This document shows, in pieces, positions 1 to 64,000 of a DNA stretch of 64,000 bases; position 1 is the first letter of the stretch; the number at the start of each line of letters is the position of its first letter. The translations under genes were made by a program, and so were the position numbers. The notes beneath the pieces were generated by a model. That model made no database searches and had not been told where the DNA came from. It saw only the letters and a program-made list of their open reading frames with translations. Source of the DNA: Enterobacter phage phiEap-3; sequence record KT321315.1. One strand, written 5' to 3'.

Positions 1-2262
1 TTATTTCCACCGTATTAATTTCTTAAACTCACTGAGATTCTTTTCGTTGTTGTAAATCGGACGAATTGAATAAGAATCACTATGTTCAACAAGTGAAGCC
101 AGTAACGGGTTTAGTGATTTAAAGATTTCCCATGCCTGATCAACACGTTTTTTCATATTGCTGCGTTTAACACGCATTGATGCTATGGATTCACGCAGAA
201 TCGGACAACGCACCCTGGAAAGATTTTTGCCATCTTTTTCATACCCTTCCAGACACGCTATATGTTCTAGCGTATCAACAACCTTATACAGTTTTTCATT
301 GTATCGGTTTTTCACAATCCGATCAAGAGATACACCGAAACGGCTATGCAATGCGTCTGTTTCTGTTGAGTGTTCCTTACCAATCCATCCAGGCAAGCAG
401 TTATCTTTCAATGCCTTTTCGGATTTAACATACTGCTTGCACAGCATATCATCAAAGCATACCAGATTTGAATCTGGGATCCACTTCCAGAGGCTGTTGC
501 GGATAGCAAACACAACAGGGATCCCAGTATGGCGCATGATACGCGATAAAGTAGATTCTTTCATTGCGGAATCCATAGACAACCTGGAATTTTCACCATC
601 TAAGCGGCTATATTCATCAATACCATACAACCGAACACCTGGGGCTTTATCCAGTGATAAAAACTCTGATTTTGTCATAAACAGAGAAGTTTTTGCCAGA
701 TTGCCGTTACTATCCAACTCATAACGATATACGGTCGGGGTTTTTGGGCGCGGTTCTGAATTTTTCGGTGCATATAGCGCTTTTGATTTTTCGCGATCTG
801 CATCATAGATCTCTTTTTCTTTTGTCATTTCACTGGTACGGAGATACACAATTTCCGATTCATCAAAATGACCTTTTCGAACGATATCATTAACAATCTC
901 GCGCTTTGAATCATTATCGTAATACGCAACAAAGCTAACACGGCTTAGGTTATGCATTTTGGCATACCCGACGATATACGGTTTAACCGTGTTGGTATCC
1001 ACTTTTAACAGAATAAGTTTCTTCTGTTTCCACGGATAATAAATGCGCGTGATGTCCTGGCGTTTGGTTGTTTCTGGCTTATACTTGCTCCAGCGGCCTC
1101 CGCTACCAGTTACCTGATACCATGCATCTTTACCGTCGTATTCGTTCGCCCAATACCCAGCAATATAATCATCATTATATTTGTTTGGTTTGACTAGTTC
1201 GCTATGGATCCAACCAATAGAATCACCATTGATGCGAAAATTAGCATCTTTACCAACAAAGTTTTGTACCATTGAAGGCAGAGAATGGAACCACGTCAGT
1301 TTATCACGAACGGTTTGTAACTTCTCGAATTCTGATTTAACTCGATTGAAATATACCCGGCTGATTTGTTTCAGACGTTCTTTAACAATCCCTACTGTCA
1401 TTTTATCCATACTCAACTCTTCGCGAGAAGGCATGAAATCAAGTTCACCGATCGGGAAGTCAATAATATACGTATACTGGCTTTCTGTATAGCAATAGAA
1501 CATCGAGGTATCATACAAATCTTTATCCAGAGGATAAATGATGTTACCCATGCGAGCATATACACCGCTAGTGTATGCCGATTTATGACGGATCACCCCA
1601 CTATCATTGGTTGCTTCTTTCGGCTGATAGTTGATTTTGAGAATAGAAGCACCAACAAAGTTAGGACGAATATCAGTAAATGATTCGTATACCCTTGCTG
1701 CTTCGTTTTCCCATTCTTTGATATCTTCAACCTTAACCGGAACGGTGATAGTAACCCCGTTAGGTTCATCGCTTTCAATCTCATACAGAGGATCGCAGAA
1801 AGGTTCCCCATCATCCATATAGATTGTGTAACCGCATTTGATACCGTCTTTTACGGATTCCACCGTGAAAGCATCGGAATAGCAAAGCGGAGATTTGCAA
1901 CCCAGACCCATAGAACCGATCAGGTCGTTTGAATCATTTTTAGTTGATTCGAAGTAAACGGTAAACGCATCACTAACGAAATCAGGAGACATACCGATCC
2001 CGTAATCACGAATAACAAAACGAGGATCAACAGCAGTTGGCAACTGGACATCAAACGGGTTCTGATTTCCCGCTTCTTTGTGTCCATCGATCGCATTACA
2101 AGACAGTTCGCGAATGATTGCGCGGATCTTGTATTTGTATACTGTCGAAGAAAGGATCTTATACGCTTTCTTGTTTGCGCGTAGAGATAGTTTGTTTCGT
2201 CCCTTGCTGGTATCTGTACCAACGCGGTAGATGGTTTGCGGTGTATCTTCGCGTAATTTCAT
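1..2262 (-). CDS. rIIA: rIIA membrane-associated protein (lysis inhibition/Rex exclusion locus), GHKL-ATPase-like N-terminus
   Basis: 753 aa; N-terminal region aligns with recalled T4 rIIA (KILSS..KIRA..REL..NAIDGH, PRFV.RDFG.GMS); stop codon at nt 1-3. Confidence 0.85.
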   Translation of the reverse strand: MKLREDTPQTIYRVGTDTSKGRNKLSLRANKKAYKILSSTVYKYKIRAIIRELSCNAIDGHKEAGNQNPFDVQLPTAVDPRFVIRDYGIGMSPDFVSDAFTVYFESTKNDSNDLIGSMGLGCKSPLCYSDAFTVESVKDGIKCGYTIYMDDGEPFCDPLYEIESDEPNGVTITVPVKVEDIKEWENEAARVYESFTDIRPNFVGASILKINYQPKEATNDSGVIRHKSAYTSGVYARMGNIIYPLDKDLYDTSMFYCYTESQYTYIIDFPIGELDFMPSREELSMDKMTVGIVKERLKQISRVYFNRVKSEFEKLQTVRDKLTWFHSLPSMVQNFVGKDANFRINGDSIGWIHSELVKPNKYNDDYIAGYWANEYDGKDAWYQVTGSGGRWSKYKPETTKRQDITRIYYPWKQKKLILLKVDTNTVKPYIVGYAKMHNLSRVSFVAYYDNDSKREIVNDIVRKGHFDESEIVYLRTSEMTKEKEIYDADREKSKALYAPKNSEPRPKTPTVYRYELDSNGNLAKTSLFMTKSEFLSLDKAPGVRLYGIDEYSRLDGENSRLSMDSAMKESTLSRIMRHTGIPVVFAIRNSLWKWIPDSNLVCFDDMLCKQYVKSEKALKDNCLPGWIGKEHSTETDALHSRFGVSLDRIVKNRYNEKLYKVVDTLEHIACLEGYEKDGKNLSRVRCPILRESIASMRVKRSNMKKRVDQAWEIFKSLNPLLASLVEHSDSYSIRPIYNNEKNLSEFKKLIRWK

Positions 2263-2272
2263 TGTTTATTTC

Positions 2273-2509
2273 TCACTTAACATTAAAAATAACTTGGTCA
2301 CAAGAGTACTTTGACGGCTTTTTGTTCAGACCATATTCTACTACTTCACAATAAGTGTCAAGGAATTTTACCAATTTTTCTTCCTCGACCTGCTGTTTCT
2401 TCATATCAAGGATACCCATCACAATAGCAATGATAATAGAACAGAAGAATACGCAGATCCCAAATATGGTCAGATATTTTCCCAACTTAGGCGCATTATA
2501 ACGTGTCAT
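2273..2509 (-). CDS. small membrane protein (rIIA.1 position)
   Basis: 78 aa ORF with hydrophobic segment LTIFGICVFFCSIIIAIVMGIL; tightly packed downstream of SprT-like gene. Confidence 0.5.
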   Translation of the reverse strand: MTRYNAPKLGKYLTIFGICVFFCSIIIAIVMGILDMKKQQVEEEKLVKFLDTYCEVVEYGLNKKPSKYSCDQVIFNVK

Positions 2510-2512
2510 ACC

Positions 2513-3067
2513 TTACCCCTCTTTGCGAATGTACGCAAGTTCTTCATTGGTTACTGGACGGATATACAGACGGCCTTTTGTATATGCCTTGCGCCCACTG
2601 ATCCAAATGTTTTTCATATCCTTAACACCGTTCATCACATCGTTGTAAAACTTCTTATCAGCTTTAGCCTGATAGACTTCACGGCCTTGATAATCTTTCA
2701 TGAACAAACAATAAAGGATCTCATTCTTATCAACTAGATTAGCATCCTTTGTAGTTGTTTTACTTGGTGAAGGTTTAGCACCCAGGCGCAAGGCCATAGC
2801 TTGCCACACTTTACCATGTTCATAACCGCGCCCGACAAGAGCATGAGCGATTTCGTGTAAAAGAGTGTCTAAAATATCCTCGTAGATATCTTCCGCAACA
2901 TGACGACCAGATAGCTCGATCAGTTTTTTGGCATAACTGCAACGGCCCAGAGTTTTTGTAATGCGTCCATTGATCCGGAATGTCCAACCATTACTAATCA
3001 AACCATGTTTTTCCATCATGGTACGCGCCCAGTGGGTTACTTCCATTGCACTACGAGTTTTCAACAT
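2513..3067 (-). CDS. SprT-like zinc metallopeptidase domain protein
   Basis: HEIAH (HExxH) motif with surrounding SprT-like context; ORF-track start 3121 lies inside a terminator hairpin, so the start was moved to the downstream Met with AAGGAG Shine-Dalgarno. Confidence 0.55.
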   Translation of the reverse strand: MLKTRSAMEVTHWARTMMEKHGLISNGWTFRINGRITKTLGRCSYAKKLIELSGRHVAEDIYEDILDTLLHEIAHALVGRGYEHGKVWQAMALRLGAKPSPSKTTTKDANLVDKNEILYCLFMKDYQGREVYQAKADKKFYNDVMNGVKDMKNIWISGRKAYTKGRLYIRPVTNEELAYIRKEG

Positions 3068-3105
3068 TTTAGAATCTCCTTTGCTTGGTACAAAACCAAT
3101 ATAGC

Positions 3106-3131
3106 AAAAAGCCCCCTGCATTGCAAGAGGC
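3106..3131 (-). terminator. rho-independent terminator after gene 52
   Basis: minus-strand reading AGCCTCTTGCAATGCAGGGGGCT plus T5; same element as 55331-55359. Confidence 0.6.
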
Positions 3132-3138
3132 TTTGTAA

Positions 3139-4425
3139 TTATTTCAACTTCTTAGAAAGTTCTTTTAAATCATTGAGATACTCAATTTTAGGGGTTGTTT
3201 CTTCCCAGTATTTCAACTGTTTACGCAATTCTTCGGCTTCGTCTTCCAGCTTTTTGCTTTCGTCCGTGGTTAGATGGTAGATGTTCATAGCCACTAACAT
3301 TTCGGCATGATTCTCGCAACCTATCCACGTAGACACAAATTTAACCGCTTCGCTGCGATTAAGGCCACGCAGAGAATCAGGAGATTCTACCATTTGAGTA
3401 ATAAACGCAACCTTTGCTAGTGCTTTATCTAACGCTTCCTTAGTCTCCTGGATACGCTTATTGATACGCTGTTGATATACATTCATACGAATATCAACGA
3501 AATCCTTTAGAAGCGTTTCAGGGCGTTCATATGAGTATAGTTTGCCCTCAAAGATAACGTTAATGTTTGGGTTTGAGTTTTCAATCAAGCCGAAATCTTT
3601 CAGGATCTTTTCACGGGTTAGCCCATTAGCATACTCTCGCTTGAGCGTTACTTCATACCGAAAATCTTCTTTCGATAGATCCTTGTAGCTAACGATAACG
3701 CCTTTTTCTTCCAGCTTGTCAAGGATTGCGATGTATTTCACACGGTCATATTTCACTGGGATCTCAGTGATCACCAATTTGGTTTTACCTTGCAATTCAT
3801 AGGTGCCATAAATCGTACCGTCTGTGATTTCACCTTTAAAGTAAGGATATTTCAGATCCAGTGTGAAATCTTTATCATTAAGATATGCAATACACCCGTT
3901 AACAACTGATTTAGGATCATGAGGCGGAATGTTTGTTGCATATGCTTTTGCAATCCCGCTAAACCCGTTAACCAGTACCATCGGGATGATCGGGAGATAG
4001 TACGCTGGCGGTACGTGTTCCGGATCTTCATGAACTGGAGTTAAATCACCATCCATATAAATTGCTTTGAATATTGGCGATAGTTTGCACTTGATGTAAC
4101 GAGGTGCGCCAGGTTTCTTAACCAGACGGGAACCAAAGAACCCATCACGATCGAATAACGGAATGTTATTGCACCAGTGCGCCGCCATAAGGGATAACGC
4201 TTCTTCTACAGAGGTTTCCCCGTGGTGATATCCATACATAGCAACACCGCCAGCGATAGAAGCTACTTTCTGAAATCCCGTTCCGCCCTGCATAGCAGAG
4301 TGAATAAAGAAGCGGTGAACGGGTTTGAACCCGTCTACCAGGTGCGGGATCGCACGTGAATAAATCGTGTAAAGGGCAAACGTTAGCCCTTCCACCTGTA
4401 CAACATCTTTAATACTTCTTTCCAT
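3139..4425 (-). CDS. 52: DNA topoisomerase II medium subunit (GyrA-like N-terminal domain)
   Basis: 428 aa; GyrA-type motif DGFKPVHRFFIHSAM; size matches T4 gp52 (442 aa). Confidence 0.85.
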   Translation of the reverse strand: MERSIKDVVQVEGLTFALYTIYSRAIPHLVDGFKPVHRFFIHSAMQGGTGFQKVASIAGGVAMYGYHHGETSVEEALSLMAAHWCNNIPLFDRDGFFGSRLVKKPGAPRYIKCKLSPIFKAIYMDGDLTPVHEDPEHVPPAYYLPIIPMVLVNGFSGIAKAYATNIPPHDPKSVVNGCIAYLNDKDFTLDLKYPYFKGEITDGTIYGTYELQGKTKLVITEIPVKYDRVKYIAILDKLEEKGVIVSYKDLSKEDFRYEVTLKREYANGLTREKILKDFGLIENSNPNINVIFEGKLYSYERPETLLKDFVDIRMNVYQQRINKRIQETKEALDKALAKVAFITQMVESPDSLRGLNRSEAVKFVSTWIGCENHAEMLVAMNIYHLTTDESKKLEDEAEELRKQLKYWEETTPKIEYLNDLKELSKKLK

Positions 4426-6329
4426 TAGTCAACCTTAGAAAATTTGTGTTTTCCATTAACCCAATCTTTACGCGGATCGGATTCGTCACCGAAGCATAGT
4501 TCTAACACTTCTTTGTATTCGTCGTCAAGTACGATGACATCATACTTCAACTGATCACCCAGAACACGGTCGTAATCTTCTTTGCGTAAAGAACCCAGCC
4601 CTTTGATGTATCGTACATCTTTTGCTTTATCGCGGAAAGGTGCAAACTCATCAAGAGAATAGAACCATTTTTCCTCGCGCCCAACTTTAGCGATAACGAT
4701 CGGGGTTCGAATATATCGGATCCGTTTTTCTGCAAACAGAGAAGGCCAACGGCTAAAGAATGCAAGCAACAGGGTTAAAATGTCGCCGCCGTCAACGTCA
4801 GCATCGACCATGATACCGATATTATCATAAGTCATTCCGGAAGTATCACCAGGATGAATATTGAGGATAGCCATTAGCTCAAACAGTTCTTTGTTTTTGA
4901 TAATGTCTGTAAAACTCATACCCCATGTATTCAGAGGCTTACCACGTAGCGGGAAAGCGCCTTGTGTTTCTTCGTTACGGCATTCGATGAACTGACCAAC
5001 AGCGGAATCGCCTTCTGTCAGAAACAGTGTTGTTTCTACCCCTGGAGTATCGATACCGGAAGCCGGAACGTGTTTAGCAATCTTTGCTTTTTTCGCTTTC
5101 TTTTTCGCTTTGGTGATCGCGGCGGCTTCTGCTGCTTGTTTACGAATCAATGCGGATTCAATGATCGGAGTAATGATTTCTGGGGTATCCATAATCATTT
5201 TTGCGATCTTTTTATAGTTCAAATTCGCATGATTGTTAAACTCACCTGCTGTATTTGCCAATCGCTCTTTTGTTTGGCTATCGAATGCAGGTGCATTAAA
5301 GTTATGCAGGAATACCACAAGAGTTAAGCATTCTTTTACACGTGCTTTCGGGATCTCGATACTATGCTTTTTCTTGATCATGGGTTCAAGTTCAGAATAG
5401 ATACCATCGATCATACATTCAACATGAACACCGCCGTTTTTCGTATCCAGACCGTTAACAAAGGATTTCTGTTTAAACCCGTCCTCAGTGCTTGCCAGAA
5501 TGAAGCTGAGACGATTATTTGTCTGGACAATGGTTTTATCCCCATACATGGAAGCGTACAGCGGGAAGCGATTAGAGAGCGTTTCACCGTTATATGTGAA
5601 TTTCACAGACGGGAAAGCAACGGCAAGGGCCATTAAGCGATCCTTAATCACTTCTTTGGTTTCTTCATCGATACCAGTTACACCAAACATAGAGAAGTCT
5701 GGAGTAAACTTAACAGTAGTACCCTGTTCTTTGCTGGGGCTGGTTCGGTAATCGATGTTCTGTGCGCCGTCCGTACAGTTAATGGTTACTTTGCGTTTCC
5801 CGTTTGCAGTCTCGCCAATAAAAATCGAGCTATAGCAGTTTGTCAGGAAAGAACCAACACCATTCATACCCATCGTCACGCGGTTTTTATCATCGAAGTT
5901 AGAACCCGATTTTGCCATAGTCCATGCTGCAACTGGTTTAGGAACTATTTTCCCGTCTGGGGTTTTTACATCATCCTGGGGAATACCGCGCCCGTTATCA
6001 GAGATTTTAACCAGATTATGATCAATGGTTACATCAATCTTATTAGCATGTTTGAATTCAGTTCGGATCGCTTCATCAATCGAGTTATCAAGGATTTCGT
6101 TGATGATTTTAACCAACCCTTCCACGTACTCAACCTTGCGATATTGGCCCATTATGAAACGTTCGTGCGCCTCTTTGTTAACCGATCCGACGTACATATT
6201 TGGACGCAACCGAATATGATCGCGATCGCTCATACAAAATGATTCGTCAACCTTTGCGCCCTTTTTGGCTGGTTGCGGTTTCTGTTCTGGTTCATCATCT
6301 GCCAGAAGAAAATCTAAACTCATATTCAC
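4425..6329 (-). CDS. 39: DNA topoisomerase II large subunit, GyrB-like, gp39 and gp60 fused
   Basis: 634 aa GyrB-like (GHKL ATPase plus Toprim); the single ORF covers what T4 splits into genes 39 and 60. Confidence 0.88.
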   Translation of the reverse strand: MNMSLDFLLADDEPEQKPQPAKKGAKVDESFCMSDRDHIRLRPNMYVGSVNKEAHERFIMGQYRKVEYVEGLVKIINEILDNSIDEAIRTEFKHANKIDVTIDHNLVKISDNGRGIPQDDVKTPDGKIVPKPVAAWTMAKSGSNFDDKNRVTMGMNGVGSFLTNCYSSIFIGETANGKRKVTINCTDGAQNIDYRTSPSKEQGTTVKFTPDFSMFGVTGIDEETKEVIKDRLMALAVAFPSVKFTYNGETLSNRFPLYASMYGDKTIVQTNNRLSFILASTEDGFKQKSFVNGLDTKNGGVHVECMIDGIYSELEPMIKKKHSIEIPKARVKECLTLVVFLHNFNAPAFDSQTKERLANTAGEFNNHANLNYKKIAKMIMDTPEIITPIIESALIRKQAAEAAAITKAKKKAKKAKIAKHVPASGIDTPGVETTLFLTEGDSAVGQFIECRNEETQGAFPLRGKPLNTWGMSFTDIIKNKELFELMAILNIHPGDTSGMTYDNIGIMVDADVDGGDILTLLLAFFSRWPSLFAEKRIRYIRTPIVIAKVGREEKWFYSLDEFAPFRDKAKDVRYIKGLGSLRKEDYDRVLGDQLKYDVIVLDDEYKEVLELCFGDESDPRKDWVNGKHKFSKVD

Positions 6330-6330
6330 C

Positions 6331-6365
6331 TCTTTGTTTAATCACTGACATTATATAGGGTTCTA
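6331..6365 (-). promoter_or_regulatory. putative promoter for the topoisomerase genes
   Basis: minus-strand CTATATAATG (TATAAT -10) and AAGAGGTG Shine-Dalgarno upstream of the gene 39/60 ATG. Confidence 0.35.
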
Positions 6366-6392
6366 TGAAAAAGAAAACCCCTTTCGGGGTTT
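6366..6392 (-). terminator. rho-independent terminator
   Basis: minus-strand ACCCCGAAAGGGGT followed by TTTTCTTTTT. Confidence 0.65.
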
Positions 6393-6555
6393 ACTTGTTA
6401 TAAGGGAAACCATCACGAACCATTTGAGGTTTATCAACTGTTCGTTTTGCTTCGCCTCCGCAATCACAATCTTTCGGTGCATCACGGGTAGCAATGCTTG
6501 CCATTTTTGGAAATTCTTTATTACACTTAGTGCATTTATAGGTATAGGTAGGCAT
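6391..6555 (-). CDS. FmdB-family zinc-ribbon protein (unlisted small ORF)
   Basis: hand translation MPTYTYKCTKCNKEFPKMASIATRDAPKDCDCGGEAKRTVDKPQMVRDGFPYNK; CxxC...CxC zinc-ribbon pattern; ATG overlaps the stop of the upstream gene; followed by a terminator. Confidence 0.5.
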   Translation of the reverse strand: MPTYTYKCTKCNKEFPKMASIATRDAPKDCDCGGEAKRTVDKPQMVRDGFPYNK

Positions 6556-6995
6556 TAATAAATCTCTTTTAAACTCAACATCTTAACTAAACGGGCTTTG
6601 TCTATGCCAAAAACACATTGACGTGCGCCCGGATACAATTTTTCAACTTCGTATACCATGCAGACGAAACCAACATTGTGCATGTACTCGCGTTCATATG
6701 CATTGAACCAACGAGAAAGGCGCTGTATTGACTGAAAACCAAAGTATAACCCAGCCGCTTGAAAGTCTACATTATCTTTTTCAAGGTTGCGCATCAATCG
6801 ATTATCGTCATCCGGCGCTGGATGTCGGTGATCATCCATATCAATATAGATATCAGGATTCATACAGAATTGATCAAGCCATTCAGCAGTATCCATTGAC
6901 AAATAACGATTGACATATGGGCCACTTTTTGTTTGCCATTTTTCTGTACAATCATTCCAGAAAGAACAAGAAAATTCCACACGATATACGAACAT
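6555..6995 (-). CDS. hypothetical protein
   Basis: 146 aa ORF in a compact minus-strand operon. Confidence 0.55.
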   Translation of the reverse strand: MFVYRVEFSCSFWNDCTEKWQTKSGPYVNRYLSMDTAEWLDQFCMNPDIYIDMDDHRHPAPDDDNRLMRNLEKDNVDFQAAGLYFGFQSIQRLSRWFNAYEREYMHNVGFVCMVYEVEKLYPGARQCVFGIDKARLVKMLSLKEIY

Positions 6996-7017
6996 GATAT
7001 AATCCTCACAAGTAAAC

Positions 7018-7611
7018 TCAAGGTTTACAAGTACGATACCACTTATCTAATTTTTCGTCAAGCATTTCGTTGATAATTTTTGCAATTTCGTGCCGTCCGT
7101 GAGTAGTACCCAGTTCCAGGTAAATCACATCAAGTGCGCACACGATCGCATCAATACTTTCTTCAACGATATTACCGCCGCGTTGAGGCTGAATGAGGCA
7201 TTCGCTGATCTCGCCAACTTCCGCTGATAGGTGATGAACCACATCACTCTTCGTGCGTTTCTTCACTTTATGCGCGGTTTCGAAAAACTTATCAAGTACA
7301 ATCGCCGTTTCTTCTCGCGTTGCAGTATTCTCGGATGTCGTATCCATCGCATTTCGCAAAACAGTTTCCAAAGATGTAAAATAGTTTTCAAACACGTTGA
7401 AAGGGATCACATGAGGAACACCATTCAAAAACACACCTTCTTTACAAACATAATGGATTTTGCGCGGAATAGACAAACCGCCGCTGCGTTCCAAATGTCG
7501 TTTAATGCTTGCTACAAAATCGAAATCTTTTCCGTATCCAGCCAACATACTGTGATAAGTGAGTTGACCAATTTCCGGAACATAGAGATCATTTTCTTTA
7601 TACAGATTCAT
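7018..7611 (-). CDS. hypothetical protein with MazG-like NTP-pyrophosphohydrolase C-terminal motif
   Basis: 197 aa; HLSAEVGEISECL...EESIDAIVCALDVIY resembles the MazG EExxE/D helices. Confidence 0.4.
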   Translation of the reverse strand: MNLYKENDLYVPEIGQLTYHSMLAGYGKDFDFVASIKRHLERSGGLSIPRKIHYVCKEGVFLNGVPHVIPFNVFENYFTSLETVLRNAMDTTSENTATREETAIVLDKFFETAHKVKKRTKSDVVHHLSAEVGEISECLIQPQRGGNIVEESIDAIVCALDVIYLELGTTHGRHEIAKIINEMLDEKLDKWYRTCKP

Positions 7612-7909
7612 TTACAATACCTTTATGGTAGCCAAAAATATAACAATCAATCGAAGGACGTTCACCAGGGAAGTGAATGCATTGCATGATGCGTTCAGCC
7701 ATTAGATCTTCTCCCATGTATACCGAAGTAGTTTCTTCGTTGTAATGGGTATCATACGACGTTTTAAGCGTCATGCCCGGAAGCCCTGCAATGTGCATGA
7801 ATTTAGAATTGGTGCAAGGTTTTCCTACTTCACCGTTAACCATCAACACTGCATTAGTTTTACGTGCTTTTCTCATTTGAATTTCACCCCGATTTGCGAT
7901 ACGTTCCAT
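7598..7909 (-). CDS. hypothetical protein
   Basis: 103 aa ORF; 14-nt overlap with the downstream gene. Confidence 0.5.
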   Translation of the reverse strand: MERIANRGEIQMRKARKTNAVLMVNGEVGKPCTNSKFMHIAGLPGMTLKTSYDTHYNEETTSVYMGEDLMAERIMQCIHFPGERPSIDCYIFGYHKGIVNESV

Positions 7910-8469
7910 TCTTTTACGTCATCAACAATATCATAATGGTTGATGTATGGTAAAGCAATTTTTAAATTACTCGCGTCTTGAATGTTGCGTAAGAAACGAG
8001 TAGGAGAAAGAAGACACAACCGCTCGGATCCGTTGTTTCCTTTAGCGGCAAATGATAGGGTTTCTCCCCCGTCAATCTTCATATCAACAGAAATCGTTTT
8101 GAATTCTGGTGCGTATGACGTGATTTTGCCGTTGTCTCTCGGTGTACTATAGAAACATACACTTTGTGGGACATTATAACGGTCTGTTTCAATGTACATG
8201 TAATCGCCGTCAGTCATTCCCCACACAGTGTAAAGGGATCCGGTATAGTCACCAAAGGAATTTTTAAAATCTTCCTTCGTGGTGTATCCCAGAGAGCGCA
8301 ATTGCATAAGCTGGTTATGTTGTTCGATTGCGTCGGCTTTTTGTTGTTCCTGTACTTGCGCATCAATCGTTTCTTGCCAGGAATTATACGCATAGTAACC
8401 CACAACAGCGATTACAGCCATAACCCCTACAGCTTTCCAGATTTTAGCGTCTTCGTTTTTGTTACTCAT
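7873..8469 (-). CDS. membrane-anchored hypothetical protein
   Basis: 198 aa; N-terminal TM helix AVGVMAVIAVVGYYAY followed by a Q/E-rich coiled coil. Confidence 0.55.
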   Translation of the reverse strand: MSNKNEDAKIWKAVGVMAVIAVVGYYAYNSWQETIDAQVQEQQKADAIEQHNQLMQLRSLGYTTKEDFKNSFGDYTGSLYTVWGMTDGDYMYIETDRYNVPQSVCFYSTPRDNGKITSYAPEFKTISVDMKIDGGETLSFAAKGNNGSERLCLLSPTRFLRNIQDASNLKIALPYINHYDIVDDVKEWNVSQIGVKFK

Positions 8470-8486
8470 GCTATATTCCTTTTAAG

Positions 8487-8506
8487 AAAAAGGGCCGAAG
8501 CCCCTT
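8487..8506 (-). terminator. GC hairpin with CGAAG loop followed by T5 on the minus strand
   Basis: AGGGCCGAAGCCCCT family member. Confidence 0.5.
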
Positions 8507-8508
8507 TG

Positions 8509-8838
8509 TTAACGAAGATAAACCACATAACCGCTTTGGTCAATCGCGCGGTCTGCGTCATTGAAGATATTACCACGAATTCCTTTTGCTGGTGCTTTCC
8601 AGCTTGCAGGTTTCAGGATATTACCATCATTATCGATGAAGGCGGCAACAGAACGCTGATTGAACATTTCGCCTGTTTCTTTGTTGCGAGTATCCTGAAC
8701 AACGCGATGATATTTGCGACCTTTCTCCAGAACGAAAACAGTTTCGAAAGGAGAATCTTGGAAACGAGCGTTACGCGCTTTGTACATTGCTTCCAGGAAA
8801 GGGGCTGCTTTTTCTGCGAGGATTTCGAAAGTGTTCAT
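8509..8838 (-). CDS. hypothetical protein
   Basis: 109 aa ORF preceded by the conserved promoter/leader cassette and followed by a GC hairpin. Confidence 0.55.
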   Translation of the reverse strand: MNTFEILAEKAAPFLEAMYKARNARFQDSPFETVFVLEKGRKYHRVVQDTRNKETGEMFNQRSVAAFIDNDGNILKPASWKAPAKGIRGNIFNDADRAIDQSGYVVYLR

Positions 8839-8856
8839 GGTATATCTCCTAAAGTG

Positions 8857-8887
8857 TGTTTCGTTTCGATGTAAGTACTATATCAAA
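8857..8887 (-). promoter_or_regulatory. conserved promoter-leader cassette (TTTGATATAGT-N5-CATCGAAACGAAACA)
   Basis: extended -10 (TG-N-TATAGT) then conserved leader; drives gene 8509-8838. Confidence 0.5.
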
Positions 8888-8897
8888 GGTAGTTATT

Positions 8898-9122
8898 CTA
8901 TGCAAGGCTTTTTTCGTTATCAAGCAAATATTTTAAGTGTTCTTTTAATGCAGGGAGTTCGTTCAAATGGCGTTGCTTAACTTTCTCGTACTCTTTGCGT
9001 TCCCAGTTTTCAAGATTGCTTGCCAACGCTTCATCACAATAAGCGATCCCGCGTTCTGCATCCTGAACTTTCTGTTTCCATTGTGCAACTGCTTGTTGAT
9101 AAAGAGAACCGTTAACCATCAT
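8898..9122 (-). CDS. hypothetical coiled-coil protein
   Basis: 74 aa ORF with its own promoter/leader cassette. Confidence 0.5.
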   Translation of the reverse strand: MMVNGSLYQQAVAQWKQKVQDAERGIAYCDEALASNLENWERKEYEKVKQRHLNELPALKEHLKYLLDNEKSLA

Positions 9123-9136
9123 AATAATTTCCTCCC

Positions 9137-9158
9137 TTGTTTCGATGGGGTAACTATA
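9137..9158 (-). promoter_or_regulatory. conserved promoter-leader cassette (TTTGGTATAGT-N5-CATCGAAAC)
   Basis: family member upstream of gene 8898-9122. Confidence 0.5.
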
Positions 9159-9195
9159 CCAAAGCTACCCCAGAATGTTTTAACAAAAAGTGCTA

Positions 9196-9459
9196 TTAGT
9201 AGGTATCTAGTTTATACATTTTGCACCAGTTCATGAATTCTTCGAAAGTCTGAGTATTAACACGTTTTTCCTTCTTCACTTTCTTAGTGATTACAGGACG
9301 GTTAGTAAAACGTTTTTGCATTTTCACAGTGATTGCTACTTTATCGCCCAGGTCTTCAACCTTTTCAACCAGCGCCCACTGAGAACCAATTTCAGCACCG
9401 AAAGATAAACCAACAATCTCACCTGCTTTAACATTTGCTGCATATTTTACTTTAACCAT
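9196..9459 (-). CDS. hypothetical protein
   Basis: ORF-track start 9525 lies inside a terminator hairpin; start moved to MVKVKY, which follows a GAAAGGAA Shine-Dalgarno. Confidence 0.5.
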   Translation of the reverse strand: MVKVKYAANVKAGEIVGLSFGAEIGSQWALVEKVEDLGDKVAITVKMQKRFTNRPVITKKVKKEKRVNTQTFEEFMNWCKMYKLDTY

Positions 9460-9477
9460 TTTCGTATTCCTTTCTCT

Positions 9478-9531
9478 GTTTCGTTTCGATGAATACAAGA
9501 TACCAAAAAGCCTCCCGCAATGCAAGAGGCT
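9478..9531 (-). promoter_or_regulatory. terminator hairpin (9509-9531) then promoter-leader cassette (TTTGGTATCTT...CATCGAAACGAAACA)
   Basis: AAGCCTCTTGCATTGCGGGAGGCTTTTT followed by the leader family member; upstream of gene 9196-9459. Confidence 0.5.
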
Positions 9532-9547
9532 TCTTTAACAAAAAGTG

Positions 9548-9850
9548 CTATTTTATTTCTTTGAGCAATTTACGGATCCCGCCGCCCTGTGTCTTATCAA
9601 AGATTTTCTTTGCGTCAATAACAGAAGTGACTATGTGGTAGTTGTTCCCTTTTCCGTAAAACTCAAATTCGACCTTGTAGTCACTACGAAATTTCACAAA
9701 AACAAATTCACCTGCAAAATGCTTACGGAACTGCTTTTCGTTAATGTCCAACCATTCCTGTGTATCATCTAACTGATACATGCGACAAAACAGGATCGAA
9801 CCCATTACAACAATCATGACAAGGATAGCTAACGCGAATTCTGACATCAT
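9548..9850 (-). CDS. membrane-anchored hypothetical protein
   Basis: 100 aa with N-terminal TM segment. Confidence 0.5.
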   Translation of the reverse strand: MMSEFALAILVMIVVMGSILFCRMYQLDDTQEWLDINEKQFRKHFAGEFVFVKFRSDYKVEFEFYGKGNNYHIVTSVIDAKKIFDKTQGGGIRKLLKEIK

Positions 9851-10071
9851 TTACCCCTGTTTACTGATTGACGGTGTAACGTTTTAGGCACAACCGGATT
9901 TCGGTACGGTTTGACTTTGTGGATCACGGGTTCTTCCCCAACCAAATTAGGAAATTGGTTATTCCATTCCATCGAAAACGGATAAGGTTGTGACTTGAAT
10001 TCTTCGATCACACAGTTTACTAAACGATCGCCAATTACACCCAAAGCCGCCCCAATAATCGCTATACGCAT
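9847..10071 (-). CDS. hypothetical protein
   Basis: 74 aa ORF. Confidence 0.45.
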   Translation of the reverse strand: MRIAIIGAALGVIGDRLVNCVIEEFKSQPYPFSMEWNNQFPNLVGEEPVIHKVKPYRNPVVPKTLHRQSVNRGK

Positions 10072-10074
10072 AAA

Positions 10075-10257
10075 TCACCCCTTAATTGTGTCAAGTACAG
10101 TAAACCAGTCATGAAGCCATATCGTTGTTCTTACAGCGATATACGTTAATAAACTAATCAATGATACCGCTCCGCAAATAGCCAGCGTAATCAACAGCCG
10201 GATTTCAAATTTAGTAAAATTCATATCAATCTCCTTTCTGAGAACCCAATATAACAA
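10075..10257 (-). CDS. small membrane protein
   Basis: 60 aa with one TM helix. Confidence 0.45.
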   Translation of the reverse strand: MLYWVLRKEIDMNFTKFEIRLLITLAICGAVSLISLLTYIAVRTTIWLHDWFTVLDTIKG

Positions 10258-10287
10258 AAGCCCTCAACCGAAGTCAAGGGCTTTGTT

Positions 10288-10569
10288 TTAAATTTTTATC
10301 GGTTTTGGTAATCGAAGAACTATACCAGGATGGATCAGACGTGCATCCGGAATAGCATCACGGTTGATTTTGGCGATATCAGGCCAACGTTCACCAACAC
10401 CATACAGTTTCTTTGCTATAGAATACAGGCTATCACCTGGTTGCACGACATAGCGATCCGATTCAATCTTAACCAGATCCTGGTTAATGATATCTTCAAA
10501 GGCTTTTGCTTTTGCTTCGTTAATCGTGTTCCCGTAGTAATGGCGATCCATAATAGTTAATGTGATCAT
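10288..10569 (-). CDS. LysM-domain protein
   Basis: YVVQPGDSLYSIAKKLYG...IHPGIVLRLP matches the LysM consensus. Confidence 0.65.
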   Translation of the reverse strand: MITLTIMDRHYYGNTINEAKAKAFEDIINQDLVKIESDRYVVQPGDSLYSIAKKLYGVGERWPDIAKINRDAIPDARLIHPGIVLRLPKPIKI

Positions 10570-11237
10570 CGTTTCTTTCCTATGCTGTTTTCGTCTGTCT
10601 CTTCTAAGGATGGAGGTTCTTCCAGCCCCAGGGCATAACGTTTAGCATAGATTAGCATCAACGCATCTTTAGCGCAATCATGAATTGAATCATGCTGAAT
10701 GAATCCATCTAACATGCCTTTACGCAGTGGACACGTGGTCACTCCGCGAGTCAGTAAACGGTTTTCAATAGCTGTACGCACATCACGGCTATTCCAGAAC
10801 ACGGTCGGCATATCTTCAAACGTGTCAAGTTTCCCTGTCATAGTTCGTACAACATCGGTTAGCATAGAACGATCGAATTCAGGGCCGCGCGTATAATCGT
10901 ATGACTGCCAACGACTCACACCGTCAGCCGCTAAATCAGCAAAGAATTGTCGATGACCTTCGTACAAATCCATGTCAATATCGGAAGGGAACAAAACCCT
11001 TTGCGCTTCTTTAGATTGCTGTTTCCACCATTCGATCGTTTTTTCATCTTTGATGCGTTCTGGTTGTTTCCGGATGTCGAATTTATACTTTCTTCCTTTA
11101 GCAATCAGTTCCTGAAAGGTAGGAGGATCATAAGGATCATCAACAAACGGAACATAGCTAAGTTCAGCTAATTTTCCTTTTGGAAACGGGCCAATACTTT
11201 CATAATCAAATACGAAATCTACGGGTAAATGACTCAT
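10566..11237 (-). CDS. dexA: exonuclease A, DEDDh 3'-5' exonuclease
   Basis: 223 aa; aligns with recalled T4 DexA (TIEWWK.QS.EA, TTCPL.KG.LDGF..HDSIHDCAKD); sits next to dda as in T4. Confidence 0.85.
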   Translation of the reverse strand: MSHLPVDFVFDYESIGPFPKGKLAELSYVPFVDDPYDPPTFQELIAKGRKYKFDIRKQPERIKDEKTIEWWKQQSKEAQRVLFPSDIDMDLYEGHRQFFADLAADGVSRWQSYDYTRGPEFDRSMLTDVVRTMTGKLDTFEDMPTVFWNSRDVRTAIENRLLTRGVTTCPLRKGMLDGFIQHDSIHDCAKDALMLIYAKRYALGLEEPPSLEETDENSIGKKR

Positions 11238-11518
11238 TCGCGACCCCGCTTATATGATTCCATGAAATAGGCCAATGATAGCGCAACTTCCGGAGTAACA
11301 TCAACAGATTCGATCATGCCTGGAGTTACCGCCATCATCCCGAACTGACGAAGCCCACAACGAGCAATCGATTTTTCCAGTCGGATCATGTTTTCTACAG
11401 CCTCTGCAAAATTGTCCAGATGTTCCCAATCATGGTAATCTTCCATTGTCGAACGATCACTTTTCAAAATCAGATCGGCAACCAATTCAGCATAAAGGCG
11501 CGGAAGGTGAATATTCAT
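11234..11518 (-). CDS. hypothetical protein (dexA.1 position)
   Basis: 94 aa ORF. Confidence 0.5.
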   Translation of the reverse strand: MNIHLPRLYAELVADLILKSDRSTMEDYHDWEHLDNFAEAVENMIRLEKSIARCGLRQFGMMAVTPGMIESVDVTPEVALSLAYFMESYKRGRE

Positions 11519-11827
11519 TTAAAATCCCTCAAGCATGTTTTTGTTTTCACGAATGTTACGACCCATTTTCAAAGTATCAATGATCACTGCATACTCTTCA
11601 AAAGTGAATTCGATATCTTGTGAAATGTTTCCCCACGTATAGGTCGGCCCGTTAGGACAGTATAACCCAACTTCTTTGTTTGCGTTAACAACGCAGCGCA
11701 ATTTTGCAAACAACAAATTGATATCGATAGAATTAAACCCTTCGAGATAATCAAGCCCCTCTCTACCAATACGGTCAACTTCTCGCAAAATCTTTTCTAC
11801 ATCTTTGACTTTAACAATAATTTTCAT
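11519..11827 (-). CDS. hypothetical protein (dexA.2 position)
   Basis: 102 aa ORF. Confidence 0.5.
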   Translation of the reverse strand: MKIIVKVKDVEKILREVDRIGREGLDYLEGFNSIDINLLFAKLRCVVNANKEVGLYCPNGPTYTWGNISQDIEFTFEEYAVIIDTLKMGRNIRENKNMLEGF

Positions 11828-11837
11828 AAGAACCTCA

Positions 11838-11853
11838 AAGGGCCGAAGCCCTT
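11838..11853 (-). other. GC hairpin AAGGGCCGAAGCCCTT overlapping the dda stop codon (no T-run)
   Basis: member of the GGGCCGAAGCCC hairpin family; intercistronic. Confidence 0.45.
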
Positions 11854-13180
11854 AGACATAATCAACAGTGAATCGTGCGCGGGTAGTTCCTACATAAAGC
11901 AACTGCTTACACAATTCATAATCGGCGTATGCGTATGCATCGCGCGTGTACATGTATGAATGATCATACGTGCTTCCCTGACCTTTGTGATACGTACAAA
12001 CCGGAAGCGCCTTAACCGTCTGGAACTTGTTTTTGATTTGCCAGAACGAATACCAGGGGGCTTTGTATCCGGTTTCCTGTTTCATCTTCTTATACTGAAA
12101 CGCGACGTAGTTCAAATAATCGCCTAAACGTTCCTGCATAACCGGATCCGCGATAACCTGAATATCCGCTTTCGTATCCTCGAACATCGATTCTGTTTTC
12201 ATCAAGAAATAATCGATTTGAACCGGATCGCATCGGTCAGCTTTGATAGTATCAGAACGCGGTATGATTTCAAGGATTTTAATTTGCTCGTTGTTGTTAT
12301 AGATAACTTCAACAAACGAAACCCCATTCACACGGCCTTCTGTCACTAACGGTTCTTGCATCACAACTACTTCACCCACAATGAACGGCTGATCAGTTTT
12401 GTACAAGTGTTTGCGGATCACTGCGTTTAACTTGTCTACGTTTGCGTTAGTGTAAGCAAACATACGGTTATTGTTCAGGTCATCCGGAGTCTTAACACGG
12501 CTAAAATAACGTCTCAGGAAGTCACCAGCGTTTTCGTGCTTCATTACCCCTAGTTCACCATTCATGAGGGGCATTAACGGCTTACCGTCGCGTATAGCGC
12601 GTGATACCTGGATGATTGGGTTTCCTTCTGCCTGACGCATAATCTTATCCATGCGAATGACATCAAAAATTTCCTCATCAAAGAACGGTGAAAGCTCGGT
12701 GATCCCTTCGGTATTAACCGGACGGATCTGATCCTTATCACCCAATCCCAGGATCACCGCGCAACTCGGAATAGTACGCTTGATGATACGGAATAATTCT
12801 TTGTCAACCATCGAGACTTCTTCAACCACAAACACACGACATTCAGACAAATCAGCGGCTTTTTTGCCTTTTTGTTGTTCAAATACTCGTAACTCTTCGT
12901 TGGTTACGGGGCTGATTTTCAGTGCTGAGTGAATGGTCGTTGCATCCATGCCTACCGCCTCAGAGAGAACGTTTTTAGCCTGGTGCGTTGGTGCTGTCAA
13001 CCAGATCCCACTAATACCCAGTTTTTTCAATGTTTCAAACACAAATTTTACCAGAGTAGTTTTACCAACACCCGGCCCACCTGTGATAGTAGTATGGATT
13101 TTGTTTCTGATATTTTTAATCACTCGATCATGCGCGTTTTTCTGGTCTTCGCTCAGATCGTCAAAAGTTAATTCGCTCAT
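11852..13180 (-). CDS. dda: Dda SF1 DNA helicase
   Basis: 442 aa; Walker A GGPGVGKTT and C-terminal LLYVG.TR match recalled T4 Dda. Confidence 0.88.
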   Translation of the reverse strand: MSELTFDDLSEDQKNAHDRVIKNIRNKIHTTITGGPGVGKTTLVKFVFETLKKLGISGIWLTAPTHQAKNVLSEAVGMDATTIHSALKISPVTNEELRVFEQQKGKKAADLSECRVFVVEEVSMVDKELFRIIKRTIPSCAVILGLGDKDQIRPVNTEGITELSPFFDEEIFDVIRMDKIMRQAEGNPIIQVSRAIRDGKPLMPLMNGELGVMKHENAGDFLRRYFSRVKTPDDLNNNRMFAYTNANVDKLNAVIRKHLYKTDQPFIVGEVVVMQEPLVTEGRVNGVSFVEVIYNNNEQIKILEIIPRSDTIKADRCDPVQIDYFLMKTESMFEDTKADIQVIADPVMQERLGDYLNYVAFQYKKMKQETGYKAPWYSFWQIKNKFQTVKALPVCTYHKGQGSTYDHSYMYTRDAYAYADYELCKQLLYVGTTRARFTVDYV

Positions 13181-13467
13181 ACTTTAATCAATACCCCTTG
13201 AATACTTGCGTGTTCAATAAACCAACGCATATCTTTCTTTTTCTTTTCGGTTACGGTTTCAACTTCTTCCTTTCGAAAGAATCGGCTAAGACCACTTTGT
13301 TTAACTGGATTCATCTTATCATTATATTCTTTGATAATCGAATTTTTATACTCGTTAGCATCGTCCGGAGATAGAAACAACAAAGGTGTTAACTCTCCTT
13401 CCTTAATGAAGGGAATTTTAAACCCGTCTTTATCCTTACTAACGACGATATAATATTTTGTAATCAT
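13177..13467 (-). CDS. hypothetical protein
   Basis: 96 aa ORF. Confidence 0.5.
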   Translation of the reverse strand: MITKYYIVVSKDKDGFKIPFIKEGELTPLLFLSPDDANEYKNSIIKEYNDKMNPVKQSGLSRFFRKEEVETVTEKKKKDMRWFIEHASIQGVLIKV

Positions 13468-13649
13468 TCTCGCCCCTCATAACAAACGTAGAATATTCCA
13501 ACAAACCAAAACACTGATAGTATAATCAGTAAAAGTTTTCTTTCAACGCCATTTACGTGAAACACACACCAACCGAAAAGATATGTGATCATCGCGCAAA
13601 CACCATAAGAAAGAACCCCAACAGCTACTAGCGCGATGATCGGATCCAT
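13464..13649 (-). CDS. small membrane protein
   Basis: 61 aa with two hydrophobic segments. Confidence 0.45.
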   Translation of the reverse strand: MDPIIALVAVGVLSYGVCAMITYLFGWCVFHVNGVERKLLLIILSVFWFVGIFYVCYEGRE

Positions 13650-14185
13650 TAGTAGTTGTTAGCCCAACGGCGGAGGTTTTCGGCTTGTTTCAGTGCATAC
13701 AGTTTGTAGATGGTTTCCGCATCCATACCCAGCGCCAGGAATTTGCACATAAAGAAATGCCACTGATCGATAAGTTCAAACAGAACTTCTAAACGATCCT
13801 CTTCACTCAGATCCGCAAATTTAGTATTGCGTAATTCCTGGTGATTTGCTTTCCACGGTTTCCAAACACCGGATGCAGGTTTAACACCGCGAGACATTCC
13901 ACCCAGAGCGGTATACAATTCGCGGGTTTCGTCGGCGATCGCGTCGTCTTGCAGTTTCAGCCAATCAAGGATTTCTCCGCAAGTTTCCAGATTATCCGGA
14001 CGTGGAACCCAATGCAGCGTATCAGACAGGCTTTGTTGTGCATGGTTTTGTAAATCCAGCATGGATTGTAAAGGATCGCCATTACGGGCCAGAACCTTTT
14101 GATATTCGGAATCTACAAATTCCAGATCTTCCGGGTTAACCAGGTGCGCACATGAATTAAATACAGGAGTTTTATCAGTAGTCAT
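13649..14185 (-). CDS. 56: dCTP/dUTP pyrophosphatase (gp56-like, MazG family)
   Basis: 178 aa; ASGVWKPWKA and YKLYALKQAENL align with recalled T4 gp56. Confidence 0.8.
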   Translation of the reverse strand: MTTDKTPVFNSCAHLVNPEDLEFVDSEYQKVLARNGDPLQSMLDLQNHAQQSLSDTLHWVPRPDNLETCGEILDWLKLQDDAIADETRELYTALGGMSRGVKPASGVWKPWKANHQELRNTKFADLSEEDRLEVLFELIDQWHFFMCKFLALGMDAETIYKLYALKQAENLRRWANNY

Positions 14186-14192
14186 ATCAATC

Positions 14193-15218
14193 TCATTTTT
14201 TCGGTGATTTGTCCCACGACTTAAATCGAAGTTTTGCCGTGAGTCCAGAAACAGTATTATCTTTCAAATACTGCATAATTTCAAGTTTAGTTGCGCCGTC
14301 CGTTTTTATCATTTCGTTGATATCTTTGGAAGGCCACGGGCATTTATCCCACATTACAACCTTTTCTCCAGCCTCAATCAATTTAAAGAGGCGGTGAGTA
14401 GTATCCGGATGACGTGCTTCATTGTCAAGAACCCAGACACGCATATTTTTATACGGAACCTCAGAAAGCGCAAGCTGTCCACCAGTGATAGCGCCAGCAT
14501 TATCAACAAACAGGCTATCTAATGGCCCCTCAAGAAGATAAACCGTTTTTAACGGATCTATCGTATCCTGTCCGTAAATCTTGGTTGATTCCTCACAGGC
14601 TTTGATTGTGATATATTTCGACTTTGCACCGTCACGTAAAGCACGGCCCTGGAAAGATTCTATTTTACCTTTCTTATCGAAGATAGGGATCACTAATCTC
14701 GGTTCTGGTTTTGCGATCGGATAGGTATCCGGATTCACCGTATTAACCAGTTGTTGCCATTCGCGAGTAAACCACAACCGATCCCACTTGTCACGGGGAA
14801 TACAACGATTCTGCACATATTTTATGATCGGATGTTCATCCGGCAAGGTATCTAACCTTTCGCAGAATTGAAGAGTAGGAATAAATTTCTTCTCTTCCTT
14901 CGGTGGTTCTGTATGTGTTGGCTTTAACGAATTGCGATCCTTAAACGATTCCATGAGATAATCACGGTAATCGTCTGGATAATATTCTTTCAGGAATACG
15001 CTAAACGGTACACCATAACCACAGTTAAAACAACCACAATTCATATGATCACCCTTTTTAGAAGGGTAGATCCAAAATCGTTTTTTGTACTTGTCTTTCA
15101 TTGAGTCGCCGCAAATAGGGCAACGCGCATTGATGCTTAATGCCCCCGATTTACGAACGATTTCGCTTTGAGGCAATGATCCCATGATTCGGGTTGCAAA
15201 TTCTATATCAAGATACAT
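14193..15218 (-). CDS. 61: DNA primase
   Basis: 341 aa; zinc finger CPICGDS...CGCFNC and a C-terminal Toprim-like region align with T4 gp61. Confidence 0.88.
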   Translation of the reverse strand: MYLDIEFATRIMGSLPQSEIVRKSGALSINARCPICGDSMKDKYKKRFWIYPSKKGDHMNCGCFNCGYGVPFSVFLKEYYPDDYRDYLMESFKDRNSLKPTHTEPPKEEKKFIPTLQFCERLDTLPDEHPIIKYVQNRCIPRDKWDRLWFTREWQQLVNTVNPDTYPIAKPEPRLVIPIFDKKGKIESFQGRALRDGAKSKYITIKACEESTKIYGQDTIDPLKTVYLLEGPLDSLFVDNAGAITGGQLALSEVPYKNMRVWVLDNEARHPDTTHRLFKLIEAGEKVVMWDKCPWPSKDINEMIKTDGATKLEIMQYLKDNTVSGLTAKLRFKSWDKSPKK

Positions 15219-15221
15219 TTC

Positions 15222-15482
15222 TTACCTCAGTTGACTATCTTTCGATCCTCGTCGATTATACCCGGCGCTGATCATTTCGTCATGTTCTTTTTGGCATTCA
15301 ATACAATAACGGCAACCCTTCACGATAGCCCTACGTTTTTCGGGTATCGGATCCCCACAATCAAAACAATGCGTTAATGATTCTCCGTTTCTGATTTGAG
15401 AACGTGCAAAATCTATCGCATTGTCTATTGTTGCCTGAATGGTATCTTGAACACCGTCAGCAGGGCCAAATCCAACCGCCAT
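15222..15482 (-). CDS. TraR/DksA-type C4 zinc-finger protein
   Basis: CFDCGDPIPEKRRAIVKGCRYCIECQ fits the TraR/DksA CxxC-N17-CxxC consensus. Confidence 0.6.
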   Translation of the reverse strand: MAVGFGPADGVQDTIQATIDNAIDFARSQIRNGESLTHCFDCGDPIPEKRRAIVKGCRYCIECQKEHDEMISAGYNRRGSKDSQLR

Positions 15483-15537
15483 TGTAAATCCTCCTAATCA
15501 AATGATTTGAATATCATAGACTAAGAGGATTTTTCTG

Positions 15538-16035
15538 TCAACTGGTTAATTTCTTTTTCTTTTTACCTGCACGGGTAACGCCTAATACTTTCGGCCCGAT
15601 GTTGGTTACTGCTCCAGTAGTCACACCAGAAGCAATCTTTTCTGGATCGCCGCCAGAATCACCCGCGACCATATCCTCTAACATACGCCCCTTATCATAA
15701 TATTCTTTGAGGCGTGGAACGTTCAACATGATTTCTTCATGCTCTTGTTCTGTCAGATTGTAGCGATTGCGTAAGGTATCATATGAACTGGTTAAGTTCA
15801 TAAACCCAGTCATATACGGAACAGAATTCATTCGACGCTTGATATGGCGTACTGAACGATGAAAAGGAGAATACGCTTCTAACTCTTCTTTTGTTTTGGG
15901 GTTGCGAATTACTTCGCCTTGTCCATCAAGGATCCCCAGCTTGTAAGCAGTCCATTCAGTCCAGGGCTTTTTGAGTAGCCGGATCATCCGGACGCTATAT
16001 GTTAAATCCATATTTTTAACTAATTGATCACTCAT
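15538..16035 (-). CDS. hypothetical protein with a basic C-terminus
   Basis: 165 aa ORF. Confidence 0.5.
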   Translation of the reverse strand: MSDQLVKNMDLTYSVRMIRLLKKPWTEWTAYKLGILDGQGEVIRNPKTKEELEAYSPFHRSVRHIKRRMNSVPYMTGFMNLTSSYDTLRNRYNLTEQEHEEIMLNVPRLKEYYDKGRMLEDMVAGDSGGDPEKIASGVTTGAVTNIGPKVLGVTRAGKKKKKLTS

Positions 16036-16040
16036 GATTA

Positions 16041-17045
16041 TTACTCTATTGTGAAAGTGAATAAATCAGATTTGGTTTCGGGTTCAAACTCCATACAAAC
16101 AACTTCGCATAGTGGTTTAACCCCTTTCCAATCCTCCAGGTAATACCCAGTATCTATACCGCATCCAGGATTCATAACAAGGCCAGTTTCATCAAGAAAC
16201 TTTTTGCATTTACTTGATGTGGTGCTGTCATCTTGCCGGAAACAATGTGTTTTCGAATACCGGAAATTTGCAGACATTTGAGGGATTATGAAAGTTCCCT
16301 GACGCGCGATCTGTGATGCACGTTCGATTACTTTATACTCAAATTCCGCCCCTGTATACTTACCCTTAAAATCAGAGGTTTTGATTTTACCAAAAGGCGG
16401 ATTACTGATCGCCATATCAAACACCTGATTAAATTCAGTTGTTAAGGCGTCTCCATGCACCCAAGAGGCTTCTGGTACGATACGCTTACCTAACTCATAG
16501 TATGTGTGATTTAACTCAACACAGACGATTTCACGCGGCGTATTGTACATCATGTAATGAACCATAGCGAAAGATAATCCACCGATACCAGCACACAGGT
16601 CAATAACGCTTCCACCTGTGCAAGCATCGATTGTGAAATCGCGAGCAAGTCCAATAGGGGTAAAGAACGCCCCTAATTCAGAGTTGTTTGTAAACGCGCC
16701 TTCATGAAAGTTTTCGATAATGAACAACTTCTCTTCGTAAGTTAGCGCTTTGTCAGAGTGAACCAGATCCATTATCTGATTGTGCTTCTTGGTTTCCGCT
16801 TTCGTTAACTTTGCCATTGTCCCAGCTATACAATAATGTTGTTTCATTCGGATAGAATTCCCATCCGTCCACGTATCCGGTTTCCCAGTCAGTAGTTTGT
16901 TCAAAACCACAGATCCATTCATACACACCCGGAGGCATTTCGATAGAATCAGGAAGCCCGATATCTTCCGCGCTGCGTCCACATTCAAAGAATGCATCAT
17001 GAATGAATGGTCGAGATAATACCGTAACATAACCTTCATCGTCAA
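16041..17045 (-). CDS. SAM-dependent N6-adenine methyltransferase (motif I then NPPF; N6_Mtase/gamma-like order)
   Basis: VIDLCAGIGGLSFA (motif I) followed about 65 aa later by ISNPPFGK (motif IV); the true start is probably an internal Met near 16770-16816, because the N-terminal extension overlaps ORF 16753-17142. Confidence 0.6.
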   Translation of the reverse strand: MTMKVMLRYYLDHSFMMHSLNVDAARKISGFLILSKCLRVCMNGSVVLNKLLTGKPDTWTDGNSIRMKQHYCIAGTMAKLTKAETKKHNQIMDLVHSDKALTYEEKLFIIENFHEGAFTNNSELGAFFTPIGLARDFTIDACTGGSVIDLCAGIGGLSFAMVHYMMYNTPREIVCVELNHTYYELGKRIVPEASWVHGDALTTEFNQVFDMAISNPPFGKIKTSDFKGKYTGAEFEYKVIERASQIARQGTFIIPQMSANFRYSKTHCFRQDDSTTSSKCKKFLDETGLVMNPGCGIDTGYYLEDWKGVKPLCEVVCMEFEPETKSDLFTFTIE

Positions 17046-17142
17046 CAGCTACGATCCAGCGCGAACTGTGAGGACTATCGAACTTCGGTTCTTTTTCGTC
17101 CATATCCGCTTTTATTTCAGCCTTACAAAAATCAATATTCAT
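16753..17142 (-). CDS. hypothetical protein
   Basis: 129 aa protein-like ORF in a different frame that overlaps the annotated MTase N-terminus. Confidence 0.4.
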   Translation of the reverse strand: MNIDFCKAEIKADMDEKEPKFDSPHSSRWIVAVDDEGYVTVLSRPFIHDAFFECGRSAEDIGLPDSIEMPPGVYEWICGFEQTTDWETGYVDGWEFYPNETTLLYSWDNGKVNESGNQEAQSDNGSGSL

Positions 17143-17426
17143 TTCAAACCCTCTTTAACACCCTCTTTCATGGCTTTCCAGGTAGAACCTGCTTCACCAT
17201 TCAGGGCGGCGAATACAAATAGTAAGATAGCAAGGACAAGATTCACGCCAGCAATCACCATGATTTTGCTATACACGAAAATGTAAGGCATTGCCACCAC
17301 CCACCAACTAAAAGAATTACCAGTTACGATGTTGAGTGCTGCAAGTAAGAAAGTGATAACGAATGCGATTTTCATAATGTCCTCCTTTGTTATGATTAAG
17401 GTATCATCTTTTGCGAAAGAATGCAA
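17139..17426 (-). CDS. multi-TM small membrane protein
   Basis: 95 aa; hydrophobic throughout. Confidence 0.5.
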   Translation of the reverse strand: MHSFAKDDTLIITKEDIMKIAFVITFLLAALNIVTGNSFSWWVVAMPYIFVYSKIMVIAGVNLVLAILLFVFAALNGEAGSTWKAMKEGVKEGLK

Positions 17427-17444
17427 TACCTACAGATACAAAAA

Positions 17445-17460
17445 AGCCCCTTTCGGGGCT
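17445..17460. terminator. bidirectional terminator
   Basis: AAAAAGCCCCTTTCGGGGCTTAATTTTTT (A-run, hairpin, T-run). Confidence 0.6.
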
Positions 17461-17467
17461 TAATTTT

Positions 17468-17722
17468 TTATGCGTTATTGATGAGATACCGAAGAACGTT
17501 TTTCGCTTGTTCCTCATTACAACCAACTTTGAAACCAGGTTCGATAGGGAGGAAGTTCCAGAGGAAATCAACACTTCCTTCAACGTCATCTTTGCCTTTT
17601 TCCAGCATCGCTAACAGTAAACCTTTGTTTTTGATGCTGTTTACGATTGCGTCAAAATAACCATCGCTGAAATCAACATTCGGGTTCAGCATTTCGTTGT
17701 AAGGGTTGTTGAATACGTTCAT
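17468..17722 (-). CDS. hypothetical protein
   Basis: 84 aa; consensus-like promoter upstream at 17735-17790 and a bidirectional terminator downstream. Confidence 0.5.
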   Translation of the reverse strand: MNVFNNPYNEMLNPNVDFSDGYFDAIVNSIKNKGLLLAMLEKGKDDVEGSVDFLWNFLPIEPGFKVGCNEEQAKNVLRYLINNA

Positions 17723-17734
17723 TTTGAATCTCCT

Positions 17735-17790
17735 TTGTTTAACTCAGTATCTTGTCTACGTGAGTTATATTACCACAATGGAGATTCAGG
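17735..17790 (-). promoter_or_regulatory. sigma70-like promoter
   Basis: minus-strand TTGACC-N16-TGTGGTAATAT (extended -10) upstream of gene 17468-17722. Confidence 0.45.
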
Positions 17791-17801
17791 TCAATACCTT
17801 T

Positions 17802-18071
17802 TTACGATTTTTTGAAAAATTTTTCGTATTTGGCTTTTACCCAGCGATACATATCTTCGGCCTTGTCACTGGAAATCAGTGAGAACAGAAGATAGATCGC
17901 AACACCCACCAACACAACGCCTACAACAATGTAGACGGGTAATAGAACTGGGAAGAGAACCCAGAACCATGACATTTGCGAGAAGCCGAACACTTTAGCG
18001 GCTGCAAAAATCAGAGTTAGTCCAGTCAGCAGTTTGATAGCTGGAATCGGAATCGTTATAGTCTTAGTCAT
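17802..18071 (-). CDS. small membrane protein
   Basis: 89 aa with two or three TM helices. Confidence 0.5.
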   Translation of the reverse strand: MTKTITIPIPAIKLLTGLTLIFAAAKVFGFSQMSWFWVLFPVLLPVYIVVGVVLVGVAIYLLFSLISSDKAEDMYRWVKAKYEKFFKKS

Positions 18072-18114
18072 TTCATTACCTTACATTCTTTATGGGGCTA
18101 TTCGCCCCAGTCAA

Positions 18115-19551
18115 TTAAAATTGAATGTCAGATTTTGCAATCTGTGCCATTTTATCACGTCTGGTAGATTCAGCCTGTTTAATCATCGGGCCTTGTGTCT
18201 GTTCTACTGTTCTAGGCATAGTGTTGCCGTGGTAGTCAGATTTAAACCCGTATTCGCTGTTGTCGGTATCCATCCAGCGCTGATTACCCTTGCGAACTTC
18301 CAGCTTGAACTTGTTGAAAGTGTTCTTATCACCATAACGGGATTTGATTTGCTTGAACAGTTGCATACCCTGATCAGCTAACTCTTCCGTCTCAATCACA
18401 GCTAACATAAAATCAGCCGTAGCAGGTAAACCAGCGGATTCCGCAACATCACCCATACTCACATCCGAACTATCCCATGCAGAACGACCAACCTGTGCGC
18501 CTGTCCACATTACGGTATTAGTTTCAACAGCAAGACCGCGTAGTTCTTCGGCAATTGCTTTAACCAGAATATAGGTATTCTCAGCACCTTTAACACGGGT
18601 TGAAGTACAGATCCCCAGGTAATCGACAATGATCACATCCGGAACAAACTGTTTCTTCAATTTAAGCTCTTTCACAAGCGCTCTAAAGTGGTTTGCACCT
18701 GCACCCGATGTAGGGTACTGCTTGACCACCAAACGCCCAACCTTACCCGCTTTAAGGCGCTCCATTTTGTTCTTATAGTCTGCGTATGTAATGTTCCCTT
18801 CGTCGATGTCATCCATAGTCACATCAAGAAGGTTAGCATCGATACGCTTAGAGCAAACATGCTCTGCCATTTCCATAGAAATGTAAAGAACGTTTTTACC
18901 CTGTTGCAGATAATCAGCCGCAAGAGAACATAAGCCCAGTGATTTACCAACGTTAACACCAGCCATGATGATATTCAGTGTACCACGTTCCGCGCCGCCT
19001 TTGGTGATTGCGTTCAGGATCGGGATACCAAACGGAATTTTCATCGCCTTCGATTGGTAAAGCATCCACCGTTTTTCATAATCTTCGAAATAGTCATGAC
19101 CTACTGAACTATCGAATGAAATTGCTAATGCTTCCTCCATGATTTCAGGGATAGCCCCAACACCAGGAAGTTTCTTGTTCTGTTCTGCCAGTGGTTTTTC
19201 TGCGTTCGCCTGGATTTCGATTGCACGAGAAAGAGCACGATACATTGCTTTATCTTTGCAATATGTTTCCGTTTCCTTCATTAGCCAATCTAAATCTTCT
19301 GGCGCATTTTTCAGCGACTGAATCGCCTTTTTCGTGTCTTCGTAGACTACATCACTTAGATTTCGTTTGTCAAGCGCAACCTCTAAAGCAGTTTTTGACG
19401 GAATGCCGTTGAATTCCTGTACATGTTTATCAATGAGGTCAAACAAAACTTGTGCATTGCCTTCGAAATATTCCTTTTTCAGATGGGGCCATGCTTGGAC
19501 AAAATATGTCCCGTTATAAATCAGGTTAGAAAATATTGTATCAACGATCAT
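18115..19551 (-). CDS. 41: replicative DnaB-like helicase
   Basis: 478 aa; extended alignment to recalled T4 gp41 (GAETGTLNV.MAGVNVGKSLGLCSLAADYLQ). Confidence 0.92.
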   Translation of the reverse strand: MIVDTIFSNLIYNGTYFVQAWPHLKKEYFEGNAQVLFDLIDKHVQEFNGIPSKTALEVALDKRNLSDVVYEDTKKAIQSLKNAPEDLDWLMKETETYCKDKAMYRALSRAIEIQANAEKPLAEQNKKLPGVGAIPEIMEEALAISFDSSVGHDYFEDYEKRWMLYQSKAMKIPFGIPILNAITKGGAERGTLNIIMAGVNVGKSLGLCSLAADYLQQGKNVLYISMEMAEHVCSKRIDANLLDVTMDDIDEGNITYADYKNKMERLKAGKVGRLVVKQYPTSGAGANHFRALVKELKLKKQFVPDVIIVDYLGICTSTRVKGAENTYILVKAIAEELRGLAVETNTVMWTGAQVGRSAWDSSDVSMGDVAESAGLPATADFMLAVIETEELADQGMQLFKQIKSRYGDKNTFNKFKLEVRKGNQRWMDTDNSEYGFKSDYHGNTMPRTVEQTQGPMIKQAESTRRDKMAQIAKSDIQF

Positions 19552-19560
19552 TGTATTGCC

Positions 19561-19881
19561 TTATACCAGGTTGCTGAACATCATGAAAAAGTTGTAAACC
19601 TTTTGTTTGAATACATCCCATAATGTCAGTTTAGGCTTTGGGACAACTGAACCCTTTTCAAGCTCTTTGATCTGTGCATAAATTGCATCATGCACCAGCG
19701 GGATCAACGCTTCTTTGTCTTCGTCTGGGGTACTGAATTCTACTTTCAGCCCATGATCCCAAAACACCTTATGAATATAAACCAGATGCGCAACACCTTT
19801 TTCATCGTTAATCAGAAGTTCCTGAATAACATCTTTCATCGCTTCATCAATATAATTCTTTGCTTTGCTCTCGATATCCAT
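19561..19881 (-). CDS. gp40-position protein
   Basis: 106 aa ORF between uvsX and 41 as in T4; similarity not confirmed. Confidence 0.4.
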   Translation of the reverse strand: MDIESKAKNYIDEAMKDVIQELLINDEKGVAHLVYIHKVFWDHGLKVEFSTPDEDKEALIPLVHDAIYAQIKELEKGSVVPKPKLTLWDVFKQKVYNFFMMFSNLV

Positions 19882-19896
19882 ACATTGCCTCGGTTA

Positions 19897-19913
19897 TGGG
19901 GCCGAAGCCCCAT
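19897..19913. other. GC hairpin GGGGCCGAAGCCCC between uvsX and the gp40-like gene
   Basis: hairpin family member; T-run on the plus side only. Confidence 0.45.
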
Positions 19914-19917
19914 ATTT

Positions 19918-21075
19918 TTATAAAATTTCGTTGTTTTCTTCGATATCATCAAATGATTCTGGGATATCGTCATCATCCAGATCAGGATCTGGGATGCTAT
20001 CAGTGCTGTATAAATCTTCCAGCGCGGAACCATCACTGATTTCACGATCTGGGATCTTATACTTTTCTTCGATAGCTTTCAAGAATGGTTGATGAGTAAA
20101 CAGAGGACGCCAGAATTCAACGCTATTTGTTTCTGACTCACGCCATTTCTTTTCTTCAATTTCGAGTTCGCCAGTCTCAGTATTCAGGAAAGCGCGGTTG
20201 CGCCAGCCTTTGGTTACGGTCTGTACAAAGTTCATTTCCATTGCCAGATCCAAAAGGCCAGAATACATACTAATACCGCCTTCATAGGTAACATGCAGCG
20301 GGAATTTTGATTTCTCTTTCACGAATCGAGATTTTTCGATATTCATGATGAAATCATAACCCACCACCTCAGTACCTTCTTTCACCTGTTGTTTACCCAG
20401 GATGATCGCAGTATCAGCGGAATACATTAAACCAGTACCACCGGAAATAACTTTCTTGCTGTACATTTCTTGCGTGTCATAGGTATGACAGATACAAACC
20501 ATCGGGATATCCAGGTCAGCCAGATAAGGCGTAACCATACGGAACATACCTTTTAATGCTTTTGCTCGCGTCATATCCTGTTTATCGTTATCAGACAGCG
20601 CGTCAGCAAGTTCTTTTTTACTTGCCGTGTTGCCTACTGAGTCAACGAATACAATCACCTTATCACCGCGTTCAAGCGCGTTAAGCTGGCTTACAACGTC
20701 ATTACGCAACTGCTCGACCGTCGTGATACGAGTATACACAACACGATCCGGATCAACACCCATTGATTTCAGATAGGATTTAGTAACACCTTTTTCTGAA
20801 TCGTAGAACAGGCACACAGCATCTTCATACGTTTTGAGATAAGCCGCTACGGTCAGCAAACCTAAGTTTGATTTGAAGTGTTTGGACGGGCCAGCGAAAA
20901 GGGTAAGACCAGAAGTTAGGCCACCGTTAAACGCACCGGACAACGCCAGATTCAGAATCGGCACACGGGTTCGCGTGATGGTAATATTGTTGAATACGTC
21001 GCTTTCAGAAAGTACAGATGCAGTTTGGCTATTCGAGTTTTTGATCAGTTTTTTTAGTAGTGCTTTGTTTGACAT
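19918..21075 (-). CDS. uvsX: UvsX RecA-like recombinase
   Basis: 385 aa; aligns throughout with recalled T4 UvsX (LFAGPSKHFKSN, MTRAKALKGMFRMVTPY). Confidence 0.92.
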   Translation of the reverse strand: MSNKALLKKLIKNSNSQTASVLSESDVFNNITITRTRVPILNLALSGAFNGGLTSGLTLFAGPSKHFKSNLGLLTVAAYLKTYEDAVCLFYDSEKGVTKSYLKSMGVDPDRVVYTRITTVEQLRNDVVSQLNALERGDKVIVFVDSVGNTASKKELADALSDNDKQDMTRAKALKGMFRMVTPYLADLDIPMVCICHTYDTQEMYSKKVISGGTGLMYSADTAIILGKQQVKEGTEVVGYDFIMNIEKSRFVKEKSKFPLHVTYEGGISMYSGLLDLAMEMNFVQTVTKGWRNRAFLNTETGELEIEEKKWRESETNSVEFWRPLFTHQPFLKAIEEKYKIPDREISDGSALEDLYSTDSIPDPDLDDDDIPESFDDIEENNEIL

Positions 21076-21128
21076 TTAATTTTTCCGATTTATTCATTGT
21101 CATTCTATATATCTCACTAGTTAATGAA

Positions 21129-21144
21129 AGGGGCCGAAGCCCCT
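21129..21144 (-). other. GC hairpin AGGGGCCGAAGCCCCT between genes 43 and uvsX
   Basis: hairpin family member. Confidence 0.45.
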
Positions 21145-21149
21145 AGAGT

Positions 21150-23849
21150 TTACCAGTCACCGAACAGGTCGTTTAAACTGGCACGTTTTTCATAATCAAT
21201 TTTACATACTTCTGTGATGTTAGTCAATGGACTAATAACATGTTTTTCAAACATACCCGGATAATCTACCCATGCGAGAATATCACTTTCGATCTCTGCT
21301 GGTAGTCTATTTCCGGATTGCCACGCGATGCAATCAGCTTGCCACGGGTTTTTATCCCTTAGTGGTAGAACCATTACCTTTTCACCTTCCATGATTGGTG
21401 TAACACCATCAATACCAGCAGTGAAACGGTTAAAGAACAGCACCCCTTTAATATGGTTTGGTGTTCCCTTTATTGGATAGCCAGCACCATCGCGATATTT
21501 CGAAATGTTGTTGGCAGATGATACACCAGCAATTTCCCTGTAGTCAAGCTCCTTATATTCTTCTTCGAACTTTTTATAATGTTCGTGCAAAGATAATTCA
21601 CCTTCTTGCAGGATACGGCGGATCGCTTCTTTCAGGAATACTTTCACAGAGGTCGGAGTACTCGATCGCTGTGTTTCCATACCCATGATTTTCAATTTCG
21701 GTTTTTCATAGCGGGTTCCTTCGGAGTCCCACACGTTAGCCGCATATCGTTTTTTAGCAGTCCAGAAACTTCCCAATCCTTCGGAACCCAGCGGAGGCCC
21801 AGAAATGATTTCACGATCCATAAACATCAGGTGTTCCACGTTGTTCATGTATTCGCAAAGTTCACGATACCCTTTATCGATCATCGGTTCCATTCTTTCT
21901 TTAGCAAAGCGATCCAGGAAGTCAACCCAATGGTTATTATCCTTAAATTTAGCCTCACCGCCAACTTTTGCAATCACGTTATCCATGCAAACATAAATGG
22001 AGTCAGTATCACAGTATCGAACATATGCATGATCCGTAGTACCGCACAGGTCATTAAGGTATTCGTTTACCTTACGTTCAATCCACTGGATAGCCAACTG
22101 CCCGAACATGGTGATCGCGCTGGCGTTTCGTAGATCGAAGTATCGGAAGTGTTCATTACCCAACGCACCATAAAGGGAGTTGATAGAAATCTTACGGTTA
22201 AGCTGTGCTGTGTTCGCTTGTGCGATCTTCTTCTCACACACGCGCTTAACTGCTTTAAGCATTTGTTTCGTAAGAGTTTTCAGAACTGCTTTCGATTCAT
22301 CACTGAAATCTGTATAGAAATCAAAGTCAGGATCAACCATTTGGTTATGCGCGTCTGTTAAATGTTCGAGTTCATGCTTGATGAGTTCAAGATTTCGCTC
22401 ACCCGCCATCATTCGTTTTTTCCACATCTTACGCTGATCAAATACTTTCTTGATCTCTACTGGGATCACGCCTTTGATATCACGGCGGAACATCCACCCG
22501 TTAGGAGAACAGCTAAATTCATCGCTAGGGCGCGGCGCTGTCTTATTAATATACTCTTCAAGAGCACGTACCGCAAAACTTCCCATAATCGTTTCAGGGC
22601 TTATATTCACCTGTCGGATGATGGAAGGGTACAGGCTTGTTAAGTCGAACGATACCATGTATTTGTAAGGCCCAGGAACAGGATCCTTCACAAATGCCCC
22701 AGGGTAAGGGGTTTTAGTATGGCGTCGGTTTTCCGGAATAACAACCTTATCTTCACGCAGAGAGTTATAAATGATCGCGTCCCACGTTTTCAGCGGAGAC
22801 ATAACCCCAGGGAAGTTAATTTTTGCATAGTACGCTACAGACAGAACCAGTTCAATAAAGTTTCGTTTACCATCGATATCAAGTACACGGATAACGTCAA
22901 CAATGTTGTACGTGATGTACAGTTGGTGATCTCGCTGGCGTAGTTCAGACAGGGAACCTTCATACTCAACTTTATTTTTACCAGTTTCGTATTCCGCGAT
23001 CGCGTCCAGGCGGTAAGATGGTTGCGGGGTAAAGCTGAATTTCTTATACAGCGCCATACCATCCATTTGAGCAACGCCGGAAATATCATATCCTAACTGT
23101 TCGTTGCCGTAAGCGTCAGTAGTGGTTCTGGCGGTTACTTTACCAAACGGGCTAAAATGCCTTACCACGTTTTGACCGAAAATGTTCAGGTATCGCGTGA
23201 TGATATATGCAATATCGAATTTGTCAGAGTTCCATCCGGTTACAATAACAGGGGTTCGCTCTTTCCAATCTTTGATATACGCAGACAATAACGACTTCTC
23301 GGTCTGGAAAGACCGATAAACAATTTTGTTTAAATCTTCTTCGCTAATGTCTTTGCGATCAACGTTTGCAGCGCACCATTCAGCAAGGCCACCCTCAACC
23401 AGATCGTATACATAGAATTTATCTTCGATGCTATCGTAATGGGTAATCGCATCGATTGGATATTTCGCTTCACGCGGATCCGGAAATTCCGGAGCGGTCA
23501 CCTCGATATCGAGAGAAGCAATACGAATGTGTTCGCGGTTGTATTCAATTTCATTCCGGTACATGTCAGAAATGTATGCCAGGCGGTAATCATCCATACC
23601 TAGCGCTTCCATTCCAACATCGCGCATACGCTGCATCCAGTTTTTAGCTTCTTTGATGCTGTCAAACTGTTTTTTGAGGCAAGGCTTGCCGTAAATGTCT
23701 TTGTATGGGGTTTCTACGCCATTCATAGCGTGTTGATACATTACTGGCGCATATTTCGTCTTACGTACCTGTTCGGTGCCGTTAGAGTCAACGAAGCGCT
23801 CATAAATGGTATCTCCCATTTGTTCAACTGATAGGTAAAATTCATTCAT
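21150..23849 (-). CDS. 43: family-B DNA polymerase
   Basis: 899 aa; exo and pol motifs (YCDTDS, SLYPSII, KxxxNSLYG); size equals T4 gp43. Confidence 0.95.
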   Translation of the reverse strand: MNEFYLSVEQMGDTIYERFVDSNGTEQVRKTKYAPVMYQHAMNGVETPYKDIYGKPCLKKQFDSIKEAKNWMQRMRDVGMEALGMDDYRLAYISDMYRNEIEYNREHIRIASLDIEVTAPEFPDPREAKYPIDAITHYDSIEDKFYVYDLVEGGLAEWCAANVDRKDISEEDLNKIVYRSFQTEKSLLSAYIKDWKERTPVIVTGWNSDKFDIAYIITRYLNIFGQNVVRHFSPFGKVTARTTTDAYGNEQLGYDISGVAQMDGMALYKKFSFTPQPSYRLDAIAEYETGKNKVEYEGSLSELRQRDHQLYITYNIVDVIRVLDIDGKRNFIELVLSVAYYAKINFPGVMSPLKTWDAIIYNSLREDKVVIPENRRHTKTPYPGAFVKDPVPGPYKYMVSFDLTSLYPSIIRQVNISPETIMGSFAVRALEEYINKTAPRPSDEFSCSPNGWMFRRDIKGVIPVEIKKVFDQRKMWKKRMMAGERNLELIKHELEHLTDAHNQMVDPDFDFYTDFSDESKAVLKTLTKQMLKAVKRVCEKKIAQANTAQLNRKISINSLYGALGNEHFRYFDLRNASAITMFGQLAIQWIERKVNEYLNDLCGTTDHAYVRYCDTDSIYVCMDNVIAKVGGEAKFKDNNHWVDFLDRFAKERMEPMIDKGYRELCEYMNNVEHLMFMDREIISGPPLGSEGLGSFWTAKKRYAANVWDSEGTRYEKPKLKIMGMETQRSSTPTSVKVFLKEAIRRILQEGELSLHEHYKKFEEEYKELDYREIAGVSSANNISKYRDGAGYPIKGTPNHIKGVLFFNRFTAGIDGVTPIMEGEKVMVLPLRDKNPWQADCIAWQSGNRLPAEIESDILAWVDYPGMFEKHVISPLTNITEVCKIDYEKRASLNDLFGDW

Positions 23850-23895
23850 TGGATCTTGTCTTCTCCATTAATATAATGTTCCATTGTAACACCAC

Positions 23896-24225
23896 CTACA
23901 GCAAATTCAAGTTTACTCGATGTTCTAAAACCAACAACCCTTCTGCTAACAAGTCGCGGATCTTTCTCAGTTGAACAAGCTGGCGTTCAAGTTTAAACCC
24001 GTCGAATAACATGCTGAAAATACTGGAATTGACACTATGATATTTTGCTTCTGCAATGCCCTGGTTAACCATCATGATAGCTTTGTTAACCATTAGTTTC
24101 CTTTCCGTTACTGTATGTTCATCCAGTTGACAGGTTGCAAGGGAAACCAAATCATCATAAGCACGTTGGTCAATAACGTTATCCATACGGGCCGCGAAAA
24201 TCTTATTCATGTAAGTGCGGATCAT
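23896..24225 (-). CDS. hypothetical protein
   Basis: 109 aa ORF. Confidence 0.45.
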   Translation of the reverse strand: MIRTYMNKIFAARMDNVIDQRAYDDLVSLATCQLDEHTVTERKLMVNKAIMMVNQGIAEAKYHSVNSSIFSMLFDGFKLERQLVQLRKIRDLLAEGLLVLEHRVNLNLL

Positions 24226-24509
24226 TGCGCGTCCTCCATTCTTTTCATAAAGACTTCTTTTGCTTGTTGGATCAAGTCCAGAGATTTTTTAATTCGCTCA
24301 TAGAAATGAGTGGTTTCAACTTGATTGCATAACAATGTGTACTCTGAAATGTTACGATCGTAAAATCCAGGAAAGTAGTGCTGTGCATAGCTGTAAGTGC
24401 GGGTATCTGACAGATTGCAAGTTAACGATAACAAGATGTCATCTTTCACAATCGGGATGATTAAAGTTTCGTTGGATTTGATTGAATCAATGATTTCGTT
24501 AATAGTCAT
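24222..24509 (-). CDS. hypothetical protein
   Basis: 95 aa ORF. Confidence 0.45.
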   Translation of the reverse strand: MTINEIIDSIKSNETLIIPIVKDDILLSLTCNLSDTRTYSYAQHYFPGFYDRNISEYTLLCNQVETTHFYERIKKSLDLIQQAKEVFMKRMEDAQ

Positions 24510-24547
24510 AATATATCCCTCTCAATGGTGTACACCCAATATAACAA

Positions 24548-24576
24548 AGCCCCTGCACGAATGCAAGGGCTTTTTG
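24548..24576. terminator. long-stem hairpin with CGAA loop flanked by A-run and T-run
   Basis: AGCCCCTGCACGAATGCAAGGGCTTTTTG, downstream of regA. Confidence 0.5.
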
Positions 24577-24577
24577 A

Positions 24578-24940
24578 TTAGTGACCGATCCGGTACTTGT
24601 ACTTGAGGATCCAATCTGCTTTTTGCGAGTGAGTCAGTACGCGGAAGTTGTTTTCTTCTGCAAACTTCAACCCAGGGGTTACGATCTTAACCATGCCCCA
24701 CTCTTCGAGAAGTCGCGCAATGTTGTTCCGGCGTAGTTCGTCTTCTTCCGTCATATCGACTTGACGACCATCGAGTTTCAACAGTTCTTTAAAATGCACG
24801 ATAAAATACTTACCTTGCTTTTTCAGAATGTGGCACGATTGCCAGAGCATTTTCTTTTTGTTGTTTGCAATACCAATACGGGTTAGCGTTTCACGGATCT
24901 TTAAAAAAGAATCGTCGCTGATTAGTTGAATTTCTAACAT
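24578..24940 (-). CDS. regA: RegA translational repressor
   Basis: 120 aa; near-colinear with recalled T4 RegA (FLK..ETLTR.GIANNK, QSCHIL.K.G.Y.IVHFKE). Confidence 0.88.
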   Translation of the reverse strand: MLEIQLISDDSFLKIRETLTRIGIANNKKKMLWQSCHILKKQGKYFIVHFKELLKLDGRQVDMTEEDELRRNNIARLLEEWGMVKIVTPGLKFAEENNFRVLTHSQKADWILKYKYRIGH

Positions 24941-24943
24941 ACA

Positions 24944-25507
24944 TCACCATTGTTTAATCAATTTTTCCAATTTCTTTTGTTCAGCTTTGTTTTTCACAAT
25001 ACCCAACAAAGACAGAGCGACCTTTGCGTGTTTTCTTTTCCAATCCTCGAACATTCCGAGGTCTTTAAGTTCCTGCAAATATTCCATCGCTGTACGTGTA
25101 TTTACACTGTATTTTTCGCGAAGGATTTCGATAATAATTTTCTCTTCAAAATCTTCCGATAGTTTAGCCCATGCACCGAAGCGTTTAGCCTTCCTAACAG
25201 AGTTGAGATAATAGTTATAGTGCATTTGGTCAGAGATACTACCGCCTACCAGATTCATCACATAAGCGTTATATATCGTGTCTATGTGCTGGCTCATTGC
25301 GTTGTCTACAAAGTACTTATCATACACATCATCGATAACCAACGGAGTTTTACCGTTGTTGATTTCATCTATGATGTTAAACAAGGTGTTTTCTTTATCC
25401 TTGCCGTACTCTTTGACCAGTTCTTCAACCTTATCCCAATCTTTAGAAAGCCAAGCGGATTCATGCGGGGATAACTCTTCTTCATCCAGAAATTCCGCCA
25501 GGCTCAT
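24944..25507 (-). CDS. 62: clamp-loader small subunit
   Basis: 187 aa, same length as T4 gp62; C-terminal KEQK.L.KL..W. Confidence 0.8.
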   Translation of the reverse strand: MSLAEFLDEEELSPHESAWLSKDWDKVEELVKEYGKDKENTLFNIIDEINNGKTPLVIDDVYDKYFVDNAMSQHIDTIYNAYVMNLVGGSISDQMHYNYYLNSVRKAKRFGAWAKLSEDFEEKIIIEILREKYSVNTRTAMEYLQELKDLGMFEDWKRKHAKVALSLLGIVKNKAEQKKLEKLIKQW

Positions 25508-25509
25508 GA

Positions 25510-26508
25510 TTACGCCTCCCAGACCATAGAAAGCATCAGGTTCATCAACAGATATTGCAGATGAATTTCTTTATTCATCGCCAGCCCATATTGCGCGTTG
25601 TTTTCGCCTACAATCTGGATCAGCGCGATTTTCGAATCCTGATTCACGATCGGGTAAATCGTATCAGTCAATTTTCCGATAAAGGTATCGTATTCTGACG
25701 CATATTTAATAACCTCAGAGCGCAACCCTTTATAGTTCTTTTCTTTCAGCAGGGTAATGATATGAGACACATCAGAACCAACGATCTCATTCAGGATCCC
25801 AGCATCAATTTCACCACGTTTCGAGTAGAACCCGATCGCTTTGATAATAGAACGCGCATCCGGATAATGCTCTTTAACAAACGCTGCAATGACTTTAGGA
25901 TCATACTTGATATTCTCGATTTCAAGGATACCGAAACAACGCTTGATTAACTGTTTCATCAGTTCGATACGTTCAGCATCAGACGGAACACCGAATTTAA
26001 CAGGAGGACAACGAGAAAGCAGAGCACTATGCACACCGTTAATGTTGTTCGCCGTTACAATCACAGAAACGTTTTTACTGTATGCTTCGATAAAGCTACG
26101 TAAGTGTTTCTGTGCTTCCGCCATACCAGAACGATCGAATTCATCAATGATGATAATCTTTCCGCCTGGTTTCTGCGTCATTGATGAAGCAAAACGATCC
26201 AGTTCATTACGAATGAAGTTTACACCACAGTTCGAACCGTTGACAAAGAACACCTCAGCATCAACCTCACGGGCCAACACAAGCGCGAGGGTCGTTTTAC
26301 CAGTGCCAGGGGAATCAGATACAAGGGTCATGTTCTCAACGCGCCCAGATTTGATTATGCCCCGCATAGCGGCTTTGTCGCCAGAAGGTAAAATACACTC
26401 TTCAATCGTTGTTGGGCGATAGCGCTGATCCCATGCAAATTCATCAGGAGATCGAGAGATTTTACCGTATTTGGTTTCGATGATTTCAATATTTTCACTA
26501 AGTTCCAT
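25510..26508 (-). CDS. 44: clamp-loader AAA+ subunit
   Basis: 332 aa; SPGTGKTT, IIDEFDRSG.AE.Q.HLRSF.EAYS match T4 gp44. Confidence 0.92.
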   Translation of the reverse strand: MELSENIEIIETKYGKISRSPDEFAWDQRYRPTTIEECILPSGDKAAMRGIIKSGRVENMTLVSDSPGTGKTTLALVLAREVDAEVFFVNGSNCGVNFIRNELDRFASSMTQKPGGKIIIIDEFDRSGMAEAQKHLRSFIEAYSKNVSVIVTANNINGVHSALLSRCPPVKFGVPSDAERIELMKQLIKRCFGILEIENIKYDPKVIAAFVKEHYPDARSIIKAIGFYSKRGEIDAGILNEIVGSDVSHIITLLKEKNYKGLRSEVIKYASEYDTFIGKLTDTIYPIVNQDSKIALIQIVGENNAQYGLAMNKEIHLQYLLMNLMLSMVWEA

Positions 26509-26538
26509 AATATACCTTCAAAATAAATGGTGTAAAAG

Positions 26539-26556
26539 AAAGGGGCCGTAGCCCCT
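26539..26556 (-). other. GC hairpin AAGGGGCCGTAGCCCCTT between genes 45 and 44
   Basis: hairpin family member, followed by a T-rich tract on the minus strand. Confidence 0.5.
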
Positions 26557-26566
26557 TAAAACTATC

Positions 26567-27232
26567 TTACTTGAATGTGCTACTTGCTTCAAGTACTACG
26601 ACGTAAGCAACGCCGTTATCAGAAGAGAATTTTGCGGCCCCTTTGGAGGAAATCTCTACTTTGTAATCGCTGTTGATGAACTGCATGTTATCAATCTTCA
26701 TATCAAAATTGAAAACATTGTCGCCTTCATACTCACCGACTTCAACAGAGAAAGTTGATTGACTTTCTTTGCTTTTCGCGGTGATGACCAGTTTACCATC
26801 AATCGGTTCGACGGACAGGTCGGTCAGTTTCATCATGCGAGACGCTTTGATCAGTTTTTCGAAATCGTTAGCCGTAATCTGGAAAATCAGATCTGCTACT
26901 GGCATCACCAGACGTTTTTTCGGTTTCGGGATCGTGGTTGCGTCTGCTGAACGTTCGATGATCTTCATCTTGTCACCGCGAATCACGATTTCACCAGTGG
27001 AAATATCATGAGTGATTTCCGCGTCAGTGCCGACGATGTTCAGCATGTTCAGGAATGAGTTGAGATCGTAGATACCAACATCTTCATCAATCACATCAGC
27101 AATTTCAGCTTCTGCGTATACAACGCTGTTGATTGATTTCGTCATGATGAATGAACCTTTGGTCAGCATGATCGAAGAGTTGATTTGAGAAAAGTTTTTC
27201 AGGATATCAATAGTTTGTTTAGAGAATTTCAT
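26567..27232 (-). CDS. 45: sliding clamp
   Basis: 221 aa; aligns with T4 gp45 (MKFSK.T...LKNF..INS.IML..G.FIMT...N). Confidence 0.88.
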   Translation of the reverse strand: MKFSKQTIDILKNFSQINSSIMLTKGSFIMTKSINSVVYAEAEIADVIDEDVGIYDLNSFLNMLNIVGTDAEITHDISTGEIVIRGDKMKIIERSADATTIPKPKKRLVMPVADLIFQITANDFEKLIKASRMMKLTDLSVEPIDGKLVITAKSKESQSTFSVEVGEYEGDNVFNFDMKIDNMQFINSDYKVEISSKGAAKFSSDNGVAYVVVLEASSTFK

Positions 27233-27258
27233 ATTCAGCCTTTAGTTTTCAATAAGTG

Positions 27259-27528
27259 TTACTTAATAAGTGATTTTACAACGGTTTCTGCTGCTGTGTC
27301 AAGCATATCAGCCATTTCTTTAACGGTTGTACGCTTCGGATCTTCGCGGCGTTCGCTGGTAAGTTTACGATGTTCCGCAACCACTTTTTCATCAATGTCA
27401 CGATAGTGTTTAAAACGTTCCTCTTGAGGCATAGCTTTAAACAGTTCTTTTGTTTCGTCCGAGAGTTTAGCAACCCAGGATTTACGGACGCGGTTCATGT
27501 AGTCAACAAAAACATTACTTTCATTCAT
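27259..27528 (-). CDS. hypothetical protein
   Basis: 89 aa ORF between 32 and 45. Confidence 0.45.
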   Translation of the reverse strand: MNESNVFVDYMNRVRKSWVAKLSDETKELFKAMPQEERFKHYRDIDEKVVAEHRKLTSERREDPKRTTVKEMADMLDTAAETVVKSLIK

Positions 27529-27560
27529 ATATTTCTTCTCTAACTTAGAATTCTTTGAGT

Positions 27561-27576
27561 GGGGGCCGAAGCCCCC
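27561..27576 (-). other. GC hairpin GGGGGCCGAAGCCCCC immediately after gene 32
   Basis: hairpin family member. Confidence 0.5.
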
Positions 27577-27583
27577 GCTTGTA

Positions 27584-28555
27584 TTACATGTCTAACAGTT
27601 TATCCAGGTCATCATCACCGGAGCTATCAGAATCATCCAGGTCGAACGGTACGCCGTCATCTTCGCCTACCGGAACCGATGCTACACCACCAGATGATTT
27701 CACATCAGATGTCTGATTGTCAAACTTAGCCATTTCGTTATCGAAGTTGCTCAGTTCGCTATCAAGGTCAGCGGAAGCGCTGGAACCAGCAGAACCGATC
27801 GAACTACCCATAACTTTATTGAAGCGAGTAGTCAGGTCAGCCAGCGGTTTGAATTCGCTTTCGGCGGTGATCGGGCGGAGATCGCTCATACCTTCGAAAA
27901 TTGCTTTCTGAACTTCTTCATCGTCGATGTTTTTGATCTTAGCCGGAACACCAAACGAACTATCGTCATAGTTAGGCCAATCACCAACTTTTTTCGCTTT
28001 CAGGGTGAAGTTAGCACCATCAAACGGACAGGTTACAGCAATACCCGGTTCATCAAGTTCTGGATTACCGTTAATTGCGGCGGTGATCTTGTCCATGATT
28101 TTCTTACCGAAGCGGTATTTGAACACCTTACCTTCGTTTTCCGGAGCGCCTGGGTCTTTAACGATCAGGACGTTAGCCCAGAAACTTTGTTTACGACCGA
28201 TCTGGCTCAGTAGCTTATCTTCTGGCCCGTTTTTGTTGGCTTTAGCCTTCTCATACAGATCGTTTTCGGAAATGTACTTACATGCAGGACAGCCGTCATA
28301 ATCGCCGTGGGTAGAGGAACAGTTCTCAATGTACCACTGGTTGTTTTTCTTGAAAGAGTGGCTCACGATACGGACGAACGCCAGTTCATCATCGGAACGT
28401 GCTGGGAGGAATCGAATAACGGCGGAACCGTTTTTCTGTGCGTCCAGGGTCAGTTTCCATTCTTTCTCATCTTTCTGGAAGCCGGAACCACCTTTCAGAT
28501 TTGCTACCTGTGCCTGGAGTTTAGCGGGATCTTGACGTTTAAAAATGCTGCTCAT
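27584..28555 (-). CDS. 32: single-stranded DNA-binding protein
   Basis: 323 aa; strong alignment to T4 gp32 (YIE.CSSTHGDYD, KVFKYRFGKKI.DKI) with an acidic C-terminus. Confidence 0.92.
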   Translation of the reverse strand: MSSIFKRQDPAKLQAQVANLKGGSGFQKDEKEWKLTLDAQKNGSAVIRFLPARSDDELAFVRIVSHSFKKNNQWYIENCSSTHGDYDGCPACKYISENDLYEKAKANKNGPEDKLLSQIGRKQSFWANVLIVKDPGAPENEGKVFKYRFGKKIMDKITAAINGNPELDEPGIAVTCPFDGANFTLKAKKVGDWPNYDDSSFGVPAKIKNIDDEEVQKAIFEGMSDLRPITAESEFKPLADLTTRFNKVMGSSIGSAGSSASADLDSELSNFDNEMAKFDNQTSDVKSSGGVASVPVGEDDGVPFDLDDSDSSGDDDLDKLLDM

Positions 28556-28590
28556 ATTCTGTTTTCTCGTTTAGTTTAGTTTGATTAACG
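28556..28590 (-). promoter_or_regulatory. putative gp32 autoregulatory translational operator (unstructured leader with tandem ACUAAA repeats)
   Basis: minus-strand AAUCAAACUAAACUAAACGAGAAAACAGAAUAUG directly upstream of the gene 32 ATG; T4 gene 32 mRNA has an analogous UUAAA-repeat leader bound by gp32. Confidence 0.4.
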
Positions 28591-29230
28591 TTTGTTTCAT
28601 TAAGTTTCGATATTTTATGATATCTTTTTCAGTAAGGTCAAATATTTTTCTGTATGCCTTTAACTTAATGCTAAAGTCAGACCAAATAATATCATCAGCT
28701 ACTTGATCGTGTTTATTTATGATACCTAAAAATGAGTCAAAAATCAAAAACGATTCGTAAGATATCACATTTGACAGGACAAGTTTGCTTATGTAAGACG
28801 TTGATGATTTTTCGCTGTACTTAAACACCAGAGACACGGGGATCTCTTTCATTTTGGCGAATTCGTACACGTTTTTAACGTCATCCACAAACACGTTATC
28901 TAGTCTTTGTAACTTTCCTATGTACTGCCTGTAAAAGACAATACTATCTTCATCAACATCGCCTACCCAGAAATCCGGATTGGCTACGAAGTTGGAGAGG
29001 AATATAAAATAGATTTCTTTGAATGTAAAGCGTTGAGCTAATTTTACAAAGAAATATCTATCCTTTCGCTTGTTAAAGGCGTTTTCACTAACTTTGATCT
29101 GCCAGTTGTATTGAAGGACATCAAAACGCCCCTGGAAATGAGTTTTCATCGCCAGATATAACTTGTATACAGACAAAGGCACAAGCCGTGAATTCGCCTC
29201 GCTATCAGCAAACGGAGCTTTAAATCTCAC
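28571..29230 (-). CDS. 59: helicase-loading protein
   Basis: 219 aa; YKLYL..K.H..G..DV..YNW matches T4 gp59. Confidence 0.82.
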   Translation of the reverse strand: MRFKAPFADSEANSRLVPLSVYKLYLAMKTHFQGRFDVLQYNWQIKVSENAFNKRKDRYFFVKLAQRFTFKEIYFIFLSNFVANPDFWVGDVDEDSIVFYRQYIGKLQRLDNVFVDDVKNVYEFAKMKEIPVSLVFKYSEKSSTSYISKLVLSNVISYESFLIFDSFLGIINKHDQVADDIIWSDFSIKLKAYRKIFDLTEKDIIKYRNLMKQTLIKLN

Positions 29231-29472
29231 ATGAAGCCGTCCAGAGTGGTTGATGAACTATGTTCAAGCGCAACCGATGGGCGAAGCATGTTTCCTTTGA
29301 TCGCTTCGTCGCTAATCTTATCAAGGATCGCGCGAGGAACCGTTTTATTCAGCATCGCATAATCAATGGAATTTTCATCCATCCATTGCAGCGTTGCTTC
29401 CATGTAGGTTGCCCCCTCAGAGGCAACCAGATTTTCGATATACAAACCGACTTCGGTCTTATTTCCGATCAT
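29227..29472 (-). CDS. 33: late-transcription co-activator
   Basis: 81 aa; EAT..W..ENSI...LLRPSV matches the T4 gp33 core. Confidence 0.75.
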   Translation of the reverse strand: MIGNKTEVGLYIENLVASEGATYMEATLQWMDENSIDYAMLNKTVPRAILDKISDEAIKGNMLRPSVALEHSSSTTLDGFM

Positions 29473-29475
29473 GCT

Positions 29476-29739
29476 TTACGCCTTATCGATCATATCATAC
29501 AGTTCGATCAGTTCGTTGTTTTCTTCTTCGAAAGCGGTACGGGCCTGTTCATGATACAGTTTGAACAGTTTCCCGAAGGTTTTTCCGTCGATACCGAAAT
29601 CAGTTTTTGCTTTGGATTTGATATCCTTGAAAGTACCGTTGAAGATCTCAACTTGAGTTTTCACGTTGGATGCTTCTTTGATCAGTTCTTTTACCTTTTT
29701 TGCTACATCAGGGTTTGTTTGTAAAAATTCTACACTCAT
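29476..29739 (-). CDS. dsbA: dsDNA-binding protein DsbA
   Basis: 87 aa; aligns with T4 DsbA (FIKEAS, GIDGK.F..L..LYH, EL.ELYD). Confidence 0.82.
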   Translation of the reverse strand: MSVEFLQTNPDVAKKVKELIKEASNVKTQVEIFNGTFKDIKSKAKTDFGIDGKTFGKLFKLYHEQARTAFEEENNELIELYDMIDKA

Positions 29740-29748
29740 TTTGTTACC

Positions 29749-30684
29749 TCAAAAATCACTCAGTTTTTCGAACATACGGGAAAGTTTGTTATCCATGAAG
29801 TAACGTTCCATTTTGGCTTTACTTCCGGATTTTGGAGTATTATACGCTTCAATAATCGAATTTTCAATATCTTTTGGTATAAATTCGAAATCGCGTAGTT
29901 CCTCGTTTTCTTTGTAACGAGCGGCCCATTCAGGGGTCATCAACGTTGTCGGGTCGTCTGCCTCCAGCCATGCCTCTAACTCAGAGGATTTTACCGCTGG
30001 GGCGCGTTCTCCTTCAACCTTCGTCACAATATAATCATTTCTAATTTTAATGCAAGCGATACTATCTTTTTTATCGCCTTTGATATTTTTGTATCGCAGA
30101 TCGTTACGTGGCGAACCGTACTTAGGCGTTACCCATTTTTTCTGGGGAGGCGACCATTGACGAACACCGTTATATTTCTGTAGTTGTGTAAAGTCGCTAT
30201 CAGCGGAAACCACTAATACTCGTCTACCTTCACCAACAGCTTTTTTCGTAACAACAGCAATTATATCATCAGCTTCCGCGAATTCAACCTTTAATCCAAG
30301 ATAAGGCATATTCTGGCGGATTTCTTCGAACACCGGATTCAGGAAGTTGTTCAAACGATCCCAATCCCATTCTGATTCTTCGTGTTCGATCTGACGACGT
30401 TTTTTGTAGTACCAGGCTTTTTGCCTACGCCAGTAATTTCTGTCATCGAAGGCAATCACGATTTCTGGATACTCACCTTTAAATTTTACAACGTTAAACC
30501 GTAAAGTGTCAAGCACCAGATGACGAATCATTTCGATCGTGATGGATGCTTGTTCCTTTGGTTTGAAGTTGTTCATCAGTGTAGCGATGGAAATGTTAGA
30601 GATATCGATGACCATAGTATCATCGGGTTCCCCTTCATCTTGCATCAGCTTGTTCAAGTTAAACATGCTTGCAAAACTGCTCAT
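29749..30684 (-). CDS. rnh: RNase H / FEN-family 5'-3' exonuclease
   Basis: 311 aa; aligns with T4 RNase H (SADSDFTQLQKY..V.QWSP, IKGDKKD). Confidence 0.88.
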   Translation of the reverse strand: MSSFASMFNLNKLMQDEGEPDDTMVIDISNISIATLMNNFKPKEQASITIEMIRHLVLDTLRFNVVKFKGEYPEIVIAFDDRNYWRRQKAWYYKKRRQIEHEESEWDWDRLNNFLNPVFEEIRQNMPYLGLKVEFAEADDIIAVVTKKAVGEGRRVLVVSADSDFTQLQKYNGVRQWSPPQKKWVTPKYGSPRNDLRYKNIKGDKKDSIACIKIRNDYIVTKVEGERAPAVKSSELEAWLEADDPTTLMTPEWAARYKENEELRDFEFIPKDIENSIIEAYNTPKSGSKAKMERYFMDNKLSRMFEKLSDF

Positions 30685-30764
30685 ACATACCTCAATTTTT
30701 CAAAGAACGGGGTTATTGTAGTAACTTACGAAATGAAGTCAATACAAAAGACCATAAAAATTTT

Positions 30765-30906
30765 GATCAATAATACTTGATCTGATCAAATTTATGATCT
30801 ATAATTTATTAATTAATAATTATTTTACTACAATGATCATTGTAGGTCAAGTACTAAAATCAATAAATTTTATATAATTTAGATCTGATCTATAGATCAT
30901 TAGATC
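30765..30906. promoter_or_regulatory. GATC cluster (9 sites in about 140 bp) in the AT-rich divergent intergenic region, with several TATAAT-like boxes
   Basis: GATC at about 30765, 30779, 30784, 30796, 30835, 30882, 30887, 30895 and 30903; repeated TGATCT/AGATCT/GATCTA units; sits between divergent rnh (-) and 55 (+). Confidence 0.6.
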
Positions 30907-30988
30907 TACTTTAACCTTAAATAATATAGAATGAAATTTGATTTTGTCTACAGTTATTATATAATATTCTTAACTTCAAAGAGGAAAT

Positions 30989-31516
30989 ATGAATACTATG
31001 ACTAAAGAAACAACCAATATCTACGCAGACAATGAAAAATTATACCCTATCCTCTGTGCATGGAAAAAGCAAATCGCCGAAACAGGTGATCGCAAAATGC
31101 CTAATGAGTTAGGTGCTGCTATTATGGATATTGCAAACGGGCTATCACGTCGTTACAACTTCAACCGTTATTCCGAAGATTGGAAAATGGATATGATTGA
31201 TGACGGAATTTCCGCTGCAATCTCAGGACTGCATAACTTCGATGAAACTCGTTATACCAACGTTTACGGTTACATTAACAAAGCATGTTGGCAAGCATTC
31301 GTAACACGTATTCTGTACGAGAAAAAAGAGAACGCGAAGAAATATAAATTCTTCCTTGAGCACGTTTACGACTGCGAAGATTCAGATATGGTTAGTATTG
31401 CAGACGAAGGTTTCATTCAAGATCTACATGACAAACTATCTCAGTACGAGGCTTCCGCCACCAAAACCAAAGACAAGGAAGCGGAAGTATTCCCAACATT
31501 GGAAGATTTTCTATGA
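30989..31516 (+). CDS. 55: late-promoter sigma factor
   Basis: 175 aa; SGLHNFDETRYTN and neighbouring blocks match T4 gp55. Confidence 0.88.
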   Translation: MNTMTKETTNIYADNEKLYPILCAWKKQIAETGDRKMPNELGAAIMDIANGLSRRYNFNRYSEDWKMDMIDDGISAAISGLHNFDETRYTNVYGYINKACWQAFVTRILYEKKENAKKYKFFLEHVYDCEDSDMVSIADEGFIQDLHDKLSQYEASATKTKDKEAEVFPTLEDFL

Positions 31517-31728
31517 AAGCAATAATTGACTTAAACAAAATATTAACTGATATCGATTACGAAATTGACTTGCTACCCTACTTCGTAAAATTAGAGTTGC
31601 AAAACGTGGGAATCCCGGTTATCATCGATCCAACTGACGTAAGAAACCCCGATTTCGAAGTAGAAGAAGGGGTTTTGTCTTATATGATAAACGCCGAAAC
31701 TATGATCATGGAGATCACTTATGATTGA
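31513..31728 (+). CDS. hypothetical protein
   Basis: 71 aa ORF. Confidence 0.45.
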   Translation: MKAIIDLNKILTDIDYEIDLLPYFVKLELQNVGIPVIIDPTDVRNPDFEVEEGVLSYMINAETMIMEITYD

Positions 31729-32047
31729 TGAAGAGAAAGAAGTACTAACCAGTGTGGAAGAAGTGGATCCGGAAGAGGAAATTCGACAAAAGATCCAGGC
31801 ACGTGTAGAAGCCGACGCATTGAAGCGAGCACAAAAATTCATTAAGAAGAACCGGACTGAGATCAAACGCCTCCGTAGACACGCAGAGGAAGCCCTATTC
31901 AGGGGTAATAAGGTTCAGTATGTGTATGCGGTTAAGAAACTACGTGATATGCTCAAACAGCCGTATACAGAGGATTTCATTGATACGATGTGGAACACTT
32001 CACTAGCATCAATTCGAAATATCGTAGCTTCACAACAGAAGCACTAA
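31721..32047 (+). CDS. hypothetical charged/helical protein
   Basis: 108 aa ORF. Confidence 0.5.
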   Translation: MIDEEKEVLTSVEEVDPEEEIRQKIQARVEADALKRAQKFIKKNRTEIKRLRRHAEEALFRGNKVQYVYAVKKLRDMLKQPYTEDFIDTMWNTSLASIRNIVASQQKH

Positions 32048-32054
32048 CAAACAA

Positions 32055-32072
32055 GTAGCCCCGAAAGGGGCT
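32055..32072 (+). other. GC hairpin TAGCCCCGAAAGGGGCTA upstream of gene 47 (no T-run)
   Basis: read directly. Confidence 0.45.
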
Positions 32073-32083
32073 ATGAGGGTCTT

Positions 32084-33130
32084 ATGAGAAAGTACTTAAT
32101 GATCGGGGATACTCACGCTGGCTTGCGTCAGGACAACCCCTGGAATGAAGAAAACCTATACAATGTATTCGTGCAAATCGTAGAACACTGCAAAGCAAAT
32201 GGCATTACCGAGGCTTTCCATGCTGGTGATTTCTTTGATGTGCGCAAGGCCACCACACAAACCACGATGAAATTCATTCGTGAACGTATTGTGCCACTAC
32301 TGGAAGAAGCCGGATTACATATCTATGTTCTGGTTGGGAACCACGATTGCCAGTTTAAAGACAAGATCCGCCCTAACTCACCGCGAGAGATTCTTGATCA
32401 GTATGATTGCTTTACTGTTGTTGATGAACCGATGACAGTAAATCTTGATACTTCTCCGCTACAATCAATCGATTTGATCCCGTGGATTTGTCAAGAAAAC
32501 ACCCAGCAGATTTTTGATTTCATCAAAAAGTCAAAATCTCAATACTGCTTAGGACACTTTGAACTGTCCGGATACTATTTCTATAAGAACAGTAAAGCGG
32601 ATCATGGGCTTGAACCTGATTTCTTAAAGAAATATGAGATCGTGTATTCAGGCCACTATCATCACGCTAACGAAGGTGCTAACGTTTTCTATATCGGTAC
32701 ACCGCTTACCATGAGCGCGAACGATGAGGACGAAACCAGGGGCTTTTATGAGCTATCTTATGGCGACGGTAAACGTGAATTAACTTTCATTGCTAACCCA
32801 GTATGCCATCATCGCCGGATCACCTATCCGGATCAAAAAGATGTTGATGTTGCTGATTACAAAAATTGCTCTGTTCGTTTGATTGTACGCGAAGTTGATA
32901 ACGATTTGCCTAAGTTTCAAACAAAACTGGAAGAAACAGTTTATGAGTTGAACATTGTCGATCGTGTGATCACTGATTCAGAAGTTGATACTGACTTTGA
33001 AATCAAAAGCGTATCTGGATTGATTAGTGAGTACATCAACAACATGCAGATCACTCCAGAAGAAAAGACCGAAGTATCTGCAATAATGAGTGCATTGTAT
33101 GCAGAGGTTACGAGCAATGGAAATAGTTGA
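32084..33130 (+). CDS. 47: recombination nuclease subunit, Mre11-like
   Basis: 348 aa; metallophosphoesterase motifs GDTH, GNHD, GHYH. Confidence 0.88.
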   Translation: MRKYLMIGDTHAGLRQDNPWNEENLYNVFVQIVEHCKANGITEAFHAGDFFDVRKATTQTTMKFIRERIVPLLEEAGLHIYVLVGNHDCQFKDKIRPNSPREILDQYDCFTVVDEPMTVNLDTSPLQSIDLIPWICQENTQQIFDFIKKSKSQYCLGHFELSGYYFYKNSKADHGLEPDFLKKYEIVYSGHYHHANEGANVFYIGTPLTMSANDEDETRGFYELSYGDGKRELTFIANPVCHHRRITYPDQKDVDVADYKNCSVRLIVREVDNDLPKFQTKLEETVYELNIVDRVITDSEVDTDFEIKSVSGLISEYINNMQITPEEKTEVSAIMSALYAEVTSNGNS

Positions 33131-33404
33131 TTACGTTAATATTTTAAACGAAGAAGGGCGATATAAAGCCCTTTATAAAATGTTTGGATTTGATGTGATT
33201 GTTGCAGTACAGCAGGATTCCTATAATGAGTATGTGTCATTGGGATTCACTCTGATTAAAGACAACTATCACGAAACAAAGGTTTGGACATTTACTGTCC
33301 TGAATAGCATGGATGAAGATTCCGTGATATACTGCTTTGATAGCACGATTACAAACATGATTAGTGATATATCCCAAAGGATAATTGATGAAACTCAAAT
33401 TTAA
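33117..33404 (+). CDS. hypothetical protein (46.1 position)
   Basis: start moved to MEIVDY; overlaps the gp47 stop by 14 nt. Confidence 0.45.
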   Translation: MEIVDYVNILNEEGRYKALYKMFGFDVIVAVQQDSYNEYVSLGFTLIKDNYHETKVWTFTVLNSMDEDSVIYCFDSTITNMISDISQRIIDETQI

Positions 33405-35085
33405 AACATTGACTTATCAAAATATCTTGTCGGTTGGTAACGTACCGATCGTCATTGATTTTGATTCAGCAAAGAAAACCCTCATTACGGGTAAAAACGG
33501 CGGTGGTAAATCCACCATGATCGAAGCGCTTACATATGCTCTCTTTGGTAAGTCATTTCGTGATCTGAAAGTCGGGCAACTGGTGAACAGTATCAACAAG
33601 AAAAAATGTCTGGTTGAACTGTTGATCGAATACGGCAATGATGAATATAAAATCATCCGTGGACAAAAGCCGAAAGTATTTGAGATCTGGAAGAATGGCG
33701 AAAAACTGCCGGAAGATTCAGCCGCTGGTGATTATCAGTCACAGCTTGAATCAATGTTGAATATTAACCTGGTTGGGTTTAAACAGGTTATCGTTCTGGG
33801 TACTGCTGGTTATGTTCCTTTCATGGAACTGAAAACACCAGACCGCCGTAAATTGGTTGAAGATTTGCTGTCTCTGTCTATTATTAGTGAAATGGACAAG
33901 CTGAACAAATCATACATCCGTGGTGTTAACCGTGAACTGGATACGCTTTCAATGCAGATTGGACACGTACAACAGCAGATCGCAACACATCAAAAGTTCA
34001 TTGACGAACAACGGGCAAAAGCAAATCAGAATACGGCGCGTTACCAGGATATCTATGATTCTCACGTAGAAACAGCAAAACAAATCAAAGCACAATTGGT
34101 CGAACTGCAAAGCCAGATCGCAGAATGTGTGATCAATGGTGAAGACCAAACAGCAAATATTCAAAAATTGCGTGATGGTTATACGCGGCTCTCAATGAAC
34201 GTAGAACAGTTGCAACGTCTTGAGGTGATGTATCGCAAGGGTGGTGAATGTCCGGCCTGTAAACAGCCAATTAGCCCCACTCCTGAACGCATGGAAGAGA
34301 TTGCCGAGAACATTAAAAATGGTACTCAGAAACTTACGCTGATTAAGAACAAGCAAGATCAGCTACAGAAAATCATGGATGATTTACTAACACAACAACG
34401 TACACTAAATGGGCTGAAATCCAAATACGAATCACTACGCGGTACACTTCAAAATGAAGTTGCAGCGGCTAAACGTGTTCGGGCTGTCATGGATAAAGCA
34501 CAGGAAGACGTGGTGATCGACGAATCTCCAGTTGAAAAACTCCGTGAAGATGAAAAGGATCTTGATTCTAAACGTTCTGGATTTGTCAAGGAAAAATATT
34601 TCAGAGGTATTGTTACGGATCTGCTGAAAGATTCCGGCGTTAAAGCGAGCATCGTTAAACGTTATATTCCTTACTTCAATAAACAGATTGCGCACTATCT
34701 GGATCTGTTGGGTGCTGATTATCAGTTCACTCTGGATGATGAATTTAACGAATCGATTAAATCGCTGGGTCGTAATGATTTTAGTTACGCATCGTTCAGT
34801 CAAGGCGAAAGAGCACGTATCAACCTTGCTTTACTGTTCACCTGGCGCGATGTAACCAGTAAAATTTCTGGTGTTGATTTATCCCTTCTGATTCTGGATG
34901 AGGTTTTTGACGGGCCGCTTGACCGAGAAGGCTCATATGCAATCAAAACTTTACTTGACAGCATCGAAGGCAACACTATCATTATCAGTCATCAGGATCT
35001 GGATCCGCAAGACTTCGATCGACATATCACCATGCAGAAAGTTGGACGGTTCACAAAGTGTACTATCAATGATCGAGGTGCATAA
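33385..35085 (+). CDS. 46: recombination ATPase, Rad50/SbcC-like
   Basis: 566 aa; Walker A GKNGGGKST, long coiled coil with CPACKQP zinc hook, signature and D-loop at the C-terminus. Confidence 0.9.
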   Translation: MMKLKFKTLTYQNILSVGNVPIVIDFDSAKKTLITGKNGGGKSTMIEALTYALFGKSFRDLKVGQLVNSINKKKCLVELLIEYGNDEYKIIRGQKPKVFEIWKNGEKLPEDSAAGDYQSQLESMLNINLVGFKQVIVLGTAGYVPFMELKTPDRRKLVEDLLSLSIISEMDKLNKSYIRGVNRELDTLSMQIGHVQQQIATHQKFIDEQRAKANQNTARYQDIYDSHVETAKQIKAQLVELQSQIAECVINGEDQTANIQKLRDGYTRLSMNVEQLQRLEVMYRKGGECPACKQPISPTPERMEEIAENIKNGTQKLTLIKNKQDQLQKIMDDLLTQQRTLNGLKSKYESLRGTLQNEVAAAKRVRAVMDKAQEDVVIDESPVEKLREDEKDLDSKRSGFVKEKYFRGIVTDLLKDSGVKASIVKRYIPYFNKQIAHYLDLLGADYQFTLDDEFNESIKSLGRNDFSYASFSQGERARINLALLFTWRDVTSKISGVDLSLLILDEVFDGPLDREGSYAIKTLLDSIEGNTIIISHQDLDPQDFDRHITMQKVGRFTKCTINDRGA

Positions 35086-35276
35086 TGTTAGAAAGAGAAT
35101 TTGAATTAGAAACCGCTCCAGAAATAGAGAGGTTTTATCTCCACAACAATTTTCTTGAAGAAAAACATATAGTTACTATGAGAGATGTTGAGGAAGCATT
35201 CAAAAATAATCCTATAGAGTTGACGCGAATCAAGAACAACAAAAGTTCTGTTTGGTTCCTCGAAAAAATCTATTGA
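35085..35276 (+). CDS. small hypothetical protein
   Basis: 63 aa; ATG overlaps the gp46 stop; followed by a terminator. Confidence 0.4.
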   Translation: MLEREFELETAPEIERFYLHNNFLEEKHIVTMRDVEEAFKNNPIELTRIKNNKSSVWFLEKIY

Positions 35277-35302
35277 CCGAAATCCATAAATACAGTAAAG
35301 TA

Positions 35303-35336
35303 GCCCATGTAACGAAACGTGGGCTTTGTTTTTATT
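35303..35336 (+). terminator. rho-independent terminator
   Basis: AGCCCATGTAACGAAACGTGGGCT followed by TTGTTTTTATTTGAGG; a similar T-run/Shine-Dalgarno block recurs at 37098. Confidence 0.6.
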
Positions 35337-35349
35337 TGAGGAACAATAA

Positions 35350-37059
35350 ATGATCACCGAATCCAAAATGACTTATCAGGAAGCACTGAAAGTTTTGGGC
35401 GCAACTGGTAGCGAAACCAGCGCTGAAATGTCCAGACTCTTCAAACGTGCATCCTTACGCAATCACCCCGACCGTGGTGGTAGCAATGAATTAATGCAGA
35501 AAATCAACCAGGCTTACGATGTCGTTACAAAAACTGGGCCTAGTGGCGCACGTTCTGAGACTGCTGGTGATGTTCGCGCACGTTATGCCCGTCAAAAGAA
35601 AGAATGGGAAGAAAAAGTTGATGCTTACTTTGTAGTGGCGAAAAACTATTTCAGCACCAAATTTAACGCACAGGAATTTGCGGAATACTTCACCAAATAC
35701 ACTGGATTGCCTACCACTTTCAAACAGGAAGTAACAAAAGGTAGTCACGGTGTTTATGCTTCGTTCCGTTTCACTTCTGGTGATGCTTACTTTGATTTCG
35801 GTTTCAACTGCACCCCTCCTAATGGACAAGGGTTAGCCGCACCGGATTCATCTGCACTGGGTAGCGTTTCTGTTAGTACCTTTGTACTGGTTGGAACTAA
35901 AAAACACAAAATGGCAAGCCGTGATTATCAATGGGGCAAAAACCCAGACAAGATCACTCCGGAAAGCCTGTTCCCGTCTAAAAAACTGGAAAGCATTTTC
36001 AGCCCTGTACAGAAAAATATCAAATACAAACGTGCTGACTACCTGGCGTCATTCCGTAAGCTGTTAGGCGCTGACGTTAGCGGAAACGATATCTTTGTTG
36101 AAGTTGGTACACTGAAAGTTCGTTTCTATCGTCACGTATTCATGCGCAAAGGTGCTTATGTGTTTAGCGCGGTGTATGATCCTGCTGTATCTAAGTATCG
36201 TCCGGCTGCACAACTTCGCGGAACCATGTTCGAAGACGAAGACGGTGCTTGCCTGGATATGATCGTTGATACGTTCAAAGAGTTGCAGAAACTGAAACCG
36301 AGTGTTCAAGGCGTTGTGAACGCTATCGATAAGATGAACGCAGAGTTTGCAGCGGGACATCGTTCAGCATCTTTTGTTAAACGTGTAGCTGCTCAGGAAG
36401 CCGCGCCGAAGCCAGAAGAGAAGCCAAAACGCACTGTTAATCGTATCGGTAAAGAGGAATACTTCGCAGCACTAAAAGATATTGGTGCTCGTGTAATGCC
36501 TACCAGCGGTTATGTTGAATTTGATAACGGCGCTGGTGTTACTATCAACTTCAAGCGTATTGTTGTAAACCGTAAAGCATACTACTCATTCAGTAGCTTT
36601 GATTTCATGTACTCTGGTCAGAAACACATTGAGTGGTTGAAAGGAATCGATATCGCAGAAGATACCAAAGGAGCAAGCATTAGCCTACTCACTGATACTC
36701 TGAAATCTTTACGTGGGATCTCTGACTGGAACACTGTTAAGAGCGCTTTAGATCAAATGAATTCTAACTTCAAAGCGGGTAAATTCTCCGCACCTCATGT
36801 GAAGAAGGAAGCAGAGCAAAAAGCACCGAAACAGAAAGACGAAATCGGCGCACAGCCTACCAAACCACAGGCGGCTAAGAAAGATACACCGGAAGTGGAA
36901 AAATCACAGGCTGTTCATGCAGCACGTGAGAAAGCGAATATGAACAACACTATTCGTAAAATGATGACTATGTTAGTCAAAGCACAGCGTAAAGACACTC
37001 CGGAAGATATCAAGAAGGAAGTTGATGCAGCAATTCAATTGTGGCGCTTGACTTACTAA
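35350..37059 (+). CDS. J-domain (DnaJ-like, HPD motif) protein with internally repeated C-terminal modules
   Basis: N-terminus YQEALKVLG...LRNHPDRGG...KINQAYDVV is a canonical J domain; modules repeat (e.g. LKPSVQGVVNAIDKMNAEFAAGHRSASFVKR versus LRGISDWNTVKSALDQMNSNFKAGKFSAPHVKK). Confidence 0.8.
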   Translation: MITESKMTYQEALKVLGATGSETSAEMSRLFKRASLRNHPDRGGSNELMQKINQAYDVVTKTGPSGARSETAGDVRARYARQKKEWEEKVDAYFVVAKNYFSTKFNAQEFAEYFTKYTGLPTTFKQEVTKGSHGVYASFRFTSGDAYFDFGFNCTPPNGQGLAAPDSSALGSVSVSTFVLVGTKKHKMASRDYQWGKNPDKITPESLFPSKKLESIFSPVQKNIKYKRADYLASFRKLLGADVSGNDIFVEVGTLKVRFYRHVFMRKGAYVFSAVYDPAVSKYRPAAQLRGTMFEDEDGACLDMIVDTFKELQKLKPSVQGVVNAIDKMNAEFAAGHRSASFVKRVAAQEAAPKPEEKPKRTVNRIGKEEYFAALKDIGARVMPTSGYVEFDNGAGVTINFKRIVVNRKAYYSFSSFDFMYSGQKHIEWLKGIDIAEDTKGASISLLTDTLKSLRGISDWNTVKSALDQMNSNFKAGKFSAPHVKKEAEQKAPKQKDEIGAQPTKPQAAKKDTPEVEKSQAVHAAREKANMNNTIRKMMTMLVKAQRKDTPEDIKKEVDAAIQLWRLTY

Positions 37060-37075
37060 TCAAATGAACTATAAT

Positions 37076-37106
37076 GGGAACTGTTAACGCAGTTCCCTTT
37101 TTATTT
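37076..37106 (+). terminator. rho-independent terminator
   Basis: GGGAACTG-TTAACG-CAGTTCCC followed by TTTTTATTTGAGG. Confidence 0.6.
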
Positions 37107-37118
37107 GAGGAAAATATT

Positions 37119-37409
37119 ATGAGTTGTCCAACATGGTTACGTTTGGAAAATCTGAAAGAAGGTACACAAAAACGGATTTATATTAATCTTGGTTGGGTTC
37201 CGCCTACAGATTTTCAAATGGCTGAGATTTTAATCAATGCTGTTAAAGAAGTAAGCGACACTTACGAATGGGAAAGGCTCTATTTTCCTTTGATTGGTTT
37301 GTATATGACGCGAAATAAATTTGAAGAAATGAAACTTGCTGTTATTCGCGCTACGATTATTAATTCCCAACAAAGATTTACTTTGAAAAATGCATGGAGT
37401 TCTGAATGA
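37119..37409 (+). CDS. hypothetical protein
   Basis: start moved to MSCPTW, downstream of a terminator T-run and GAGG Shine-Dalgarno. Confidence 0.45.
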   Translation: MSCPTWLRLENLKEGTQKRIYINLGWVPPTDFQMAEILINAVKEVSDTYEWERLYFPLIGLYMTRNKFEEMKLAVIRATIINSQQRFTLKNAWSSE

Positions 37410-37636
37410 TTATTCAAGTATCTGTACAGGGTGACACTCTGACTGTCACCGAATCCATCAATACCGCTCTTGCTGTATGTCGTGACCATATCTCACAAAA
37501 TCCTCCAGTGACTGAGATCCTGGAAATTGATGTTTGGGATCAGATTGGGATGATCGACGCATCATATGGATTTACCCCGCGAGAGGAAGAACTATCTCGT
37601 ATCGAATCATGGCTGAATGAACAGGAAACGGAATGA
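37406..37636 (+). CDS. hypothetical protein
   Basis: 76 aa ORF. Confidence 0.45.
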   Translation: MIIQVSVQGDTLTVTESINTALAVCRDHISQNPPVTEILEIDVWDQIGMIDASYGFTPREEELSRIESWLNEQETE

Positions 37637-37890
37637 AACTCCCTAAGAACACAACACTACTAACCCGCGAAAAACTTCACTCTGTTGATTGGTGTCCTCT
37701 GGATATCATGATTTTTGATATTGAATCTCGCGTGATCAATGCAAAATATCAGGGGTGTAGTATTTTCTCTGTTGAATTCGAGAAGATTCGCGGATATGAT
37801 GAGAAGTATAAAGAAAAACTGAAAGTTATGATTGAAGCATTAGGCTATATTGTAACTGTTGAAGACAACAAAATGTGGATCGCAATATGA
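37633..37890 (+). CDS. hypothetical protein
   Basis: 85 aa ORF. Confidence 0.45.
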   Translation: MKLPKNTTLLTREKLHSVDWCPLDIMIFDIESRVINAKYQGCSIFSVEFEKIRGYDEKYKEKLKVMIEALGYIVTVEDNKMWIAI

Positions 37891-38465
37891 GCATAGTAAA
37901 AGCGGTGTTTGCACTGGGGCATGATATCTACCACGATGATTTCGCTTTTGGATATCAGCAAGGCTTGCCGTGGGGCCACTGTAAAGAAGATTTACAAAAC
38001 TTCAAAGAAGAAACCGCCGATAGCGTTTTGATCATGGGTGCAAATACGTTTACCTCTCTTCCGGGTAAACTACCTGGTAGGATCCATTGTGTTCTGTCTG
38101 GTTCCGGTAGCTTTTTGAAAACCAAAAAAGGCGACGTTGCTGATTACGTGATCCACGGTGGCGGGTTGTCTGCTGCTATTGGTACAATGCAAGCAACACA
38201 CCCAGATAAAAATGTGTGTGTCATCGGTGGTAAGGGGTTGCTTTTAGATTCAATCAATAATAAAATGGTTGATGAAGTAGTTTTGACACACATTTACGGA
38301 CATCATGTATATAATGCCCCATCATTTAAACGCGATGTTTCGTTTACTGCTTCTGAATTGGGTGATGCATTGTTAAAATATGAATTTACTGATTTCAAAA
38401 CTCAGTACATCAAAGAACATGAACGCATTGAAAAAATCGTAGTCGATCGATATAAAAAGGTATAA
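37887..38465 (+). CDS. frd: dihydrofolate reductase
   Basis: aligns with T4 Frd (GLPWG..K.DLQNFK..T....IMGA.TF.SLP); start chosen at MSIVKAV. Confidence 0.82.
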   Translation: MSIVKAVFALGHDIYHDDFAFGYQQGLPWGHCKEDLQNFKEETADSVLIMGANTFTSLPGKLPGRIHCVLSGSGSFLKTKKGDVADYVIHGGGLSAAIGTMQATHPDKNVCVIGGKGLLLDSINNKMVDEVVLTHIYGHHVYNAPSFKRDVSFTASELGDALLKYEFTDFKTQYIKEHERIEKIVVDRYKKV

Positions 38466-38466
38466 A

Positions 38467-39342
38467 ATGAAACAGTATCTGGATATTATTAAACTTGTAC
38501 TTGATAACGGTGTTGAGTCAACTGATCGCACTGGTGTAGGTACTATTCGTATTTTCGGCGCACAAGCCCGATGGGATCTAAACAGAGGTTTCCCCGCAAC
38601 TACCTGTAAAAAACTATTCTTCAAGCCGTGCAAGCATGAATTGCAATGGTTCCTGTCCGGTTCAACCAACGTTGAAGAACTTCGCCGGATGACCTGGGGT
38701 GAAAATAGTGATAAGCGCACAATCTGGGATGATAACTATGAGAAACAAGCTATTGATTTAGGATACGATTCTGGTTATCTGGGGCCAATCTATGGTCATC
38801 AATGGCGTTCATTTGGTTCTCTTTATGGGGATGATGATAGTTATTATGGCGGTAGTGGTGTTGATCAGATTGCAAAAGTCATCGAACAACTGAAATCAAC
38901 TCCAGACGATCGCGGGATCATCGTTTCTGCCTGGAATCCTGCTGATCTTGATGATATGGCTCTGCGTCCGTGTCACTGTTTCTTCCAGTTCGTTGTAATC
39001 AACGGTAAACTGTCTCTACAGTGGTATCAGCGTTCAGTTGATGTCTTCTTAGGGTTGCCGTTCAATATCGCCTCCTATGCTCTCCTGACGCATATTATCG
39101 CTGATATTTGCGGGTACGAAGTGGGTGATCTGGTTTGGACTGGTGGTGATGTCCATATCTATAAAAATGCGGTTGAACAGGCAAAAGAACTTTTACAGCC
39201 TAACCGTTCACCAATGCCATTACCGATTCTAAAAATGCCGAAGGTAAATAGCTTACTTGATTTAGATCAAGAATTCTTTGACTCGATAACCTTAGAAGGG
39301 TATCATAATCACGGCTCTCTAAAAGCTGAAATGGCAGTATGA
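38467..39342 (+). CDS. td: thymidylate synthase (ThyA-type), intronless
   Basis: 291 aa; MKQYLD...DRTGTGT...HELLWFL ThyA signature; continuous ORF, no group I intron. Confidence 0.92.
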   Translation: MKQYLDIIKLVLDNGVESTDRTGVGTIRIFGAQARWDLNRGFPATTCKKLFFKPCKHELQWFLSGSTNVEELRRMTWGENSDKRTIWDDNYEKQAIDLGYDSGYLGPIYGHQWRSFGSLYGDDDSYYGGSGVDQIAKVIEQLKSTPDDRGIIVSAWNPADLDDMALRPCHCFFQFVVINGKLSLQWYQRSVDVFLGLPFNIASYALLTHIIADICGYEVGDLVWTGGDVHIYKNAVEQAKELLQPNRSPMPLPILKMPKVNSLLDLDQEFFDSITLEGYHNHGSLKAEMAV

Positions 39343-39347
39343 AAAAT

Positions 39348-39367
39348 GGGGCTTCGGCCCCTTTCTT
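39348..39367 (+). terminator. rho-independent terminator after td
   Basis: GGGGCTTCGGCCCC followed by TTTCTT. Confidence 0.6.
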
Positions 39368-39381
39368 AACAAGGTAAGAGA

Positions 39382-41634
39382 ATGAATGACATTAAAGTAG
39401 TAGTAAAATCCTCTGGTGTACGCCAGCCGTTTGACAAAGAAAAAATATACAAAGTGCTCAAGTGGGCCTGTGATGGTCATAATATCGATGTTCGTGCATT
39501 CCTTGAAAATGTATTAGAACTGATCCGCGATGGTATGACTACCAAACAAATTCAACGTATCGCTATCAAGTATGCAGCAGATCATATTTCTGTTAAAGAA
39601 CCGGATTGGCAATACGTAGCATCAAATCTTGAAATGTTTGCATTGCGTAAAGACGTTTACGGTCAGTTCGATCCTATCCCGTTCTACGATCACATCGTTA
39701 AAATGGTTGAAGCGGGGAAATACGATAAAGAGATCCTTGAAAAATACAGCAAGCAAGATATTCAAGTTTTCGAACGTGCAATTGATCATGATAAAGATTT
39801 TGAATTTTCGTATGCTGGTTCCCAACAGTTAATCGGGAAATATCTGGTTCAGGATCGCGATACTGGCGAAATCTTTGAAACCCCTCAGTATGCGTTTATG
39901 CTTATTGCAATGTGTCTGCATCAGGAAGAAACTGGATTAGCACAGGTTACGCATATTGTTGATTTTTATAACGCAATTTCCGATCGCAAACTGTCTCTAC
40001 CAACTCCAATTATGGCGGGTGTACGTACTCCTACGCGCCAGTTCTCCAGTTGTGTAGTAATTGAATCGGGTGATTCTCTTGGTTCTCTTAACGCTGTAAC
40101 CTCTGCGATCGTGAAGTATATTTCACAACGTGCTGGTATTGGGGTTAACGCGGGACATATTCGCGCAATGGGTTCTAAAATCCGTGGTGGTGAAGCTGTT
40201 CATACTGGTGTGATTCCTTTCTGGAAACATATCCAAACCGCTGTTAAATCCTGTTCACAGGGTGGCGTTCGTGGTGGTGCTGCAACACTGTATTATCCTT
40301 TCTGGCATCTGGAAGTTGAAAACCTTCTGGTGTTGAAGAACAACAAAGGCGTAGAAGAAAACCGCGTTCGTCATCTTGATTACGGTGTACAGCTTAACCA
40401 GTTGATGTATAAACGCTTAATGAATCGTGATTACATTACGCTGTTTAGTCCGGATGTTGCTAACGATCGTCTGTATGATCTGTTCTATGAAGCCGATCAG
40501 ACTGCATTTGAAGAACTGTATGAAAGCCTGGAAAAAGACCCAACTGTTCGTAAGAAACGTATCAAAGCGGTTGACCTGTTCCAACTTTTAGCACAGGAAC
40601 GCGCACAGACAGGACGCAAATACATTTTCAACACTCATCACGTCAACCAACAGGGTAGTTTTACGGTTCCTGTCCGTATGTCTAACCTCTGCTGTGAGAT
40701 TGCGATCCCAACGTCGCCGCTGGATGACGATGATAAAATGGCTGGTGAAATTGGATTGTGTACGCTAATGGCTATCGTTCTGGATAACGCTGATATCAGT
40801 GAATTCCCGAAACTCACGCGTATTGCGGTACGTGCGCTTGATAACCTGCTGGATTACCAGAACTACCCTGTAAAAGCCGCTCTGAAAGCTAAACAGCGTC
40901 GTTCTCTGGGTGTTGGTATCACCAACTATGCATCATGGTTAGCAAGCAACTATTGCGACTACTCAGAAGCGTATACAGACAAAGTTCATGAATTAATGGA
41001 AGCGTTTCAGTTTAACCTTCTCGTTGCTTCTATGGAACTGGCGAAAGAACGTGGTGCGTGTGGATTGTACAACGATACCAAATACGCTCGCGGGTTACTG
41101 CCTATCGATTGGTATTGCAAAACTGTTGATGAACTGGTAGCACCTGTTTATAATTGCGATTGGGAATGGTTACGTAGTCAGATTAAGAAATACGGCTTGC
41201 GCAACTCTACTCTTTCTGCTTTAATGCCTTGTGAAAGTAGTTCACAGGTTAGTAACTCTACCAACGGGATCGAACCTCCGCGCGGTTTAGTGAGTATCAA
41301 ATCTTCGAAAGAAGGACACTATAACCAGGTTGTGCCTAACCAGAATAACCAGATTGATTTCTATGATCTGCTCTGGGATATGGCTAAACGCGGTAACAAA
41401 GGGTATCTGTCTCATGTAGCAGTTATGCAGAAGTTTGTCGATCAGTCTATTTCTGCAAACACCAACTATGACCCGGCAAACTATGAAGACGGGAAAGTTA
41501 AAACAGAAGACATCATTGATGATCTGCTGTATGCTAACTACTACGGTGTTAAAACTCTGTACTATCATAATACGCGTGATGGTGCTGGTGATGAAGAAGA
41601 AGCCGCAGAAGATTGCGCGGGTTGTAAGATTTGA
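39382..41634 (+). CDS. nrdA: ribonucleotide reductase class Ia alpha subunit
   Basis: 750 aa; catalytic NLCCEI and C-terminal CxxC tail. Confidence 0.92.
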   Translation: MNDIKVVVKSSGVRQPFDKEKIYKVLKWACDGHNIDVRAFLENVLELIRDGMTTKQIQRIAIKYAADHISVKEPDWQYVASNLEMFALRKDVYGQFDPIPFYDHIVKMVEAGKYDKEILEKYSKQDIQVFERAIDHDKDFEFSYAGSQQLIGKYLVQDRDTGEIFETPQYAFMLIAMCLHQEETGLAQVTHIVDFYNAISDRKLSLPTPIMAGVRTPTRQFSSCVVIESGDSLGSLNAVTSAIVKYISQRAGIGVNAGHIRAMGSKIRGGEAVHTGVIPFWKHIQTAVKSCSQGGVRGGAATLYYPFWHLEVENLLVLKNNKGVEENRVRHLDYGVQLNQLMYKRLMNRDYITLFSPDVANDRLYDLFYEADQTAFEELYESLEKDPTVRKKRIKAVDLFQLLAQERAQTGRKYIFNTHHVNQQGSFTVPVRMSNLCCEIAIPTSPLDDDDKMAGEIGLCTLMAIVLDNADISEFPKLTRIAVRALDNLLDYQNYPVKAALKAKQRRSLGVGITNYASWLASNYCDYSEAYTDKVHELMEAFQFNLLVASMELAKERGACGLYNDTKYARGLLPIDWYCKTVDELVAPVYNCDWEWLRSQIKKYGLRNSTLSALMPCESSSQVSNSTNGIEPPRGLVSIKSSKEGHYNQVVPNQNNQIDFYDLLWDMAKRGNKGYLSHVAVMQKFVDQSISANTNYDPANYEDGKVKTEDIIDDLLYANYYGVKTLYYHNTRDGAGDEEEAAEDCAGCKI

Positions 41635-41639
41635 TTAAT

Positions 41640-41658
41640 GCCCCTTCGGGGGCTTTTT
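41640..41658 (+). terminator. rho-independent terminator after nrdA
   Basis: GCCCCTTCGGGGGC followed by TTTTT. Confidence 0.65.
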
Positions 41659-41670
41659 AAAGGTAAAGAC

Positions 41671-42846
41671 ATGTTAACAGTAATGAATACAAACCCAGAT
41701 CATAACCACTTAGATCAACCTATGTTTTTTGGTGAAGATACTGGTGTTGCACGTTATGAATCGCAGAAACACAAAGTTTTCGAAAGCCTGACGCAAAAAC
41801 AGCTTTCTTTCTTCTGGCGTCCGGAAGAAGTCGATCTGTCTACTGACCGTATGCAGTATGCAAAACTTCCTGAACATGAAAAAATCATTTTCGATTCTAA
41901 CCTACAGTATCAAACCCTGTTAGATACCATTCAGGGACGTGGGCCTAACCTCGCATTTTTGCCAATTGCATCCGATGTGAGTATGGAAACCTGGATCGAA
42001 ACGTGGGCGTTTAGTGAAACCATCCACAGCCGTAGTTACACGCATATTCAACGTAACTTGCACATTGATCCTTCTGTACAGTTCGACCAAATCCTTCGCA
42101 ATGAAGCGATTATGAAACGTTCCGCATCAATGACACGGTATTATGATACTCTGATTGATGAATGTCATAAGCTGAAAACCATCATGATGCTACAGGAACA
42201 GGTTAGCGGCTATAAACCAAATGATCCGGCTGTCGTGTATTATAACGAGCAATACACTAAACAGGCCACTAAGTGCAAAGAAGCGCTGTACCTTTGTATG
42301 CACGCTGTGAACGCTCTGGAAGCGATCCGTTTCTATGTGTCGTTTAGTTTCACCTTTAACTTTGCTGAACAAGGCAAGATGGAAGGCAACGCGAAAATTA
42401 TGCGCCTGATTGCGCGTGATGAAGCATTGCATCAGAAAGGTACTCAGAGTAAAATCCGTTTGTGGCAAATGGGTAAAGATGACCCAGAAATGGTTGAAAT
42501 CTCCCGTAGGCTGAAAAAAGAAGCAACGGCGATTTTCCTGGAAGTATATGAACAGGAAAAAGAATGGGCTGAACATTTATTCTCTGTTGGTGATGTAGAA
42601 GGTGTATCGTTGAAAAGCACTATCGCTTATATTGAACACCTTACAGATCAGCGTATGCGAGCGGTAGGGCTTGATTCACCATTCACCCCGATCCCTAACC
42701 CGTATCCGTGGATGAATAAATGGCTCAAAAGTGATAACGTACAGGTTGCCCCGCAAGAGGTTGAAGTAAGTTCTTACCTCGTCGGAAACCTGAATACTGA
42801 AATCAGCGATGAAGCGTATGCAAAATGGGCCAGCAAATACGCGTGA
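41671..42846 (+). CDS. nrdB: ribonucleotide reductase class Ia beta subunit, intronless
   Basis: di-iron and tyrosyl-radical motifs; ORF-track start 41638 lies inside a terminator hairpin, so start moved to MLTVMN. Confidence 0.9.
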   Translation: MLTVMNTNPDHNHLDQPMFFGEDTGVARYESQKHKVFESLTQKQLSFFWRPEEVDLSTDRMQYAKLPEHEKIIFDSNLQYQTLLDTIQGRGPNLAFLPIASDVSMETWIETWAFSETIHSRSYTHIQRNLHIDPSVQFDQILRNEAIMKRSASMTRYYDTLIDECHKLKTIMMLQEQVSGYKPNDPAVVYYNEQYTKQATKCKEALYLCMHAVNALEAIRFYVSFSFTFNFAEQGKMEGNAKIMRLIARDEALHQKGTQSKIRLWQMGKDDPEMVEISRRLKKEATAIFLEVYEQEKEWAEHLFSVGDVEGVSLKSTIAYIEHLTDQRMRAVGLDSPFTPIPNPYPWMNKWLKSDNVQVAPQEVEVSSYLVGNLNTEISDEAYAKWASKYA

Positions 42847-43138
42847 TTGTCGGGTAGTAAACAAGTACAAAACTGATTGGGATGTCGATATTCAAAGAGG
42901 TACGAAGTTCGGCAACCCTTATCACACAGGAACCAGGGGAGAAAACATTTTAGCGTTTATCCCCTGGTTCCAGAATCAGGTTCGTACTGGGGCGATCACG
43001 ATTGAAGAATTGAAAGAACTTGATGGAAAGAGGCTTGGTTGTACCTGTGCGCCTCTTCCCTGTCACGGTGATTACATCGCGCATGTGGTTAATGTTTTGT
43101 GTGGTAAGAAAAGATCACTTGACTTTTTGGATATATAA
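42809..43138 (+). CDS. Cys/His-motif small protein
   Basis: GCTCAPLPCHGD motif; ORF overlaps the nrdB 3' end by about 30-38 nt. Confidence 0.45.
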   Translation: MKRMQNGPANTRDCRVVNKYKTDWDVDIQRGTKFGNPYHTGTRGENILAFIPWFQNQVRTGAITIEELKELDGKRLGCTCAPLPCHGDYIAHVVNVLCGKKRSLDFLDI

Positions 43139-43141
43139 TGT

Positions 43142-43507
43142 ATGAAATCTGAATTCAACTTAACCCTTGATAAATGTGGTCGCATCGATCGAAGTTTTGT
43201 TAAGTGTGGCGAACTTAGGCATTGTGTTTATTTTATTGCAATTAACGATGAAATAGTATATGTTGGTAAGTGTAGAGATATGTGGAAGCGTTTAGACACA
43301 TATCGCAATGCAAAGTATTGGAGAGAAGCTAACCCCAGCAACATCTTAAAAACGTGTCGATTGGAAATGGCTATCAAAAAACGAAAAACTGTGAAACTTA
43401 TCGTGACTACTCACGATGAAAATACATATCATGATTATGAAATCAACATGATACGAAAATACAACCCTGAATGGAATAAACAGCACTATGACAAAGGCAC
43501 AAACTAA
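43142..43507 (+). CDS. denA: endonuclease II, GIY-YIG family
   Basis: VYFIAINDEIVYVGKCRDMWKRLDTYR and NPEWNKQH align with T4 EndoII; sits downstream of nrdB as in T4. Confidence 0.8.
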   Translation: MKSEFNLTLDKCGRIDRSFVKCGELRHCVYFIAINDEIVYVGKCRDMWKRLDTYRNAKYWREANPSNILKTCRLEMAIKKRKTVKLIVTTHDENTYHDYEINMIRKYNPEWNKQHYDKGTN

Positions 43508-44645
43508 AATTATCAATACCCTTTACAAACAACTCATGCAGTTGTGCGGTGAATCCGAAACATTTTTCTTCGTTGATCAAGTAACCGTGATGGGTACACC
43601 TGTTCGAATCTTTAACTATCGCATGGCCTCATATACAGACTGGCTAAAGCCTGGTGCTCTGGAATGTCGCGGTATCATGTTTGAAATGAATGGAGATACC
43701 CCCGTATCAATCATCAGCCGCCCTATGGAGAAGTTTTTTAACTATGCCGAGGTAAAGGCATGGGAAGCGCTTAACGAGTCTCCTATTGAATTAGGCGACG
43801 TTTTAGACGTGATGATTAAAGAAGATGGTTCCTTGATATCAACTTTCCTTGATGGTGGATTTCTGTCTGTTAAGTCTAAAGGTTCGGTTAAATCAGAACA
43901 AGCTATGGATGCACAAAGTGTGTTAATGGCAAACCGTGAATTGCTGACCCGCTTAACTGAGATCGCAAAAGAAAACTATACGGTGAACATGGAATACGTT
44001 TCCCCGAAAAACCGTATTGTCGTTGGTTATGATTCTCCTGATCTGCGTATCCTGAACGTCCGTCACAACATCACGGGTGAATACATCCCTTATGATGAAC
44101 TCTTTGCTGACGCGCTGTTACGTGCGTATCTGGTTAAGCGTGAGAATATCGAAGTACTGGATCTGGATGCATTCGCAAAAGAAGCATATCAGAATGAAGG
44201 ATTCGAAGGCTATGTTGTTCTGACAACGAAAGGTTTTGTAAAAATCAAAACAAACTGGTATGTCAATCTGCATCGCACAAAAGATAGCATTACCAACAAT
44301 AAGGATCTTTTCCTAAATATTGTTGAGAATACGGTCGATGACCTGAAACAGCTATTCAGTTCGGATCTGGTCTCTCTGAAAAAGATTGACGATTTCGAAA
44401 AACTTTTCCTTGATAGTCTCAATCGTTTAAGTGCAAAAGCATTCAAAGCCATTGAAGATAACAAAGGGAAATCGCGTAAAGATTTTGCTATCAGTCTTAG
44501 CGCGGATTTGTCAAACGACGGTCGGATCATCTTCGGGCCTCTTATGAAGTATTTCGAAGAAACCGATCCGCAAAAACTGGTTGATCGCATCATTGAAATG
44601 ATGGTTAAAAATTACGATCAGTTCATTCCTGAACAATATAAATGA
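43488..44645 (+). CDS. rnlA: RNA ligase 1
   Basis: 385 aa; long alignment to T4 Rnl1/gp63 (YRIF.Y..ASY.DWL.P.ALECRGIMFEM.G..PV.I.SRPMEKFFN). Confidence 0.9.
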   Translation: MTKAQTKIINTLYKQLMQLCGESETFFFVDQVTVMGTPVRIFNYRMASYTDWLKPGALECRGIMFEMNGDTPVSIISRPMEKFFNYAEVKAWEALNESPIELGDVLDVMIKEDGSLISTFLDGGFLSVKSKGSVKSEQAMDAQSVLMANRELLTRLTEIAKENYTVNMEYVSPKNRIVVGYDSPDLRILNVRHNITGEYIPYDELFADALLRAYLVKRENIEVLDLDAFAKEAYQNEGFEGYVVLTTKGFVKIKTNWYVNLHRTKDSITNNKDLFLNIVENTVDDLKQLFSSDLVSLKKIDDFEKLFLDSLNRLSAKAFKAIEDNKGKSRKDFAISLSADLSNDGRIIFGPLMKYFEETDPQKLVDRIIEMMVKNYDQFIPEQYK

Positions 44646-44965
44646 GGTTCATAATGCCTAAGATATCATCTTGGGTATGGCCTGTAATCGTGGGGCTATC
44701 TTTGATAGCCCTTTTTTACATTGCAGTCGATACCAAAATTGAAAACGCATCGTTACGCAAGGATATCAAATCTTTGCAAGATGATGTGAAGAAAGTAAAA
44801 GAGACAAATACAAGCAATACTGTTATCTACGTGGAACAAAAATCCAAAGATCAGCAGTTAGTCAAGGATGCGGGGCGCAAACATCTTTTGTTTGAGAAAC
44901 CTGGATTGATTGAAATCAAAATCAACAAATCCTTCGACGAATACATGCAGGAATTTGAAAAATGA
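44642..44965 (+). CDS. i-spanin-like protein (N-terminal TM, periplasmic coiled coil)
   Basis: 107 aa; TM VWPVIVGLSLIALFYIAV then a coiled coil; paired with the downstream lipoprotein; T4 spanins (pseT.3/pseT.2) also flank pseT. Confidence 0.55.
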   Translation: MRFIMPKISSWVWPVIVGLSLIALFYIAVDTKIENASLRKDIKSLQDDVKKVKETNTSNTVIYVEQKSKDQQLVKDAGRKHLLFEKPGLIEIKINKSFDEYMQEFEK

Positions 44966-45276
44966 AATTAGCAATGATAGCATTACTTGGTGTTTTTCTC
45001 GTTGGTTGTGCTGAACAGCCACCTGTTAAGGTGCTTCCTACGCTACCAGCAAAGGTTAACCCAGTGAAGGTAAAATGGAAAGTAATTGCAGACGTTAGAG
45101 AGATCGACGGGAAACAATACCTTGTAATGCCATATGACGGTAATCCTTATGTTGCATTGACATATCCAGATTCATTGATTTTACGTAGCTGGATGAATGA
45201 CGTTAAACGACAAAAGGATCAAACCGATAATGTTCTGTGTACGTTGGGATACCCTGAGAAATGCAAATCAAAATAA
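44962..45276 (+). CDS. o-spanin-like outer-membrane lipoprotein
   Basis: lipobox LVGC with signal peptide; proline-rich mature N-terminus. Confidence 0.55.
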   Translation: MKLAMIALLGVFLVGCAEQPPVKVLPTLPAKVNPVKVKWKVIADVREIDGKQYLVMPYDGNPYVALTYPDSLILRSWMNDVKRQKDQTDNVLCTLGYPEKCKSK

Positions 45277-45434
45277 CCAAAACGTTTTTTCGTGACATAA
45301 CAGAAGGAAAAGTTTATACTGCGAAAAAGGATAAAGAAGGTCTATGGATAGAAAACGATTGGAATCGTGATATGTGGCTCAATCTGACGAATGAGTATAA
45401 CAAAGAACTAATTGAATATGAGATAGTGAAATGA
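45261..45434 (+). CDS. small hypothetical ORF (unlisted, 57 aa)
   Basis: hand translation MQIKITKTFFRDITEGKVYTAKKDKEGLWIENDWNRDMWLNLTNEYNKELIEYEIVK; ATGA overlap with the pseT start. Confidence 0.4.
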   Translation: MQIKITKTFFRDITEGKVYTAKKDKEGLWIENDWNRDMWLNLTNEYNKELIEYEIVK

Positions 45435-46315
45435 ATCTGTTTATGACTATTGGCGTTCCAGGTAGTGGAAAAACTACCTGGGCGCATGAGAAAGCCCGTG
45501 AATTGGGTAATACTGTTACGATCTCTCGCGATGATCTGCGTAGCTCTTTGTATAATGCTGGTAAAGGTGCTGGCGGATACAAATACACCAAAGCTAAAGA
45601 AGAAATGATTGCGGAAATGCAGGATCACGTTGTTATCTCCACTCTGAAAGATGGTAAAAACGTGATCATACACAACACGCATCTGAAAGAAAGTGATAAA
45701 AATCACTGGCGTGAAATTGCATTGGAACACAAAGCAGATTTTCATATCGAATACTTTGATGTGTCCATTGTTGAACTGCTTCGCCGTAACCACAAACGCG
45801 GTCGTGATGCATTACCCGTTTCACGTCTTTGGGAAATGTTTAATCAGTATCGTAAGATCCGTGGGTTCGTACCAGCAATGGAAATTGTCAACCCCCACAA
45901 TCAGAAGTGTGTGATCTTTGATGTTGACGGTACGCTAACAAAAGTAGGGCAACGTAGCCCGTATGACTTTACCAAAGTGATCAATGATCCGCCAAACATC
46001 CCGATTCAGCAACTGTTTCACCTGTACAAAAATGCAGGGTATAAATGCGTCGTTGTATCTGGGCGTGAAGGTAATCCGCAATGCGCACATGATACATGGG
46101 TTAGCCTGTTAAGTTATGGTGTTGAACCGGATGAAATTTTTATGCGTCAAGAAGGCGATACCAGGACAGATTTTGAAGTAAAAGAAGAAATTTTGTTTGA
46201 CAAGATTTTAGATAAGTATTATCCTGTTATTGCAGTGGACGATAGAGACACTCCGGTCGGAATGTGGCGAGCAAACGGGATTCCGTGCTTACAAGTCGAT
46301 TATGGTGATTTCTGA
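45431..46315 (+). CDS. pseT: polynucleotide 5'-kinase / 3'-phosphatase
   Basis: 294 aa; GVPGSGKTTWA kinase P-loop; C-terminal HAD motif VIFDVDGTL; colinear with T4 Pnk. Confidence 0.9.
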   Translation: MNLFMTIGVPGSGKTTWAHEKARELGNTVTISRDDLRSSLYNAGKGAGGYKYTKAKEEMIAEMQDHVVISTLKDGKNVIIHNTHLKESDKNHWREIALEHKADFHIEYFDVSIVELLRRNHKRGRDALPVSRLWEMFNQYRKIRGFVPAMEIVNPHNQKCVIFDVDGTLTKVGQRSPYDFTKVINDPPNIPIQQLFHLYKNAGYKCVVVSGREGNPQCAHDTWVSLLSYGVEPDEIFMRQEGDTRTDFEVKEEILFDKILDKYYPVIAVDDRDTPVGMWRANGIPCLQVDYGDF

Positions 46316-46349
46316 TTGACATCTAATGTGGGTATGTTAAAGTACCCAC
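46316..46349 (+). promoter_or_regulatory. sigma70-like promoter (TTGACA) overlapping a 7-bp stem-loop (promoter-early-stem-loop type)
   Basis: TTGACA at 46316-46321; hairpin GTGGGTA/TACCCAC at 46328-46349; then Shine-Dalgarno AAGAGGA and ATG 46368. Confidence 0.5.
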
Positions 46350-46367
46350 ACAAAAGAGGATTACATT

Positions 46368-46655
46368 ATGAACGTTATTCGTGAAGATAAAGGCATCATG
46401 GTTGAACTTGGCGATCGCATTCGCGTAGAAAATCTGGGCGATTTTAATCAAAAAGTTCGTTTGTTGTGCCAAAAAATTGCTAACAAAATCCAGGAACAGA
46501 GAAAAGCACCAGGCGGGTTTGAAGTTAGCGCCACTCCGGTTTCTCAGTACTCGTACATTGTGTATATTCATGACGTGGATACTAACAGCACCCAATCTTT
46601 CGGGCTGGTGTTAAATCCTATTACTGGCTACGTTACATGGGCGGTTGTATTATGA
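46368..46655 (+). CDS. hypothetical protein
   Basis: 95 aa ORF. Confidence 0.5.
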   Translation: MNVIREDKGIMVELGDRIRVENLGDFNQKVRLLCQKIANKIQEQRKAPGGFEVSATPVSQYSYIVYIHDVDTNSTQSFGLVLNPITGYVTWAVVL

Positions 46656-46903
46656 AAGTAAAAATTATTGATAGAGCGATGATCACGGACGAATCTGTAT
46701 ACCCGGATCCTCGTTATTATGGCGGTGTTTTCGGATACATCAAAGGAACTGATATTGATGTAGTAACAAGTCCGATCGCTGAATATGATATCAACAAAAA
46801 TCAAACAGAAGTTCGCGTTACTACAATCAACGGTTCAGAATATATCGTTGAAGCGACTCCTGATTTTATCAAACAGTTACTAAAGGTGATGAAAGATGCT
46901 TGA
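46637..46903 (+). CDS. hypothetical protein
   Basis: 88 aa ORF. Confidence 0.45.
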   Translation: MGGCIMKVKIIDRAMITDESVYPDPRYYGGVFGYIKGTDIDVVTSPIAEYDINKNQTEVRVTTINGSEYIVEATPDFIKQLLKVMKDA

Positions 46904-47180
46904 TCATCCTGGCTCTATGAGCATGGTTCTCCTGGAAGCATTAAAGGCATATGATATCCCTTGTCATTTCGGTGAAGTAACTGTTAATACTATCGTTGAC
47001 GAAATCGACAACCCAAATACTTTCATTGCTTGTCTTGTTCGAAAATTCACAAGTTGTTTTCGTCCGAGTCCAGAAAAAGTAGTAATTAGTTCTGTTTCTG
47101 CACATCATCGAGTGTTGGATGATGGAAAGATTCAAGTTTACTGGAAAGTTCTTTATCACGTGGTATATCATGAAGATTGA
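46896..47180 (+). CDS. hypothetical protein
   Basis: 94 aa ORF. Confidence 0.45.
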   Translation: MLDHPGSMSMVLLEALKAYDIPCHFGEVTVNTIVDEIDNPNTFIACLVRKFTSCFRPSPEKVVISSVSAHHRVLDDGKIQVYWKVLYHVVYHED

Positions 47181-47676
47181 TGATATTATGTTTATGCTTA
47201 GAGCGGTAAGCGCTTCTAAGTTCTCTCAATGTGTCTCTGTTAATGTCGGTGCTGCGTTGAGAAATGGTAACGGGCGTGTGTTTGTAGGCGCAAATAATAC
47301 GGTTGATCCTAGTCATCGTTGTACAGATCAGTGCAATCACTTATTAGATGATAACGGGAAACTGAGTGAAGAAAAGCGCCCTGAACATTCACAATGGTCA
47401 GATCGCAACGAAGTACACGCAGAAATGCGCGTTATTATGCTGGCGGCGTCTCATGAACAAATCAAAGACGCAACTTTGTATACAACTCATTCCCCTTGCT
47501 CACAATGTGCGAAAAATATCGAATTTTGTGTTGCAACAGGTATGATTAAGCGTGTAGTATATCTACATAAATACGATCGTGGTGGCATCGAGTGGATATG
47601 GCGTCTACAGCAATACGGTGCCGAAGTAGTACAACTTGACCCCGAAGAATTGAATAAACATTTTCGGATCAAATAA
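47170..47676 (+). CDS. cd: dCMP deaminase
   Basis: HAEM and SPCSQCAK zinc-binding deaminase motifs; start moved to MKIDDIM. Confidence 0.85.
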   Translation: MKIDDIMFMLRAVSASKFSQCVSVNVGAALRNGNGRVFVGANNTVDPSHRCTDQCNHLLDDNGKLSEEKRPEHSQWSDRNEVHAEMRVIMLAASHEQIKDATLYTTHSPCSQCAKNIEFCVATGMIKRVVYLHKYDRGGIEWIWRLQQYGAEVVQLDPEELNKHFRIK

Positions 47677-47679
47677 CCA

Positions 47680-48033
47680 ATGAGTAAATGTATGTCTGAA
47701 CTGAGTGTAAAAGCATCCTTTGAATATGTCCTGATTGAAACCAACGCTAAAGCGGCTGGAACTGAAATTGTATCACCTTCTGGTATTGTGACTGGTGTTC
47801 GTCAACACGGCGAGGAACCGATCTACGGCACAGTGTTATCATGTGGGCCGGATGTACCGGAAGAATATAAAACCCTGCTTATGGGTAAGCGCGTACCGCT
47901 TCCTCATGCACAAATGGCAAACGTGCCGGATCCTGAACTGATTGCAGGAAAGGCAACAAAAGAAGAAGCTCGCAAGTATCCGGTTAAATATGTAACCGCA
48001 CACTATAAAGCGATTCAAGCAATTTACGAATAA
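47680..48033 (+). CDS. 31: GroES-like co-chaperonin
   Basis: 117 aa; C-terminal AHYKAIQAIYE matches T4 gp31 CHYKAIPCLYK, with mobile-loop-like region; sits near cd as in T4. Confidence 0.8.
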   Translation: MSKCMSELSVKASFEYVLIETNAKAAGTEIVSPSGIVTGVRQHGEEPIYGTVLSCGPDVPEEYKTLLMGKRVPLPHAQMANVPDPELIAGKATKEEARKYPVKYVTAHYKAIQAIYE

Positions 48034-48043
48034 GAGATCCAAC

Positions 48044-48295
48044 ATGGCTAAACAAATTCAAGCAATCATCGCCGATACCGTCGCAAAATCCAAAAAACTT
48101 TTCGACAAAGGCGACATCCTCGAAGCACCGACCCGCATCGATGTAATGACTTCAATGATCATTGATGCTCACCAGGGAAAACTAAATTCCCGTGCTTCGG
48201 AAGTAATGGAATACATCGTACAGTTCGAGGATGTATGCAAATACGCCAAAGCTGTTGATCCGGCTGTTCGCGAAATCTACCGCAAACAGTTCTAA
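48044..48295 (+). CDS. hypothetical protein (rIII map position)
   Basis: 83 aa ORF next to 31; identity as rIII not verified. Confidence 0.4.
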   Translation: MAKQIQAIIADTVAKSKKLFDKGDILEAPTRIDVMTSMIIDAHQGKLNSRASEVMEYIVQFEDVCKYAKAVDPAVREIYRKQF

Positions 48296-48302
48296 AAATA
48301 TC

Positions 48303-48379
48303 GGCCCCTTAGCTCAATAGGTAGAGCTAATCACTCATAATGGTTAGGTTCCCGGTTCAAATCACGGGAGGGGCCACCA
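48303..48379 (+). tRNA. tRNA-Met/fMet (or Ile2) with CAU anticodon
   Basis: 7-bp acceptor GGCCCCT/AGGGGCC; D-arm GCTC-AATAGGTA-GAGC; anticodon arm AATCA-CTCATAA-TGGTT; T-loop GTTCAAATC; discriminator A and encoded CCA. Confidence 0.75.
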
Positions 48380-48384
48380 AACAA

Positions 48385-48461
48385 GGCAAGGCACTTAGAG
48401 AAGCGGGAGGAACAGAATCAGATTCTGTTGGTTGTAGGTGCAAATCCTACCCTTGCCACCA
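48385..48461 (+). ncRNA. aberrant tRNA-like element
   Basis: perfect 7-bp acceptor GGCAAGG/CCTTGCC plus A-CCA; good T-arm GTAGG-TGCAAAT-CCTAC; weak 3-bp D-stem; the anticodon region folds as a 7-bp/5-nt hairpin or as a 7-nt loop reading CAG without the long variable arm a Leu tRNA needs. Confidence 0.4.
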
Positions 48462-48610
48462 AATTTGGGTGCGTAGCGCAATGCCGTTAAATGGTTCGGA
48501 ATATGCAACCTTATCCACGGGAAAGGCTCTGTTGGTATCCGGTAATAGGTTCCCCGGAATGCGGGGTGAAGTAAAGAAACTTCCAGCCCACTAATTTTAA
48601 TGAGGTTTGT

Positions 48611-48892
48611 ATGAAATTTCGTGAAACTGTGAAATACCATAACGCGGTCGAACATACACAGATTTTTGTTGATATGTCTCCTGCAAAATTCAAAGAACGC
48701 TATGGCATGACATTTAATGAATGGAAAAATGGATTGTCCGATGAGGACTACCGAAAAAACTTCAAATTCAATGAATGTTATGTGGATGATGATCCTTACG
48801 ATCTGGATATTTTTGGTAAAACAACGCCTCTCATTGAGAATTCGCCAGAACAGCTTTACGAATCTTGTATTGACTCTGCATACGAAATTTAA
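48611..48892 (+). CDS. hypothetical protein
   Basis: 93 aa ORF. Confidence 0.5.
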   Translation: MKFRETVKYHNAVEHTQIFVDMSPAKFKERYGMTFNEWKNGLSDEDYRKNFKFNECYVDDDPYDLDIFGKTTPLIENSPEQLYESCIDSAYEI

Positions 48893-48901
48893 AGAGATAA
48901 C

Positions 48902-49324
48902 ATGAAAAATTTACAAAAACTGTTTAAAATGTCTCCGACAATTAGAAAAATCATCGGAGAAAATAGCAATCTAACGAATCGCAACAAAAAGTTGATGGAA
49001 TTTTTTGTAAAAGAGTTCGATGATTTTGATTCTGAACTTCGTAAAGCGCTTGAAGCATATTCCAAACAAGGGTTCTTTGCGTCACCGCAAGTGAATAGTA
49101 AGAAAGAGTATAGCGAACGATTCTTTGATTGGGAGATTGTCAACCTCGTTCGCAGAACAAATGTATCTCCGAGCAATCACCAACTAATTTCTCTTGATAC
49201 TTCGGTATTCTTCATCCAGTATCTTATTAGTGGTGGTTTCAAAAACCCTGCAATTCCGTTTACAAATGAAGCGATTATCAGTGAATTTGATGAATCATTT
49301 GTATACATCAACACAAACAAATAA
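48902..49324 (+). CDS. hypothetical protein
   Basis: 140 aa ORF followed by a terminator. Confidence 0.5.
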   Translation: MKNLQKLFKMSPTIRKIIGENSNLTNRNKKLMEFFVKEFDDFDSELRKALEAYSKQGFFASPQVNSKKEYSERFFDWEIVNLVRRTNVSPSNHQLISLDTSVFFIQYLISGGFKNPAIPFTNEAIISEFDESFVYINTNK

Positions 49325-49330
49325 TCAAAC

Positions 49331-49356
49331 GGCTATCTTCGGATAGCCTTATTTTT
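49331..49356 (+). terminator. rho-independent terminator
   Basis: GGCTATCTTCGGATAGCC followed by TTATTTTT. Confidence 0.65.
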
Positions 49357-49359
49357 GGG

Positions 49360-49932
49360 GTGTCTATGCGCTTTTTAAAGTATGCAAGTTGGATCGTACT
49401 CGTCCCTCTTGACATTATTACTGGAGTATTAGCAATTCTGTTTGCCCCGTTTGTTGTACCGTTCTACAACGAGAAAACAGGGCATCTTCCTAAAGGCTTC
49501 CGGTGGATGGAAACCTTCGATAACCCTATTGATGGTGATGGTGGACATATCCGCCGTTGGGCGTCCATACGCTATCATCTGGGGGATTTTGGGGTATACA
49601 TGCAGCGTGTTGGCTGGTTGTGGAGAAACAAGGCTTATAACTTCGCATATCACGTTTTAGGACGTGAAGCGACAAGCAAATTCAACTGGAAAGGCAACCC
49701 AAAAACAGAAGGTGGGCCGAACCCTGTAAATCATGGGTATCTGCTCATGTGGAACGAATCAGCATGGGGTTTGTACGTTTACAAACCGTGGATACAGATC
49801 CACAAAGTGCAATTCTGTTTGCGCGTTTATGCTGGATGGAAGCTGAAACAAGAAGTTAGCGACCCAGTTAACCTGGATCGTGCAATGCTGGCGTTTCATT
49901 TCAACCCGTTCAGGTATTATGTAATCAAGTAA
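49360..49932 (+). CDS. membrane-anchored hypothetical protein, Trp-rich
   Basis: 190 aa; N-terminal [25 protein letters not shown]. Confidence 0.5.
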
Positions 49933-49942
49933 AGGTAATACA

Positions 49943-50305
49943 ATGAAAGCATTTCAAATTTTAGAAGGTTTGCATACTGGTACAATCTATCTGGAAGAAG
50001 GTAACGACGTTCGGATCGTAGTATCAAAAACATTAACTATGGATTCTGTGATCGGCAAAGCTCGCGTTACTCCGTTTGCAAAGCGTGAGATCGAGATCGA
50101 ATATCAGCCAACTGTTAAAGTGGAAGGTGGACAACATTTAAACGTTAACGTGTTGCGCCGAGAAACTCTCCTGGATGCGGTTGAACATCCTGAAAAATAT
50201 CCGCAATTGACGATCCGTGTATCTGGTTATGCAGTGCGTTTTAACTCACTGACCCCTGAACAGCAACGCGACGTTATTGCTCGTACCTTTACAGAGAGTC
50301 TATAA
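49943..50305 (+). CDS. grcA: autonomous glycyl-radical cofactor (GrcA/YfiD-like)
   Basis: C-terminal 60 aa [59 protein letters not shown] carries the RVSGY glycyl-radical motif and, from memory, is nearly identical to E. coli GrcA; the N-terminal half is divergent. Confidence 0.8.
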
Positions 50306-50574
50306 TGGCAATTGCTGATATCAAGGGTTATAAACCCCATACTGATAAAAAAGTAGAAACAGTAAACCGTATCAAAGATGCTGAAAATGCATTAGGTGCA
50401 ATCCTGGAAGATATCGAACAGCGACTATCAAATTCAGATATTGATTCTCTGATAGAGGAAGAATTAGATGAGGTGCTTGAACGTATCCATCAAGTTCAAC
50501 TGGCGAAAGATCGACTGAAAGAAGCCTCTATGTGGGCGTGTCGTGCGGTGTTCCAGCCCGACGAAAAATATTAA
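50305..50574 (+). CDS. hypothetical acidic protein
   Basis: 89 aa ORF followed by a terminator. Confidence 0.45.
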   Translation: MAIADIKGYKPHTDKKVETVNRIKDAENALGAILEDIEQRLSNSDIDSLIEEELDEVLERIHQVQLAKDRLKEASMWACRAVFQPDEKY

Positions 50575-50579
50575 AAATC

Positions 50580-50610
50580 AAGCCGTTGCCGAAAGGTAGC
50601 GGCTTTTTTC
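50580..50610 (+). terminator. rho-independent terminator
   Basis: AAGCCG...CGGCTT followed by TTTTTCGTTTTT. Confidence 0.55.
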
Positions 50611-50629
50611 GTTTTTACATAAAAAGTTG

Positions 50630-50658
50630 TTGACTCCCTTCTCACATTCCCTTATAGT
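50630..50658 (+). promoter_or_regulatory. near-consensus sigma70 promoter TTGACT-N17-TATAGT
   Basis: -35 TTGACT at 50630-50635; 17-bp spacer; -10 TATAGT at 50653-50658; directly downstream of the terminator at 50580-50610. Confidence 0.6.
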
Positions 50659-50699
50659 TAATCCCGTAGACAAGAAAACACTTTTATGAGGATGACATT

Positions 50700-50993
50700 A
50701 TGAAACGCTCTTACAACATGAATGAACTGGTTTTCTTCAAAACTCGTCGTGAAGCCCGTGCTTACGTTCTGGCGGCTGGTAAAAATACTTCTGCTGCTAT
50801 CGATATGGGTACTGATAAAGCCGTTGGTGCTCGTTGGGCCGCTGTTATCGTTATCGCTGCTCCGGTTACTCCGGTTAAAACTCTGGTACTTGGTGCGCGT
50901 CACACTGAAACTCTTAACACTGCTGCAAGCGGTAGGGGCCACGAAGTTAAAGTGTTCAAGAAGCGTTCTTATCTTTCATGTGCAAGGGGTTAA
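50700..50993 (+). CDS. small Ala/Gly/Thr-rich protein with host-like high-expression codon usage
   Basis: 97 aa; codons dominated by GCT/GGT/CGT/ACT/CTG; ORFs open in all frames across it; strong promoter upstream. Confidence 0.55.
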   Translation: MKRSYNMNELVFFKTRREARAYVLAAGKNTSAAIDMGTDKAVGARWAAVIVIAAPVTPVKTLVLGARHTETLNTAASGRGHEVKVFKKRSYLSCARG

Positions 50994-50995
50994 TT

Positions 50996-51235
50996 ATGGC
51001 ACGATTCATATATAAAGTGGAATACGAAAATACTGAATTATCCGATACCTTTTTGAAGATGATTCGTGACCACGGGCAACGTCTGGAAAGAGTAACGATT
51101 GATACTGCGTTTGATTGTCCTGTTGGGTTGGTTCTAACATTATCTTGCAGCCCTGCAAAAGAATCAGCCCGTGTTGAAATGTTACATAAACTAAATGCAT
51201 TTTATGAAGGTGGTAGTGTATGGCGAGTATTGTAA
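50996..51235 (+). CDS. hypothetical protein
   Basis: start moved to MARFIYKVEY. Confidence 0.45.
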   Translation: MARFIYKVEYENTELSDTFLKMIRDHGQRLERVTIDTAFDCPVGLVLTLSCSPAKESARVEMLHKLNAFYEGGSVWRVL

Positions 51236-51622
51236 AATTTTTCACCGACTCAGTGAAAGAAATTAAAAGCGCTCTGGAACAATGGAACACTCGCTGTGAT
51301 GTATCCATTAAATCAGAGTACGAAACAACTTATGATCGTTATGATCAGGCCCGTGGCTTGCACAATAACCCCCATGAGGTGGAAGTGTGAAATACTACGG
51401 ATTCAAAACGAGTCATTTTGGTAAAGCGTATCGTACAGAAAACATCGATCGCAAACGACCGTACTATGATTCTTTAGTACGCGCGGGACGCAAACGCGCT
51501 CGCCAGGAAGGGAAGAAAGAAGGTGAAGATCGTGGATAATTGGAAAACATGGGTATCAATTATCGTTGGTGTTATCATCGGTCGGGGTTTGTATGATTTA
51601 ATATTTTCGGCGGGGGTTCATT

Positions 51623-52063
51623 ATGGACATTGGTTCTGGTAGTCAGTACCCATCATGCGCATTGAGCAACTTCGCCCCTCATCCATTCACGTTTGACGGG
51701 GTAGAATGTGCATCAATGGAGGGCTTTTTACAAAGCCTTAAATTCAGCAATCCCGATATGCAAGCCCATGTATGTACTCTGGTAGGCAAGGCCGCAAAAT
51801 TCAAAGGCAAAAAGAAAAAATGGTGGACTAACCAGACCCTATACTGGAAAGGTATCCCTATTCATCGTTCCTCTGAGGCGTATCAAATCCTGATTGAAAA
51901 CGCATATAATGCGTTATTCCTTAATGAAGGGTTTCGCCGTGCGCTGGCAGCAACCGGAAAAAGTACCTTGACACATTCAATGGGAAAGAATAAAATAAAC
52001 GAAACTGTACTGACTGAAAGAGAGTTTGTACGCAACTTAACCCGATTGAGAGATCTGTTATGA
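51623..52063 (+). CDS. NADAR (YbiA-like, DUF1768) domain protein
   Basis: LSNFAPHPFTFDGVECASMEGFLQSLKF resembles the NADAR N-terminal consensus. Confidence 0.5.
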   Translation: MDIGSGSQYPSCALSNFAPHPFTFDGVECASMEGFLQSLKFSNPDMQAHVCTLVGKAAKFKGKKKKWWTNQTLYWKGIPIHRSSEAYQILIENAYNALFLNEGFRRALAATGKSTLTHSMGKNKINETVLTEREFVRNLTRLRDLL

Positions 52064-52323
52064 GTGAAAAAGAAAGAGTAGAATGCGTGTTTCTGTTCAA
52101 AGGCGCGATTAATCCATTAGCGTTACTGTATGCGCAACATGCATTACGTTCAACGTTGATTCAGAGTGTTATCTATAAAGCAGGTGTGTATTATGTTACC
52201 ATCGGCGCAAATAACATGGTTGTTATTGAATCCTACGTTAAGGAATGTGCATTAAACGGCGTTGTCTTTGATAAAGTCGATTTTGATGCTGGGGTAGATG
52301 CTGTTTATATGTATAAGGGTTGA
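52060..52323 (+). CDS. hypothetical protein
   Basis: 87 aa ORF. Confidence 0.45.
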   Translation: MSEKERVECVFLFKGAINPLALLYAQHALRSTLIQSVIYKAGVYYVTIGANNMVVIESYVKECALNGVVFDKVDFDAGVDAVYMYKG

Positions 52324-52324
52324 T

Positions 52325-52546
52325 ATGAGTTACGTAGTTTATTTCGATTGTTCGGATCTCGATCCGTTCGTTCTTCAACAGGCAAAGAAATATCATCAGG
52401 ATGTCGTTGGCATTGGTGTAACAAATGATGATATGTTGTGCATCGAATTTGAATATTATCGGACATTTGAGCGTGATTATTTCCTGGGTGAATTGAACGC
52501 ATTCAAAAGTACCCTTTTCTTTGATCGTTATGAGGTTATATCTTGA
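52325..52546 (+). CDS. hypothetical protein
   Basis: start moved to MSYVVYFD (ATGA overlap). Confidence 0.45.
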   Translation: MSYVVYFDCSDLDPFVLQQAKKYHQDVVGIGVTNDDMLCIEFEYYRTFERDYFLGELNAFKSTLFFDRYEVIS

Positions 52547-53157
52547 AACCTGTTATTCTTACCGATATTGACGGGATCGCCGTAAAATGGCAAAGCGGCC
52601 TCCCGTTCTTTTTGTCTAAGCACAACATGCCTACTGATATTGCATTGGAAATGGTTACGGATGAAAAATTTCGTGATATGACTGAAATCTTCGGATGTGA
52701 TCAGCAGTTGGCTAAAATCCTTATGGAAGAATACAATAACAGTTCTTTCATTCGTTATCTGAACGCGTATGATGATGCATTGATTGTGATCAACCGTCTG
52801 AAAACGCAATATGATTTCGTTGCCGTTACCGCCCTGGGAACAACACCAACAGCAAGCCTTAACCGAATTGCTAACCTGAATACTCTTTTTCCTTCTGCGT
52901 TTAAAGAGGTGATGGTCGTGGGCCACGGTGAAACAAAAACTCATCGTTACCTGGAAGCAAAAGCAAAGTATGGTAATCGTCTGGTTTGCTTTGTCGATGA
53001 TCTCGCGATAAACTTAAACGAATGTCATAACGTCATTAGTCAGTTGCCGTTATTCCATATGTTACGTGGTGAACGTGAAGAAACAAATGCACCTCACCAG
53101 TTAGTAAAATCGTGGTTTGAAATTGAAGAGAAACTAAATGATCTTGTCAATCCTTAA
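52543..53157 (+). CDS. HAD-superfamily hydrolase, possibly 5'(3')-deoxyribonucleotidase-like
   Basis: motif I ILTDIDGI (DxDG), 204 aa. Confidence 0.45.
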   Translation: MKPVILTDIDGIAVKWQSGLPFFLSKHNMPTDIALEMVTDEKFRDMTEIFGCDQQLAKILMEEYNNSSFIRYLNAYDDALIVINRLKTQYDFVAVTALGTTPTASLNRIANLNTLFPSAFKEVMVVGHGETKTHRYLEAKAKYGNRLVCFVDDLAINLNECHNVISQLPLFHMLRGEREETNAPHQLVKSWFEIEEKLNDLVNP

Positions 53158-54667
53158 TGAACTTGCTTCTACTCTGAAAACTAAAGAGAAAGAAGCAATT
53201 TTAAAACGTAATGCAGATAATGAATTGTTGAAAGAAGTTTTCCGCATTACGTATACAAAACAGATTATGTTTTATGTGCGTCAATTCCCTCTGGTAGAAG
53301 GGAAACCAGGCACAACACCGCTTTCCGATGCAATCAAAGCATTGCTGGAAGATTTAGCAAGCCGGAAATATACAGGCAATGCAGCGCGTGATCGTTTACT
53401 GGATATTGTATCATCAGTGAACATTAACGATCGTGAAGTGCTACGCCGTATCATTAACCGCGATCTGGAATGTGGTGCTGGCACAACCTTACCAAACCGG
53501 GTATGGAAGAAACTTATACCTGAACAGCCTCAATGCCTCGCTACGCCGTTTAGCGAAAAGGCTTTACGTCGCATCATTTTCCCGGCTTACTCGCAGCTTA
53601 AAGCCGATGGTGCGCGTTGTATGGCTGATTTGTTGGAAGCATTAAACCGTAAGGTATCGAGGGCGGGTAACGAGTACGAAGGGTTAACCCAACTTGATAT
53701 CGATCTGAAAAAGATACGTGATTATCTGGGATATGATGTAGTTCTGGATGGAGAATTGATTTATGTTCCTTCCGGAACCGTACCAACATTACCTGAACCT
53801 GAAACAGACATGCCTTTTTCTTTATCTGCTTTCATGGACGATGATGATAACGACATTGCGCTATTTGCGGAAGAAGTTAGAAAAGTATCGACCCCAGAAG
53901 AAGAACAGGCCGAAGCAAAACGCGAAGAAGGGAACGGGATCGTAAACAAATCTCTGAAAGGGACGATCACCGAAGAAGAACAGCGAAACATTGTTTATGT
54001 TGTTTGGGATATTATTCCATATGAGGTGTATTACGGCGAAGCTGAAAGTGTTCAGACTTATGATGAACGGTTTAGCCTGTTGCGTGATATCCTCCTGGAT
54101 CTTTCTCTGCCTTCTGTTCGCTTGATTCAGTCTAAGCTAGTGAATAACATTGCAGAAGCGAAACAGGACTATAACAATTACCGCAATGACGGTAAAGAAG
54201 GTTCTATTCTCAAAAACAGAAACTTCAAATGGAAAGATTCGCGAGTAGCTGATCAGGTTAAGCTGAAAAACAAAACCCCGATTGAACTACGGATCATTGA
54301 TATCTACGCGCACACTAAAGAAGACCATAAGGTCGGCGGGTTTGTTGTGGAAGATTTATCCGGAATGGCTCGAACGAATACCGGATCTGGGTTAACTGAT
54401 ACAGATTATCGTTACGATGATGATGGTATTACCCGTGTATACATTCCATTAGATGAACGTGGTGAACTGGATCGCGAATACATCATGGCGCATAAAGATG
54501 AATACATTGGGGCCATTGTAGAAATGGAAGTTGACGGCCTCCAGAAGTCGAAAACGCGTAAGAAAGGGGAACCGGAATACAGTTTCTTCCTTCCTATTAT
54601 CAAGAAGATAAGACGCGATAAGACTGAACCAGACGATATTCATGTTGTCTTTGCAGATCTATTTTAA
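53138..54667 (+). CDS. 30: ATP-dependent DNA ligase
   Basis: 509 aa; N-terminus MILSILNELAS...EAILKRN..NELLK aligns with T4 gp30; adenylation motif KADGARC. Confidence 0.9.
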   Translation: MILSILNELASTLKTKEKEAILKRNADNELLKEVFRITYTKQIMFYVRQFPLVEGKPGTTPLSDAIKALLEDLASRKYTGNAARDRLLDIVSSVNINDREVLRRIINRDLECGAGTTLPNRVWKKLIPEQPQCLATPFSEKALRRIIFPAYSQLKADGARCMADLLEALNRKVSRAGNEYEGLTQLDIDLKKIRDYLGYDVVLDGELIYVPSGTVPTLPEPETDMPFSLSAFMDDDDNDIALFAEEVRKVSTPEEEQAEAKREEGNGIVNKSLKGTITEEEQRNIVYVVWDIIPYEVYYGEAESVQTYDERFSLLRDILLDLSLPSVRLIQSKLVNNIAEAKQDYNNYRNDGKEGSILKNRNFKWKDSRVADQVKLKNKTPIELRIIDIYAHTKEDHKVGGFVVEDLSGMARTNTGSGLTDTDYRYDDDGITRVYIPLDERGELDREYIMAHKDEYIGAIVEMEVDGLQKSKTRKKGEPEYSFFLPIIKKIRRDKTEPDDIHVVFADLF

Positions 54668-54672
54668 TAAAA

Positions 54673-54706
54673 AGCCCTTGACTCCGGTCGGGGGCTTTGT
54701 TATATT
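54673..54706 (+). promoter_or_regulatory. terminator hairpin overlapping a sigma70 promoter TTGACT-N17-TATATT
   Basis: hairpin AGCCC...GGGCT at 54673-54696; TTGACT 54678-54683; TATATT 54701-54706; then leader CATATCGAAACG. Confidence 0.55.
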
Positions 54707-54741
54707 GCATATCGAAACGTAAATCACTGAGAGAATATATT

Positions 54742-55311
54742 ATGACTAGTAGTTATCAGAAACACAAAACCCTTATGGCAAACCTGTCCGGTAAACATAT
54801 CGACGAAGTAAAATCCCTGCTGACAGTAACCGAAGGCTCCCGTTTTGACACAAATCACATTATCAAACCTTCTGTGAAGAAAGTACTGAAAGTGATTTAC
54901 CGACATCCGGTGTATCAGTGCGTTCATATCATGAACAGCAACGCATTTATTTTCGTATATAACGAATCCGATGATACGTGTGTTGGTATTTTCCGAAAAC
55001 CTAACTTTGAATGCATGAGCGAAGCGGCTGTTGCAACCCCTATCGTTGAAGAATATCCGGATTATGTTCAACGCAACATGCGTTATGTGCAATCCCGACT
55101 TGATTATGCACACGATTTCAATTCTGACGCGGTAGAAGCGCTGGCGGATATCCTTTGCAAAAACCAGAAAGATCGTCAAATGACAAAATATCTGACAGAT
55201 CCAACACCGTCAACAATCCGAATTTCTGTTGAAGTTCCGTTTGAAAATCATTTCATGGCGGTTGAAGCGCTTGCTAAACTTGGTTTAGAAGTGAAAACAG
55301 AAGCCGTTTAA
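54742..55311 (+). CDS. hypothetical protein
   Basis: start moved to MTSSYQ, downstream of the promoter and leader motif. Confidence 0.5.
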   Translation: MTSSYQKHKTLMANLSGKHIDEVKSLLTVTEGSRFDTNHIIKPSVKKVLKVIYRHPVYQCVHIMNSNAFIFVYNESDDTCVGIFRKPNFECMSEAAVATPIVEEYPDYVQRNMRYVQSRLDYAHDFNSDAVEALADILCKNQKDRQMTKYLTDPTPSTIRISVEVPFENHFMAVEALAKLGLEVKTEAV

Positions 55312-55330
55312 TAGCACTTTTTGTTAAAGA

Positions 55331-55359
55331 AGCCTCTTGCAATGCAGGGGGCTTTTTTG
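55331..55359 (+). terminator. rho-independent terminator
   Basis: AGCCTCTTGCAATGCAGGGGGCT plus T6; near-identical element on the minus strand at 3106-3131. Confidence 0.65.
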
Positions 55360-55385
55360 TATAGTGTGTTCATCGAAACGAAACA
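55360..55385 (+). promoter_or_regulatory. conserved promoter-leader cassette TATAGT-GTGTT-CATCGAAACGAAACA
   Basis: family member upstream of gene 55400-55603. Confidence 0.5.
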
Positions 55386-55399
55386 CGGAGATAAACAAA

Positions 55400-55603
55400 A
55401 TGGCTCACATGATGAAGAAAGCAGAATTCCTTAACCTGGTTAAAGATTGCGGATTCGCTCACTTGAAAACTTTTCGTGGTAGTGTTTACCTCTATGACCG
55501 TGAAATCCAGGTTGCAGAAGTCTATTGCGCTTCTAACATGCAAGAATCTGGCATTATCTCTGCAATGAACCAATCAATCAAATACCGTAAATGGATGGGC
55601 TGA
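55400..55603 (+). CDS. hypothetical protein
   Basis: start moved to MAHMMKK after GGAG Shine-Dalgarno. Confidence 0.45.
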   Translation: MAHMMKKAEFLNLVKDCGFAHLKTFRGSVYLYDREIQVAEVYCASNMQESGIISAMNQSIKYRKWMG

Positions 55604-55605
55604 TT

Positions 55606-55782
55606 ATGAAAGTTAACGTTTCTTATGAATCTCGCGTTAATGGCGCACAGTGGCGGAAGCTGGATAACGGGCAAGTAGAAAGGCGTTTACCTGGTTCCGA
55701 TGAATGGACACTTGCGGCAGTGTTGGAAACCGAAATCGATCTGGCAACAAAAGACGGCATTTTGTTTGAGGTGAAGAAATGA
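55606..55782 (+). CDS. hypothetical protein
   Basis: start moved to MKVNVSY. Confidence 0.4.
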   Translation: MKVNVSYESRVNGAQWRKLDNGQVERRLPGSDEWTLAAVLETEIDLATKDGILFEVKK

Positions 55783-55943
55783 TCACACTCAGTGATTATC
55801 TTCTGTTTACTGCTTTTTGGGTGGCGTCGATATTCATAACTGTTTTGATTTACAACAAACGTGATGATTTTGGGTTGTTATTATTCATTCACGGGCTTCC
55901 TCTTTCTATGTGGATCGTGATGACTGCTGAAATTCTCCATTAA
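55779..55943 (+). CDS. small membrane protein (unlisted, 54 aa)
   Basis: hand translation MITLSDYLLFTAFWVASIFITVLIYNKRDDFGLLLFIHGLPLSMWIVMTAEILH; ATGA overlap with the upstream stop. Confidence 0.4.
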   Translation: MITLSDYLLFTAFWVASIFITVLIYNKRDDFGLLLFIHGLPLSMWIVMTAEILH

Positions 55944-56006
55944 TAGCACTTTTTGCTAAAACTATCCTGTTCTTGTTTGGTATAGTGTGTTCATCGAAAC
56001 GAAACA
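55941..56006 (+). promoter_or_regulatory. 3'-boundary motif TAATAGCACTTTTTGCTAAAAC followed by promoter-leader cassette TTTGGTATAGT-GTGTT-CATCGAAACGAAACA
   Basis: family members; upstream of gene 56026-56289. Confidence 0.5.
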
Positions 56007-56025
56007 GACAAAAGGAACTACGAAA

Positions 56026-56289
56026 ATGGCTAGAACAATCAAAGATTTCCACGATGACCAGATTATCTCTAATGCAATGGGTGGACGCATGATCCTGTTG
56101 ATGGACAGTGACGGTGATATCGTACTGGTTGTTGAAAACGTAGTTCACTACAGTAACCGTAGTCTGGAAGGGATGTTTAACTGGTTGATGCGCCAGCATA
56201 GCGCGGAGAAAAGCAGTCTCCCAGCGGCATGTAAAGCCCACGCTAAAAACCTGGTAATTATCACTAAGTTAAGAATCAGATCTTACTAA
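56026..56289 (+). CDS. hypothetical protein
   Basis: start moved to MARTIKD after the promoter/leader cassette. Confidence 0.45.
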   Translation: MARTIKDFHDDQIISNAMGGRMILLMDSDGDIVLVVENVVHYSNRSLEGMFNWLMRQHSAEKSSLPAACKAHAKNLVIITKLRIRSY

Positions 56290-56295
56290 AAAGTT

Positions 56296-56313
56296 GCCCC
56301 TTCGGGGGCTTTT
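56296..56313 (+). terminator. rho-independent terminator
   Basis: GCCCCTTCGGGGGC followed by TTTT; same hairpin as 41640. Confidence 0.6.
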
Positions 56314-56336
56314 AACCCCAACAAAAGGAACATCAC

Positions 56337-56627
56337 ATGAACTTCATCGATATCAACAAAGATTTGGAAGGTAAAAACATCAAACTCGTTAACCGTGAAA
56401 TGTTAGAGAGTCTTGGTAACGGTGGCGAAAAATTCAGTGAAGAATTCTATAACAATTTATCGTTGATGACGGTCAAGCGCGTTGATGTTCAGGGTGGTTC
56501 TGGTTGGGTTTCTGCAATTCCGGTTTCCCTGGTAGATCAAGCAACATATGACCCAGTTGCTGATTCATGGGATCTAGAAATGCCGTTGGTATTCGAAGAA
56601 GTCATGAAGTGCTACGAAATCGCATAA
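56337..56627 (+). CDS. hypothetical protein
   Basis: 96 aa ORF. Confidence 0.45.
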   Translation: MNFIDINKDLEGKNIKLVNREMLESLGNGGEKFSEEFYNNLSLMTVKRVDVQGGSGWVSAIPVSLVDQATYDPVADSWDLEMPLVFEEVMKCYEIA

Positions 56628-56638
56628 GGAGATTTATC

Positions 56639-56893
56639 ATGAATTTCAATAAAAACAACAAAGCGATCAGCGAAACAATCACCAACAAGAAACACGCTAT
56701 CTTTATCACAAAATACTGTGAAGGTGTTACTCTGCTGTATCGTCGATATGCTGTTATTGAACTATCCCCATGTATCTATAAAACCTATAAAGAAAACAAT
56801 GGATACTGGGAACGTTGTGATGATCTGGTTAGTTTTCTTATGTGGAACGGTGAGTTTCAAGGATATGACGATATCACTCCGTTGATAAAATAG
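56639..56893 (+). CDS. hypothetical protein
   Basis: start moved to MNFNKNN after AGGAG Shine-Dalgarno. Confidence 0.45.
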   Translation: MNFNKNNKAISETITNKKHAIFITKYCEGVTLLYRRYAVIELSPCIYKTYKENNGYWERCDDLVSFLMWNGEFQGYDDITPLIK

Positions 56894-56946
56894 CACTTTT
56901 TGCTAAAACATTAACGATGTCATTTGGTATAGTATGTTCATCGAAA
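56888..56946 (+). promoter_or_regulatory. 3'-boundary motif AAATAGCACTTTTTGCTAAAAC followed by promoter-leader cassette TTTGGTATAGT-ATGTT-CATCGAAAC
   Basis: family members; upstream of gene 56962-57261. Confidence 0.5.
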
Positions 56947-56961
56947 CAAAGGAGACTAACC

Positions 56962-57261
56962 ATGAAAAACTTATTCACTGTGCCAGCATGGATTGACCAC
57001 AAAGGCGATTACGATTTTATCAACTTCTTTGAGGTTATGGCTTTACTGAATATTGAAAATCAGTGGGTTCGTATGACAGCCAATGATCAGCGTAAACTGT
57101 TCGGTGTTACCCTGTTTGGCAAAAAGCAATTCATGGTTAAATCTTCTGGTGAAGTAATGGTTTGTTGGTCTACTTGCTTCGGAACTGATTCTGAAATCGT
57201 TACTGTCAATCGTGATAATTTGAAAGAAGCAATCAACGACAAAAAGGCGCTTGTATTATGA
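56962..57261 (+). CDS. hypothetical protein
   Basis: start moved to MKNLFTV after AAGGAG Shine-Dalgarno and the promoter/leader cassette. Confidence 0.45.
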   Translation: MKNLFTVPAWIDHKGDYDFINFFEVMALLNIENQWVRMTANDQRKLFGVTLFGKKQFMVKSSGEVMVCWSTCFGTDSEIVTVNRDNLKEAINDKKALVL

Positions 57262-57551
57262 GTAAGGGTACAATGGAAATTAGCGAAGAAGAAGTTAAAG
57301 AACGGTTATCAGTAGCAAGGAGATTCCTTGAATCTATCGATCCGGATAAACTTGGAAAATGCCCCGATACTATTTGCCTTAATTGTGGGCGTTCTGTTCT
57401 TGTTGGTAAGTGTTGCGATAATCCAAATATCGTTGTGATGGAAAAGGAACAAGTATCCCCCGAAACATGGGATCAGATCCAGGAAATCATTAAAAATCCG
57501 CCAGCGCCAACTAAAAAATTACGTGAATTGATGACAAGGAAAATGAAATGA
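57258..57551 (+). CDS. Cys-rich (zinc-finger-like) hypothetical protein
   Basis: CPDTICLNCGRSVLVGKCC. Confidence 0.45.
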   Translation: MSKGTMEISEEEVKERLSVARRFLESIDPDKLGKCPDTICLNCGRSVLVGKCCDNPNIVVMEKEQVSPETWDQIQEIIKNPPAPTKKLRELMTRKMK

Positions 57552-57925
57552 GCAAATTTAAACTGAGTGCAACCGTTCGCCTTATTCGTTGGAATGGTGA
57601 AGAGATCCGTTATGATGACCCTGAATTCGCCCATGAAATTCTTTCGCATCGTCTGGGATTGAAAAACGCGTCATTGGTTCAGACTGTTAAAACATCAGCA
57701 GATCCGGAAATTTGGCGTTGTGTTATCCTGGATCTCGATAGCAACATTGACTATGACGATCCTAAGAACTATCCGCTTCTGGAAGCACAAGTTGATAATG
57801 CTCCAGAAGACAGACAGTGTTTTTTGGTTGAGTTACCGCGTGAACATTACGAAAACATCATAAAGGCCCGTAGAAAGGTCAACAACAATGTTTTCGATCT
57901 CCACCTCGGATTATTTGAGGATTAA
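57548..57925 (+). CDS. hypothetical protein
   Basis: 125 aa ORF. Confidence 0.45.
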   Translation: MSKFKLSATVRLIRWNGEEIRYDDPEFAHEILSHRLGLKNASLVQTVKTSADPEIWRCVILDLDSNIDYDDPKNYPLLEAQVDNAPEDRQCFLVELPREHYENIIKARRKVNNNVFDLHLGLFED

Positions 57926-59031
57926 GTACTGCTAGTTGTGTTCGTAGTAGCGGCGCTTGTAGGTTCCCCCACCTGTATACATTCAAGTGTTTGCAGGTGG
58001 AAATCTTTTGATACGTCTCGAACACATTCAACGATCAGATATTTTCCTGCATACTCTTCCCCAAATACCTCAATGATTGTTCCTACCTTAACATCTAAAC
58101 GACCCTGCTTTATATCGAATCGGATCCGGCGTTCATAGCTGGATAGCAATTGCATTTTAGAAGCCTGGAACGGTTTACCTTCTGAATCTGGGTTCTGAAA
58201 GTTGGTATCATAGATTGCATTACGGTTTGTGAAGATCCATGTATTCTCTGTGTCTGTATCAGCCAGTATATCACCGTACATCTTTTTATCAGTCAATGAC
58301 AGACTAAAGAAACTGGCGTCTTTAAACAGCGTTGTGTTATCCTTATGGGTAATATACTGGGCTTCTGTGAATATGACAGTATCGCCAACAAACACGTTAT
58401 CAACGTTAAATTTGTATGCTGGGATCGGTGTCTGGGCCAGAATGTCAGTTGAACTTTTAAGGAAAATACCGGAACCGTCTTCCCACAGATAACAGAAGTC
58501 AGAAGAAACTACACTTTGCCCGTTGTCCCTGATATAATCAAATATATCCTGATATGTACCATTTAGACATCCAGGAGGGATACGTATGTTACCGCCGTCA
58601 ATTTCGGGGGTAAGCAGTTTCATTTTGCTATACAGTGCCGTCATACACTCTGTAATCGTCTGTACGGCGTTATTGCTAAATGAACGGGCAAACTTACGTC
58701 TGAACGTTTTGTGCAGCGGAGAGAGGTTCATACGCAGCACAGAACGGTTTTTATCGTCAGTATCTACGTTAGAGTAAAGCAATCCGTAATAATGTTGTTC
58801 CTGTGTACCGTTATACTGGAAAGATACCTGTATGATCGGCTGGATAAGTTGCTGATAGATTAACTGTGCGTCGTATATCTGCATCAGCGTTTCCGATGAG
58901 CCGTTAATCATCGTCTTTTCACTAAACGAGACAAGAGCGGGTAGCAATTCAGTATATGCGTTATCAATGTATTTTTCGTATGATGTATATAATTTAATCG
59001 ATGTGACTCGATTGACGATTTTTTCAGCCAT
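57922..59031 (-). CDS. 27: baseplate hub subunit
   Basis: 369 aa; N-terminus SIKLYTSYEKYIDNAYTEL...TLMQIYDA parallels T4 gp27 SVKLFDSYDAWSNNRFVEL...GMLQFYDS; Thr/Ser-rich C-terminal tail; minus strand, divergent from 28. Confidence 0.6.
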   Translation of the reverse strand: MAEKIVNRVTSIKLYTSYEKYIDNAYTELLPALVSFSEKTMINGSSETLMQIYDAQLIYQQLIQPIIQVSFQYNGTQEQHYYGLLYSNVDTDDKNRSVLRMNLSPLHKTFRRKFARSFSNNAVQTITECMTALYSKMKLLTPEIDGGNIRIPPGCLNGTYQDIFDYIRDNGQSVVSSDFCYLWEDGSGIFLKSSTDILAQTPIPAYKFNVDNVFVGDTVIFTEAQYITHKDNTTLFKDASFFSLSLTDKKMYGDILADTDTENTWIFTNRNAIYDTNFQNPDSEGKPFQASKMQLLSSYERRIRFDIKQGRLDVKVGTIIEVFGEEYAGKYLIVECVRDVSKDFHLQTLECIQVGEPTSAATTNTTSST

Positions 59032-59053
59032 AAAAATCCCTCCTAATATATCC

Positions 59054-59073
59054 TATTTACTAAATAGTAAATA
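59054..59073. promoter_or_regulatory. perfect palindrome TATTTACTA-AA-TAGTAAATA between divergent genes 27 and 28; contains TAAATA cores reminiscent of the T4 late promoter TATAAATA
   Basis: read directly; gives the same TAAATA-containing sequence on both strands. Confidence 0.4.
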
Positions 59074-59676
59074 ATGACCCAGGTTCAATTTGAGGCAATA
59101 ATGAAAAATAAAACTCTTGATAAATTTATGACTACACGGCTTGAAATCAAGAAGACTAACGTTAAAACCGTTCATCTTCCGGATGGAACAGCCATTGAGA
59201 TTCCTAAGATGTCGTATCGTCATTTTGTAAAGATTAAGACTCTGAAAGATGACCCAGTTGCGATCATGCGATTCATCATTGATGACATCAAACCGCGTGA
59301 ACTGACAGCAGCGGAAATTGAATTTGTGTTGATCCATATGTATGCACACAATAACGCTGATTATGCCAATACGCTTAAAGAAATTGGGCTAAATCTTGAT
59401 GACCTCAAAATCTCCGAACCTTGCTATGATTTTACGTTTAACAATGTGCGGTTAGTCTTTGACAACCCCAGCCTGTTAAATGCTCACCTTCCGTTCCTCA
59501 TCAAAGAGGCATATGTTGACGGTAAGCCAGTAGAATTAACTGAGGATAAACGAGACGAATTAATTAATTGCCTGTACCGATTCGAATATGATCAGGTATC
59601 GCGTGGTGTCCTCCAGGAAGTATACATTATCCATGAGGGGAAAACCATCAAAGGGCTTAACATCATTGGTGAATGA
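59074..59676 (+). CDS. baseplate hub protein (gp28 position)
   Basis: 200 aa ORF between 27 and 29; assignment rests on synteny only. Confidence 0.4.
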   Translation: MTQVQFEAIMKNKTLDKFMTTRLEIKKTNVKTVHLPDGTAIEIPKMSYRHFVKIKTLKDDPVAIMRFIIDDIKPRELTAAEIEFVLIHMYAHNNADYANTLKEIGLNLDDLKISEPCYDFTFNNVRLVFDNPSLLNAHLPFLIKEAYVDGKPVELTEDKRDELINCLYRFEYDQVSRGVLQEVYIIHEGKTIKGLNIIGE

Positions 59677-61466
59677 TAATGGCTAACTCTTATTTCAACG
59701 AAGAACAAAAGAAAAAGTTTCTGAACAGAAACAACAGCAAACAACCAGCGGTCACCAAAGTAACAGCCTCCCTTGATGCTGAAAGCGCCCGTGACCTAAA
59801 GGAAATCAACGATAACACCCTTGAAAGTGCAATCAATACGCTTGATATCAAAGAAGGGTTGAAATCGTTCGAAGAAAAATTCCGTGACAAGTTCGCGGGG
59901 TTCAAAGAACAGTACGAAGAGGATAAAAAGGAATCATTAGCCGAACAACTACCTGATTTCGTCGGCCCGATCCGTCCTATATCCTTAACCGATGATAACT
60001 CAAAAACTGTTGACAATACAGTAAACGTTAACCAAAATGGTCAGTTCGGTAAGCTGGAAGAAAACACTGAATCTATTTTTCATGCTATCAACAAACTTGT
60101 TGATTTATATGAAAATACTGATAAGCATAAGCCGCTTCCTGAACCAGTGGAAGAACCTGATCCGTATGTTGACACTAAGAAAAAACGCATCATTGATGAT
60201 GAAGACAAAAGAAGCAAAACTCTGGATAGCATTGCTAAAAGTCTGGTTTCTATTAAAGGCTTTACATCGCAGATCCTTAGCCGTTTCATTGGTTACTCTC
60301 TGGAAGCAATGGCAAAGTTTGCTAAATGGACGCTCCTTATTGGTTCGCTAATCTTTACATTCGATGTGTTGCGCGTCACAATACGCAAATGGTTCGAAGA
60401 TATCCTGAAAGAAGGGGAATCCTCAAAGAAACTATTTGGTACATATCTGGGTAACGTAAAGGCTATCGTAACAAAGATTGAAGAAGGTCTGAACAACTTC
60501 AATATGAATAACTTAGGCGAATCACTTCGTGATTTGTTCGTTGAGCCTATGAAGCTGTTGGGGCAAACTGTACAAACGGCAATCACTGAGGGTATCGGTC
60601 GCCTTATTCAATCATTGGGTGAATCAACTGGTATCGACAGCATTACCAATGCCGGACGCGGAATGCAGATCACCGCTTTACGTGATAAACAGAAATTTGG
60701 TCTTGAGTTGACCAAAGACGATATTATCATGATTAAGAAACAAGAACTGGCAGAACAACAGGAAGCATTGGAAAAAGAAGATAAAGCCATTGCAGCACGT
60801 CAGGCGTTGACGATCACTCCTAGCCAGATCCCTAATGGTTCGATTTACAAAGTAGCTCCTACTGATTATCAGGAAAGAAATCAGAAGATTGTCGATGCTG
60901 ACAAAGAACGCCTGGATACTATGAAAAAACACACCGACGAATTAAAAAGTCAGGTGAAATTGATTGAAGGCAGTGCAGAAGAAGCACAGAAGTTAGCCGA
61001 TGAGGAAAACAAACGCAACAGAGAGCGTGTTCGTCAGGCACAAATCGAAGCGGATCGCCTGAAACAAGCGCGTAAGGAAGGCAAACAACCGCCAGAAGGA
61101 TCCGAGAAAAAAGGCGATGATCTGTTGGGTAAAGCAACCAATTATGCTAACTCTGAAAATCTGGATGCAGCCGATATCAAATACATTAACGATGAACTGT
61201 TGGATCAGCTTGAAAAACGTCGTAATGAAGGCAATCTGGACGATGTACAGAAGGATAGAATCTCTGACCTTATCGAGCAATTACAAAACAAGATTGCAGC
61301 CCGTACAGAATCCAGCGCCCCGATCGACGCACAGCCACCGTTAGCAGCAAATAAACCGGATGCTGATAAAGCAAGCAACATTCAGGTTAACAACAAAACT
61401 GTTAACAACAACGTAACTCATTCAGTACAACGCACAGAGCATAAACCGCTCGTAGCGCTGGCATAA
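59673..61466 (+). CDS. 29: baseplate hub / tail-length determinant
   Basis: 597 aa (T4 gp29 is 590); long coiled-coil, Q/E/K-rich protein sitting before 48 and 54. Confidence 0.6.
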   Translation: MIMANSYFNEEQKKKFLNRNNSKQPAVTKVTASLDAESARDLKEINDNTLESAINTLDIKEGLKSFEEKFRDKFAGFKEQYEEDKKESLAEQLPDFVGPIRPISLTDDNSKTVDNTVNVNQNGQFGKLEENTESIFHAINKLVDLYENTDKHKPLPEPVEEPDPYVDTKKKRIIDDEDKRSKTLDSIAKSLVSIKGFTSQILSRFIGYSLEAMAKFAKWTLLIGSLIFTFDVLRVTIRKWFEDILKEGESSKKLFGTYLGNVKAIVTKIEEGLNNFNMNNLGESLRDLFVEPMKLLGQTVQTAITEGIGRLIQSLGESTGIDSITNAGRGMQITALRDKQKFGLELTKDDIIMIKKQELAEQQEALEKEDKAIAARQALTITPSQIPNGSIYKVAPTDYQERNQKIVDADKERLDTMKKHTDELKSQVKLIEGSAEEAQKLADEENKRNRERVRQAQIEADRLKQARKEGKQPPEGSEKKGDDLLGKATNYANSENLDAADIKYINDELLDQLEKRRNEGNLDDVQKDRISDLIEQLQNKIAARTESSAPIDAQPPLAANKPDADKASNIQVNNKTVNNNVTHSVQRTEHKPLVALA

Positions 61467-61476
61467 GGAACATATA

Positions 61477-62550
61477 ATGAAGTTTTCTATTATTGATGAC
61501 AGTATAAACACTCTCAAAAATATTAAAAATCGCGGTATCCCCTCTGGGGGTGCCGCTATCACAGAATCCGTATTAAAGCAAACTATCGTTACCGCCGAAT
61601 TTCCGGCCCAACGTGCAGCAGGTATCGATAACGCTTATAATGCTTCGAGTCTGTATAATAACGGCCTTCTGTTCACTGCATATGATTTTAATGGTGTTGG
61701 TAGTAAAGACAACTATCGTTCATTACGTCAGGCAGCACAGAACCCAAAACAAATACTATCATCTGCGACGGGTAATATTAAGTACAAACAAGTGTTGAAT
61801 AGTTCTATTGGTACTATGGAACCTGTTTGCCAAATCCTGCTACCGCGAAGCCTGAACGATAATGAAGTAAACAGCCACCGCTATCAAGATGCAAACGATA
61901 GTTTCTTAACCAAAGGGTTGAGCCGTGTTGTTTCAAACATGGTATGGGGCGCTGTAGAATCCGTTTCTGGCGGTATTATGGCAGACCGAAGAGAAGCCCT
62001 TGATGTTGGTACTAAAGCCGCTTTCCAGGGTTCTGACAAGCGAACAAAGATGTATTACAATACATTCGTGATCGAAAGCCGTAACGATTTGCTGGAACTG
62101 ATTAAAATCTACTATCTGTTTACTGTTCTGGGATACGGTACAACTTCTGGCGGTACTGCTAAAGAGGTTGCTGCATTGGTTAAACAGTATTACGGTGTTC
62201 TGGGTGCTAAAACCGCTAACGCAATTAGCCCTTCCAGTAGCCCAGTAACAGCGTCAGATTTTGATAATAGTCTGGGTAACGATGTGGTTGATTTCATTTC
62301 AAACGTAGAGGTTATTAAATCGCCCCCTGTCTGGTTTATTCGTGATTTCCAGTCTGGGGATTCCTTGCGTTTACCTCATTCAACCTTTGGGCCAGCAGGT
62401 ATTACCAGTGTTCGCTTTGGTCGTTCTATTGATAATATTGTAAATACATTAAGAGAATCACCAAATACCCCGATCTCACTTGAGGTCGAAATTCAATTTA
62501 TGGAACTGATCGATATGCGTCAGGATTCTATTTTTGATACAAATTACTAA
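61477..62550 (+). CDS. 48: baseplate tail-tube cap
   Basis: 357 aa (T4 gp48 is 364); immediately upstream of the clear gp54 homolog. Confidence 0.65.
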   Translation: MKFSIIDDSINTLKNIKNRGIPSGGAAITESVLKQTIVTAEFPAQRAAGIDNAYNASSLYNNGLLFTAYDFNGVGSKDNYRSLRQAAQNPKQILSSATGNIKYKQVLNSSIGTMEPVCQILLPRSLNDNEVNSHRYQDANDSFLTKGLSRVVSNMVWGAVESVSGGIMADRREALDVGTKAAFQGSDKRTKMYYNTFVIESRNDLLELIKIYYLFTVLGYGTTSGGTAKEVAALVKQYYGVLGAKTANAISPSSSPVTASDFDNSLGNDVVDFISNVEVIKSPPVWFIRDFQSGDSLRLPHSTFGPAGITSVRFGRSIDNIVNTLRESPNTPISLEVEIQFMELIDMRQDSIFDTNY

Positions 62551-62556
62551 GGAGAT

Positions 62557-63423
62557 ATGATGTTTTACAACGTAGATGAATTTTTATCAGGTATGGCTAA
62601 TCGCGATTTTCAGCGTAGCAACCTGTTTAGCGTTGTATTTGCAACCAGCCCTGCATCACGTATCCTTGACAACACGATCGGTAGTATTCGAGATACTTTG
62701 ATTGATGGATCTATTAGTTCTATCAACGCGAACAACCCGAACGAATTCATTAATGCTATCACTGGCGGTGTGAGTAAATTGTTTAGTTACACCGTTGATA
62801 AAGCGATTATGTCGCTGAACAAAACAGGATTTAGCAAAATCATCGGGGCAATTAGTCCCCGTTTGATTACTTCCCTGTTTGGTGATAGCATGTATGGACA
62901 ACTGCTATCTGAATTCCGTGATGAAATGATGTATAATATGGGTTTAAGCATTATGGGAGTTAACCTCCCTGGTAAATCCATTGGGTACGAGTACGTTTAT
63001 AATGGTGGCGTACCTCAAATCAGATTCACTCGCCCTGAGAATGGGGAATTGTCGTTGACGTTCCGCACCGATTCAGAAGCCCGTAACCTGAAAATCTTTA
63101 ACGAATGGATTTCCGCTATTCGCGATGATGTAACAGGACAATACGCCTTCATTGATGAAGTGACAAGTACTATTCAGGTTAACTTACACGATCGTGATGG
63201 TTCACCGCATACAACATACGTATTTCAGAAGTGTTTGCCCGTCAAAATCAGTAACAGTGAATTGAGCTATGAGAACAACAACGAAATCTGGACGTTTACT
63301 GTTGATTTTGCCTATAAAACATCATGGGTTGTCGAGGCTGATAAAGAAGGCTGGGAAGGGTTCAAACAATCCGTAGAGGAAGGTTTAGCCATTGCAGCAC
63401 GTACCGCAATTACAGGACAATAA
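62557..63423 (+). CDS. 54: baseplate tail-tube initiator
   Basis: 288 aa; FQRSNLFSVVFATSP, DSEARNLKIFNEWISAIRDDVTG, IQVNLHDRDGSPHT align with T4 gp54. Confidence 0.88.
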   Translation: MMFYNVDEFLSGMANRDFQRSNLFSVVFATSPASRILDNTIGSIRDTLIDGSISSINANNPNEFINAITGGVSKLFSYTVDKAIMSLNKTGFSKIIGAISPRLITSLFGDSMYGQLLSEFRDEMMYNMGLSIMGVNLPGKSIGYEYVYNGGVPQIRFTRPENGELSLTFRTDSEARNLKIFNEWISAIRDDVTGQYAFIDEVTSTIQVNLHDRDGSPHTTYVFQKCLPVKISNSELSYENNNEIWTFTVDFAYKTSWVVEADKEGWEGFKQSVEEGLAIAARTAITGQ

Positions 63424-63424
63424 A

Positions 63425-63442
63425 GGGGCTACGGCCCCTTTT
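63425..63442 (+). terminator. rho-independent terminator after gene 54
   Basis: GGGGCTACGGCCCC followed by TTTT. Confidence 0.6.
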
Positions 63443-63451
63443 GAGGATCTT

Positions 63452-64000
63452 ATGTTTGATATTATTCGAGTAACATTACCATCAGGGATCAAACGATTCC
63501 CTATGTTTACAGTTAAAGACCAGTTTAAACTAATGCTGACCCGTATTGATATGGAAGGTCGGCCCCTTAAAGAGCAACAGGAAATACTGGATGAAGTGCT
63601 GGATCTGCTTTATCCTGGGTATTCCAAAACAGAACAGGAATACATTTTCAGCCGGGTGTATTGTGGTTCGTTCGGTAAAAACGTTATCAAGGTTGTGATA
63701 GGCGGTAAAGGCGGGGGCCACTCCGAAGCCTTCATGGTGATTAATGATATTCAACTAGAAAATGAATACAAGCTGAATGATGAAATCACATTAGGGTTTA
63801 ACTTCCCCCGTACACGCAATACAAGCGAAGAGTTGTTTCTTGAATGTATCAGTTATGTAATATACAACGAACAGCGCTATGAATGGACATCACTAACCGA
63901 AGAAACAAAAGAAAACATTCTTGATATCGTCGAACTTGATGATGTCGAAAAAATCGTTACTATGCTAACGAAATCGGTTGATGTGTCTATGCGCGGTAAA
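63452..64000 (+). CDS. hypothetical protein, 3'-truncated by the window end
   Basis: ATG at 63452 after the terminator; open to nt 64000 (183 codons). Confidence 0.5.
   Translation, partial: MFDIIRVTLPSGIKRFPMFTVKDQFKLMLTRIDMEGRPLKEQQEILDEVLDLLYPGYSKTEQEYIFSRVYCGSFGKNVIKVVIGGKGGGHSEAFMVINDIQLENEYKLNDEITLGFNFPRTRNTSEELFLECISYVIYNEQRYEWTSLTEETKENILDIVELDDVEKIVTMLTKSVDVSMRGK

Follow-up and report, generated by a model that had tools for sequence, protein, structure and literature searches.

Organization of the ligase-gp27 region

The DNA analysed here, called the window below, is a stretch of 64,000 nucleotides from Enterobacter phage phiEap-3 (KT321315.1), and it comes from a Slopekvirus, a T4-like phage of Klebsiella. 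Its repeat-rich region is a hyperplastic stretch with the DNA ligase gene on one side and the gene of the baseplate hub protein gp27 on the other, in which a sigma-70-like early promoter (-10 and -35 elements) lies upstream of each cassette ORF. On the plus strand, a terminator-like stem-loop of the promoter-early-stem-loop (PeSL) type (54671..54698; 12-bp stem, -20.4 kcal/mol, z -5.2) comes right after the ligase stop codon and holds a -35 hexamer, TTGACT (54678-54683). The -10 TATATT (54701-54706) and the leader start ATCGAAACG (54711-54719) belong to the promoter of ORF E (54701..54719), which has 10 of 12 sigma-70 consensus matches and a TG before the -10. ORF E (54742-55311) ends with a TAA at 55309-55311, directly followed by a repeat, motif (ii), at 55312..55328. 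Then come a terminator-type hairpin (55331..55353; -20 kcal/mol, z -5.8), which lies between an A-tract and a T-tract and whose loop contains the -35 hexamer TTGCAA (55337-55342), and a segment (55360..55385) composed of the -10 TATAGT (55360-55365), the discriminator GTGTTC and the leader CATCGAAACGAAACA (55371-55385), whose predicted +1 is the A at 55372. This promoter serves cassette I-J-K (55400-55943), the last ORF of which, K, ends with a TAA at 55941-55943.

The next copy of motif (ii), at 55944..55960, stands before a promoter (55978..56006) that has an extended -10, TGGTATAGT (55978-55986), and the leader CATCGAAACGAAACA (55992-56006) without a -35 hexamer (AAAACT, 2/6 matches). Cassette M (56026-56289) follows, closed by a GC hairpin, GCCCCTTCGGGGGC, and a TTTT (56296..56309; -10.8 kcal/mol), which would act as its terminator. 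A third copy, at 56891..56907, shares its first bases with the stop codon of ORF N (TAG, 56891-56893); the promoter of ORF O (56925..56947) consists of the extended -10 TGGTATAGT (56925-56933) and the leader CATCGAAAC (56939-56947), and ORF O itself occupies 56962-57261.

Similar units are found on the minus strand. A full composite unit (9477..9550) contains motif (ii) (9550-9534), a hairpin with the -35 TTGCAT (9531-9509), the -10 TATCTT (9502-9497) and the leader (9491-9477). Another (9139..9195) has motif (ii) at 9195-9179, the extended -10 TGGTATAGT (TATAGT, 9158-9153) and the leader ATCGAAAC (9146-9139), and an inverted repeat GGGGTA/TACCCC (9171-9147) brackets its -10. At 8857..8905 there is an ordinary promoter lacking motif (ii), with the -35 TTGCAT (8905-8900), the -10 TATAGT (8882-8877) and the leader CATCGAAACGAAACA (8871-8857).

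Three repeat families and shuffling of cassettes

The initial annotation had proposed three repeat families in this DNA: a promoter with a conserved leader (i), a motif following stop codons (ii) and GC hairpins (iii). All three are real and far above chance in comparison with expected counts or shuffled sequences. As for family (iii), 13 GC-rich hairpins with TTCG, CGAA or GAAA tetraloops are present in the window against 0.26 in shuffles, in line with the earlier count of more than 12. The 23-mer AGCCTCTTGCAATGCAGGGGGCT is indeed identical at 3110-3132 on the minus strand (first placed at 3106) and 55331-55353 on the plus strand, and a copy with three mismatches lies at 9509-9531 on the minus strand. 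The PeSL hairpin at 3110..3132 is followed by a -10 TATATT, with neither motif (ii) nor the leader ATCGAAAC. Terminator-type stem-loops at 54671, 55331, 9509 and 3110 have energies of -19 to -20 kcal/mol and z about -5. Both sites at which a promoter was said to be combined with a stem-loop exist; one is at 54671-54706, and the other (46316..46349, plus strand) has the promoter TTGACA-N16-TAAAGT, whose -10 is bracketed by an inverted repeat GTGGGTA/TACCCAC (46328-46349).

For family (ii), five exact copies of TAGCACTTTTTGYTAAA were found (9179 and 9534 on the minus strand; 55312, 55944 and 56891 on the plus strand), while 0.07 are expected even with up to two mismatches; the sites given before were right, with shifts of up to 3 bases. 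All the copies overlap or abut the stop codon of the upstream ORF. The leader CATCGAAACGAAACA of family (i) has four exact copies (8857 and 9477, minus; 55371 and 55992, plus) against 0.25 expected at up to two mismatches, and TTTGGTATAGT-N5-CATCGAAAC with up to three mismatches occurs six times against 0.02 expected. The shorter ATCGAAAC stands 3' of a -10 hexamer at eight sites: 54711, 55372, 55993 and 56940 on the plus strand, and 9490, 9146, 8870 and a doubtful 28611 on the minus strand. The copy at 54708 shares only ATCGAAACG and has a different core promoter (TTGACT-N17-TATATT).

The RB43-group phages are the nearest relatives of the window beyond its own genus, and RB43 carries a near-identical element, so that the early guess of an RB43/RB49-type phage was a good one. 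Cassette maps of ten phages show that relatives differ in the ligase-gp27 region by whole gene cassettes. Promoter, leader or Shine-Dalgarno (SD) repeats hold the ends of cassettes E, I-J-K and M, as well as the left junction of the A/A' replacement; homology to KP15, 2DI and Tauntaun stops exactly at 55385, the last base of the leader. The N-O replacement has its junctions off the promoter repeats, at a stop/SD site and inside ORF B. Since the majority of the junctions lie within the repeated promoter/leader sequences, the idea that PeSLs shuffle small ORFs, raised already from the repeats, is supported by this presence and absence of cassettes. The map documents recombination at promoter/leader repeats in Slopekvirus even if the activation proposed below fails.

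The sites resemble PeSLs of RB49/phi1, T4/PST and KVP40/nt-1, which have the same sigma-70-type early promoter and upstream AT-rich segment and, like the hairpin-bearing units here, a GC-rich terminator stem-loop, and which likewise lie between small ORFs in hyperplastic regions, where indels of close relatives end (Arbiol 2010, PMC2839356; Comeau 2014, PMC4122927). They differ from PeSLs in four respects: the upstream segment is a defined 15-20 bp box, a putative marbox, instead of generic AT-rich DNA; three units have neither stem-loop nor -35; the unit includes a conserved initial transcribed sequence; and the whole unit also occurs in an unrelated siphovirus family.

Motif (ii) as a putative marbox

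What is then the role of motif (ii)? It had been taken as a 3'-boundary signal of the upstream ORF. Against this, the hairpin that its RNA could form is not significant (-1.3 kcal/mol, z -0.5), and the motif keeps a fixed distance of 37 nt to the downstream -10, or of 47-48 nt where a -35 hairpin intervenes, across five different spacer sequences; five distinct 20-nt spacers show zero change of length. Its orientation is forward relative to transcription in every copy. Moreover, all five window copies of GCACTTTTTG(C/T)TAAA agree with the marbox consensus GCAHWWWWTGYYAAA in each of its 15 positions. The motif fits gcannwwntgnnaaa at every specified position, and its sole variable base falls at the Y position; the chance that a random 15-mer matches the consensus is about 2e-7 by our arithmetic.

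The marbox cores are placed in two ways. In three copies (55944, 56891 and 9195), a forward marbox lies over the -35 position with its centre at about -41 from the predicted +1, and neither a -35 hexamer nor a terminator hairpin is found in these units; AAAACT or AAAACA (2-3/6 matches) stands at the -35 position and TGGTATAGT at the -10. The cores at 55946-55960 (GCACTTTTTGCTAAA; about -40/-41) and 56893-56907 are of this kind, and so is that at 9193 on the minus strand. In the other two (55312 and 9550), the marbox is 11 bp further upstream with its centre at about -51/-52 (55314-55328, GCACTTTTTGTTAAA, at the former), before the terminator hairpin that holds the -35. Published class II marbox sites are forward, clustered at -41 and without a -35 by the criterion of at most 3/6 matches, and activity in vitro is on record for a forward marbox centred at -52. 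The GCA of the box starts 35 bp from the start of the -10 in the class II phage copies, at 55944 as elsewhere, and also at micF of E. coli K-12. At class II promoters for MarA, SoxS, Rob and RamA such as micF, the same forward box lies over the -35 with its centre at about -41, with the same box-to-(-10) spacing, a canonical -10 and no recognisable -35 (PMC8811837, PMC10268841, PMC12052159). Differences are that the predicted phage promoters are in lytic genomes, have multiple near-perfect consensus copies where host sites are degenerate, and usually add an extended -10. Motif (ii) would then be a perfect-match site for the host activators MarA, SoxS, Rob and RamA, placed as in host promoters that depend on them, to which we assign a probability of roughly 0.65; the three -35-less copies are most likely class II activator-dependent sigma-70 promoters. 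From sequence and spacing we infer the start sites, the binding of Rob, MarA, SoxS or RamA, and the activation.

Larger collections show the same arrangement. Of 156 IMG/VR contexts, 65 have their best -10 at offset 37 and 12 have it at offset 36; of 68 promoters anchored by nothing but their -10 and leader, 59 carry a marbox, with one mismatch at most, at the same offset. The INPHARED matches are all phages of Enterobacterales. In the bluF-ycgZ intergenic region of Citrobacter youngae, an identical 17-mer occupies the place of the verified ycgZ marbox of E. coli.

Could the repeats be ordinary promoters only, kept alike by nothing more than gene conversion and recent duplication, with motif (ii) carried as a passenger? 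There is clear recombination between copies, and the orthologous intergenic regions differ very little between P61 and BHU20, whose genomes share only about 78% identity. Nevertheless, conservation is position-specific, the variable spacers are of fixed length, and hundreds of distinct copies exist in two phage families, their variation being largely at offsets 6-8 and 12, which are the degenerate marbox positions. This explanation seems hardly credible to us.

A UP-like AT-rich enhancer, contacted by the C-terminal domain of the RNA polymerase alpha subunit with no activator, was suggested for similar repeats of phage TLS (PMC11447400) and would be the counterpart of the AT-rich PeSL segment. 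In the motif, a T5 tract precedes an A3-4 tract; the hairpin copies have it at about -60 to -44 in our alignment, which is UP-element territory, and A-rich DNA has been reported upstream of T4-type early promoters. Class II copies, however, span -49 to -33 and overlap the -35 position; the invariant G, C, A, C and T, G are specific marbox contacts and not features of UP elements; and subtypes with A or G have no T tract and yet retain GCAC...TG..AAA. We hold a UP-like element to be quite unlikely.

Slightly less likely again is an operator of a phage-encoded DNA-binding protein, be it a stoperator-like repressor, a role also raised by the TLS authors (PMC11447400), or a new activator, with the marbox as a mimic or coincidence. 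The near-palindrome TAGCA-N5-TGCTA lies inside the motif, and conservation exceeds the 15-bp marbox core (A at -2 and -1, TA at 0 and 1, A at 17, C at 18); position 19, Y in the older 20-bp marbox consensus, is A in the phage motif. But the C/T variation at position 12 disrupts the palindrome and fits the Y of the asymmetric marbox, the constant orientation to transcription is not needed for a true palindrome, the identical sequence stands at a host MarA target, and the motif is common to two unrelated phage families, among whose shared proteins no candidate regulator stood out.

T4 middle promoters, dependent on MotA and AsiA, likewise have an activator box in place of the -35 with a sigma-70 -10, and the GenBank records of KP15 and KP27 label these very sites 'putative middle promoter'. 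This candidate was rejected: the MotA box, (a/t)(a/t)(a/t)TGCTTtA, is 11-13 bp from the -10 while the window box is 20 bp away, and MotA and AsiA were not found by tblastn. With T4 MotA and AsiA as queries, P61 and the window had no match at E<=1, and BHU20 had only a non-significant one to AsiA over 16 aa (E 0.94). As for a phage-encoded substitute, no homologue of MarA, AsiA or MotA appeared by tblastn in a full Slopekvirus genome, MarA having been queried with a hand-entered sequence. RB43 is reported to have neither MotA nor middle promoters.

Several points weigh against the marbox reading, among them the conserved bases outside the 15-bp core and the A at position 19. With an extended -10, the promoters could be active even when no activator is bound, and the near-identity of the 17-mer across families could come from recent horizontal spread, not from selection for activator binding. 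In addition, unstressed cells contain little MarA and SoxS, and most of their Rob is sequestered, so that it is not obvious what a lytic phage would gain from marboxes. To our knowledge, classical T1-resistance genetics never recovered rob, marA or soxS.

The leader as the probable start of the transcript

The invariant leader had been regarded as a post-transcriptional control site. By its sequence and position, it is more probably the start of the transcript, the initial transcribed sequence, with the +1 predicted. Mapped transcripts of T7 A1 and A3 begin C|ATCGAGAGG and C|ATGAAACGACAG; they share the C before the +1 A and an initial transcribed sequence of ATCGA... or ATGAAACGA..., and differ from the marbox units of the window in having consensus -35 hexamers and no marbox. 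T5 early promoters, in studies attributed to Gentz and Bujard in 1985 and Kammerer in 1986, are reportedly strong coliphage early promoters with conserved transcribed regions.

The idea that some phage or host factor, for example one like RegA or RegB, binds or cleaves AUCGAAACGAAACA draws on the invariance of ATCGAAAC in eight window promoters, in which the preceding discriminator and the following sequence both vary, and on its presence behind promoters of three different upstream architectures. Yet no RNA structure is predicted for the leader; it covers +1 to +11, the stretch in which the initial transcribed sequence influences how the start is chosen and how polymerase escapes from the promoter; T7 A1 and A3 begin near-identically; and other promoter families of the same genome carry other conserved leaders, e.g. 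CGTAGACAA. T1-like siphoviruses, which form an unrelated family, also have the same leader behind the same promoters (conserved in 95 promoters, with A at +1 in 85), and we know of no T4-type RegA or RegB there. Because the leader resembles the T7 A1/A3 starts, is unstructured and is present in T1-like phages too, a RegA/RegB-type site is unlikely, and so is a control site in general.

Sharing with T1-like siphoviruses

The putative marbox-promoter unit of the window is also abundant in T1-like siphoviruses. In the T1-like phage TLS, 21-nt intergenic direct repeats, aaATAGCACnnnTTGnTAAAA, have been published, and their function was an open question in 2024 (PMC11447400). All five window copies fit the core of the TLS repeat, ATAGCACnnnTTGnTAAA, and are intergenic and directed along transcription; the three class II copies have A as their last base, and the two hairpin copies have G. 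The TLS repeats have the same sequence and the same orientation to transcription, and lie about 76 nt from the start codon (PMC11447400), against 71-88 nt in the window (71, 73 and 82 nt to the ATG in the class II copies and 88 nt at the hairpin copy 55312). Of the TLS subtypes, T occurs in the window, and A and G in related T4-like genomes. On the other hand, they were described only in Drexlerviridae and without an assigned function, while the copies here are in a T4-like myovirus, and they number 18-21 per genome against 4-5 in the T4-like genomes here (PMC11447400).

Genes are shared as well. A 92-aa ORF is common to these T4-like phages and T1-like contigs at 70-73% identity, with a marbox 3' of its stop in both families (two of three contigs in the T1-like case). 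A marbox promoter stands 5' of this ORF in the T1-like contigs and in BHU20, whereas P61 has an ordinary promoter there. Proteins found in both families are this ORF, present in few T1-like contigs, a protein of about 160-205 aa at 28-31% identity, and other matches. We take some of these to be tail-fibre segments, and some of the identities are guesses.

A model and its implications

The repeats may be modular early-promoter cassettes of four separable parts. Part (a) would be the consensus marbox, an asymmetric site for the host AraC-family activators MarA, SoxS and Rob, and for RamA in Klebsiella; part (b), which is optional, a GC-rich intrinsic terminator hairpin with the -35 hexamer in its loop, i.e. 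the PeSL architecture; part (c), a -10 hexamer, usually extended (TGn); and part (d), the conserved initial transcribed sequence ATCGAAACGAA, leading to an unstructured purine-rich leader and the Shine-Dalgarno sequence. In class II-type copies, the activator would replace recognition of the -35, as at micF, and in the hairpin copies (55312 and 9550) the marbox would be one helical turn further upstream, ahead of the -35 hairpin. As the units are near-identical, homologous recombination between them would delete, insert or swap the small ORFs that they flank, and the units may also be exchange points with T1-like siphoviruses. We consider this whole model as probable as the marbox reading on which it is built.

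A wider proposal, which we put at somewhat better than an even chance, is that lytic phages of Enterobacterales in two unrelated families, the T4-like Slopekvirus and Pseudotevenvirus and the T1-like Drexlerviridae, couple a large number of transcription units to host MarA, SoxS, Rob and RamA, activators of antibiotic and stress responses, via consensus class II marboxes, and pass marbox-promoter-ORF cassettes between families. If this is true, phage expression would report the resistance or stress state of the host, for example in multidrug-resistant Klebsiella overproducing RamA or MarA, or when Rob is activated by bile; alternatively, replicating phage DNA may titrate these regulators. It would answer the question of 2024 on the role of the 21-nt repeats and would explain why few sigma-70 promoters have been found in T1-like genomes. 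The PeSL model would gain an activator-site module, and exchange between unrelated phage families that share a host. If the motif works as a marbox, promoters of an entire class of therapeutic phages of Klebsiella and E. coli would depend on, or respond to, the regulators of efflux and multidrug resistance, which would be relevant to phage-antibiotic combinations and to differences in host range between strains.

Repeat Units and Cassette Shuffling

The repeat region is flanked by the DNA ligase gene gp30 (end 54667) and the baseplate hub gene gp27 (57922-59031, minus strand), and this part of the window is ~97-98% identical to Klebsiella phages KP15, Matisse and R4_1 (genus Slopekvirus) and ~78% identical to the next relatives, the RB43-group phages (Pseudotevenvirus). 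The three repeat families noticed in the initial annotation, namely a leader after the -10 hexamer, a motif at upstream stop codons (motif (ii)) and GC hairpins, are all present in the window: the 15-nt leader occurs exactly four times and ATCGAAAC follows a -10 hexamer at eight sites, TAGCACTTTTTGYTAAA of motif (ii) is found exactly five times against 0.07 expected at <=2 mismatches, and 13 GC tetraloop hairpins are found against 0.26 expected. An identical 23-nt hairpin stands at 3110 (-) and 55331 (+). Read from 5′ to 3′, every unit has first an upstream ORF's stop codon, which motif (ii) abuts or overlaps. Then, 20 variable bases, or 30-31 bases including a hairpin and a -35 element, lead to a -10 hexamer mostly preceded by TG, and after six further variable bases come ATCGAAAC(GAAACA), a run rich in purines, a Shine-Dalgarno sequence and ATG. 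Three of the hairpins (54671, 55331 and 9509) fold with very high stability (-19 to -20 kcal/mol, z ~ -5), have A and T tracts on their flanks and carry the -35 hexamer within stem or loop.

The ligase-gp27 interval spans 1464 to 3264 bp among ten phages, and the order of its cassette ORFs, designated by letters, differs: E, I-J-K, M, A, N, O-B-C in the window; E, I-J-K, A, N, O-B-C in R4_1; E, I-J-K, M, A, B-C in KP5; E, I-J-K, A, B-C in phi_KPN_S3; E, A, B-C in PSKm2DI; E, A′, F-G-B-C in KP15, P61 and Tauntaun; and A′, F-G-B-C in KP27 and BHU20. When relatives are compared, the cassette junctions turn out to be chimeras of repeats. In the loss of I-J-K, the promoter at 55360 is fused to the leader at 55992 with the join within TATAGTGTGTTCATCGAAACGAAACA, the indel of M is joined at ACAAAAGGAAC in the leader/Shine-Dalgarno region, and Tauntaun has a hybrid of a hairpin and the 55978 promoter. 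BLAST homology with relatives stops exactly at 55385 and 55992, and cassette E has a promoter-early-stem-loop (PeSL) on each side. The replacement of N-O ends at a stop/Shine-Dalgarno site and inside ORF B, that is, outside the promoter repeats, and therefore the repeats are not used by every event. None of the ten cassette ORFs could be assigned a function with PHROGs or Pfam. The proposal that the repeats shuffle small ORFs is supported by the ORF maps and the chimeric junctions and fits the published PeSL concept of T4-like phages (PMC2839356; PMC4122927); such a role is very likely.

Two further elements were met in these genomes. A CDS at 45330-46253 of P61_1, a lytic Slopekvirus, is annotated as 'IS1595 family transposase ISCco3', and some IMG/VR contigs encode proteins 31% identical to it. 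An AT-rich, GATC-dense block of ~160 bp at window 30750-30910 carries near-consensus promoters back-to-back (TTGATC-N17-TATAAT and TTGACC-N17-TAAAAT) and could be a Dam/SeqA-related or origin-like element. Similar blocks lie at 15.4, 88.4 and 158.4 kb of P61; that at 15.4 kb shares ~74% identity with the copy in the window, and that at 158.4 kb, which has no BLAST match to the window, was grouped by its promoter-scan pattern.

Motif (ii) as a Probable Marbox

The start of motif (ii) is 37 nt from the -10 element at window 55944, 56891 and 9195, and likewise at P61 25285 and at BHU20 34273 and 117432, with differing 20-nt spacers; where a hairpin and a -35 element intervene, the distance is 47-48 nt. 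That diverged spacers keep the same length points to a constraint of DNA geometry connected with the promoter that follows rather than with the gene that precedes. What kind of protein might recognize such a site? The core of motif (ii), GCACTTTTTG(C/T)TAAA, matches the marbox consensus GCAHWWWWTGYYAAA at 15/15 positions and also agrees with gcannwwntgnnaaa at every specified position. This match and the fixed distance to the downstream -10 overturn the earlier reading of motif (ii) as a 3′ boundary signal. [quoted passage not shown] As measured on the sequence of E. coli K-12 micF, the G of GCAC is 35 bp from the first -10 base, and the phage copies have likewise 35 bp from box start (offset 2) to -10 (offset 37), while the -35 position of the three hairpin-less window copies has 2-3/6 matches. 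In the two hairpin copies the box lies 11 bp further upstream, with its center at about -51/-52 from the predicted +1, and a forward marbox shifted to -52 was active at ycgZ in vitro. Moreover, the identical 17-mer is found in the bluF-ycgZ intergenic region of Citrobacter youngae, at the place of the verified ycgZ marbox GCACTAATTGCAAAA of E. coli. Conservation of motif (ii) reaches slightly past the marbox core.

Other readings of motif (ii) fit less well. As a sigma-70 -35 element, its TTGCTA is 22 bp from -10 and thus out of range. A sigma-54 element, TGGCAC-N5-TTGC, is 2 bp off register and has a sigma-70 -10 downstream. A T4 MotA box would require a spacing of 11-13 bp instead of 20 bp, and MotA and AsiA were not found. 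GenBank records of KP15 (NC_014036) and KP27 (NC_020080) label the sites, without analysis, 'putative middle promoter; discovered using MEME', a label at odds with a box spacing unlike that of MotA promoters and with the lack of a MotA/AsiA homologue in a full Slopekvirus genome. The Lrp consensus, YAGHAWATTWTDCTR, agrees at 13/15 positions, a poorer fit than that of the marbox, and lacks positional logic, and the consensi of SlyA, OxyR, CRP, Fis and IHF do not fit. An RNA hairpin within motif (ii) is negligible (-1.3 kcal/mol, z -0.5), and the zwf promoter, with its box far closer to -35, is not a comparable model for the hairpin copies.

Since tblastn of a complete Slopekvirus genome detected no MarA-like, MotA or AsiA gene (the MarA query being approximate), the parsimonious assumption is that a factor of the host is involved. 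Phages in INPHARED having the element, found by BLAST with one unit, all infect Enterobacterales. From its sequence and position, we consider motif (ii) to be a functional marbox with a probability of about 0.7. Promoter activity might need no activator, the extended -10 being perhaps enough, and in unstressed cells availability of Rob, MarA and SoxS is limited.

Across genome contigs, the exact 17-mer gave at least 120 matches, roughly what chance would produce in 596 Gb and therefore uninformative overall; at least 11 of the matches listed are in Enterobacterales, one of them at ycgZ. Exact copies occur in intergenic-looking DNA of Enterobacter asburiae, Kluyvera, Leclercia and others, with 11 Enterobacterales species among the matches listed, and they could be host or prophage marboxes. 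One lies upstream of a small ORF which we take to resemble an AlpA-type prophage regulator, and naive ORF calling near the other host matches gave nothing interpretable. In the window, a one-mismatch marbox GCATCTTTTGTTAAA at 36367-36381 (+), in a stretch also conserved in P61 and BHU20, is probably coincidental; its context, CAGCATCTTTTGTTAAACG, presumably is coding sequence.

The Same Element in T1-like Phages

BLAST with one window unit gave unexpected matches in T1-like siphoviruses (Drexlerviridae), which have the same architecture: TAGCACTTTTTGTTAAA, 20 nt, TAnnnT, 6 nt and ATCGAAACGA. A scan of IMG/VR gave at least 120 loci, mostly on contigs of 42-53 kb with up to six copies per contig, and the best -10 was at offset 37 in 65 and at offset 36 in 12 of 156 distinct contexts. 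T1-like promoters have G at -14 (83/95) and A at the predicted +1 (85/95). When they were found by -10 and leader alone, 59/68 had a marbox (<=1 mismatch) at the same offset, and most of the sequence variation falls on degenerate positions of the marbox (offsets 6-8 and 12). The genome paper of phage TLS describes the same element and gives the function of the repeat as an open question (PMC11447400).

The modules are separable and mobile, because a 92-aa ORF cassette is found in both families and RB43 has a marbox-hairpin-promoter unit, 98% identical over 55 nt, with a different leader. Three T1-like contigs encode homologues of this ORF (P61 25005-25283, also present in BHU20) at 70-73% identity. 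After its stop codon stands a marbox of the A subtype in both families, of the G subtype in one T1-like contig, and none in one of the three; upstream of it there is a marbox promoter in the T1-like contigs and BHU20 and an ordinary promoter in P61. A complete unit (marbox, N20, TATAGT, ATCGAAACGA) was also seen on the 46.7-kb contig NODE_2 of Nitratidesulfovibrio liaohensis XJ01, which probably stems from a T1-like phage of enterobacteria within the assembly and not from Desulfovibrio DNA.

Some promoters have inverted repeats whose arms flank the -10: GGGGTA...TATAGT TACCCC at 9147-9171 (-) and GTGGGTA...TAAAGT ACCCAC at 46328-46349 (+) in the window. The copy at 9140-9176, folded as RNA of read-through transcripts, gives -15.9 kcal/mol (z -4). 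Such bracketing repeats of >=5 bp occur in 32/95 T1-like marbox promoters (IMG/VR loci L141-L260; permutation mean 6.7, maximum 16).

Conserved Leader

As ATCGAAAC starts 7 nt past the -10, its A is the predicted +1. It is found downstream of marbox promoters, PeSL promoters and an ordinary promoter, its RNA is unstructured in folding, its consensus ATCGAAACGAA is also valid in T1-like phages, and annotated starts of T7 promoters A1 (C, then start at ATCGAGAGG) and A3 (C, then start at ATGAAACGACAG) resemble it. For these reasons we read the leader, with reasonable though not strong confidence, as an initial transcribed sequence and 5′ leader favored in strong coliphage promoters, which may bear on the choice of start, on promoter escape and on keeping the ribosome-binding region open. 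That a T4-specific RegA/RegB-like factor targets it is unlikely, given the lack of structure, the occurrence in T1-like phages and the likeness to T7 A1/A3 starts. This family is not alone in having a conserved transcript start: in a second one, promoters of the TTGAC(T/C) type precede CGTAGACAA(G/C)RWAMY, with tails GAAAAC, GATACT and CGAAAC, at window 50665 (+) and 17760 (-) and P61 29498, 67495 and 101444.

Literal-sequence and keyword searches of the literature found no link between phage promoters or the 21-nt repeats and marboxes, and in two large phage-host screens there is no mention of rob, marA or soxS. That motif (ii) should be read as a marbox of class II, common to T4-like and T1-like phages, appears to be a new proposal, and it would be cheap to test.
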